Assembly (NCBI GenBank): GCA_050123375.1
Contig: JASFHF010000001.1
Coordinates: 34,475-98,474 of the forward strand
Length of the DNA: 64,000 bases
From: Gammaproteobacteria bacterium
GTDB lineage: Bacteria; Pseudomonadota; Gammaproteobacteria; UBA12402
Direction of reading: 5' to 3'
The position numbers and the translations under genes were made by a program. Each line of letters begins with the position of its first letter. Position 1 is the stretch's first letter. A model generated the notes under the pieces. That model was not told the origin of the DNA and made no database searches. It saw nothing but the letters and a program-made list of their open reading frames with translations. Below are positions 1 through 64,000 of the stretch, one piece after another.

Positions 1-1
1 T

Positions 2-358
2 TCCCCCCCTTATGTGGGACAAATTGATTACCATGAACAACACGCCTACGCGTATGATCTTTTTGGCTTTAAACGCCATGATGACAAAGAAATTGGACCC
101 TTGTTTAAGGGACAGGGAGCAAAAGCACGAAATTCATATGTAAAAGGCATTACCAAAGTATTACAAAATTGCCGGGAATTTCTAGCCAAAGATTTCGATG
201 TGTTTTTAGTTGCCAATGATAAATATAACCTTTATCCTACAATTGCCGAACAAGCAAAAATGAAGATTGTAAATCAATTTAAACGGCCTGTATTAAATAG
301 AACTGAAAGGGCAAAATCACCTTATTCGGAAATAATATTTCACCTAAAGGACATATAA
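2..358 (+). CDS. 3' fragment of a DNA amino-methyltransferase (N6-adenine/N4-cytosine class); the gene continues upstream of the window
   Basis: The frame is open from window position 2. Codons 2-13 encode SPPY, the catalytic motif IV (D/N/S)PP(Y/F) of amino-MTases, and about 115 aa follow to the stop at 356-358. The ORF track starts at GTG 14 only because of the window edge. Confidence 0.55.
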   Translation, partial: SPPYVGQIDYHEQHAYAYDLFGFKRHDDKEIGPLFKGQGAKARNSYVKGITKVLQNCREFLAKDFDVFLVANDKYNLYPTIAEQAKMKIVNQFKRPVLNRTERAKSPYSEIIFHLKDI

Positions 359-360
359 AT

Positions 361-1140
361 ATGGCTCTACAAAAAAAAATGCAAGCCAAAATACACAAAT
401 TTTTTAAAGAAAAAATTTTAAAAAAAATTGAACAATATAATCTTCGTGATGAAGATGCAGCAAAACCTTTTCAATATGCACTTTTTACAAAAAAAGGTTA
501 TTTAGCAAAAGGATTTATTCACGGATGCGAAACAGCTTTGGGAAATTGGCACGAATCAATTGCAAAAATTATTGCCAAAGAAAACTTTGAAATAGCAAAA
601 AAATTACAAGGAACTGAAAAGCTAAAAGGAAGAATAACTAACAAAGCTCAAGCAACTTTTGAGAATATCCTTAACGATCTTGATAATGCAAAAAGAGAAC
701 CAAACCATAACAAAGAGTCTGAAGAAATTTATAATGCAAGTCAAAATGATAATAACTTTGTTAAAAGAAATCAAACTGTTGATTTGTATCTTAAACGTGA
801 TAATGGCGAAGAAATTTATTTCGAAATCAAAGGACCAAAACCAAACAAAAATGAAATGCGAGCTGCAAAAAGAGATCTTTTGGAAATTTATGCAATGCAA
901 GCAGCAGAAGGCAAAAGAATAAAAATATTCCTAGGTATGTATTATAACCCATATGCCCCGGAAAAATATCAACGTTGGACATGCATTAAGTTTTTTGACA
1001 AAGGAAATGACTTTTTAGTTGGTAAAGATTTTTGGGACTATCTTGGCGGAATCGGTACTTTTGAAAATTTAATTAGAATTTATGAAAAGGTTGGTGAAGA
1101 AATTAGACCGGCTTTAGAAAAAAAATTTAAAAAATTATAA
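361..1140 (+). CDS. putative type II restriction endonuclease partner of the upstream methyltransferase (inference), 259 aa
   Basis: The start lies 3 nt after the MTase stop, suggesting translational coupling. The region is very AT-rich and unlike the ndk flank. A candidate PD...(D/E)xK-like motif is 'VDLYLKRD...EEIYFEIKGPK'. No family could be assigned by eye. Confidence 0.35.
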   Translation: MALQKKMQAKIHKFFKEKILKKIEQYNLRDEDAAKPFQYALFTKKGYLAKGFIHGCETALGNWHESIAKIIAKENFEIAKKLQGTEKLKGRITNKAQATFENILNDLDNAKREPNHNKESEEIYNASQNDNNFVKRNQTVDLYLKRDNGEEIYFEIKGPKPNKNEMRAAKRDLLEIYAMQAAEGKRIKIFLGMYYNPYAPEKYQRWTCIKFFDKGNDFLVGKDFWDYLGGIGTFENLIRIYEKVGEEIRPALEKKFKKL

Positions 1141-1175
1141 CTACAAAAATAGACTAAGTAATAGGAGAAAACAAT

Positions 1176-1601
1176 ATGACAATCGAACGCACATTATCAA
1201 TAATCAAACCTGATGCTGTCGCTAAAAATTTAATTGGCACTATTCTATCCCGCTTTGAACAAGCCGGATTAAAAATTGTCGCCGCTAAAATGGTTCATCT
1301 AACTTCTGAACAAGGCGGAAAATTTTACGCAGTTCATAAAGAACGCCCCTTTTACAATGATCTTGTAACTTTCATCAGCTCAGGTCCTGTTATGGTACAA
1401 GTTCTTGAAGGTGAAAATGCAATTGCCAAAAACCGCGAAATCATGGGCGCAACCAATCCGGCAGAAGCAGCACCAGGCACCATCCGCGCTGACTTTGCAG
1501 AAAGTATTGACCGCAACGCAGTACATGGCTCTGATGCACCAGAAACTGCTAAACAAGAAATTGCGTTTTTCTTTAAAGAAAACGACATTTATTCAAGGTA
1601 A
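1176..1601 (+). CDS. ndk: nucleoside diphosphate kinase
   Basis: The full-length protein matches Ndk, with 'NAVHGSD' containing the catalytic His. A Shine-Dalgarno 'aggaga' lies upstream. Confidence 0.95.
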
Positions 1602-1640
1602 TATTATAAAAACATGCTTGTGTGCACCGCAGAGGAGATT

Positions 1641-1700
1641 GTTTGCAAACTCTTGAGCGCATGGAAGCGCGAACGAAGTATTACATGGATGTACTTTTCA
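1641..1700. repeat. GC-rich hairpin cluster with CAT-GG-ATG tip (family D, copy D0)
   Basis: 'gcgcatggaagcgcg' and 'agtattacatggatgtactt' form stem-loops with the same tip motif as D1-D4. Confidence 0.5.
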
Positions 1701-1784
1701 ATTACGCCAAGCATGTTGCGTAATTGAAAAGACGCGTTTGCAAATAAGCTCGCCGAAAGGTGCACTAAAAAGCATAACATTCTC

Positions 1785-2813
1785 ATGGTAAACAATTACA
1801 ACACAAAAACAAACTTACTCAATTTCGACCGCACAAAAATGCGTGAATATTTTGCAGCACTCGGTGAAAAACCATTTCGCGCCGATCAAATTATAAAATG
1901 GATTCACAAACACGGTCTACAAAACTTCGACCAAATGACTAATCTAAGCAAAAAATTGCGTGCCTACTTAAACGAACATGCAACAATCTTGCCGCCAAAA
2001 ATCATCAAACAACAAACATCTACCGATGGAACCGTAAAATGGCTATTGGAATTAGAAGACAAAAACCATATCGAAATGGTATTTATCCCAGAAAAAACCC
2101 GCGGCACTTTATGCATTTCATCACAAGTTGGCTGCCCTTTAAAATGCACATTTTGTTTCACCGGCAAATTAGGCTTTAAGCGCAATTTAACTACTGCAGA
2201 AATTATTGGTCAAGTTTGGTTAGCCGCAAGAGAATTTAACCTAACCAACGTAGTTTTAATGGGCATGGGCGAACCATTATTAAACTTTGATAATGTAATT
2301 ACCGCAACCAATTTAATCATGGACGATTTAGCTTATGGATTATCAAAATATCGAGTAACCTTAAGTACCGCAGGAATCGCGCCTGCAATTGAAAAACTAT
2401 CTAAAACAAGTGACATTGCACTAGCAGTTTCACTACACGCACCTAATGATAAATTACGCGATCAATTAGTTCCAATTAATAAAAAATATCCACTAAAAGA
2501 ATTAATACGTGTTTGTAAAAATTATTTCCCAACACAATCACGCCGCAAAATTTCATTTGAATACATATTGATTAAAAATATTAACGACTCACCAGAACAC
2601 GCCAAACAATTAGTAAAATTATTGCAAGGTGTTCCAGCAAAAGTAAATTTAATTCCCTGTAACTCCAAACCTGGTTCAGATTATCAATGCTCAGCCATTG
2701 AGGATTGCGAAATTTTTAGAAACATCTTAATCAAAGCCGGCATCCAAACTATTATCCGTAAAACCCGCGGTAGTGATATTGACGCCGCATGCGGACAACT
2801 GGCCGGAAAATAA
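1785..2813 (+). CDS. rlmN: 23S rRNA/tRNA (adenine-C2)-methyltransferase RlmN, radical SAM
   Basis: It has the [11 protein letters not shown]xxxCxxC radical SAM motif. The N-terminus '[25 protein letters not shown]' matches RlmN. Confidence 0.9.
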
Positions 2814-2832
2814 CATTTTCACTTTAATTTTT

Positions 2833-2945
2833 TTATTAAGTTATTGCTGATAGGTTTTAAACCGAATAGACCGCCCTGGATGCGCGGTCGGGAGGCACAT
2901 GGATGTGCCATTGAGGTTTAAAACCTATCAGCAATAACTTAATAA
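2833..2945. repeat. large hairpin: 31-bp perfect inverted repeat enclosing a 51-nt GC-rich twin-hairpin core (family D, copy D1)
   Basis: Arm 2833-2863 is the reverse complement of arm 2915-2945. The core is 'gaccgccctggatgcgcggtc' plus 'ggcacatggatgtgcc'. It lies between convergent rlmN and ugd. Confidence 0.85.
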
Positions 2946-2947
2946 TG

Positions 2948-4279
2948 CTACCTTCCAATACCAATATAGTGAAAACCCAAATCTCGAAGCTGTTGCGGAT
3001 CATATTGATTACGACCATCAAGAATTAAATTGCCGCGCATTGTGGATTTAATCTGCGTAAAATCAGGATTGCGAAATTGTTTCCATTCAGTAAACAATGC
3101 TAACACATCAGCATCTTCTACCGCATGATGTTGATGTTCAACTAACTGCAATGCTCCTTGCTCAAACCATTTCGTTGGCAATACTTTACGCGCCGCTGAC
3201 ATTGCAATTGGATCATAAGCTTTAATCACCGCACCCCGCTCAATTACTGCATGCAAAAAATCAATCGATGAGGCTTCACGCATATCATCTGTTTCCGGCT
3301 TAAACGCCAATCCCCACATTCCAATAGTTACATTTGAAAGATCTTCACCAAATTTCGTAATTATTTTTTTTGTCATCACTTGTTTTTGATATTTATTCAT
3401 CTCATCAACTGCAGATAAAACTTTAGACTCAAATCCACAATTTTTTGCCATATGAATTAATGCTCTAACATCTTTTGGGAAACATGAACCACCATAACCA
3501 CAACCAGGATAAATAAACGAAAAACCAATCCGTGAATCTGAACCAATGCCTTGACGAATATTTTCTACATCTACATTTAAACATTCACAAATATTCGCTA
3601 TTTCGTTCATAAAAGAAATTTTGGTTGCAAGTATTGCATTAGCTGCATACTTTGTCATTTCTGCGTCTCTAACACCCATAAAAATGATACGTTCATGATT
3701 TCGGGTAAACGGTGCATAAAGTTTTTTCATGATATCACGCGCTTTTTCGCTATCAGTACCAACAATAACTCTATCCGGACGCATTGCGTCATTTACCGCA
3801 TCACCCTCTTTTAAAAACTCTGGATTACTAACCACATCAAATTCTATATTAAGTTTACGCTGCTTCAATTCCTGTTGAATTGCATCTTTAACCTTTTCTG
3901 CAGTAGTTACCGGCACCGTAGACTTGTTAACAATAATTGCATAATCATTAATATATAGCCCAATATCTTTAGCTGCAGTTAACACATATTGTAGATCCGC
4001 TGAGCCATCACCATTACTTGGTGTACCAACTGCAATAAAAAATATTTTTGGCTGAATTTTAAGTTCCTGCAATGAACTCACAAAGTGTAATCTTTTCGCT
4101 TGATAATTCTTTTTAACCAATTCTGCAAGGCCTGGTTCATAAATTGGCATGATACCTTGTTTTAATTTTTCAATTTTATGCGCATCAATATCAACACAAA
4201 CAACATTGTTTCCCATTTCGGCAAAACAAGTACCACTTACTAAACCAACATAACCTGTTCCGATTACTACGATGTTCAT
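2948..4279 (-). CDS. ugd: UDP-glucose 6-dehydrogenase
   Basis: It has the 'MNIVVIGTGYVGLVSG' Rossmann N-terminus and the 'GGSCFPKD' catalytic Cys motif. The track ORF extends to 4345, but the extra 22 aa are encoded by an ME-2 repeat copy. An SD 'ggag' precedes ATG 4279. Confidence 0.85.
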   Translation of the reverse strand: MNIVVIGTGYVGLVSGTCFAEMGNNVVCVDIDAHKIEKLKQGIMPIYEPGLAELVKKNYQAKRLHFVSSLQELKIQPKIFFIAVGTPSNGDGSADLQYVLTAAKDIGLYINDYAIIVNKSTVPVTTAEKVKDAIQQELKQRKLNIEFDVVSNPEFLKEGDAVNDAMRPDRVIVGTDSEKARDIMKKLYAPFTRNHERIIFMGVRDAEMTKYAANAILATKISFMNEIANICECLNVDVENIRQGIGSDSRIGFSFIYPGCGYGGSCFPKDVRALIHMAKNCGFESKVLSAVDEMNKYQKQVMTKKIITKFGEDLSNVTIGMWGLAFKPETDDMREASSIDFLHAVIERGAVIKAYDPIAMSAARKVLPTKWFEQGALQLVEHQHHAVEDADVLALFTEWKQFRNPDFTQIKSTMRGNLILDGRNQYDPQQLRDLGFHYIGIGR

Positions 4280-4303
4280 AAATTCTCCAATATTTTTTGG
4301 GCC

Positions 4304-4408
4304 AATGCGAAAAGATGAGATGCGAGACAAAAGTGAGCGAAACATGCGAGTTTATAAACAATAAATGAGCATGTTGAGCGAACTTTTAACAAAGCAGATC
4401 GCTTTTCG
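4304..4408 (+). repeat. ME-2 MITE-like repeat, copy A
   Basis: The ~105-bp element 'gcgaaaagatgagatgcgagacaaaag...ttaacaaagcagatcgcttttcgc' has short terminal inverted repeats. Its end supplies the galU C-terminal codons and stop. Confidence 0.8.
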
Positions 4409-5270
4409 CATTGACCCAAATTTTTCTAAAATCATCTGCTAAATCTGCGCGCCTTAATGCATATTCAACTGTTGCATGTAAAAAACCAATTTTAGTGCCA
4501 CAATCATACCGAATACCATTAAATCTGCACGCATAAACATCTTCCTTTTGCATTAATGCAGCAATCCCATCCGTTAATTGAATTTCACCGCCGCTGCCTG
4601 GAGAAACTCGTTCTAATAAACTAAATATTTGTGGTTTTAACACATAACGGCCTACCACACCAAAATTTGATGGAGCATCTTGCGGCGTAGGCTTTTCTAC
4701 AATACCGTAAATTCTTGCCTTAGGATTTAATTCATCCCGCACATCAACTACACCATATTTTCTGCTGTTTTCCGGTTGAATCTGCTGCACGGCAACAACG
4801 CTGGAATCTGTTTGTTGATATATATCAATTAACTGCTGCAAACAAACTCGCTCTTTTGCATAAATCAAATCATCCGGTAATAAAACTGCAAACGGCTGAT
4901 CGCCCACAACTTCTTTAGCACATAAAACTGCATGCCCTAAACCCAAAGCTTCTTGCTGTTGCACAAAAACACATGTAATATTTTTTGGTAAAATATTTTT
5001 AACTTCATTTAAACTTTCTTGTTTATGTTGTGCTGTTAATACTTCTTCTAATTTAGCATCCGATGCAAAATGCTGTTCGATTGCAATTTTTGAACTATTA
5101 GTTACAAAAATCATCTCAGTGATACCAGCTGCAACTGCTTCATCAACTGCATATTGAATTAAAGGTTTATCTATAATTGGCAGCATTTCTTTAGGAACAG
5201 CTTTAGTCACCGGCAAAAACCTCGTACCTATTCCTGCTACCGGAAAAACTATTTTTTTAATTTCAGTCAT
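4386..5270 (-). CDS. galU: UTP--glucose-1-phosphate uridylyltransferase
   Basis: 'VFPVAGIGTRFLPVTKAVPKEMLPIIDKPLIQY' is the GalU signature. The last 7 codons 'AKSDLLC' and the stop are contributed by ME-2 copy A. Confidence 0.9.
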   Translation of the reverse strand: MTEIKKIVFPVAGIGTRFLPVTKAVPKEMLPIIDKPLIQYAVDEAVAAGITEMIFVTNSSKIAIEQHFASDAKLEEVLTAQHKQESLNEVKNILPKNITCVFVQQQEALGLGHAVLCAKEVVGDQPFAVLLPDDLIYAKERVCLQQLIDIYQQTDSSVVAVQQIQPENSRKYGVVDVRDELNPKARIYGIVEKPTPQDAPSNFGVVGRYVLKPQIFSLLERVSPGSGGEIQLTDGIAALMQKEDVYACRFNGIRYDCGTKIGFLHATVEYALRRADLADDFRKIWVNAKSDLLC

Positions 5271-5307
5271 TTATAACCCTCAATATGTGTTAACCACACA
5301 TGGCTGA

Positions 5308-5412
5308 CGCAAAAAGATGAGATGCGAGACAAAAGCGAGCGAAAAATGCGAGTTTATAAATAATAAATAAGCATTTTAAGCGAGCTTTTAACAAAGCAGA
5401 TCGCTTTTTGCG
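5308..5412 (+). repeat. ME-2 MITE-like repeat, copy B
   Basis: It is near-identical to copy A and overlaps the galE 3' end, supplying 'AKSDLLC*'. Confidence 0.8.
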
Positions 5413-6386
5413 CCAGCCATGTGACGTTCCCAACGCCAAGCATGTTCAATAATCGTAGCCAAATCAGCATATTTTGGCTGCCAATTAAGTTCCCGCTTAG
5501 CCTGCGTCGCATCTGCAACTAAAACTGCGGGATCGCCTGCCCGCCTTGGCGCATCAATAACAGTAAATGATCTTCCGGTTATACGTTTTGCCGTATCAAC
5601 AACTTCTTGCACCGAAAAACCATTACCATTCCCTAAATTATATTTTTTGCTAACCGGATTTTTCAACAAATTTTCCAATGCTGATAAATGCGCATCACAA
5701 AGATCTACTACATGAATATAATCACGAACACAAGTGCCATCTTCAGTATCATAATCCTTCCCAAAAATTTTCACATTATCACTTCTACCGCTAGCTGCCT
5801 GCAACACCAGCGGAATTAAATGAGTTTCCGGATCATGATGCTCACCAATTCGACATGAAGGCTCAACTCCTGCAGCATTAAAGTAGCGCAAGCATACCGA
5901 CTTCAAACCATACGCATAATCATAGTCATCTAAAATTTGTTCTACCATTAATTTACTTTTACCATATGGATTAATTGGATTTTTAGGATGTGCAATATCA
6001 ATCGGCGCATATTCCGGGTTACCATAAACTGCTGCGCTCGAAGAAAAAATAAAATTTTTAATATTTGCGACAAGCATTTCATCTAATAAATTCAAAGTAT
6101 TGCAAACATTATTGTGATAATATTTTGCAGGATCGATTACTGATTCACCAACTTGCGTAAATGCAGCAAAATGCATCACCGCAACAAATTGATGTTGATT
6201 AAATAACTGCTTAAGTAATTTTCGATCCGCCAAATCACCTTCAACAAACTCAGCATCTAATACCGCCTCGCGATGACCAGCAGATAGATTATCCAATACT
6301 ACTACGGAATAGTTATGCTTATGCAAAATATCCGCCATATGTGAACCAATATAACCAGCGCCACCAACAACCAAAATCTCATACAT
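5388..6386 (-). CDS. galE: UDP-glucose 4-epimerase
   Basis: 'VVGGAGYIGSH' is the NAD-binding motif and the YxxxK region is present. The protein matches GalE over its full length. Confidence 0.9.
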   Translation of the reverse strand: MYEILVVGGAGYIGSHMADILHKHNYSVVVLDNLSAGHREAVLDAEFVEGDLADRKLLKQLFNQHQFVAVMHFAAFTQVGESVIDPAKYYHNNVCNTLNLLDEMLVANIKNFIFSSSAAVYGNPEYAPIDIAHPKNPINPYGKSKLMVEQILDDYDYAYGLKSVCLRYFNAAGVEPSCRIGEHHDPETHLIPLVLQAASGRSDNVKIFGKDYDTEDGTCVRDYIHVVDLCDAHLSALENLLKNPVSKKYNLGNGNGFSVQEVVDTAKRITGRSFTVIDAPRRAGDPAVLVADATQAKRELNWQPKYADLATIIEHAWRWERHMAGAKSDLLC

Positions 6387-6438
6387 AATAAAACCATCCC
6401 CAAATTACTTCACGAAGAGTATAATGTATTTTATTAAT

Positions 6439-7503
6439 TTATGAAAGATCCGATATCTTTTTTTCAAGCTGTTCTAAAATGGATTTAACTTTCTGACTCT
6501 GGTCTTTATGCGCTACCAATACTGCATCTTTGGTTTCAACCACTATCACATCCTGAACACCTATAGCCGCCAAAGTACGCCCTTCAGATCTAAGATATGA
6601 ATTACTAACTTCATCAATAATAACATCCCCTACTTTGACATTATTATCATCATCTTTGGTACTTACCTCAAATAATGCAGACCAACAACCTACATCAGAC
6701 CAACCAACATCCATTGACACAACGCAAGCATCAGTGGTCTTTTCCATAACCGCATAATCAATCGAATCACTACGGCATTCACTAAATATTTTTTTATCCA
6801 AACGAATAAAATCAGGTGTGGATGTACGCGCCTTAAATGCTTTACGACAAGCTGCTAAAATATCAGGAGCATGTTGATTCATCTCCTGCAAAAAACGTGA
6901 AGCACGAAACATGAAAATACCGCCATTCCAATAATAATTTCCAGCTTCTAAATAGCTTTTGGCTTTTTCTAAATTTGGTTTTTCAACAAAACTATCAACT
7001 ATTTGCACACCTTCTATTAATTTTTCTCCCGCTTGAATATAACCATAGCCAGTCTCCGGTTTGTGCGGAACAATACCAAAAGTAATTAATTTTCCGGCTT
7101 GCGCGTATTTTGTAGCTTTATCTACTGCAGCCAAAAATGCAGCTCGATTAGCAATTAAATGATCTGAAGGCAATACCAATAAAATCGGATCATCACCATT
7201 AACCATCGCCTGTAATGCAGCAATGGTAATTGCCGGCGCCGTATTTTTCCCTACCGGCTCCAAAATAATTGCAGAACTTGTAACATCTATTTCCTGTAAT
7301 TGTCTGGCGATTAAAAAACGATGATCTTCATTACATATAAATAACGGCGGTAAAGAATTAGGAATATTTGCAACCCGCATAATTGTATCTTGAAACAAAC
7401 TATTTTTATCTAACAAACGTAAAAACTGTTTGGGCCGATCTTTGCGTGACAATGGCCACAATCGCGTCCCAAAACCACCAGAAAGAATTACAGGTAAAAT
7501 CAT
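6439..7503 (-). CDS. manC: mannose-1-phosphate guanylyltransferase (GDP-mannose pyrophosphorylase), nucleotidyltransferase domain only
   Basis: 'ILSGGFGTRLWPLSRKDRPKQF' is the N-terminal signature. There is no C-terminal cupin/PMI domain. Confidence 0.75.
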   Translation of the reverse strand: MILPVILSGGFGTRLWPLSRKDRPKQFLRLLDKNSLFQDTIMRVANIPNSLPPLFICNEDHRFLIARQLQEIDVTSSAIILEPVGKNTAPAITIAALQAMVNGDDPILLVLPSDHLIANRAAFLAAVDKATKYAQAGKLITFGIVPHKPETGYGYIQAGEKLIEGVQIVDSFVEKPNLEKAKSYLEAGNYYWNGGIFMFRASRFLQEMNQHAPDILAACRKAFKARTSTPDFIRLDKKIFSECRSDSIDYAVMEKTTDACVVSMDVGWSDVGCWSALFEVSTKDDDNNVKVGDVIIDEVSNSYLRSEGRTLAAIGVQDVIVVETKDAVLVAHKDQSQKVKSILEQLEKKISDLS

Positions 7504-7514
7504 TAAAATATCCT

Positions 7515-7637
7515 TTATCTACGCGGTTTATGTTTTCCTGACTTATGATTATCACCTTTATCAGCTAAATGCCAAAAAAGAATCATAGTTACAATAACTA
7601 TCGCCAAACCAATATAAGGAGCAATTATATTAATCAT
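7515..7637 (-). CDS. small hydrophobic peptide (40 aa, single TM helix and basic tail), paralog A
   Basis: It translates to MINIIAPYIGLAIVIVTMILFWHLADKGDNHKSGKHKPRR. Its start overlaps the stop of paralog B in an ATGA arrangement. It is below the ORF-track length cutoff. Confidence 0.45.
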   Translation of the reverse strand: MINIIAPYIGLAIVIVTMILFWHLADKGDNHKSGKHKPRR

Positions 7638-7750
7638 TTAGATTTGTGTCTCCCTGATTTATGGTCACCTTTGTCTGCTAAATGCCATAAAATAACAATG
7701 CCAACAATAACAATGGTTAAACCAATATAAGGAGCTATTATATTAATCAT
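7634..7750 (-). CDS. small hydrophobic peptide (38 aa), paralog B
   Basis: It translates to MINIIAPYIGLTIVIVGIVILWHLADKGDHKSGRHKSK. It is a tandem duplicate of A with many synonymous and conservative differences, which suggests both are maintained. Confidence 0.45.
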   Translation of the reverse strand: MINIIAPYIGLTIVIVGIVILWHLADKGDHKSGRHKSK

Positions 7751-7751
7751 T

Positions 7752-7934
7752 TTAATTACCTCCATCACACAAGCCAAAATACCATAAAATCATACCCGTA
7801 ACAGTTAAAGCAGCAAATGATATCCATTTCATATCTGGATGCAAATACAAACCAGTCAAACCTCCTATAATAAAAGCGACCGCAATTTTACGTAAATCTT
7901 GCCGTAAACTTTTAAAACTCACTTTTTTAAACAT
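7752..7934 (-). CDS. small membrane protein (60 aa, 2 predicted TM helices)
   Basis: It has two hydrophobic segments and lies in tandem with the peptide pair on the same strand. Confidence 0.4.
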   Translation of the reverse strand: MFKKVSFKSLRQDLRKIAVAFIIGGLTGLYLHPDMKWISFAALTVTGMILWYFGLCDGGN

Positions 7935-8009
7935 TGTATCCTCTATCGGATTAGAAGTATACCACTATAACCATATACCCCCGTAAAAATACGGGGGTAA
8001 ATTTACGTA

Positions 8010-8321
8010 TTATACTGTAAGGTTTGATTTTATTTTCGCTAAACGCTTTGTGCCAATACCTTTGACATTAGTTAAATCATCAATGGATTTAAAATTGCCG
8101 TTAGCTTCGCGATAGGCAACAATAGCTTCAGCTTTTTTAGCACCAAGACCTTTAATCGCAGCAAGCGCATCTGCATCAGCTTTATTAATATTAATTTTTG
8201 CTGTAACTTGTGCCATTTTAGCTGCACCACGATGATGCTTATGAGCTTTGCTGGCTCTAGCAGCGCTTGCAGATACAGCAAAACCAAAAATCAATAAAAA
8301 AATTAATGTTTTTTTAAACAT
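8010..8321 (-). CDS. comEA: competence protein ComEA (helix-hairpin-helix DNA-binding, periplasmic)
   Basis: A signal peptide 'MFKKTLIFLLIFGFAVSASA' is followed by the 'ININKADADALAAIKGLGAKKAEAIVAYREANGNFKSIDDL' HhH motif. Confidence 0.8.
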   Translation of the reverse strand: MFKKTLIFLLIFGFAVSASAARASKAHKHHRGAAKMAQVTAKININKADADALAAIKGLGAKKAEAIVAYREANGNFKSIDDLTNVKGIGTKRLAKIKSNLTV

Positions 8322-8579
8322 AATTGTTCTCCTTTTTATTAAAAAAATTTTATTCAAAAAATACCAATGAAATTATTTGGAAAAATAGAAATAAAAAGAG
8401 GTGAAATATTTAAAAAAATTACGAATGTAATTGGAAACAAGTTTAACAAATTAACCGTAAATGTCCAGCTATTTCCGCCAAATATTTCACAAATTTCACA
8501 ATTTGCAAAAATCGTATATTCTATAAAACGGCTATCATCTGCGTTATATACCCGTTACACTTGAAAATGCGAATATGTT

Positions 8580-8675
8580 GTCATTCCGCGACCCAGTATG
8601 TTGATCGCGGAATCCAACAAAAAGACTATCAAATAGCCTGGATCCCGCGGTCAACTAACAAGGCCGCGGGATGAC
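8580..8675. repeat. PE-3 GC-rich double-hairpin palindromic element, copy 1
   Basis: 'gtcattccgcgacc...gatcgcggaatcc' and 'ctggatcccgcggtcaa...gccgcgggatgac' are two inverted hairpin units. Confidence 0.8.
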
Positions 8676-8758
8676 TACAATTTTTAAATCTCGCATCTTG
8701 AGGTGTAACAAGCATATCGATAAAACTCCGCAAAGCGGAATACACAAAATTAACAAAA

Positions 8759-9238
8759 TCAATTGTGTGATCTATGTAAGTATAAATTAATTATCAGCAT
8801 AATCACACCTATACAAATCGCTGTGTCAGCTACATTGAAAGTAGGATAATGCCAATTTTTAACATACAAATCGATAAAATCAACCACATATCCATAATGA
8901 AAACGGTCAATTAAATTACCCAAAGCTCCGCCAAAAATTAAAACCAAAGCAGCCGCTAACCAATGTGCTTGTCGTGAGATTCTCCCTAACCATACTAAAA
9001 TCAGCAGACATACAACTATCGCCAAACTAATCAACAACCAAATTTGCCAACCTGAAGCAAAACTTAAAAAGCTAAAAGCTGTTCCAGTATTAAACGTCAA
9101 GGTCAAATTGAAAAAAGGAATCACTGCATAAGGATCATTTAAAGGCAAATGCTTGATGACCAAAAATTTAGTCCACTGATCTAAAATGACAATAATAAAA
9201 CTAAGCCATAACCAACGAAGATTGCCCTTATGCTTCAT
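8759..9238 (-). CDS. lspA: lipoprotein signal peptidase II
   Basis: It has the LspA membrane topology and the 'FNVADTAICIGV' motif. Confidence 0.85.
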   Translation of the reverse strand: MKHKGNLRWLWLSFIIVILDQWTKFLVIKHLPLNDPYAVIPFFNLTLTFNTGTAFSFLSFASGWQIWLLISLAIVVCLLILVWLGRISRQAHWLAAALVLIFGGALGNLIDRFHYGYVVDFIDLYVKNWHYPTFNVADTAICIGVIMLIINLYLHRSHN

Positions 9239-9344
9239 CTGAGCTTCCCGAATTATCAGAAAAACATTATGATACTAAAAACACTGGATTAATGCAATTA
9301 TTACTTTATAATTCTTTTATAAATTCAAGTTACCTCATAACTAA

Positions 9345-20100: not shown

Positions 20101-20131
20101 AATTTATACTGCCAGTATAAATCCGGCATCT

Positions 20132-20815
20132 TCAAGATGCGGTATTTAATTTGCCATTTTCCAATTCATATTTGACCTGCATTTGCTTAGCTAAATTCAA
20201 ATCGTGAGTAACAATTACAAAAGAAGTGCCGAGTTCACGCTGCAGATCCAGCATCACTTGTAACACATGCTCGGCAGTTTTGCCGTCCAAATTACCAGTC
20301 GGCTCATCTGCTAATATACATTTTGGCTGCGTAACCAAAGCACGCACAATTGCGATGCGTTGACGTTCACCCCCAGATAGTTCACCAATTTTATGATGTT
20401 TGCGATCACTTAAATCAACTTTTCGCAAAAAATCATCCGCAATTTTTTTTGCAGACCGAATTTGAGTACCGCCAATCAATAACGGCATCACCGCATTTTC
20501 CAACGCGGTAAATTCAGGCAGTAAATGATGAAATTGATAAACAAAACCTAAATGTTTATTGCGCATGCGGCATTTTTTCTTTTCAGACAATAAATTAATA
20601 TTTTCATCATGCCAAAATATTTCGCCATTTGTCGGCGTATCCAAACCGCCTAACAAATGCAGTAAAGTGCTTTTGCCAGAACCTGAAGAACCAATAATTG
20701 CCACTAATTGATTTTCATCTACTTGAAAATTAATCCCTTGCAACACTTTCAATTCTTTATCCGCATCATGAAACGATTTACATAAATTTTTGCAGCTTAA
20801 AATTACATCACTCAT
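20132..20815 (-). CDS. lolD: lipoprotein-releasing system ATP-binding protein
   Basis: It has a Walker A 'GSSGSGKST', an ABC signature 'LSGGERQR', and operon context with lolC. Confidence 0.85.
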   Translation of the reverse strand: MSDVILSCKNLCKSFHDADKELKVLQGINFQVDENQLVAIIGSSGSGKSTLLHLLGGLDTPTNGEIFWHDENINLLSEKKKCRMRNKHLGFVYQFHHLLPEFTALENAVMPLLIGGTQIRSAKKIADDFLRKVDLSDRKHHKIGELSGGERQRIAIVRALVTQPKCILADEPTGNLDGKTAEHVLQVMLDLQRELGTSFVIVTHDLNLAKQMQVKYELENGKLNTAS

Positions 20816-22064
20816 AACGCAATGCCTCCGCTGGTTTCATCTTAGCAGCCCGTAATGCAGGATAAACCGTTGCTATCAAAGATAAAACAATTGCAATTAC
20901 CGCAATATGAATAACGTCTGCTGATTGTAACTGCGAAGGCAGATAATCAACCCAATAAACTCCGGGAGTAAATAATTGTACGTGAAAAGTACGCTGAATA
21001 AAATTAACTAATTGCGTGACATTCAATGATAAAATAACACCACCAACAATTCCTAAAATCGTTCCTACTAAACCAATAATCAAACCTTGCAATATAAAAA
21101 CCGCTGTGACAATTCCTGGGGTCGCACCGAAAGTACGCAAAATCGCAATATCACCCTCTTTGTCATTTACTAACATCACTAAACCAGATACTAAATTAAA
21201 TGCCGCAATTGCAATTAGCAACAATAAAATAAAAAACATTATGGTTTTTTCCATTTGCACTGCGTGATAGAAAGCGCCATACATATCAGTCCAATTGGAA
21301 ATTTGATACTTAAATTGCAAATCTTTATCTAAATTTAGTGAAACCTTTTGCGCGGCAAATAAATTTTTTAATTTTAACTGCAAACCAGTAACTTGATTGT
21401 TATCAAAATTCATTAATTTTTGCGCGTCATTAAGATTAATAAAAGCATAACCCGCATCATAACCAATGCCACTGCCAGTGGTAAAAACACCTACAACTTT
21501 AAATCTTCTAAACCGTGGAATAAGCCCAATTGGAGTAATTGTCGCATGCGGCGTAATTAAATTAACTTTGTCACCAACCGTCACTCCTAAATTAATTGCC
21601 AAAGTTGAACCCAACACCATACCAAATTCACCTGGCTGCAGCGCAACGAAAGACCCTTGAATACATTTATTTGTAATACCGGAAACTTGCCGTTCTTCTT
21701 TCGGCAATATCCCTTTAACCATTACCGGCCGCACATCACCATTATGCGACAATAATGCTTGAATATTAATATAAGGAGCTGCACCAATAACTTGCGGATT
21801 AGTCTGTACCTGCTTACGTAAATTTTGCCAACTAGATAAATTATTCGACATACCGGTGATAGTAATATGCGGCGCCATAGCAAAAATTTTCTTTTGAATT
21901 TGCTGATCAAAACCATTCATCACCGACAGCACGGTAAGCAATACCATAACGCCTAAAGCAATCCCAATAATCGAAACCAAAGACATAAACGAAATAAATT
22001 GATTACGCCGTTTCGCACGGGTATAACGCAGAGCAATGTACAATGCAATTGGACGAAAGATCAT
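20808..22064 (-). CDS. lolC: lipoprotein-releasing system permease LolC/E
   Basis: It has the FtsX/MacB-type topology with a periplasmic domain, and it overlaps the lolD start. Confidence 0.85.
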   Translation of the reverse strand: MIFRPIALYIALRYTRAKRRNQFISFMSLVSIIGIALGVMVLLTVLSVMNGFDQQIQKKIFAMAPHITITGMSNNLSSWQNLRKQVQTNPQVIGAAPYINIQALLSHNGDVRPVMVKGILPKEERQVSGITNKCIQGSFVALQPGEFGMVLGSTLAINLGVTVGDKVNLITPHATITPIGLIPRFRRFKVVGVFTTGSGIGYDAGYAFINLNDAQKLMNFDNNQVTGLQLKLKNLFAAQKVSLNLDKDLQFKYQISNWTDMYGAFYHAVQMEKTIMFFILLLLIAIAAFNLVSGLVMLVNDKEGDIAILRTFGATPGIVTAVFILQGLIIGLVGTILGIVGGVILSLNVTQLVNFIQRTFHVQLFTPGVYWVDYLPSQLQSADVIHIAVIAIVLSLIATVYPALRAAKMKPAEALRYE

Positions 22065-22166
22065 ATCCCATATGTTACCTCAAGATGCGAGATTTTGACA
22101 AACAAATCTAGGACTGCCCTATTTAATTATCTATTTGATTGTTTTTTAAACTTTAAGTGAGCATAA

Positions 22167-22267
22167 AAGAAGTTTTGGGTGTCTTTTTTCGACGACTCGC
22201 GCCCATGGATGGAAGCGCGTGGCACACGGAGGTGCCCGGAGGAGAAAAAAGACACCCAAAACTTCTT
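22167..22267. repeat. large hairpin: 24-bp perfect inverted repeat enclosing a 53-nt GC-rich twin-hairpin core (family D, copy D2)
   Basis: Arm 22167-22190 is the reverse complement of arm 22244-22267. The core is 'cgcgcccatggatggaagcgcg' plus 'ggcacacggaggtgcc'. It lies directly 3' of the tatD stop. Confidence 0.85.
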
Positions 22268-23036
22268 AATCTGAAAATAAATCCCAAAAATTTGCCGTAG
22301 TCTGCTCCGCTACTTCTGCATAAGAAATTTCACGCAATTCAGCAATCGCTTCTGCTACATAACGCACATAAGCTGGTTCATTAGGTTTGCCTCGATACGG
22401 AACCGGAGTAAGATAAGGCGCATCGGTTTCAATCAGCAACCGCGTAAGCGGAATTTTTTGTGCTGTCTCCTGCACTTGCACCGCCTTTTTAAATGTTACA
22501 ATTCCGGTGATCCCAATATAAAACCCCAGATCAACAAATTTTTGTGCATATTCATATGAATCAGTAAAACAATGCAGCACGCCGCCAACCTCGGCTGCCC
22601 GCTCCTCACGTAAAATACGATACACATCCTCACTAGATTCACGTGAATGAATCACCAATGGCTTCTTAACTTGCCTCGCAGCCCGAATATGCCGTCGAAA
22701 CCGCTCATGCTGCCAAGCTAGGTCGCCTGAGCAATGGAAATATTCCAATCCAGCCTCACCAATGGCAATAACTTTAGGATGTTGGGACAGTTCAACTAAA
22801 TCATCTACAGAAGGCTCATGATTTTGATGTTCCGACGGCTGTAAGCCAACGGTACAGGACACATCATCATAAGCTTCGGCAATCTCTAAAACACGCGGAA
22901 AATCCTGGAGATTAACACAAACATTTAAAATATGCTCCACACCCACTGCCCGCGCAGCATCAATGACCCCATCCAATTGGCCAGCATATTTGGTCAAATC
23001 CAACCTATCTAAATGACAATGTGAATCGATTAGCAT
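22266..23036 (-). CDS. tatD: TatD-family metal-dependent DNase/hydrolase
   Basis: It has the 'IDSHCHLD' N-terminus and the metal-ligand His/Glu/Asp pattern. Confidence 0.85.
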   Translation of the reverse strand: MLIDSHCHLDRLDLTKYAGQLDGVIDAARAVGVEHILNVCVNLQDFPRVLEIAEAYDDVSCTVGLQPSEHQNHEPSVDDLVELSQHPKVIAIGEAGLEYFHCSGDLAWQHERFRRHIRAARQVKKPLVIHSRESSEDVYRILREERAAEVGGVLHCFTDSYEYAQKFVDLGFYIGITGIVTFKKAVQVQETAQKIPLTRLLIETDAPYLTPVPYRGKPNEPAYVRYVAEAIAELREISYAEVAEQTTANFWDLFSD

Positions 23037-23245
23037 TATTGTTTTATATTACACAACCATTTTACGACTTTTATTACCTCATTTCCCTGCTGCATCTTCA
23101 TCTTAACATAAGCATTCATACCAGTTATCACTTGTTCTTCGCTCTTCTCTTGTTCCTTCATATTCGGTTTCTTCTGCCCATTAGATGATTTCTGCTGTTT
23201 CCTGCCACAATTAAAAAACGATATAATACCTTTAAATAATGACAT
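23036..23245 (-). CDS. small hypothetical protein (69 aa)
   Basis: The ORF is coupled to the tatD start (ATGA-type overlap). No recognisable motif was found. Confidence 0.25.
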   Translation of the reverse strand: MSLFKGIISFFNCGRKQQKSSNGQKKPNMKEQEKSEEQVITGMNAYVKMKMQQGNEVIKVVKWLCNIKQ

Positions 23246-23417
23246 AACACTTCCCTCCTATAACAGACCTTCCCCCTCGATAGCCATTATACCCCCAATT
23301 CTCATACAAAAAAGGTCAAAATCTCGTAAAAACCTGTGCGTTTTCACACATTTTGAAAAAAATATGTACTCCTTCCTCTAAAAATATTATAATTCATAAA
23401 TCATTGTGAGGTTTAAT

Positions 23418-24779
23418 ATGAAAAAAATCTGCTTATTATTATGCGGCATTATCTTGTTATATATTTTGCCGGGAGCTGCTTTAGCGCGCATCCCATCAAA
23501 AATGCTGTCCATAAATAAAACAACCATTGCCCCTATGTTGAAAAAAACCATGCCGGCAGTGGTAAATATCGTTAATCAAGGCGAAATAGAACTCGCTAAT
23601 GACCCGTTTTTAAAGCGGGAACTAAGCAAATACCCTGCATTTAAAATGCTGGATAAAAAACATTTTGTCAGCCTTGGTTCCGGCGTCATTATTAATGCGG
23701 AGCACGGCTTAATTGTTACTAACGCCCATGTTATAAACATGTCTAAAACTCTAACGGTGACCCTCAATGACGGTCGACATTTTATTGCAAAAAAAGTCGG
23801 CGCAGACAATGAAACCGATCTTGCAATAATTCAAATCAAGGCTAAAAACTTAACCGCCATCCCTTTTGGCGATTCAGACAAACTCCACATTGGCGATTTT
23901 GTAGTTGCAATCGGCAGCCCTTTTGGCTTAAAACAAAGCGTAACTTCAGGAATTATTAGCGCTTTAAACCGCAGTGATTTAGGTTTAGAAAAAATCGAAA
24001 ACTTCATTCAGACTGATGCGCCAATTAACGTTGGTAACTCAGGCGGCGCTCTAGTTGACATGCAAGGCAAATTAATTGGTATTAATACTGCATTAATCTC
24101 ACCTGATGGCGGCAATATTGGCATCGGCTTTGCTATTCCATCAAACATGGTGCAAAGTATCGTAAAACAACTAATAGAATTTGGTGAAGTGCATCGCGGC
24201 TTGATGGGAATTTTAGTGCAAACCTTAACTCCAGATCTTGCTCAAGCTATTGGCATGCCGCAGCAACAAGGAGCAATAATTTCACAAATTGTACCACATT
24301 CTCCTGCAGCAAAAGCTGGACTTAAAATTGGCGATATCATCACGAATATAAATCAACACGCAATTAAATCCAGCGAAGATTTACACAATCTAATCGGCAT
24401 ACTGCATATTGGCGAAGCTGCAAATTTAACTGTATTACGCAACAAAAAATCACTAAAATTGTCCATAGTTACCGCTGACCCTAAAATCAGTACTACCCGC
24501 AGTATGCAATTACAAAAATACTTCTATGGAGTAAGTATGGAAAATTTTGCCGGGCAAATTACTGCACATGGTTATGCGGAAGGTGTACAGATATTACAAG
24601 TTCACGAATATAGTCCTGCCTGGACTTCAGGTTTGCGCCCGGATGATGTGATTGTATCAGCGAATAATCTGCCAGCTACTTCAGTTAAACGCTTAATTGA
24701 AATAAGCAAAACAGCTAAAAATCACTTAGTATTACGAATATTACGCGGCCCGGGCTCGATATTTTTGGTGATAAAATGA
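23418..24779 (+). CDS. periplasmic serine endoprotease DegP/DegQ (HtrA family, two PDZ domains)
   Basis: The signal peptide is present. 'GNSGGALVD' holds the catalytic Ser, and the His/Asp triad is in context. An SD 'gagg' precedes ATG 23418. Confidence 0.9.
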   Translation: MKKICLLLCGIILLYILPGAALARIPSKMLSINKTTIAPMLKKTMPAVVNIVNQGEIELANDPFLKRELSKYPAFKMLDKKHFVSLGSGVIINAEHGLIVTNAHVINMSKTLTVTLNDGRHFIAKKVGADNETDLAIIQIKAKNLTAIPFGDSDKLHIGDFVVAIGSPFGLKQSVTSGIISALNRSDLGLEKIENFIQTDAPINVGNSGGALVDMQGKLIGINTALISPDGGNIGIGFAIPSNMVQSIVKQLIEFGEVHRGLMGILVQTLTPDLAQAIGMPQQQGAIISQIVPHSPAAKAGLKIGDIITNINQHAIKSSEDLHNLIGILHIGEAANLTVLRNKKSLKLSIVTADPKISTTRSMQLQKYFYGVSMENFAGQITAHGYAEGVQILQVHEYSPAWTSGLRPDDVIVSANNLPATSVKRLIEISKTAKNHLVLRILRGPGSIFLVIK

Positions 24780-24787
24780 TGATGTAG

Positions 24788-24857
24788 GCGGGACGCGGGC
24801 TTCACTCATTACAAGTGCCATGCTTGTTGCTTTGTAATGAGTGAAGCCCTGTCCCCC
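24788..24857 (+). repeat. PE-1 palindromic element, copy 1
   Basis: 'gcgggacgcgggcttcactcattacaag...gctttgtaatgagtgaagccctgtcccc'. Confidence 0.85.
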
Positions 24858-24934
24858 TGAGATGTTGTATAAAAACTTAGATATAAACAAACAAGGTTGG
24901 GTGTCCACCAAGCAAACTAAAAACGAGAACACTT

Positions 24935-26041
24935 ATGTCACGCAAAAAAATAACTATTACTTTAATTATTCTAGGCATATTAGCTTTAGCCGTGTGGTTC
25001 GGTTATCGGTATTTTATAATATTGATGATCGCCAAATATCGGGCAGCATATAAAATGCCTCCTACCGTAGTACAAATTCACAAAGCAACTAAACAACCAT
25101 GGCAGCCAACTATTGAAGCCATTGGATCATTATCCGCGGATGAAGGCGTAACCTTAACCACTGAAGTGGCTGGAAGAATTACCCAAATTTACTTTAAATC
25201 CGGAACTTACGTTAAAGCCAATACACCATTAGTTCAACTATATCCCAAAATTATTCAAGCAGAATTAAATGGAGCCAAAGCACAACTTGCGGTAGATAAA
25301 GTTAACCTGAAACGATACACTAAGCTATTCAAAAAAGGATTTTACGACAAAGCTAGTCTCGATAAAGCTAAAGCCACCGTTGAAGGCGATCAAGCCAAGG
25401 TTGACAATTATCAAGCACAGCTTGATCAACTAACTATTAAAGCGCCGTTTAGCGGACGGCTTGGTCTTCGACAAGTAAGTCTGGGAGATTTCCTAAATAC
25501 GGGTGATCCTATTGCAGATCTGCAAGCAGTTGATCCGATTCGTGTTGATTTTAATGTGCCGGAAATTTATTTAGGACAAATAAAACCCGGTTACAAAATA
25601 ACCATGACTTCACGTGCTGTAAAAGATAAAATATATGAAGGAACCATCTATGCATTTAATTCAAAAGTTGATCCAAATTCCCGTATGATTGGCGTGCGTG
25701 CGCACGTTCCGAATAAAAACTTTGCATTAGTTCCCGGCGCTTTTGTTGAAGTTACTGCATACATTGATAAAGCACAACAACCAATAATTATCCCACAAAC
25801 CGCTGTACTATATTCGCTCGAAGGAAGCTATGTTTATTTAATGAAAAATCACAAAGCAATTAAAACTCCAATAACTGTTGGACAAAAATTAGATGATAAC
25901 CGTATTATTGTGGTAAAAGGTTTACAAGCTGGTGATCCAATAATTGTTGGCGGTCAGGAAAAATTACATGACAATGATACGGTAATCACACAGGACGAAT
26001 ACGAAAAACAACAAAAAACTACGGAGAAGACTAAGAAATAA
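24935..26041 (+). CDS. RND efflux periplasmic adaptor (membrane fusion protein)
   Basis: It has a biotinyl-lipoyl-like fold and coiled coil, and it lies immediately upstream of the RND pump. Confidence 0.85.
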   Translation: MSRKKITITLIILGILALAVWFGYRYFIILMIAKYRAAYKMPPTVVQIHKATKQPWQPTIEAIGSLSADEGVTLTTEVAGRITQIYFKSGTYVKANTPLVQLYPKIIQAELNGAKAQLAVDKVNLKRYTKLFKKGFYDKASLDKAKATVEGDQAKVDNYQAQLDQLTIKAPFSGRLGLRQVSLGDFLNTGDPIADLQAVDPIRVDFNVPEIYLGQIKPGYKITMTSRAVKDKIYEGTIYAFNSKVDPNSRMIGVRAHVPNKNFALVPGAFVEVTAYIDKAQQPIIIPQTAVLYSLEGSYVYLMKNHKAIKTPITVGQKLDDNRIIVVKGLQAGDPIIVGGQEKLHDNDTVITQDEYEKQQKTTEKTKK

Positions 26042-26271
26042 ATGTAGGCGGGACGCGAGCTTCACATAATTACAACAGCCATGTTTGTTGCTTTGTAATC
26101 ATGTGAAGCTCCGTCCTTCAAAGAAATAAATAAAAAACTAACAAACTAAGAAATAAATGTAGGCGGGACGCGAGCTTCACATAATTACAACAGCCATGTT
26201 TGTTGCTTTGTAATCATGTGAAGCTCCGTCCTTCAAAGAAATAAATAAAAAACTAACAAACTAAGAAATAA
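26042..26271 (+). repeat. tandem duplication (2 x 115 bp), each unit containing a PE-1 palindrome (26048-26116 and 26163-26231)
   Basis: Units 26042-26156 and 26157-26271 are identical. The junction motif 'ctaagaaataa' is also the 3' end of the adaptor gene. Confidence 0.9.
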
Positions 26272-26273
26272 TT

Positions 26274-29200
26274 ATGATCTTCACAGATATTTTCATAAAA
26301 CGACCCATATTTGCAACTGCGATCAGCTTAATGATCCTGGTAGTCGGGATTGTGTCATTAACCAAACTCGATGTCCGCTTATACCCAAAAATTGACACCC
26401 CCGTAATTAATGTTCAAATATCTTATCCTGGCGCAAATGCAAGTTTAATGGAAGGTTTTATCACCACTCCTATTGAAAACGCGATTTCTTCAGTAGAAGG
26501 TGTTGATTATATTTCATCAGAAAGCTCTCAAGGTTCCAGCAGTATCACCGTCACCATGAAACCCGGTTACGACCTGGATATTGCATTAATTAATGTATCC
26601 AATAAAGTTTCTTCGGTGCGTTGGGAATTACCTACAGAAATGCAAGATCCAGTCATTACAAAATCATCAACCGGTGCATCATCAGCATTATATTTAGATT
26701 TTGAAAGTAATAACATGAGCGCTGAAGATGTTACTGATTATTTATTACGCGTAGTACAACCACAAATACAAATGCAGCCAGGAGTCAGCAGCGCTGACAT
26801 TCTAGGTGAACGTAAATATGCAATGCGCATGTGGCTTAATCCACAACTCATGGCAGCACATAATGTTACCCCTAATGATATTTCACAGAAAATCTATGCT
26901 AACAATGTACAAGCCGCTGCAGGTCAACTTAAAGATTCACTGCAACAATACGATGTTTATGCCAATACTGATTTAACCACTCAAAAAGCATTTAATAATC
27001 TCGTTATTCGCAGTAATAACGGAAAAATTGTACGTATCAAAGATATTGGCAACGCAAAGTTAGGCGCAGAAAATACCGATGTCACGATTTTTATGAAACA
27101 CAATAAAGCTACTTTTTTGGAAATCATTGCAAAATCCAATGCCAATCCATTAGATGTTGTTAAAAACATCAAAAAAATCTTACCAGATCTACGCAGCCAT
27201 CTTCCGCAAGGTTTAAACATGAAAATTATGTATGACGTAACCAGATTTATCTCGTCATCACTAAAAGAAGTACGCTTTACTATTATAACTGCTGTATTAT
27301 TCGTATTCATCGTAATATTTTTGATGATCGGCTCCTTACGTTCAATTTTGATTCCAGTGGTTACAATTCCATTATCAATTATTGGCGCATGTTCATTGAT
27401 GTTGGCATTAGGTTATTCAATTAACACCTTAACTTTGCTGGCATTTGTTTTAGCAATCGGCTTGGTAGTTGATGACTCCATTGTGGTTTTAGAAAATATT
27501 CATCGACACCTTGAAGATGGATTACACCCATTTAAAGCATCAATAATAGGCGCACGTGAAATCGCATTTGCAGTAATTGCAATGACTTTAACTTTAGCTT
27601 CTGTTTATGCACCGATTGGATTTATGACCGGCTTAACCGGAAAATTATTTTCTGAATTCGCTTTCACTTTAGCTGGCGCGGTTTTATTCTCTGGTTTTAT
27701 TGCATTAACTTTATCTCCGATGATGTGCTCGAAACTTTATCGTGCCCACGAAAATTTGAACGCTGGTTTTTCAGGAATAGTTAACCGCACATTTACAAAC
27801 TTAACCGCTGGATACAGATCAGCATTGCAAACAACTATAAAACTACGTTATCTTGTGGTTATCGTTGCTATATTAATTTATGCATCATGTTTTTTATTTT
27901 ATACCCACATTTCTCAAGAATTAGCTCCGGATGAAGACCAAGGCGCAATTATTGGTATTAGTTTAGGTCCGGCTGCAGCAAACATTCACTACACCGAACA
28001 ACATTCTAAAAAAATTATGAAAATTTATGACTCAATTCCTGAAATGCAAACGTATGGAATTGTTAATGGTTTTCCTTATGGCGCCAACTCTTCAATTGCA
28101 TTTTTAATTTTAAAACCCTGGGATGAACGTAAACGCACTGCAATGCAAATTCAGCAAAGTTTATTTATGAAGTTTTGGTCAATTCCTGGAGTCCAGGCTT
28201 TTCCAAGCAGTCCGCCAAATCTGCCTGGAACAACAACCTTTACTCCAATTGATTTTGTGCTAAAAACCACCGATGACTATGCAACTCTACAAAAATACAC
28301 AGACCAGCTCATGCTGGAAATTGAAAAATGGGGCGGCCTCGCCAATCCGCATGTTGATTTACATATTGATAAACCGCAAACAAACGTTAAAATCATACGG
28401 AACAAAGCTGCGGATCTTAACATCAATATGGAAGAAATTGCAACGGCCTTAAATGTAGCTTTAGGCAAACCAATTACAACACACTTTAATTTGCAAGGTC
28501 GTTCTTATGAAGTTATACCACAACTAAGTGCACAATATCGCACTGTACCTGATAAATTAAACAATTTATATGTGCGCACCGGCACAAATAATAAATTAAT
28601 ACCTCTGGCAAATGTTGTTGATATAAGCGAAAAAACCGTACCACGCACCCTAAATCATTTCCAGGCACTGCGTTCTGCTACAATTTCCGCAAATCTTGCA
28701 CCTGGCGTAACTCAGGGAGATGCTTACAAACATTTACAAAAACTAGCGAAAAAAATCTTACCTAAAGATATTCAAATCGACACCGCTGGACAATTACGCC
28801 AATACATAACTGCCTCTGGAAAAATGGTTGGAACATTTGTTTTTGCAGTAATATTTATCTATTTAATTTTAGCTGCGCAATTTGAAAGTTTCCGCGATCC
28901 ATTCATTGTTATGTTAAGCGTACCGCTATCTATTGCTGGTGCGTTATTAGTTTTATTAGTATTTGGGGCAACTATTAACATCTATACTCAAATTGGGTTA
29001 GTAACTTTAATTGGCTTAATTACCAAAAATGGTATTTTAATTGTAGAATTCGCCAATCAACAGCAAGAAAAAGGCAAAGAATTTCTGGAAGCTCTTTTAG
29101 ATGGTGCTTCTTATCGCTTAAGACCAATTCTAATGACAACATGCGCAATGATTTTGGGAGCAACACCTTTAGTATTCGCCAGCGGCGCTGGAGCCGTCAG

Positions 29201-29354
29201 CCGCCACCAATTAGGTCTGGTGATTGTTGGCGGTATGAGTTTTGGAACATTGCTTACTTTATTCGTCGTTCCAACTGCATATTATCTTTTCGCCGACCGT
29301 AAAGCTAAAGATGAACATATAGAAAAAATCCTGGAAGAAATTGAAAAAGAATAG
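26274..29354 (+). CDS. RND multidrug efflux transporter (AcrB/AcrD/MexF family)
   Basis: It is 1026 aa with a 12-TM architecture and two large periplasmic loops. Confidence 0.9.
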   Translation: MIFTDIFIKRPIFATAISLMILVVGIVSLTKLDVRLYPKIDTPVINVQISYPGANASLMEGFITTPIENAISSVEGVDYISSESSQGSSSITVTMKPGYDLDIALINVSNKVSSVRWELPTEMQDPVITKSSTGASSALYLDFESNNMSAEDVTDYLLRVVQPQIQMQPGVSSADILGERKYAMRMWLNPQLMAAHNVTPNDISQKIYANNVQAAAGQLKDSLQQYDVYANTDLTTQKAFNNLVIRSNNGKIVRIKDIGNAKLGAENTDVTIFMKHNKATFLEIIAKSNANPLDVVKNIKKILPDLRSHLPQGLNMKIMYDVTRFISSSLKEVRFTIITAVLFVFIVIFLMIGSLRSILIPVVTIPLSIIGACSLMLALGYSINTLTLLAFVLAIGLVVDDSIVVLENIHRHLEDGLHPFKASIIGAREIAFAVIAMTLTLASVYAPIGFMTGLTGKLFSEFAFTLAGAVLFSGFIALTLSPMMCSKLYRAHENLNAGFSGIVNRTFTNLTAGYRSALQTTIKLRYLVVIVAILIYASCFLFYTHISQELAPDEDQGAIIGISLGPAAANIHYTEQHSKKIMKIYDSIPEMQTYGIVNGFPYGANSSIAFLILKPWDERKRTAMQIQQSLFMKFWSIPGVQAFPSSPPNLPGTTTFTPIDFVLKTTDDYATLQKYTDQLMLEIEKWGGLANPHVDLHIDKPQTNVKIIRNKAADLNINMEEIATALNVALGKPITTHFNLQGRSYEVIPQLSAQYRTVPDKLNNLYVRTGTNNKLIPLANVVDISEKTVPRTLNHFQALRSATISANLAPGVTQGDAYKHLQKLAKKILPKDIQIDTAGQLRQYITASGKMVGTFVFAVIFIYLILAAQFESFRDPFIVMLSVPLSIAGALLVLLVFGATINIYTQIGLVTLIGLITKNGILIVEFANQQQEKGKEFLEALLDGASYRLRPILMTTCAMILGATPLVFASGAGAVSRHQLGLVIVGGMSFGTLLTLFVVPTAYYLFADRKAKDEHIEKILEEIEKE

Positions 29355-29357
29355 CTG

Positions 29358-30260
29358 TCAGACACCTACAAATGACTTAACCAATTGATTGAATTTTTCC
29401 GGATGTTCTAATTGCGGTATGTGTCCGCATTTATCAAAAATTTCTAACTTAGCTTGTGGTATTAATCGCAACGCTGCTTGTGTATTTTTAACAGGTAATA
29501 ACTTATCATTCTTTCCCCAAATAATTAAAACCGGCATGGTTAACTTGGATAAATTTTCCATTACCGGTTCAATAATTTCTTTTTTTATACCATGCATATT
29601 AACATTCTGCCGCAATAAACTAATTAATACCCTACGTGTACCAGGCAATTGCGCAATTCGATAATTGTTTTGTAAAAATTCCTGCGTAATACATGTTTGA
29701 TCATACACATACAAATAAATCGCTTTAGCAATTAACTTTTTGCCAATATATTTTAATAACTGGCGAACAAACGACAATGTACCCAGACGCACGATTAACG
29801 GCAATTTATGTGTAAACCCAGCAGGACTTACCAATACTAGCTTTTCCACAACATTAGGGAACCATAAAGCAAACTGTAAGCTGACTGCTCCGCCTAATGA
29901 ATGTCCAACCAAATAACAATGTTTAATTTGCAAACTTCGCAAAAAATCATCTAAAAATTGAGCAAGCATTGCAACATTATATTCAACTTGCGGTTTATCA
30001 GTATCACCAAAACCAAGCAAGTCAATTGCAATCACTCTGTGCGTTTTCGCCAAAGCAGAAAAATTTTTATGCCAAAAAGAAACATTAGCATTAATACCGT
30101 GAACCAATATAATCGGAATGTCACTATTGCCCTCATCCCAATAGTGAACTTTGATATTACTAACTTTGATATATTTATCTTGTGGCATAACTAAACAAAA
30201 AGAAAGCCATCCTTGGCCTTCAAACCAGCAAAATTTTAAAGAAAATCTATTTACTTTCAC
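29358..30260 (-). CDS. alpha/beta-fold hydrolase
   Basis: 'ILVHGINAN' and the 'GHSLGG' nucleophile elbow are present. Confidence 0.75.
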   Translation of the reverse strand: MKVNRFSLKFCWFEGQGWLSFCLVMPQDKYIKVSNIKVHYWDEGNSDIPIILVHGINANVSFWHKNFSALAKTHRVIAIDLLGFGDTDKPQVEYNVAMLAQFLDDFLRSLQIKHCYLVGHSLGGAVSLQFALWFPNVVEKLVLVSPAGFTHKLPLIVRLGTLSFVRQLLKYIGKKLIAKAIYLYVYDQTCITQEFLQNNYRIAQLPGTRRVLISLLRQNVNMHGIKKEIIEPVMENLSKLTMPVLIIWGKNDKLLPVKNTQAALRLIPQAKLEIFDKCGHIPQLEHPEKFNQLVKSFVGV

Positions 30261-30465
30261 TTAAAGGAACAATGGTCGCAACAGCATGTTTATATACCAT
30301 CTGTTCATTAGAGTTATTTTGTGAACGCAAAAATATTGCATGTTCATCAAAACCGGTAAAGACGCCTTTAAGCTGAATACCGCTAATCAGATAGACAGAA
30401 CCAAACTGATTGCCCTCGCATAGATTTTTCAAAAATTCGTTTTGAATGTTATTTTCTTCTCGCAT
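30247..30465 (-). CDS. hfq: RNA chaperone Hfq
   Basis: 'FLKNLCEGNQFGSVYLISGIQLKGVFTGFDEHAIFLRS...QMVYKHAVATIVP' has Sm1/Sm2 motifs including YKHAI-like. Confidence 0.85.
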   Translation of the reverse strand: MREENNIQNEFLKNLCEGNQFGSVYLISGIQLKGVFTGFDEHAIFLRSQNNSNEQMVYKHAVATIVPLSESK

Positions 30466-30599
30466 TGTTATTTACTTTTAATGAATTGATTCTTATAACA
30501 AAACGTAATGATAGACAATTAAGATGCATTTTTATAGTTAATAATTTCGGAAAATTACGTAAGACTTTTGCTATTTCTGCATTCTGGTATGAATATAGT

Positions 30600-30668
30600 C
30601 GGGACGCGAGCTATTACATGATTACAAAGCCTTGTTTGTCGCTTTGTAATCATGTAAAGCTCCGTCCC
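30600..30668 (+). repeat. PE-1 palindromic element, copy 3
   Basis: 'gggacgcgagctattacatgattacaaagcc...gctttgtaatcatgtaaagctccgtccc'. Confidence 0.85.
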
Positions 30669-30689
30669 TCAAAGAATCTCGATTATGCT

Positions 30690-33600
30690 CTATTTTTTCT
30701 CTATATCTTCTTCAGTCTTTTCCAACTGCTGCTCTACTTCTTCTTCAATTGCTTGTTCAGTTGCCAAAGCTTCTGCAACCTCTTCGGCTGTCTCCTTCAT
30801 CCCTTCTGCAGTTGATGTTTCTGCTTCCTTGTCTTTAGCAGCTTGTTCGGCATTAAGAGCTTCTGAAAATGCCTGTTCGATTTCTTCAGCCGCAACTTCT
30901 TTAGCTTTTTCCGGAGTAAATTCTTCTTTTTGTTTTTCTTCCTTACGCGCCTTATGATATTCAAAACCAGTACCTGCAGGAATCAACCGACCCACCATAA
31001 CATTTTCTTTCAATCCACGGAAATAATCCTTCTTTCCTTTAACTGCTGCATCCGTTAATACTCTAGTTGTTTCCTGGAAAGAAGCCGCTGAAATAAATGA
31101 TTCAGTTAATAATGATGCCTTAGTAATACCTAACAAAACCGGTTCATATGTTGCTGGTTTTTTTCCTTCTGCAATTAATACATCATTTGCATTTAATAAC
31201 TTACTTTTCTCTACTTGTTCATCACGTAAAAAGCTTGTATCACCAGGATTAGTAATCGTAACTTTACGTAACATTTGTCGGATAATCACCTCTAAATGTT
31301 TATCATTGATTTGTACGCCTTGTAAACGATAAACTTCCTGTACTTCATTAATAATATGATTAGCTAAAGCACCCACTCCCAACAAACGCAAAATATCATG
31401 AGGATTTAATTCTCCTTCAGCAATCACTTCACCTTTTTCAACACTTTCTCCTTCAAATACATTCAAAACCCGCCATTTTGCAATTAATTCTTCATGAACT
31501 TCACCATCAGCAGCAGTAATTACCAAACGACGCTTACCTTTAGTTTCTTTACCAAAACTTACTACTCCGCTGAGCTCAGCTAAAATCGCAGGATCTTTTG
31601 GTTTACGCGCTTCAACTAAATCAGCAACTCTAGGCAAACCACCAGTAATATCACGAGTTTTCGAAGTTTCTTGCGGAATTTTTGCCAACGTATCACCAGC
31701 TTTAACCTCCATGCCTTCGCTGACACTTACTAATGCATGTACTGGTAAAAAATAATGCGCGGGCGTCGAAGTATTCGGCAAACATACCTCTTCACCTTTT
31801 TCATCAAGTAACTTGATCATTGGTTTTAAATCTTTGCGGGTGATACCTTTTTGTTTAGGATCAACAATCACAATATTAGTTAAACCAGTTACTTCATCCG
31901 TCTGACGATTCATAGTAACGTTTTCTACCATATCAACAAACTGAATCTTACCGCCAACTTCCGTAATAATTGGATGCGCATGCGGATCCCAGGTTGCAAC
32001 AATCTGACCAGCAGTTACCTGTCCTTCATTGCCGACCGTTAGAACTGAACCATAAGGAATTTTGTAACGTTCTTTTTCACGTCCTTGTTGATCGAATACA
32101 ACCAATTCACCAGAACGCGATGTTGAAATAAAACGATCATTTCCCTGTGCTACTACTTTCAAGTTATGCAATCTAACTGTACCATCAGATTTTACTTGCA
32201 CGTTATTTATAGCTGTAGCACGTGATGCCGCACCACCAATATGGAAAGTACGCATAGTCAACTGCGTTCCTGGCTCACCGATAGACTGCGCTGCAATAAC
32301 ACCAACAGCCTCACCGATATTAACTTTATGTCCGCGCGCTAAATCACGGCCATAACAAGTCGCACAAATACCATACCGTGTTGCACATGTAATTGGTGTA
32401 CGCACTTTAACTGAGTCAATGCGCAATAATTCAAGTTTATCAACTAATTCTTCATCCAATAATGTACCTGCAGGAATTGCGATTTCAGAAGAATCAGGAT
32501 CAAAAATATCCTCTGCAACTACGCGACCCAACACCCGCTCACGTAATGGTACAACTACATCACCACCTTCAACCAAAGGCGTCATTACCAACCCTTCCGT
32601 AGTACCACAATCAATTTCCGTGACCACTAAATCTTGCGCAACATCAACTAAACGTCTGGTTAAATACCCTGAATTTGCGGTTTTTAATGCAGTATCCGCC
32701 AAACCTTTACGCGCACCGTGAGTAGAAATAAAATACTGCAGCACATCTAAACCTTCACGGAAATTAGCTGTAATCGGCGTTTCAATAATTGAACCATCAG
32801 GAGTTGCCATTAAGCCTCGCATACCAGCCAATTGCCGTACTTGCGCTGCCGAACCACGAGCTCCTGAATCTGACATCATATGAATAGAATTAAACGATTC
32901 CTGCTCAACCATTTCGCCCTCAGCATTTTTCACTTGCTCTTTAGCCAAATGCTGCATCATCATTTTACCAACCTGGTCATTGGCATGTGACCAAATATCA
33001 ATAACCATGTTGTAGCGTTCACTCTGCGTTAACAAACCCGAAGCAAATTGCCGTTCAATTTCTTTAACTTCTTCTTCCGCTTTATGAATAATTTCCTCTT
33101 TTTCTTTTGGTACTAATAAATCATCAATACCAATCGAAATACCTGCTTTAGTAGCATAATAAAATCCTGTATACATTAAATGATCAGCAAAAATTGCTGT
33201 GGCTTTTAACCCAACTTTTCGATAACAAGTATTAACTAAAGATGAAATAGCTTTTTTATTCAATACTCGATCAATTAATTTAAACGGCATTCCTTCGGGT
33301 AAAATTTCTTTTAATAATGCGCGTCCTACAGTAGTTTCAACAACTTTTTCTTTTGAAACTTTATTCTGATCCTCATCAAAATTAGTATCAATAATACGCA
33401 CCTTAATTTTTGCTTGTAAATCTACATGACCACAATTGTACGCACGATGTACTTCCGCAGTATTTGCAAAAACCAATCCTTCTCCTTTAGCATTCACTCG
33501 ATCCCGCGTCATGTAATATAAACCCAATACCACATCCTGAGTCGGCACTATAATCGGATCACCATTAGCTGGTGATAAAATATTATTGGTTGACATCATT

Positions 33601-35039
33601 AAAGCTCGCGATTCCAATTGAGCTTCCAAAGTTAACGGTACATGCACTGCCATTTGGTCACCGTCAAAGTCAGCGTTGTATGCCGTACAAACTAACGGAT
33701 GCAGCCGAATTGCTTTACCTTCTACTAATAAAGGTTCAAAAGCCTGAATACCTAGTCGATGCAAAGTTGGCGCACGATTCAACAACACCGGATGTTCACG
33801 AATAACTTCTTCAAGTATTCCCCATACTTCCGCAGTTTCGCGTTCAATCATCTTTTTCGCTGCCTTGATAGTTGAAGCAAGACCACGAAATTGCAATTTA
33901 CTCAAAATAAACGGCATAAATAATTCCAACGCCATTTTTTTCGGTAAACCACATTGATGTAATTTTAAAGTTGGTCCTACCACAATTACCGAACGACCGG
34001 AATAATCAACCCGCTTACCCAGCAAATTTTGCCGAAAACGCCCTTGTTTACCTTTAATCATATCCGACAATGACTTTAAAGGTCGCCGGTTAGAACCGGT
34101 TACTACTCTGCCACGACGTCCATTATCCAATAAAGCATCAACGGCTTCCTGCAACATACGTTTTTCATTACGCACAATAATGTCAGGAGCATGCAAATCT
34201 AACAAACGTTTTAAGCGATTATTACGATTGATTACACGACGGTATAAATCATTAAGATCTGAAGTTGCGAAACGCACTCCTTCAAGCGGTACCAAAGGCC
34301 GCAAATCCGGCGGCAACACGGGTAACACAGTCATAATCATCCATTCAGGTTTATTCCCAGAATTCACAAAAGCTTCAATTAGTTTTAAACGCTTAGTTAA
34401 TTTTTTGAGCTTGGTTTCTGACTTGGTTTTTTCCATAGCTGCTCTAACTGTTAAAGCTTCCTCTTCAAGGTCAATGCCCTTTAACAATTGCTGCACCGCT
34501 TCTGCGCCCATACGCGCCTCAAATTCATCACCATATTCTTCAATCGCATCAAGAAATTCTTCATCTGATAATAACTGCCCGCGTTTAAGTCCAGTCATTC
34601 CTGGATCAACCACGACAAATGATTCATAATATAAAATACGTTCAATATCGCGCAAAGTTATATCCAACAACAAACCAATTCGTGAAGGCAAAGATTTAAG
34701 AAACCATATGTGTGCAATTGGACAAGCTAATTCAATATGTCCCATACGCTCACGGCGTACTTTCGATAAAGTGACTTCAACTCCGCATTTTTCACAAACT
34801 ACACCGCGATGTTTTAACCTTTTATATTTTCCGCACAAACACTCATAATCTTTTACCGGACCAAAAATTTTAGCGCAAAACAATCCATCACGTTCTGGAC
34901 GATGAGTACGATAATTAATTGTCTCCGCCTTTTTTACTTCGCCATATGACCATGAACGAATCATATTAGGCGCAGCAATACGAATACAAATATCATTAAT
35001 ATCTTTATACTGTTCTGGATTTTTTAAAATGTGTAACAT
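30690..35039 (-). CDS. rpoC: DNA-directed RNA polymerase subunit beta' with an ~85-aa acidic (E/A/K-rich) C-terminal extension
   Basis: The N-terminus and the 'NADFDGDQM' catalytic motif match RpoC. Confidence 0.95.
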
Positions 35040-35066
35040 ATTTTACCCTTTATTATATAATCTTGT

Positions 35067-35134
35067 CGGGACGCGAGCTTTACATAATTACAAGGCCATG
35101 TTTGTTGCTTTGTAATCATGTAAAGCTCCGTCCC
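35067..35134 (+). repeat. PE-1 palindromic element, copy 4 (plus a 14-bp half fragment at 35171-35184)
   Basis: 'gtcgggacgcgagctttacataattacaaggcc...tgtaatcatgtaaagctccgtccc'. Confidence 0.85.
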
Positions 35135-35205
35135 ATTGAGATGCTAATTAAAGCCTCATAAACCATATATAGCTCACGTCCCGCCTAGCTCAATTCTTTG
35201 TTAAA

Positions 35206-38200
35206 TCAATCTCTCTCTATTTCGATATCAAGCCCAAGTGACCGAATCTCTTTAATTAAAACATTAAATGATTCCGGCATACCAGGACTCATACTATGAT
35301 CGCCATCAACGATATTTTTATATATTCTGGTTCTTCCTTTTATATCATCAGACTTAACTGTCAGCATTTCTTGCAAAGTATATGCTGCACCATATGCTTC
35401 CAATGCCCATACTTCCATTTCACCAAATCGTTGACCACCAAACTGTGCTTTACCACCTAACGGCTGTTGAGTTACCAAACTATATGATCCTGTGGAACGG
35501 GCATGCATTTTATCGTCAACCAAATGGTTTAATTTCAGCATATACATGTATCCCACTGTAACTGGTGTATCAAATGCTTCACCGGTACGTCCATCATATA
35601 AAACAGTTTGTCCGCTAAGCGGCAATTCGGATAATTCCAGCATCGCTTTAATTTGCTCTTCAGATGCACCATCAAATACTGGAGTTGCCATCGGCACACC
35701 GCCGCGCAAATTATTTGCCAACTCAAACACTTGCTCTTCAGAAAGATCTTTTAACGGAACCTTACTATTTGAGTTTTTATTATAAATTGTATTTAATAAT
35801 TCACGTACTTTTTTATCAGGCGCTTGTTCTTTTAGCATCACATCAATTTTTGCGCCCAATCCTTTGGCAGCTAAACCCAAATGTGTTTCTAAAACTTGCC
35901 CAATATTCATTCGCGATGGAACACCCAAAGGATTTAAAACCACATCAACTGGAGTACCATCATCTAAATAAGGCATATCTTCAACTGGAACAACGATCGA
36001 AATAACTCCTTTGTTACCATGTCGACCAGCCATCTTATCACCTGGCTGCAAGCGTCTTTTTACTGCCAAATAAACTTTAACAATTTTCAATACTCCCGGA
36101 GCTAAATCATCTCCTTGAACAATTTTCTTATTTTGCTCGGTAAATTTAGCGTCATACTCCTTTCTTAACTGCTGCAACTGTTCAGAGGCAATATCTAACT
36201 GCTGTTGTGCTTTAGAATCACGCAATTTGATATCAAACCACCTTTGCGGTGGAATACTATCTAAATAATCTTGAGTTATTTTAGCTCCAGATTTCAATTT
36301 GTTTGGACCGCCGCTTGCTGTTTTATGCAGCAATAATTTTTCAATTCGATGAAAAATATCACTTTCGCAAATTTTAAATTCATCATTAAGATCTTTTTTA
36401 ACTCGCTCTAACTTATCTTCCTCGATCTGTAAAGCACGAGAATCTTTTTCTACACCATCACGGGTAAACACTTGCACATCAATTACCGTTCCCGTCATGC
36501 CCGTAGGAACACGCAATGATGTCTCTTTAACGTCAGATGCTTTTTCACCAAAAATTGCACGCAATAATTTTTCTTCCGGTGTTAGCTGCGTTTCTCCTTT
36601 TGGAGTAACTTTTCCAACTAAAATATCACCTGCAGAAACTTCAGCGCCTAAATACACAATTCCTGACTCATCAAGCTTAGCCAATACATGCTCACCAACA
36701 TTAGGAATATCTGCAGTAATTTCTTCAGATCCCAATTTAGTATCACGAGCTATACAAGTTAGTTCTTCGATATGAATCGAGGTATAACGATCCTCCTGCA
36801 CAACTCTTTCGGAAATTAAAATAGAATCTTCAAAGTTATAACCATGCCAGGACATAAACGCAACCAACATATTTTGCCCTAAAGCTAATTCACCTAAATC
36901 AGTCGCATGTCCATCAGCAATCACATCACCTTTAGCAATCACTTCACCTTCTTTTACTAACGGTTTTTGAGTAACACAAGTATTTTGATTGGAACGCGTA
37001 TACTTAATTAAATTATAAATATCCACTCCAGACTCATCGGCAGAAGTTTCATCATCATTTACACGAATAACAATACGGCTAGCATCAACCGAATTAACTA
37101 TTCCGCCTCGAGCAGCAACCACCGTTACACCCGAATCTTTTGCTACCGATCGTTCCATACCTGTACCAACTAACGGCTTTTCTGAGCAAATTAATGGAAC
37201 TGCCTGGCGCTGCATATTCGAACCCATTAATGCACGGTTAGCATCATCGTGCTCCAAAAATGGAATTAATGATGCTGCAACTGATACCATTTGTTTAGGC
37301 GAAACATCCATATACTCCACTTTATCCGTGGTTGTATAAGTTGATTCATTTTTATAACGTCCCTGTACAAATTCATCTATCAACATGCCTTTACTATCAA
37401 GTGATACTTTTGCTTGCGCAATTACATATCCGCCTTCTTCAATTGCAGATAAATAACGCACTTTATTAGTAACTTTGCCGTCAATTACTTGACGATATGG
37501 CGATTCTAAAAATCCGTATTCATTACAACGCGCATACACAGCTAATGAATTGATCAATCCAATATTTGGACCTTCCGGTGTTTCAATTGGACAAAGTCTG
37601 CCGTAATGGGTAGCATGCACGTCCCGCACTTCAAAACCAGCATGTTCACGACTTAACCCTCCTGGACCTAATGCTGAAACACGACGTTTATGGGTAATCT
37701 CTGATAGCGGATTATTTTGATCCATAAATTGTGATAATTGACTCAAACCAAAGAATTCACGGATCGCAGAAACAATCGGCTTAGCATTCAACAAATCCTG
37801 CGGCATTAAATTTTCCGCTTCCGCCACATTGAGACGTTCTTTGACCGCTCTTTCCACACGCACCAACCCAACACGAAAATGATTTTCCGTCATTTCACCA
37901 ACACTGCGTACTCTACGATTACCAAGATGGTCAATATCATCAACACTTTCTTTACCATCACGAATCGCTATTAAAACCTGCATTGCATCAATAATATCAT
38001 TTTTATCTAAAATACCTTCTCCAATTATTTCCTCTCTGCCAACCCGACGATTAAATTTCATTCGGCCAACTACTGACAAATCATAACGATCTGACGAAAA
38101 AAACAAATTTTTAAATAAATTTTCCGCAGCTTCTTTAGTTGGAGGCTCACCCGGGCGCATCATACGATAAATCTCAACTAAAGCTTCTAATTCACTACTA

Positions 38201-39294
38201 GTAGGATCAATACGCAAAGTATCTGAAATATATGAACCATGGTCAAATTGATTAACATAAATTGTTTGAAACGACGTTATATTTGCCTCAATTAATTTTT
38301 GCACTAACTCTTCCGTAATTTCAGCATTTGCAGAAGCAATTACTTCACCTGTATCCTTATCAATAATATCCTTCGCTAAAGCTTTTCCATATAAAAACTC
38401 TACAGGAACTTCTAATTTATCAATTTTGGCTTTTTCCAATTCACGAATATGCCGAATGGTAATTCTACGATCTTTTTCAACTATAGTTTTGCTACCACGT
38501 TTAATATCAAAACTTGCGATTTGGCCTTTCAAACGTTCTGGAATAAAATCCATAATCCATTTATTTTTCTTATAATAAAAATCCTCCTGCTTGAAAAAAA
38601 TCTCTAATATTTTTTCAGTAGATAAACCCAGCGCGCGTAATAATATTGTTGCGGGTAATTTTCTACGCCGATCAATCCTCATAAATAAACAATCTTTGGG
38701 ATCAAATTCAAAATCTAACCAGGAACCTCTGTAAGGAATAACTCTAGCTGAATATAATAATTTTCCTGAGCTATGCGTCTTGCCTTTATCATGATCATAA
38801 AACACCCCTGGGGAACGATGCAATTGTGAAACAATCACGCGCTCAATACCATTAACGATAAAACTACCAGTTTCCGTCATCAACGGAAACTCACCCATAT
38901 ATACTTCTTGCTCTTTAATATCCTTAATTTGCGGATCTTTGCTGCGTGTCTCTTTATCGAAAATAATTAACCGAACCTTAATACGTAATGGAGCAGAATA
39001 GGTTAAACCCCGCATTTTACACTCACGCACATTAAAAACCGGCGTACCCAAATTATAATCTATATATTCTAATTTCGCACCCCCAGAAAAACTTTCGATT
39101 GGAAATACCGAACTAAGAGCACCATGCAAACCATGATCACCACGTTCATCAAAAGCTTTACCTTTCTGCAAAAAATGTTTATAAGAATTCAGTTGCATTT
39201 CAAGTAACGGCGGTGGAGCAATTACATCATGCAATTTACCGAATGTTTTACGAAAACGTTTTCTTCTTGTGTTAGTACAATTGGCTAGATTCAT
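35206..39294 (-). CDS. rpoB: DNA-directed RNA polymerase subunit beta
   Basis: It is 1362 aa and colinear with RpoB. Confidence 0.95.
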
Positions 39295-39316
39295 TTATAA
39301 CCTCATATATAGCATT

Positions 39317-39385
39317 GCGGGACAGCGTCTTCACGCATTACAACTGCTTTGTTTGTTGCTTTGTAATGGGTGAAGACCTGTCCCC
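39317..39385 (+). repeat. PE-1 palindromic element, copy 5
   Basis: 'gcgggacagcgtcttcacgcattacaa...gctttgtaatgggtgaagacctgtcccc'. Confidence 0.8.
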
Positions 39386-39398
39386 AATTCTTTATTTA

Positions 39399-39773
39399 CT
39401 ATTTCACTTCAACTGTAGCGCCAGCTTCTTCAAGCTGTTTCTTGACATTTTCAGCTTCGTCTTTAGCAACATTTTCCTTAATGTTTGCCGGAGCGCTTTC
39501 AACTAAATCTTTAGCTTCTTTTAAACCAAGTCCAGTAATTCCGCGTACTACTTTAATTACTGCAACTTTGTTCGCACCAAAGCTTGACATTACTACGGTA
39601 AATTCGGTTTTTTCTTCTGCTGCTGCTTCACCACCTGCTGCGGGAGCCGCAACTGCAACTGCGGCAGCCGCCGAAACACCGAATTTTTCTTCCATAGCTG
39701 AAATTAATTCCACTATTTCCATAACTGGTTTTTCAGCTATTGCATTTAAAATTTCTTCATTTGATAGAGCCAT
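39399..39773 (-). CDS. rplL: 50S ribosomal protein L7/L12
   Basis: '[34 protein letters not shown]' with the Ala-rich hinge. The 15-aa N-terminal extension in the track ORF is encoded by a PE-1 copy. Confidence 0.9.
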
Positions 39774-39824
39774 AATATTTTCTCCTCTTATATATAGTTT
39801 ATGGGACGAAATTAACATCTCAGG

Positions 39825-39927
39825 GGGACGGAGCTTTACATATTACAAAGCAACAAACAACGCCTTGTAATTATGTAAAGCTCACGTCCCGACGAGATTT
39901 ATTTTGTAATCATGTAAAGCTCCGTCC
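39825..39927 (-). repeat. PE-1 palindromic element, copy 6 (reverse orientation), full copy 39825-39890 plus an extra half-arm at 39904-39927
   Basis: 'gggggacggagctttacatattacaaagcaacaaacaa...gtaaagctcacgtccc'. Confidence 0.8.
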
Positions 39928-39940
39928 TCAATTCATTAAT

Positions 39941-40468
39941 TTATGCTGCTTGTTTTTTATCACGAACTGCAGCTAATGTACGAACTAATTTTGCGTGTGG
40001 TTCGTTTAATGTACGCACAAACTTAGTAATCGGCGCCTGCATTACCGCCATTAATGAAGCAATTGCTTCATCTCGCTTCGGTAATTTAGCAATCGCTTGC
40101 AATTCAGCAGCCGCAAGCATCTGACCTCCAATTGCTAATGCTTTAACTTCGAGTATTTCGTGATCTTTAACAAAATCACGCATTAATCTCGCAGCTGCAC
40201 TCGGCTCTTCACGCGAAAATGCGAAAATTAAAGGACCGGTTAGCGATTCATGCAAACAAGAAAATTCCGTATTCTCTAACGCACGCTTTGCCAATGTGTT
40301 ACGCACTACCCGTAAATAAACACCGTTATCCCGGGCTTTTACACGCAAGTCGTTTAGTTCAGCAACAGTCAAGCCACGATAATCAGCTATTACTGCAGAC
40401 AACGCGCTTTGCGCTACCTCAGCAACTTCAGCAACAATCGCTTTTTTCTGTTCTAAATTTAACGCCAC
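39941..40468 (-). CDS. rplJ: 50S ribosomal protein L10
   Basis: Conserved L10 sequence and operon position. Confidence 0.9.
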   Translation of the reverse strand: MALNLEQKKAIVAEVAEVAQSALSAVIADYRGLTVAELNDLRVKARDNGVYLRVVRNTLAKRALENTEFSCLHESLTGPLIFAFSREEPSAAARLMRDFVKDHEILEVKALAIGGQMLAAAELQAIAKLPKRDEAIASLMAVMQAPITKFVRTLNEPHAKLVRTLAAVRDKKQAA

Positions 40469-40469
40469 A

Positions 40470-40660
40470 TTTAACTCCTTAAAAAGTTAATAATTTGGTG
40501 GCCGACTCACTATGTCGGTTCACCGCCTACGTAGGACGGAAATTTACATTTCCAATTAAGTATTGTTAACACTCCCACGGTCTTCGACGGTTCGAGACTA
40601 AAAAAACAGTCTCAACCGCGAATTCTTTTATATCCATCTATTTCATATGCATTCACCAAA
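40470..40660 (-). promoter_or_regulatory. probable L10 (rplJ) leader/autoregulatory region
   Basis: This is the structured GC-richer untranslated region between rplA and rplJ. The transcript contains the hairpin 'gagactgtttttttagtctc' and further stems. The assignment rests on position only. Confidence 0.3.
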
Positions 40661-40670
40661 AACTAATATT

Positions 40671-40792
40671 TAGTTTCTGTGGTAACTACCGCGCATGCTA
40701 TATCCATGTTCTTTTCTAGTTATTTGCATGCTTGCTTACTCATGATTTTACAGAACAAACAAGCTGTAAAATCATGAGTTCCAAATTTTTCC
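40671..40792 (+). repeat. ~120-bp intergenic repeat E, copy 2
   Basis: 'tagtttctgtggtaactaccgcgcatgctata...ctcatgattttacagaacaaacaagctgtaaaatcatgagttcc' is about 80% identical to copy 1. Confidence 0.8.
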
Positions 40793-40858
40793 AACATCCG
40801 TGTTATATCAATCATTGTGCAAAACTCGTTATTATCTCCATTTTTTGAGATGTTACTT

Positions 40859-41554
40859 TTATACCTCTAAACTGCTTAAATCAACTGAAATTCCAGGACC
40901 CATAGTAGTTGATACAGTAATTTTCTTTAAATAAATACCTTTAGATGAGCTTGGTTTAGCTTTATTCAACGCAACAACCAAAGCTTGTAAATTTTCTTTT
41001 AAATTCTGCTCGGTAAATTTTACCGTTCCAATACGGCAATGGACTATGCCTCCTTTATCGGATCGAAACCGTACTTGCCCCGTTTTAGCATTTTTAACCG
41101 CTGTTGCAATATCGGTAGTTACCGTTCCATCTTTTGGATTTGGCATCAAGCCTTTCGGACCCAAAATTGGCCCTAATTTACCAATTGCTGACATCGCATC
41201 CGGAGTCGCAATTAAAACATCAAAATCAGTTTTACCTTCTTTAATTGCAGTTGCCAAATCATCAAAACCGACTATATCAGCACCAGCTTTTTTTGCTGCA
41301 TCTGCATTAGCCGCTTGAGTAAACACCGCAACTTTAACTTCACGACCAGTACCATGAGGTAACATAATTGCACCACGAACAGCTTGATCAGATTTTTTAG
41401 TATCAATACCCAAGTTCACACTTACATCTACACTTTCAATAAATTTTACACTAGATAGTTTTTTTAATGTTTCAAAAGCCTCTTTTGCATTTACATAAAC
41501 CCCAGGATTAACTGCTTCACGTATTTTTTGCATTCTTTTAGTTAATTTAACCAT
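40859..41554 (-). CDS. rplA: 50S ribosomal protein L1
   Basis: Conserved L1 sequence. Confidence 0.9.
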
Positions 41555-42000
41555 TACTCTACCCCCTCAACATCAACACCCATACTGCGTGCAGTTCCCG
41601 CAATAGAACGAATTGCAGCTTTAACATCAGCAGCAGTCAAATCAGGTAATTTAACTCTAGCAATTTCTTCTATCTGAGCATAAGTTAATTTACCAATTTT
41701 ATCTTTATTAGGAACTGAACTACCTTTGTTAGCTTTAATCGCTTTAAGAATTAAAGCTGATGCAGGCGGAGTTCTGGTTTCAAATTCAAAACTACGATCT
41801 TCAAAAACTGTAATATTGACCGGAACTTTAAGACTTTTATCCATGTCTTGGGTCTTAGCGTTAAAAGCTTTACAAAACTCCATAATATTAACGCCTTTTT
41901 GACCTAATGCTGGACCGACTGGCGGACTAGGATTTGCACCTCCTGGTGCAATTAATAATTTAATATAACCACTTATTTTTTTAGCTTTTTTTATTGCCAT
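41554..42000 (-). CDS. rplK: 50S ribosomal protein L11
   Basis: '[27 protein letters not shown]'. Confidence 0.9.
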
Positions 42001-42126
42001 TTTTTTTACCTCTTGTGGGTCAATAACGATTAATTATAAAAATTAACCTCCCCTATTAACATTAAAAAGCAAATCTTGTCGGGACGATTTTTTGTTAATT
42101 ACATAGCAATAAATTGGTTTCTTTGA

Positions 42127-42194
42127 GGGACGGAGCTTTACATGATTACAAAGCAACAAACAAAGCCTTGTAATTATGTAAAGCTCACGTCCCG
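42127..42194 (-). repeat. PE-1 palindromic element, copy 7 (reverse orientation), with fragment 'tcttgtcgggacg' at 42074-42086
   Basis: 'gggacggagctttacatgattacaaagcaacaaacaaagcc...gtaaagctcacgtcccgc'. Confidence 0.8.
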
Positions 42195-42240
42195 CCTACT
42201 TACTACGCTTGTAATTAGTAAAAACCTATCCCCTTTTCAA

Positions 42241-42822
42241 TTAGCCCTTCTCAACCTGACTAAATTCTAATTCCACTGGGGTTGAACGACCAAAAATTAA
42301 TACTGCTACGCGCAATCTATTTTTCTCATAATTAACTTCTTCAACTACACCATTAAAGTCAGCAAACGGACCATCAATAACTCTAATCACTTCACCAACT
42401 TCATAAACAATTTTTGGCTTAGGTTTATCAACTCCAGCCTGAACCCGATCTAAAATTTCATCAACTTCTTTATCACTAATTGGAGCAGGATGATCACTAG
42501 TTCCTCCAATAAAACCCATAACTTTTGGTACAGATTTAACTAAATGCCAAGTCTCATCATTCATCACCATTTGCACCAAAACATAGCCTGGAAAATATTT
42601 ACGTTCACTAGTACGCTTTTGACCACGACGCATCTCTACAACTTGTTCCTTAGGAATTAAAATTTCACCAAAATGTTCTTGCATACCTAAATCAGCAATC
42701 CGCTTAACCAAAGCTTCTTTTACATAAGCTTCAAAACCAGAATATGCATGTACTACATACCACCGCAATTTATTTGGCTCTTTTTTTTCTGGCGCATTTT
42801 GTTGTGCAGAATCTTCTACCAC
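42241..42822 (-). CDS. nusG: transcription termination/antitermination factor NusG
   Basis: It has NGN and KOW domains; '[11 protein letters not shown]'. Confidence 0.9.
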
Positions 42823-42835
42823 TTATTAATCCCCC

Positions 42836-43213
42836 TTAACCTGTTAACCAATTAACAGCATGCAGTAAAATTGTATCAAATACCCACATAATAACGGCAA
42901 AAACAATCACAATTGCAATAACCATAAATGTTACTTTTATAGTCTGTTGTCTAGTAGGCCACACAACCTTACGCATTTCATTGCGTGCTTCACGCACAAA
43001 CTTCCAAAATTTCCGCCCCAAAGCAGTTTGTAACGCAATAAAGGCTGCAACACATACTAAAACTAACCAACCTACAACAATAATCGGCCAAGGAATTTGC
43101 GCACTATTATCAAGATAATAATGCGCAACAAAACCACCAATAATTAACACAGCAATTAAAACAAATTTAACTACATCAAATTTACTCGTCGTTTTTTCTT
43201 GTTTACTTCCCAT
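42836..43213 (-). CDS. secE: preprotein translocase subunit SecE
   Basis: It is a 3-TM SecE located upstream of nusG. Confidence 0.85.
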   Translation of the reverse strand: MGSKQEKTTSKFDVVKFVLIAVLIIGGFVAHYYLDNSAQIPWPIIVVGWLVLVCVAAFIALQTALGRKFWKFVREARNEMRKVVWPTRQQTIKVTFMVIAIVIVFAVIMWVFDTILLHAVNWLTG

Positions 43214-43302
43214 TTACCATTAAACTCCTCAACTCATTCAAACCCCAAAATTCACTTAACTGTTTCTGTCCTCTGTCTTCTGTTTTCTGTCTTCTGAAAC
43301 AC

Positions 43303-43374
43303 AGGCCAGGAGGGAATCGAACCCCCAACCTACGGTTTTGGAGACCGTCGCTCTGCCAATTGAGCTACTGGCCT
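43303..43374 (-). tRNA. tRNA-Trp (anticodon CCA)
   Basis: A cloverleaf was derived by hand from the reverse complement, with acceptor aggccag/ctggcct, anticodon loop ctCCAaa and T-loop ggttcgattcc. It sits in the classical tuf-tRNATrp-secE position. Confidence 0.85.
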
Positions 43375-43391
43375 TTAAAAACTAAAATACC

Positions 43392-43478
43392 GTCATCCCG
43401 CGACCCAGTCAGTTGATCGCGGGATCCAGCACTAAATTTCCAAACAGCCTGGATCCCGCGGTCAAGCCGCGGGATGAC
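43392..43478 (+). repeat. PE-3 GC-rich double-hairpin element, copy 2 (3' flank of tuf)
   Basis: 'gtcatcccgcgacccagtcagttgatcgcgggatcc...ctggatcccgcggtcaagccgcgggatgac'. Confidence 0.85.
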
Positions 43479-43509
43479 TATTATTGCGTTTAAATATGCA
43501 CCTTATAAA

Positions 43510-64000: not shown

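What the first reader, a model, noticed from the sequence alone, without database searches (positions are those of the whole stretch)
1..1140. Amino-methyltransferase fragment plus a translationally coupled putative endonuclease in the most AT-rich part of the window: a type II restriction-modification module
The window opens inside a reading frame whose first codons encode SPPY, motif IV of N6A/N4C DNA methyltransferases. Its stop is followed 3 nt later by a 259-aa ORF with no housekeeping similarity. That ORF has a candidate PD...(D/E)xK arrangement (D...EIK). The region is clearly more AT-rich than ndk onward, as expected for horizontally acquired defence DNA.
Basis: partly seen in the sequence, partly recalled or inferred. 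Interest (0 to 1): 0.5.

Follow-up and report, generated by a model that had tools for sequence, protein, structure and literature searches.

The report
Ordinary TdeIII/MjaII-type restriction-modification gene pair
The start of the window holds the end of a DNA methyltransferase gene and a complete restriction endonuclease gene of the known TdeIII/MjaII family, an ordinary and already annotated bacterial defence module acquired by horizontal transfer.

Summary
Window 2-358 encodes the last 118 residues of a DNA amino-methyltransferase, starting at SPPY (motif IV). A contig 100% identical to window 1-1250 supplies the rest: 528 aa, with motif I (DPFSGSGTT) upstream of motif IV, which is the alpha order. 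ORF 361-1140 is a full-length Pfam PF09520 (RE_TdeIII) protein (E 1.3e-56). Its AlphaFold model (pLDDT 95.7) is closest to EcoO109I, then to other PD-(D/E)xK restriction enzymes. E119, D141 and E155-I-K157 sit where the catalytic residues belong. The M-then-R pair, 1-5 nt apart or overlapping, recurs in 20 of 27 loci from Patescibacteria, Proteobacteria, Omnitrophota and an archaeon, at 60-82% identity and always in different surroundings. It is therefore a mobile module. The likely target is GGNCC with N4-methylcytosine; this is inferred, not shown. Two details of the finding are wrong. The gap is 2 nt, not 3. The region is not the most AT-rich part of the window, because 46-53 kb is lower in GC. 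NCBI already names both proteins, and the family is already classed as PD-(D/E)XK in the literature. Interest is low.

The parts
2..358 (+). 3' end of the DNA amino-methyltransferase gene: the last 118 codons plus the TAA stop. The full gene is 528 codons on the identical contig L001:1391-2977.
   Evidence: Translation. PADLOC MTase_II PDLC03249 matches positions 423-538 of 541, E 5.4e-60. L001 is 100% identical to window 1-1250. The full protein passes Pfam PF01555 at E 2.5e-18. It equals P0121, which NCBI names 'MAG: DNA methyltransferase [Gammaproteobacteria bacterium]'.
2..13 (+). Codons for S-P-P-Y, catalytic motif IV of amino-methyltransferases (residues 411-414 of the full protein).
   Evidence: Sequence. 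S411, P412, P413 and Y414 are invariant in 31-32 homologues.
347..351 (+). AAGGA, a Shine-Dalgarno-like sequence 9 nt upstream of the endonuclease ATG, lying inside the end of the methyltransferase gene.
   Evidence: Sequence. Similar AAAGGA sequences occur at the same place in L007, L008 and L009. Its function is inferred.
361..1140 (+). Type II restriction endonuclease gene of the TdeIII/MjaII family (259 aa plus stop).
715..717 (+). Codon of E119, a near-invariant glutamate in the helix before the core sheet; probable metal-binding or catalytic residue.
   Evidence: At least 90% conserved in the 55-sequence family alignment. Lies in helix 116-128 of the model. Aligns with a glutamate of Cas4 4ic1 in the profile match.
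781..783 (+). Codon of D141, the 'D' of PD-(D/E)xK, at the start of core strand 140-145.
   Evidence: At least 90% conserved across the family and invariant in the subfamily. Strand position.
823..831 (+). Codons of E155-I156-K157, the (D/E)xK part of the motif, at the end of core strand 151-157.
   Evidence: Invariant in the subfamily. Family consensus is D-x-K, with some exceptions. Aligns to the E-I-K of Cas4 4ic1.

Best explanation
This is a two-gene type II (IIP-like) restriction-modification operon, M then R.

Methyltransferase. It is a 528-aa amino-methyltransferase, and only its last 118 codons lie in the window. Its motif order is X/I ... target-recognition region ... IV (SPPY), which is the alpha arrangement. 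It also has a small N-terminal domain that may be a winged helix-turn-helix. It uses S-adenosylmethionine to methylate an exocyclic amino group in a short palindromic site on the host DNA.

Endonuclease. It is a 259-aa Mg2+-dependent PD-(D/E)xK enzyme of the TdeIII/MjaII family (Pfam PF09520). The probable active-site residues are E119, D141, E155 and K157. It probably acts as a homodimer and cuts the same site when it is unmethylated, for example on incoming phage or plasmid DNA.

Likely site. The site is most likely GGNCC, protected as N4-methylcytosine.

Expression. The R start codon lies 2 nt after the M stop, with a Shine-Dalgarno-like AAGGA inside the end of M. R is therefore probably made only by ribosomes that have just translated M, so methylase is made first.

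Origin. The module was acquired horizontally. It sits between a tRNA-Ser(CGA) gene and ndk.

Shown: gene structure, family membership, fold, conserved residues, conserved gene pairing and spacing, patchy distribution across phyla and across the bacteria-archaea divide.
Inferred: enzymatic activity, the recognition site, the methylated base, translational coupling, dimerisation.
For: REase:
- Pfam PF09520, 192 bits against a cut-off of 27.2, full model coverage.
- PADLOC REase_II models.
- AF2 model pLDDT 95.7 with the core order helix 116-128, strands 133-138, 140-145 and 151-157, helix 163-182, strand 188-193.
- E119 and D141 are near-invariant in 55 diverse homologues, and E155-x-K157 is mostly conserved. 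All four are invariant in the subfamily.
- PF09520 is already listed as the 'MjaII' group of PD-(D/E)XK type II enzymes (PMC3424549).
- TdeIII (TDE0911) is described as a documented type II restriction enzyme of T. denticola whose recognition sites are removed from shuttle plasmids to improve transformation (PMC12878829). The cited paper's title says that disrupting TDE0911 lets the strain accept an unmethylated shuttle vector (reference list).

MTase:
- The full gene lies on an identical contig.
- Pfam PF01555: residues 34-167 match profile positions 102-218, and the SPPY region matches the start of the profile.
- Motif I aligns to N4C and N6A DNA methyltransferase structures.

Pairing:
- In 22 of the 25 related genome loci an MTase homologue lies directly upstream on the same strand, mostly full-length. 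The exceptions are one locus cut at its end (L027), one archaeal locus with a distant MTase on the opposite strand (L028), and one with a second REase paralogue in between (L022). Every locus has different surroundings.
- The gap between the two genes is 5 nt or less, or they overlap, in 20 of 27 loci.

Horizontal origin:
- The nearest relatives (80-82% identity) come from Patescibacteria, an uncultured gammaproteobacterium and other unnamed MAGs. A homologue at 76% identity is in Candidatus Altarchaeum.
- The REase has the lowest GC3 of 30 long ORFs in the window.
- A tRNA-Ser gene ends 131 nt upstream of the MTase start.
- None of 68 distant ndk loci has the module.

Site:
- The best structural match, EcoO109I, cuts RGGNCCY (established knowledge).
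- TdeIII and MjaII are listed as GGNCC enzymes (my knowledge of REBASE and Pfam; not retrievable here).
- GGNCC has the lowest observed/expected ratio (0.65, z -5.5) of all 4-mer and XXNYY palindromes in 176 kb of DNA from carriers. GANTC is at 0.97.
- GGNCC has no fixed adenine, so an amino-methyltransferase must make m4C there. SPPY is the motif IV form typical of N4C enzymes (established knowledge).
Against: - No activity, methylation or cleavage data exist for this organism.
- In the 64-kb window itself GGNCC is not significantly avoided (37 observed against 43.6 expected).
- In the pooled test several other palindromes (GGCC, TATA, TCGA, GCNGC) are also depleted, with z-scores as large or larger. 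There was no control set of genomes lacking the module.
- Specificity can change within a restriction enzyme family at 30-40% identity, and I could not measure identity to TdeIII or MjaII themselves.
- One tool table labels PF09520 as 'HinfI'. If HinfI (GANTC) is a member, the family holds more than one specificity.
- The (D/E)xK triad is not invariant across the whole family.
- The MTase model is only moderately confident (pLDDT 67.9), so the N-terminal HTH is no more than a hint.
- No integrase and no flanking direct repeat of 8 nt or more was found, so the route of insertion is unknown.
Confidence: 0.9

Rival explanations
1. It is a working type II restriction-modification pair of this family, but with a recognition site other than GGNCC (for example GANTC or another G-x-N-x-C palindrome), and possibly with N6-adenine rather than N4-cytosine methylation.
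For: Precomputed tables label PF09520 'HinfI'. GGNCC is not significantly avoided in the window. Family members can be as little as 25-40% identical. The PDB matches to motif I include both N4C and N6A enzymes.
Against: GANTC is not depleted in carriers (O/E 0.97), whereas GGNCC has the lowest ratio (0.65). The best structural match is the RGGNCCY enzyme EcoO109I. Motif IV is SPPY, invariant in homologues, which is the usual N4C form (established knowledge).
Confidence: 0.3
2. The module is a decaying or domesticated remnant. The endonuclease is inactive or silenced, and the methyltransferase acts as an orphan or regulatory methylase.
For: Related loci L002 and L003 carry an MTase broken into two ORFs that lacks residues 198-277, next to an intact REase gene. 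This shows that members of the family do decay. No activity data exist here.
Against: Both genes are full length compared with their homologues (528 and 259 aa). Every subfamily-invariant residue tabulated in A3, including E119, D141, E155, K157, N196 and W225, is by construction present in the window protein. The 2-nt coupling and the Shine-Dalgarno-like site are retained. The same sequence occurs unchanged in two independent samples.
Confidence: 0.07
3. The two ORFs are unrelated neighbours. ORF 361-1140 is a non-restriction PD-(D/E)xK protein (repair or recombination nuclease), and the methyltransferase acts alone.
For: PD-(D/E)xK folds serve many functions. The only PDB match found by sequence profile is Cas4 (E 0.055).
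Against: The pair is kept together, in the same order and with 1-5 nt spacing or overlap, in 20 of 27 loci across many phyla and in different contexts. The top structural matches are restriction enzymes. The family's named member TdeIII is described as a type II restriction enzyme whose recognition sites must be removed from shuttle plasmids for transformation.
Confidence: 0.03

Closest known systems
TdeIII (TDE0911) with M.TdeIII (TDE0909) of Treponema denticola ATCC 35405, and MjaII of Methanocaldococcus jannaschii: the named members of Pfam PF09520
   Same: Same Pfam family, with full-length coverage. A two-gene type II system with an amino-methyltransferase partner. TdeIII is a documented restriction barrier to transformation. 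The family is already classed as PD-(D/E)XK with archaea-bacteria transfer. A homologous pair was reported as horizontally acquired in H. pylori PeCan4 (PMC3467074).
   Different: Identity to TdeIII or MjaII themselves could not be measured, because their sequences were not retrievable here. The host is an uncultured, roughly 37% GC gammaproteobacterium. The site and the methylated base are untested here.
EcoO109I (PDB 1wtd), a type IIP enzyme cutting RG^GNCCY
   Different: Only 17% identity, and no match by sequence or profile search of the PDB. EcoO109I has the shifted E-PD-xxK active-site variant (PMC3424549), whereas this protein keeps a canonical D...ExK in strands 2 and 3.
Beta-class N6/N4 amino-methyltransferases of Pfam PF01555 (for example M.PvuII, M.MboIIA, CcrM, DpnA)
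   Same: Same motif I (DPFxGSGTT) and motif IV ((S/D)PPY) signatures. Motif I aligns to several solved members.
   Different: The motif order is circularly permuted. Here motifs X and I (residues about 98-145) come before a region of about 250 residues, and motif IV is at 411, 118 residues from the C-terminus. There is an extra N-terminal domain of about 60 residues.

Membership tests
Pfam PF09520 (RE_TdeIII / MjaII group) type II restriction endonucleases | Sequence match to the family profile above the curated gathering score, over the whole domain | tested here: met
   192.4 bits against a cut-off of 27.2, E 1.3e-56; protein residues 5-245 match profile positions 2-242 of 242.
Pfam PF09520 (RE_TdeIII / MjaII group) type II restriction endonucleases | Adjacent cognate DNA methyltransferase gene | tested here: met
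   The 528-aa N6_N4_Mtase gene ends 2 nt upstream. In 22 of 25 related genome loci an MTase homologue lies directly upstream on the same strand.
Pfam PF09520 (RE_TdeIII / MjaII group) type II restriction endonucleases | Site-specific cleavage at GGNCC | not testable with these tools
   Indirect support only: the structural neighbour EcoO109I, and GGNCC depletion in carriers at O/E 0.65. There is no significant depletion in the window itself.
PD-(D/E)xK nuclease superfamily | Alpha-beta-beta-beta-alpha-beta core fold | tested here: met
PD-(D/E)xK nuclease superfamily | Acidic residue at the start of core strand 2 and (D/E)xK in strand 3, conserved in homologues | tested here: met
   D141 is at least 90% conserved. 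E155-I-K157 is invariant in the subfamily and mostly conserved across the family. E119 is near-invariant.
DNA amino-methyltransferases (N6A/N4C), alpha arrangement | AdoMet-binding motif I (FxGxG type) | tested here: met
   D136-P-F-S-G-S-G-T-T on the identical contig. D136, P137, F138, G140, S141, G142 and T143 are invariant, and S139 is at least 90% conserved. The motif aligns to motif I of solved N4C and N6A enzymes. Pfam PF01555 E 2.5e-18.
DNA amino-methyltransferases (N6A/N4C), alpha arrangement | Catalytic motif IV (S/D/N)PP(Y/F) | tested here: met
   S411-P-P-Y414, which is window 2-13; invariant in homologues.
DNA amino-methyltransferases (N6A/N4C), alpha arrangement | Order: motif I, then the target-recognition region, then motif IV | tested here: met
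   Motif I is at about residue 136 and motif IV at 411 of 528. The Pfam profile (beta order) matches in two permuted pieces.
DNA amino-methyltransferases (N6A/N4C), alpha arrangement | Identity of the methylated base (N4-cytosine or N6-adenine) | not testable with these tools
   SPPY and a G/C-only site favour m4C, but this is an inference. The fold search of the MTase model found only generic class I SAM methyltransferases.

The most novel reading that the evidence does not exclude
The only mildly novel readings concern regulation and spread.
1. The N-terminal domain of the methyltransferase, about 60 residues and predicted as beta-alpha-alpha-beta-beta-alpha, may be a built-in DNA-binding controller. 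Together with the 1-5 nt M-R coupling, it would take the place of a separate C protein in timing endonuclease expression.
2. Nearly the same module (60-82% identity) occurs in Patescibacteria, Proteobacteria, Omnitrophota, Zixibacteria and an Altarchaeum archaeon. This may mark an unusually promiscuous exchange network, across phyla and between bacteria and archaea, in groundwater-type communities.
3. Here the module ends 35 nt before ndk with no terminator. The housekeeping gene ndk may now depend on read-through from the foreign operon.
Probability: 0.2. Interest if true: 0.3.

Novelty: already known. Interest (0 to 1): 0.08.

Why it matters
It matters little beyond annotation. The result confirms that this uncultured gammaproteobacterium carries an intact, horizontally acquired type II restriction barrier, probably GGNCC/m4C. 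That would be relevant to anyone trying to transform the organism or to interpret its methylome. It also adds one more case of a TdeIII/MjaII-type module shared between candidate-phyla bacteria, proteobacteria and archaea. No open question becomes testable because of it.

Tried and rejected
- Empty site in a close relative. A genome-contig scan with RlmN found no relative. A metagenome scan with Ndk found only relatives at 79% identity or less, with conserved ndk-rlmN but different upstream genes. The insertion boundaries could therefore not be defined.
- att-like direct repeats flanking the module. Nothing of 8 nt or more was found.
- Recognition site from palindrome avoidance in the window. 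No significant signal for GGNCC. Pooling 25 carrier loci gave a modest, non-exclusive signal.
- Literature on the TdeIII site and methylation type. Bian & Li 2011 and Johnston et al. 2023 are not held. Papers that mention both GGNCC and m4C concern m5C enzymes.
- PDB search by sequence and by profile for the REase. No significant hit; Cas4 at E 0.055 was the best.
- Fold search of the MTase model. Only generic SAM methyltransferases, and the model confidence is moderate.
- The first alignment-based genome scan failed because it lacked a sufficiently conserved stretch.
- Plasmids hold only distant family members, at 26-28% identity.
- Rejected: the idea that this is the most AT-rich part of the window.

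Full report
**Observation**

Reading the window from position 2 gives S-P-P-Y-V-G-Q... and continues for 118 codons to TAA at 356-358. An ATG at 361 opens a 259-codon ORF that ends at 1140. The spacer is 2 nt (AT), not 3. An AAGGA lies 9 nt before the ATG, at 347-351.

GC is 0.313 for 1-1140 against 0.368 for the rest of the window. However, 112 of 1258 sliding 1140-nt windows are lower, and the true minimum (0.27-0.28) is near 49-51 kb. The claim 'most AT-rich part of the window' is therefore wrong. At gene level the deviation is real. The endonuclease ORF has the lowest GC3 (0.174) and the second-lowest GC of the 30 ORFs of at least 250 aa in the window. The methyltransferase gene has a GC of 0.308, with only 3 of those ORFs lower.

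**The endonuclease**

- ORF 361-1140 matches Pfam PF09520 (RE_TdeIII) end to end: 192 bits, cut-off 27.2, E 1.3e-56. It also matches three PADLOC 'REase_II' models.
- The identical protein is already in NCBI as 'MAG: TdeIII family type II restriction endonuclease [Gammaproteobacteria bacterium]'.
- A scan of 1.8 billion representative proteins found 536 relatives at E 0.001 or better.
- In an alignment of 55 diverse relatives (25-80% identity), N196 and W225 are invariant. P36, F37, G61, E119, D141, N162, K170, L174, Y195, P197 and Y203 are at least 90% conserved.
- In the close subfamily, D141, E155, I156 and K157 are invariant.
- An AlphaFold2 model built on that alignment is very confident (pLDDT 95.7, pTM 0.91). 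It shows helix 116-128, strands 133-138, 140-145 and 151-157, helix 163-182 and strand 188-193. That is the PD-(D/E)xK core, with D141 at the start of the second strand and E155-x-K157 in the third.
- Sequence and profile searches of the PDB give nothing significant. The best is Cas4 (4ic1, E 0.055), aligned across E...D...EIK.
- Steczkiewicz et al. 2012 (PMC3424549) already list PF09520 as the 'MjaII' group of PD-(D/E)XK type II enzymes, with a patchy distribution and archaea-bacteria transfer.
- TdeIII is TDE0911 of Treponema denticola. It is described as a type II restriction enzyme whose recognition sites are removed from shuttle plasmids to allow transformation (PMC12878829). The partner methyltransferase is TDE0909 (PMC8265222).

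**The methyltransferase**

The window holds only the C-terminal 118 residues. They match PADLOC MTase_II model PDLC03249 at positions 423-538 of 541 (E 5.4e-60).

A Logan contig (L001, 4003 bp) is 100% identical to window 1-1250 and extends upstream. A 105-kb JGI contig has the same gene order. The full gene encodes 528 aa and passes Pfam N6_N4_Mtase (E 2.5e-18).

Residues 34-167 match the C-terminal part of that beta-order profile, including H-P-Y-K-G-K and D-P-F-S-G-S-G-T-T at 136-144. The SPPY region matches the start of the profile. The order is therefore motif X/I, then about 250 residues, then motif IV, which is the alpha arrangement. Motif I aligns to solved N4C and N6A enzymes.

The AF2 model of the whole protein is only moderate (pLDDT 67.9). 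Residues 7-60 are predicted as strand-helix-helix-strand-strand-helix, which hints at a winged helix-turn-helix. A Foldseek search found only generic class I SAM methyltransferases.

**Pairing and mobility**

A scan of GTDB species genomes with a subfamily alignment found 25 loci.

- In 22 of these 25 loci an MTase homologue at 55-82% identity lies directly upstream on the same strand, mostly full-length. The exceptions are L027 (cut at the locus end), L028 (an archaeal locus with a distant MTase on the opposite strand) and L022 (a second REase paralogue lies in between).
- The stop-to-start gap is 5 nt or less, or the genes overlap, in 20 of 27 loci.
- Carriers include Patescibacteria (Saccharibacteria, Moranbacteria, Falkowbacteria), Peregrinibacteria, Alpha- and Gammaproteobacteria, Zixibacteria, Omnitrophota and Candidatus Altarchaeum. 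The flanks differ in every case, and none has ndk or rlmN next to the module.
- In this organism a tRNA-Ser(CGA) gene ends 131 nt before the MTase start.
- The REase stop is 35 nt from the ndk start, with no terminator-like site.
- I found no integrase and no flanking repeat of 8 nt or more.
- No close relative of the host exists in the collections searched. Among 68 distant ndk loci, ndk-rlmN is conserved, but none has the module or a tRNA upstream.

**Specificity**

This part is inferred.

- From my knowledge of REBASE and Pfam, TdeIII and MjaII cut GGNCC and EcoO109I cuts RGGNCCY.
- GGNCC has no fixed adenine, so an amino-methyltransferase must make m4C there. SPPY is the usual N4C form of motif IV.
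- In 176 kb pooled from 25 carrier loci, GGNCC has the lowest observed/expected ratio of all 4-mer and XXNYY palindromes (0.65, z -5.5), and GANTC is at 0.97. Other palindromes are also depleted, and I had no control set without the module.
- In the window alone the signal is not significant (37 against 43.6).
- One tool table labels PF09520 'HinfI'. I therefore keep a different site as a live rival.

**Verdict**

This is an intact, ordinary type II restriction-modification operon of a known family, and it is already named as such in public annotation. Only two details are wrong: the spacing and the AT-richness rank. Novelty: already known. Interest: low.

Noticed in passing
L001:1167-1259 (upstream of the window start; same organism): A tRNA-Ser(CGA) gene lies 131 nt upstream of the methyltransferase start, so the module sits between a tRNA gene and ndk. 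No integrase and no flanking direct repeat of 8 nt or more was found.
   Followed up: partly
window 1602-1784: The ndk-rlmN intergenic region folds into a long imperfect hairpin (-63 kcal/mol, z -5.7 against shuffles). One arm occurs only once in the window. Its function is unknown.
   Followed up: partly
window 24789, 26050, 26165, 30601, 35067, 39317, 39842, 42125, 53822, 60258 (each about 70-75 nt): A family of palindromic intergenic repeats of the form GGGACG..GCTTTACAT.ATTACAA...TTGTAAT.ATGTAAAGC..CGTCCC, resembling REP or MITE hairpins, with at least 10 copies in 64 kb.
   Followed up: no
window 4296-4419, 5298-5421, 61334-61457: A 124-nt repeat in three copies (81-83% identity). Two copies overlap the 3' ends of the galU-like and galE-like genes, so both proteins end in AKSDLLC.
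   Followed up: no
window 46373-53134 (-): A 2253-aa ORF with no Pfam match at E 0.001 or better. It lies in the truly most AT-rich block of the window (GC 0.28-0.31), between queA and htpG. It may be a giant surface or effector protein.
   Followed up: partly
L022:1591-4777 (Candidatus Zixiibacteriota MAG): The methyltransferase is followed by two endonuclease paralogues of this family, one at 32% and one at 64% identity to the window protein.
   Followed up: no
L002:3672-5798 and L003: In a 1.3-Mb contig the methyltransferase is split into two ORFs and lacks residues 198-277, while the endonuclease gene (78% identity) looks intact. This is either a decaying module or an assembly artefact.
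   Followed up: no
L016 (Candidatus Altarchaeum sp. MAG): An archaeal genome carries the same M-R pair at 71% and 76% identity to the gammaproteobacterial copy. This indicates recent transfer between bacteria and archaea.
   Followed up: no
whole window: GGCC (60 observed against 88 expected, z -3.0) and CTAG (56 against 84) are the most under-represented short palindromes in the window. The GGCC deficit could point to another restriction system elsewhere in the genome.
   Followed up: no
tool output, searches compared: PF09520 is named 'HinfI' in the precomputed Pfam table but 'RE_TdeIII' in the hmmscan library. This is either a renaming or a sign that HinfI-type enzymes belong to the same family.
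   Followed up: no

Follow-up and report, generated by a model that had tools for sequence, protein, structure and literature searches.

A family of palindromic elements, very probably MITEs, has given new ends to galU and galE in an uncultured gammaproteobacterial lineage

Introduction

Why should two different enzymes of a nucleotide-sugar cluster end in the same amino acids? In the 64-kb stretch of DNA analyzed here as a whole (hereafter 'the window'), GalU and GalE both terminate in AKSDLLC followed by TAA. The original prediction attributed this to a short repeat, present four times, two copies of which overlap the 3' ends of the two genes. The question is therefore whether the common end is native to the enzymes or was brought by the repeat and, in the latter case, what kind of element the repeat is.

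Results

Four copies of a 123-bp palindrome

The four predicted copies do belong to one element: they share an invariant core, TTTTAACAAAGCAGATCGCTTTT, found four times in the 64-kb window compared to zero occurrences expected by chance, and the mean column identity of their alignment is 80%. The predicted loci were right, but their limits had been drawn too narrowly, as the actual element measures 123 bp. These limits were fixed from 22 additional copies, described below, and from target-site duplications. The copies are the following, where the strand is the one bearing the forward strand of the element:

4297 to 4419, plus strand: copy A, a 123-bp palindromic element
4292 to 4296 and 4420 to 4424: target-site duplication of copy A, ATTTT on either side, perfect over 5 bp
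5299 to 5421, plus strand: copy B, antisense to galE and galU; target duplication degenerated (CGTCA/TGTGG on the gene strand)
44925 to 45046, minus strand: copy C, inverted, reading in the direction of the tRNA-Tyr/Gly/Thr-tuf operon, with tRNA-Gly (45065-45138) on one side and tRNA-Thr (44850-44922) on the other, 2 nt away from the 5' end of the latter
61335 to 61457, plus strand: copy D, co-directional with its flanking genes; the ATG (61468) of an MFS transporter gene begins 10 nt downstream, and the target duplication, AAGGA/AAGGG, takes in a Shine-Dalgarno-like site

Because its forward strand is the plus strand, copy A is antisense to galU and ugd. The element had been described as a core with short terminal inverted repeats; it is instead an imperfect palindrome over its full 123-bp length. 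The terminal inverted repeats are about 20 nt long (arm consensus CAGGACTTACGCGAAAAG / CTTTTCGCGTAAGTCCTG), the outer helix has 95% of its cells paired among 15 copies, and the folding energy of the forward strand is -50 to -52 kcal/mol (z-scores of -8 to -11). The two arms differ, with conserved asymmetric internal loops; they do not represent a single REP unit repeated in inverted form.

Stop codons are present in all three forward frames of the consensus, and the longest ORF within the element, 17 codons, is not conserved. A peptide gene in the element (the forward 17-codon ORF, MRCE...NNK-stop) was considered and rejected, since an indel in copy C and loop variants break the ORF. The possibility that the outer stems are an inverted duplication of the target was also rejected: the outer stem is the same in most copies. 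Given this common stem, and given that similarity to the nearest GalU relatives breaks off precisely at the start of the full right arm, the stem belongs to the element.

Element-encoded ends of galU and galE

The genes concerned, and the segments affected by copies A and B, are listed here:

2948 to 4279, minus strand: ugd (UDP-glucose 6-dehydrogenase), 443 aa
4386 to 5270, minus strand: galU (UTP-glucose-1-phosphate uridylyltransferase), 294 aa, ending ...DFRKIWVNAKSDLLC-stop
5388 to 6386, minus strand: galE (UDP-glucose 4-epimerase), 332 aa, ending ...WRWERHMAGAKSDLLC-stop
4386 to 4418, minus strand: element-encoded end of galU, ten codons (WVNAKSDLLC) and TAA, replacing a native ...LENL-stop / ...LGDQF-stop
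5388 to 5420, minus strand: element-encoded end of galE, ten codons (MAGAKSDLLC) and TAA, replacing a tail of the ...KLANIED-stop type
4276 to 4296, minus strand: displaced native galU 3' end, AAAAT ATT GGA GAA TTT ATGA
5267 to 5298, minus strand: displaced native galE 3' end, TGTGG TTA ACA CAT ATT GAG GGT TAT AAA TGA
4280 to 4345, minus strand: spurious N-terminal extension of ugd, 22 codons from an ATG inside copy A (extended ORF 2948-4345)

As predicted, an element-encoded tail and TAA close both GalU and GalE, although the tail is of ten residues and not a heptapeptide; its first three residues (WVN versus MAG) differ between the copies because the outer stem differs. Homology to solved structures stops at residue 287 for GalU and at about residue 321-325 for GalE. 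The closest relatives of GalU have the C-terminus ...DFRKILGDQF-stop, those of GalE ...WRWERKLANIED-stop or ...WRWELTQKGSNG-stop, and none of the element-free orthologues ends in AKSDLLC. Among 240 retrieved homologues, a K[SN]DLLC end was found in only three, and the element is present in all three.

With the element removed, the displaced galU end reads in frame as ...KILENL-stop, and its TGA overlaps the ATG of ugd; deleting copy A together with one ATTTT restores ...DFRKILENL-stop with an ATGA overlap onto ugd. This segment is now only the leader and ribosome-binding site of ugd. The displaced galE end, whose TGA overlaps the galU ATG, is homologous to the coding stretch TTA GCA AAT ATT GAG GAT TAA of the related contig L009, and is 100% identical to the same stretch of L008.

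Relatives with empty sites bear out the proposed insertion into gene ends. Site A is empty in four contigs (L009, L020, L021 and L022) and site B in three (L009, L021 and L023). In L021, galE, galU and ugd are joined by 4-nt ATGA/TTGA overlaps and there is no element. These empty-site relatives prove the direction of change. Ancestrally, galE, galU and ugd were translationally coupled via 4-nt stop/start overlaps; these overlaps, and with them the coupling, were lost.

Other consequences ascribed to the elements fared unequally. Copy A does create a spurious 22-codon extension of ugd: the ATG at 4279-4277, with GGAG in front, is the real start, and the protein is of 443 aa in four relatives, compared to 465 aa in the JGI gene call, which has the extended form. 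An element was also thought to separate every gene of the nucleotide-sugar cluster from the next. This is correct for galU-ugd and galE-galU, but the galE-manC gap consists of 52 nt of unrelated sequence. As for a re-wiring of transcription, it found no support, since a promoter and terminator scan gave no more than the shuffled expectation; no intrinsic terminator was seen, there being no T-run after the hairpin in either orientation.

Proposed history of the locus

We propose that the repeats are a family of non-autonomous DNA transposons (MITEs), insertions of which gave galU and galE new tails and stops, and we hold this to be very probable. The MITE is presumably moved in trans by a transposase. 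What the comparisons show is that copy A entered galU 5 codons short of the stop, and copy B entered galE some 8-10 codons short of it; both lie in the 'reverse' orientation, and of the reverse frames it is the one reaching a stop first (consensus RTYAKSDLLC-stop) that continues each gene. With orientation and frame thus shared, each enzyme lost a short, naturally variable C-terminal tail and had it replaced by 10 element-encoded residues and a TAA; because the exchange was confined to the variable tail, the enzymes presumably remain functional. The old 3' ends turned into untranslated leaders of the following genes, and the overlaps gave way to a spacer of about 105-115 nt containing a hairpin of -43 to -47 kcal/mol; the downstream genes would now have to start translation on their own. 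The hairpin probably has a function in the RNA, such as that of a substrate of RNase III or a stability element, a role that would fit both the covariation by which the family preserves its structure and the unusually slow pace at which copy B evolves, presented in the next sections.

The element family and its mobility

Together with the 22 further copies, collected from related metagenomes at unrelated loci, 26 copies at different loci were available. Most are intergenic, and length variants occur, either deleted (67-78 nt) or enlarged (148 nt). The boundaries are shared, as the original prediction implied: limits, terminal inverted repeats and 5-bp duplications are common to the copies. Of 19 copies, 4 have identical 5-bp flanks and 8 have flanks agreeing at four or more of the five positions, a level of matching reached by 3.5% of mismatched flank pairs (permutation test, P < 5e-5). 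A clean target duplication is absent in copies B and C and in copies with CT...AG ends, which counts against a MITE. The sites of copies A, B and C are each empty in some relatives. Site C is empty in the sister contig L025; in the search for filled orthologues of this copy, the contigs of three relatives were found to stop at the tRNA operon or close to it, and the sole one reaching the operon had an empty site.

Behavior of the kind known for the Rickettsia palindromic elements (RPEs), which had been postulated, was seen directly in another copy. A copy in L003 forms an in-frame insert of 41 aa within an Nnr gene, leaving the 529-aa ORF intact (residues 351-394 correspond to residues 362-368 of PDB 2ax3). 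Another copy, in L005, adds a 21-aa tail to a further gene.

Variation among copies preserves the stem. Double changes were found in 17 of 44 pairs, compared to 8.0 ± 1.7 in shuffles and 0-2 when the pairing was slid. The terminal repeats vary among copies and their arms co-vary, even at the outermost two bases; a sequence-specific transposase site would not clearly be expected to vary in this manner, and this is a second point against a MITE. In addition, the copies tend to point the same way as the genes around them (17 of 20 independent copies, P = 0.003), and many lie 8-20 nt upstream of a start codon.

A third point is that no transposase was found, either encoded in the 64-kb window or in the examined loci of related contigs. 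The fetched loci yielded neither an autonomous element with matching ends nor a transposase beside solo ends, and no Y1-transposase domain is encoded within the window. A solo right end in L013 (1101-1160) was considered as the end of an autonomous IS and rejected, as the adjoining ORF is nusB, not a transposase; this nusB ORF has a false N-terminal extension reading through degenerate copies. What seemed to be a remnant of the element between galE and galU of L009 was rejected as well, as it is another palindrome, about 160 nt long, that has inserted into the 5' end of galU. The loop motif is the only part that this element and the 123-bp element share.

Searches for known sequences were negative. 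Rfam 15 returned no family for the element at gathering thresholds, a weak match to a plant miRNA precursor (20 bits versus a threshold of 95) being a chance hairpin; plasmid and phage similarity searches gave no match, and neither did a Blast analysis (blastn) of the 123-nt consensus against 5,426 complete E. coli genomes.

Conservation of copy B and alternative explanations

Copy B is an old insertion. Its orthologues lie at the same site in L008, at full length, and in L020, as a 78-nt deleted form. When the window is compared with L008, 114 of 118 positions are identical in the non-coding part of copy B together with the 28-nt leader, compared to 65.8% at four-fold degenerate sites of the flanking genes and 49-67% in other intergenic gaps (P about 2e-16). 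The peak of identity is limited to the element and leader, and one compensatory change, G-C to A-T, is present within the orthologous copy.

Such conservation may indicate an exaptation of the copies, or of copy B at any rate, as functional RNA modules that host-level purifying selection keeps, rather than selfish DNA that is just tolerated, the hairpin controlling intercistronic processing, stability or translation; this is compatible with a MITE origin. The double changes across the family, and the direction and placement of the copies relative to genes, argue for it too. However, recombination could be an alternative cause of the high identity of copy B; the window is similar to L009 upstream of copy B, and dissimilar downstream, and the presence of copy B does not track the similarity of the flanking genes, a patchiness that also counts against a MITE. 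Single mismatches (10 G.U versus 8 A.C) reveal no transcribed-strand preference, the central 45 nt of the element are gone in L020, and the search for promoter or terminator signals was negative. On balance, we consider purifying selection on RNA modules a tentative possibility. The fuller scenario of a domesticated MITE, in which insertions, copy B above all, were selected as RNA modules just upstream of ribosome-binding sites at cistron junctions, and galE-galU-ugd was thereby split into separately controlled cistrons, appears rather unlikely.

The palindrome over the full length, the compensatory changes holding the pairing to the very tips, and the orientation bias relative to genes, hence possibly to replication, might also evoke a REPIN-like doublet or hairpin element, mobilized as single-stranded DNA by a RAYT/IS200-type tyrosine transposase that would recognize the hairpin structure rather than the sequence. 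A single-strand mechanism makes no target-site duplications, yet 5-bp duplications are present; moreover, a single REP unit in two inverted copies does not account for the arms, and a Y1-transposase gene is absent from the window. This makes such a mechanism very improbable. Finally, the idea that AKSDLLC is a native or convergent C-terminal motif, its DNA likeness being incidental, is already refuted, as the tail occurs in element-bearing genes only (the three of 240 homologues), the closest relatives have other C-termini, and the same DNA is found between tRNA genes and in non-coding spacers.

Discussion

Under the MITE interpretation, which we prefer, this locus offers a base-by-base case of a mobile hairpin element swapping the C-termini and stops of two housekeeping enzymes and breaking the ancestral stop/start overlaps of a nucleotide-sugar operon. 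It also illustrates how gene callers misannotate near such elements, with a false 22-codon extension for ugd and, elsewhere, a long false N-terminus for nusB. The phenomenon is well documented (RPE, ERIC, Correia, bcr1, QMITE) and so will not surprise the specialist. What is new is the element family, undescribed and from an uncultured gammaproteobacterial lineage. In it, traits of DNA transposition occur together with strong covariation that conserves the structure, and the rate of change in one old copy is far below that of neutral sites; this combination makes the family a reasonable system for asking when a MITE turns into a host regulatory element.

Comparison with known systems

We regard the repeats as an undescribed family of a familiar type, MITEs similar to ERIC, bcr1, RPE and QMITE, where bcr1 and RPE were compared by description. 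The ERIC hairpin is preserved by compensatory changes. ERIC/IRU elements of Enterobacteriaceae are imperfect palindromes of about 125 bp, located in transcribed intergenic operon spacers, with shorter internal-deletion and longer insertion variants and a role in mRNA stability that is thought likely (PMC10969869). The present family is likewise an imperfect palindrome of similar size with deletion and insertion variants, lies in operon spacers that are presumably transcribed, and may affect mRNA stability. It differs in having no E. coli match, another host lineage and a variable 5-bp duplication, and in inserting also in coding ends and within an ORF.

The bcr1 element of the Bacillus cereus group, of about 155 bp, is mobile, flanked by 5-bp direct repeats and transcribed, and its double-stranded RNA structure is kept by compensatory base changes (PMC3184786). 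Small size, 5-bp duplications and compensatory changes are all found again here; the host of bcr1, in contrast, belongs to the Firmicutes. RPEs are palindromic repeats inserted in frame in protein genes of Rickettsia and co-translated (PMC10969869). The in-frame Nnr insert, with its ORF kept open, and the new C-termini of GalU, GalE and a third gene product are reminiscent of them. However, RPEs are mostly internal in-frame inserts encoding a conserved peptide and belong to Rickettsia, whereas the present element, having stops in all three forward frames, usually terminates translation instead of extending the protein.

Correia elements (CREE/NEMIS) of Neisseria are MITEs at gene boundaries, co-transcribed, with hairpins that are cut by RNase III, and expression of the neighboring gene can change (PMC10969869). 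Their insertion duplicates a TA dinucleotide, and promoters and an IHF site lie within them. The present family differs, with its variable 5-bp duplication and no promoter-like signal above chance. Neither the TA duplication of Correia elements nor sequence similarity to ERIC was found, nor, in the window, the lack of duplication combined with a RAYT gene that characterizes REP/REPIN systems.

QMITE1 and QMITE2 of Coxiella burnetii are gammaproteobacterial MITEs that lie over the 3' ends of functional genes, among them ubiB, mutT, recN and ruvB; EnhC, with an extension of 33 aa, shows that they can provide C-terminal residues along with the stop codon, and their stem, which is very stable, has been proposed as a substrate of RNase III (PMC5896051). 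QMITEs differ from the present element by their size (150-400 bp) and direct repeats (2-3 nt or 7-11 nt), IS1111 has an insertion hot spot in QMITE2, and nothing suggests that the sequences are related. Here too, nevertheless, a probable MITE in a gammaproteobacterium replaces gene 3' ends and stops, and the family displays several of the features by which MITEs are recognized: terminal inverted repeats, a 5-bp duplication, a small size without a transposase gene, and both filled and empty sites.

A palindromic repeat family in the window

The original prediction placed four copies of a repeat of about 105 bp in the window. The sequence of 4100-5600 and a four-way alignment confirmed one repeat family at all four places, but its limits proved wider: the element is 123 bp long, as became clear once copies from outside the window were added. 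The most conserved segment, TTTTAACAAAGCAGATCGCTTTT, has four exact occurrences in the window (0.00 expected from shuffles), and a left-hand box, AAAAGATGAGATGCGAGACAAAAG, also occurs four times with up to two mismatches allowed. The arms are about 20 nt long, with the consensus CAGGACTTACGCGAAAAG...CTTTTCGCGTAAGTCCTG.

Element copies and genes of the nucleotide-sugar cluster (element limits from copies inside and outside the window; gene names supported by Pfam)
2948-4279, - strand, ugd
4297-4419, + strand, copy A
4386-5270, - strand, galU
5299-5421, + strand, copy B
5388-6386, - strand, galE
6439-7503, - strand, manC-type gene
44925-45046, - strand, copy C
61335-61457, + strand, copy D

A core scan of public collections returned seven copies in one MAG, JASFHH01 ('Gammaproteobacteria bacterium'), and ten metagenome loci; in a profile search of all fetched sequences, the copies outside the window came to 22 in total. 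The five bases directly flanking the element form direct repeats. These are perfect in 4 of 19 copies (ATTTT at A, and ACAAA, AAGGT and CAAGG at the related loci L001, L002 and L012), and the flanks agree at four or more of the five positions in 8 of 19; mismatched pairs of flanks agree at four of five only 3.5% of the time (permutation P < 5e-5). Both ends are kept in every internal-deletion variant (67 to 78 nt; L010, L011, L016, L020) and every internal-insertion variant (148 nt in L012 and L014, with a similar long copy in L015). No transposase is encoded in the window's 64 kb. A solo element end in L013 was considered as the flank of a transposase gene, and was rejected since its neighbour is nusB.

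Replacement of the galU and galE ends

Read on the - strand, galU and galE both end in GCG AAA AGC GAT CTG CTT TGT TAA, so that the two proteins do share the predicted AKSDLLC tail and the element's TAA. Comparison of filled and empty sites shows insertion into both gene ends. The closest GalU relatives (85 to 88% identity) lack AKSDLLC and end in ...DFRKILGDQF, as a check of orthologue C-termini showed; the window protein reads ...DFRKI followed by WVNAKSDLLC, and departs from its relatives exactly at the start of the element's right arm. The galU/ugd junction is empty in L009, L020 and L022, and L021 is pristine: it has no element, and 4-nt overlaps (ATGA/TTGA) join galE to galU and galU to ugd. 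On the gene strand, site A of the window has GATGATTTTAGAAAAAT before the element and AAAATATTGGAGAATTTATGAAC after it. Minus the element and one AAAAT, it becomes GAT GAT TTT AGA AAA ATA TTG GAG AAT TTA TGA, a galU end reading ...DDFRKILENL whose TGA overlaps the ugd ATG; L022 has AAA AAA ATA TTG GAA GAA AAT ATA TGA at this position. Copy A was therefore inserted five codons before the native galU stop. It also gives ugd the spurious 22-codon extension that had been proposed: the start ATG of ORF 2948-4345 lies within copy A, 22 codons before a start that is preceded by GGAG and common to relatives, whose ugd product is 443 aa long. The window belongs to JGI metagenome 3300042731, whose gene call is the extended, 465-aa form.

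At site B, relatives with an empty site end in ...WRWERKLANIED (L009), ...WRWECKLANIEDHNG (L023) and ...WRWELTQKGSNG (L021), and the window GalE reads ...WRWERH followed by MAGAKSDLLC. The displaced native galE end is found downstream of copy B as TTA ACA CAT ATT GAG GGT TAT AAA TGA (TTA GCA AAT ATT GAG GAT TAA in L009), and continues into the galU ATG. Only 3 of 240 retrieved GalU/GalE homologues end in K[SN]DLLC, namely the two window proteins and the GalE of L008, which carries the same insertion. Homology to solved structures stops at residue 287 in GalU and at about residue 321-325 in GalE; the exchanged segments are thus short tails beyond the conserved fold, and such tails vary naturally.

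It had also been proposed that an element separates every gene of the cluster from the next. This does not hold for galE and manC, where a permissive profile search found no copy and the gap consists of just 52 nt of unrelated sequence. Upstream of manC, a 93-nt tandem duplication (7552-7757, 82% identity) spans two short ORFs, each about 40 to 60 codons long, and the same pair of small genes is called in relatives. In the sister MAG, the galU 5' end of L009 (2408-2585, JASFHH010000082) carries an insertion of another kind of palindromic element, about 160 nt long. It folds at -67 kcal/mol (z -8.7), duplicates GTTAAAAAA, and gives GalU the N-terminus MSVPGKGLNNC in place of MVEVKK; it has only the loop motif AAAGCGGAGTTTA..TAAATGAGCATTT in common with the 123-bp family. 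Independent insertions have therefore struck the galE/galU junction in two lineages.

Other gene fusions

In a six-frame translation of the element consensus, reverse frame 1 reads RTYAKSDLLC and then a stop, the earliest of the three reverse frames (the others run 38 and 21 codons). Since A and B share orientation and frame, the identical heptapeptide is automatic, and the residues before it differ (WVN versus MAG) because the outer stems of the two copies differ. Forward frame 2 supplies the last 21 residues of a nitroreductase-like ORF in L005 (named from its translated sequence only). In L003 (2521-2642, MAG JASFHH010000011), a 529-aa ORF for the bifunctional Nnr (NAD(P)H-hydrate repair) contains an in-frame copy, which adds about 41 residues to the dehydratase domain between DADALNLLA and ILTPHP (residues 351-394 match residues 362-368 of PDB 2ax3); the ORF stays open because the usual stop is lost through a 1-nt variant in the loop. 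L013 has a cluster of four copies upstream of nusB (385-1160), of which one is full, one is partial and two are degenerate. Read together they give the ORF a spurious N-terminal extension of some 150 aa, with the degenerate copies creating a false nusB N-terminus.

Fold and covariation

Every window copy is predicted to form a single long, imperfect hairpin from end to end, at -49.7 to -51.8 kcal/mol for the forward strand (AAAAGATGAG...; z-scores -8.1 to -10.7) and at -40.6 to -47.3 kcal/mol for the opposite strand. RNAalifold, run on 15 full-length copies, predicted 44 pairs, 17 of them with double changes that preserve pairing, compared to 8.0+/-1.7 in shuffles (0 of 500 reach 17) and 0 to 2 when partners were slid by one to three columns. 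In this alignment 97.3% of cells are paired, and even the outermost two bases covary (CA/TG, CT/AG, TT/AA). Single-sided changes (10 G.U versus 8 A.C) show no transcribed-strand preference, so that the constraint may lie in the RNA, in cruciform or single-stranded DNA as the element transposes, or in arm-to-arm correction.

Conservation of copy B and orientation of copies

Copy B is an old insertion. It recurs with its distinctive CATGGCT outer stem in L008 and, shortened by deletion to 78 nt, in L020. Copy B (123 nt) is 95.1% identical between the window and L008, and copy B plus the galU leader (5271-5421 versus 9850-10000 in L008) 96.6%; the non-coding part of B with the 28-nt leader matches at 114 of 118 positions, compared to 65.8% at four-fold degenerate sites of manC, galE and galU (n = 333) and 49 to 67% in other intergenic gaps (binomial probability about 2e-16). 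This identity peak is limited to element and leader, and the six differences inside the element include one compensatory change from a G-C to an A-T pair. These comparisons point to purifying selection on copy B in situ. Recombination at the copy B junction is a live alternative for the high identity, since copy B is absent from the window's nearest manC-galE relative, L009 (89 to 96% identity), and from L021 and L023, and downstream of B the window is no longer L009-like.

Among 20 independent copies, the forward strand is co-directional with the flanking genes in 17 (binomial P = 0.003), A and B being two of the three exceptions. Many forward copies end 8 to 20 nt before a start codon, and Shine-Dalgarno-like sequences (AAGGT, AAGGA, CAAGG, TAAGG) make up several of the target duplications. 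Copy D, 10 nt upstream of an MFS transporter start, has a duplication, AAGGA/AAGGG, that includes the ribosome-binding site. Copy C occupies the spacer of a tRNA-Tyr/Gly/Thr-tuf operon in forward orientation, with 2 nt between it and the 5' end of tRNA-Thr; the site is empty in the sister contig L025, and no clean duplication is visible.

Likely consequences for operon expression

In relatives, galE is coupled to galU, and galU to ugd, by stop/start overlaps, which the window has lost. Each new stop falls about 27 nt into the 5' arm of a predicted hairpin of -43 to -47 kcal/mol, and the next start codons come 17 and 28 nt past the hairpin, with their own GGAG and GAGGG sites unpaired in the predicted folds. 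For translation, the downstream genes would now have to initiate independently. RNase III could plausibly cut the long perfect basal helix, as was shown for Correia and proposed for QMITE2 (PMC10969869, PMC5896051). The suggested re-wiring of the cluster's transcription is unsupported because a scan of the element sequence gave no evidence of a promoter or terminator; uncoupled translation is supported.

Other repeats and features

The window's genome is generally rich in hairpin repeats. A second, more abundant palindromic family of about 70 nt (GGGACGCGAGCTTTACATAATTACAAGG...CTTTGTAATCATGTAAAGCTCCGTCCC) has a REP-like or terminator-like appearance; its copies, in either orientation, lie in the spacers that follow genes such as rpoC, rpoB and rplL (24789-24863, 26050-26124, 26165-26239, 30601-30675, 35067-35141, 39317-39385, 39842-39891, 42125-42199, 53822-53896, 60258-60332). 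An inverted repeat with 127-nt arms occupies 19856-20122, with a related copy 20 kb away at 40667-40787. A short GC-rich palindrome (..CCCGCGACCCAG..GATCGCGGGATCC..) at 8565-8667, 43377-43478 and 44787-44816 adjoins tRNA-Trp and tRNA-Thr. The 5' half of tRNA-Ser(GGA) has an exact 38-nt duplicate 141 nt upstream of the gene (62823-62860 and 62964-63001), which may be a remnant of rearrangement or integration. No Pfam family matches a 2253-aa ORF (46373-53134, - strand) at E < 1e-5; relatives carry an unannotated ORF of similar size beside queA.

Comparison with known systems

No sequence match to the 123-bp family was found in Rfam, PLSDB plasmids, INPHARED phages or E. coli genomes, and the only hosts encountered form a small group of uncultured Gammaproteobacteria that are related to each other. 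MITEs that form long hairpins with target duplications, fused to gene 3' or 5' ends or lying inside genes, are well documented (PMC3184786, PMC10969869). The family resembles ERIC in its size and palindromic form, in lying in operon spacers and in having variants with deletions or insertions; bcr1 in its 5-bp direct repeats and compensatory changes; RPEs in its in-frame inserts inside genes; and Coxiella QMITE1/2, which overlap the C-terminal ends of housekeeping genes and include a 33-aa extension of EnhC (PMC5896051).
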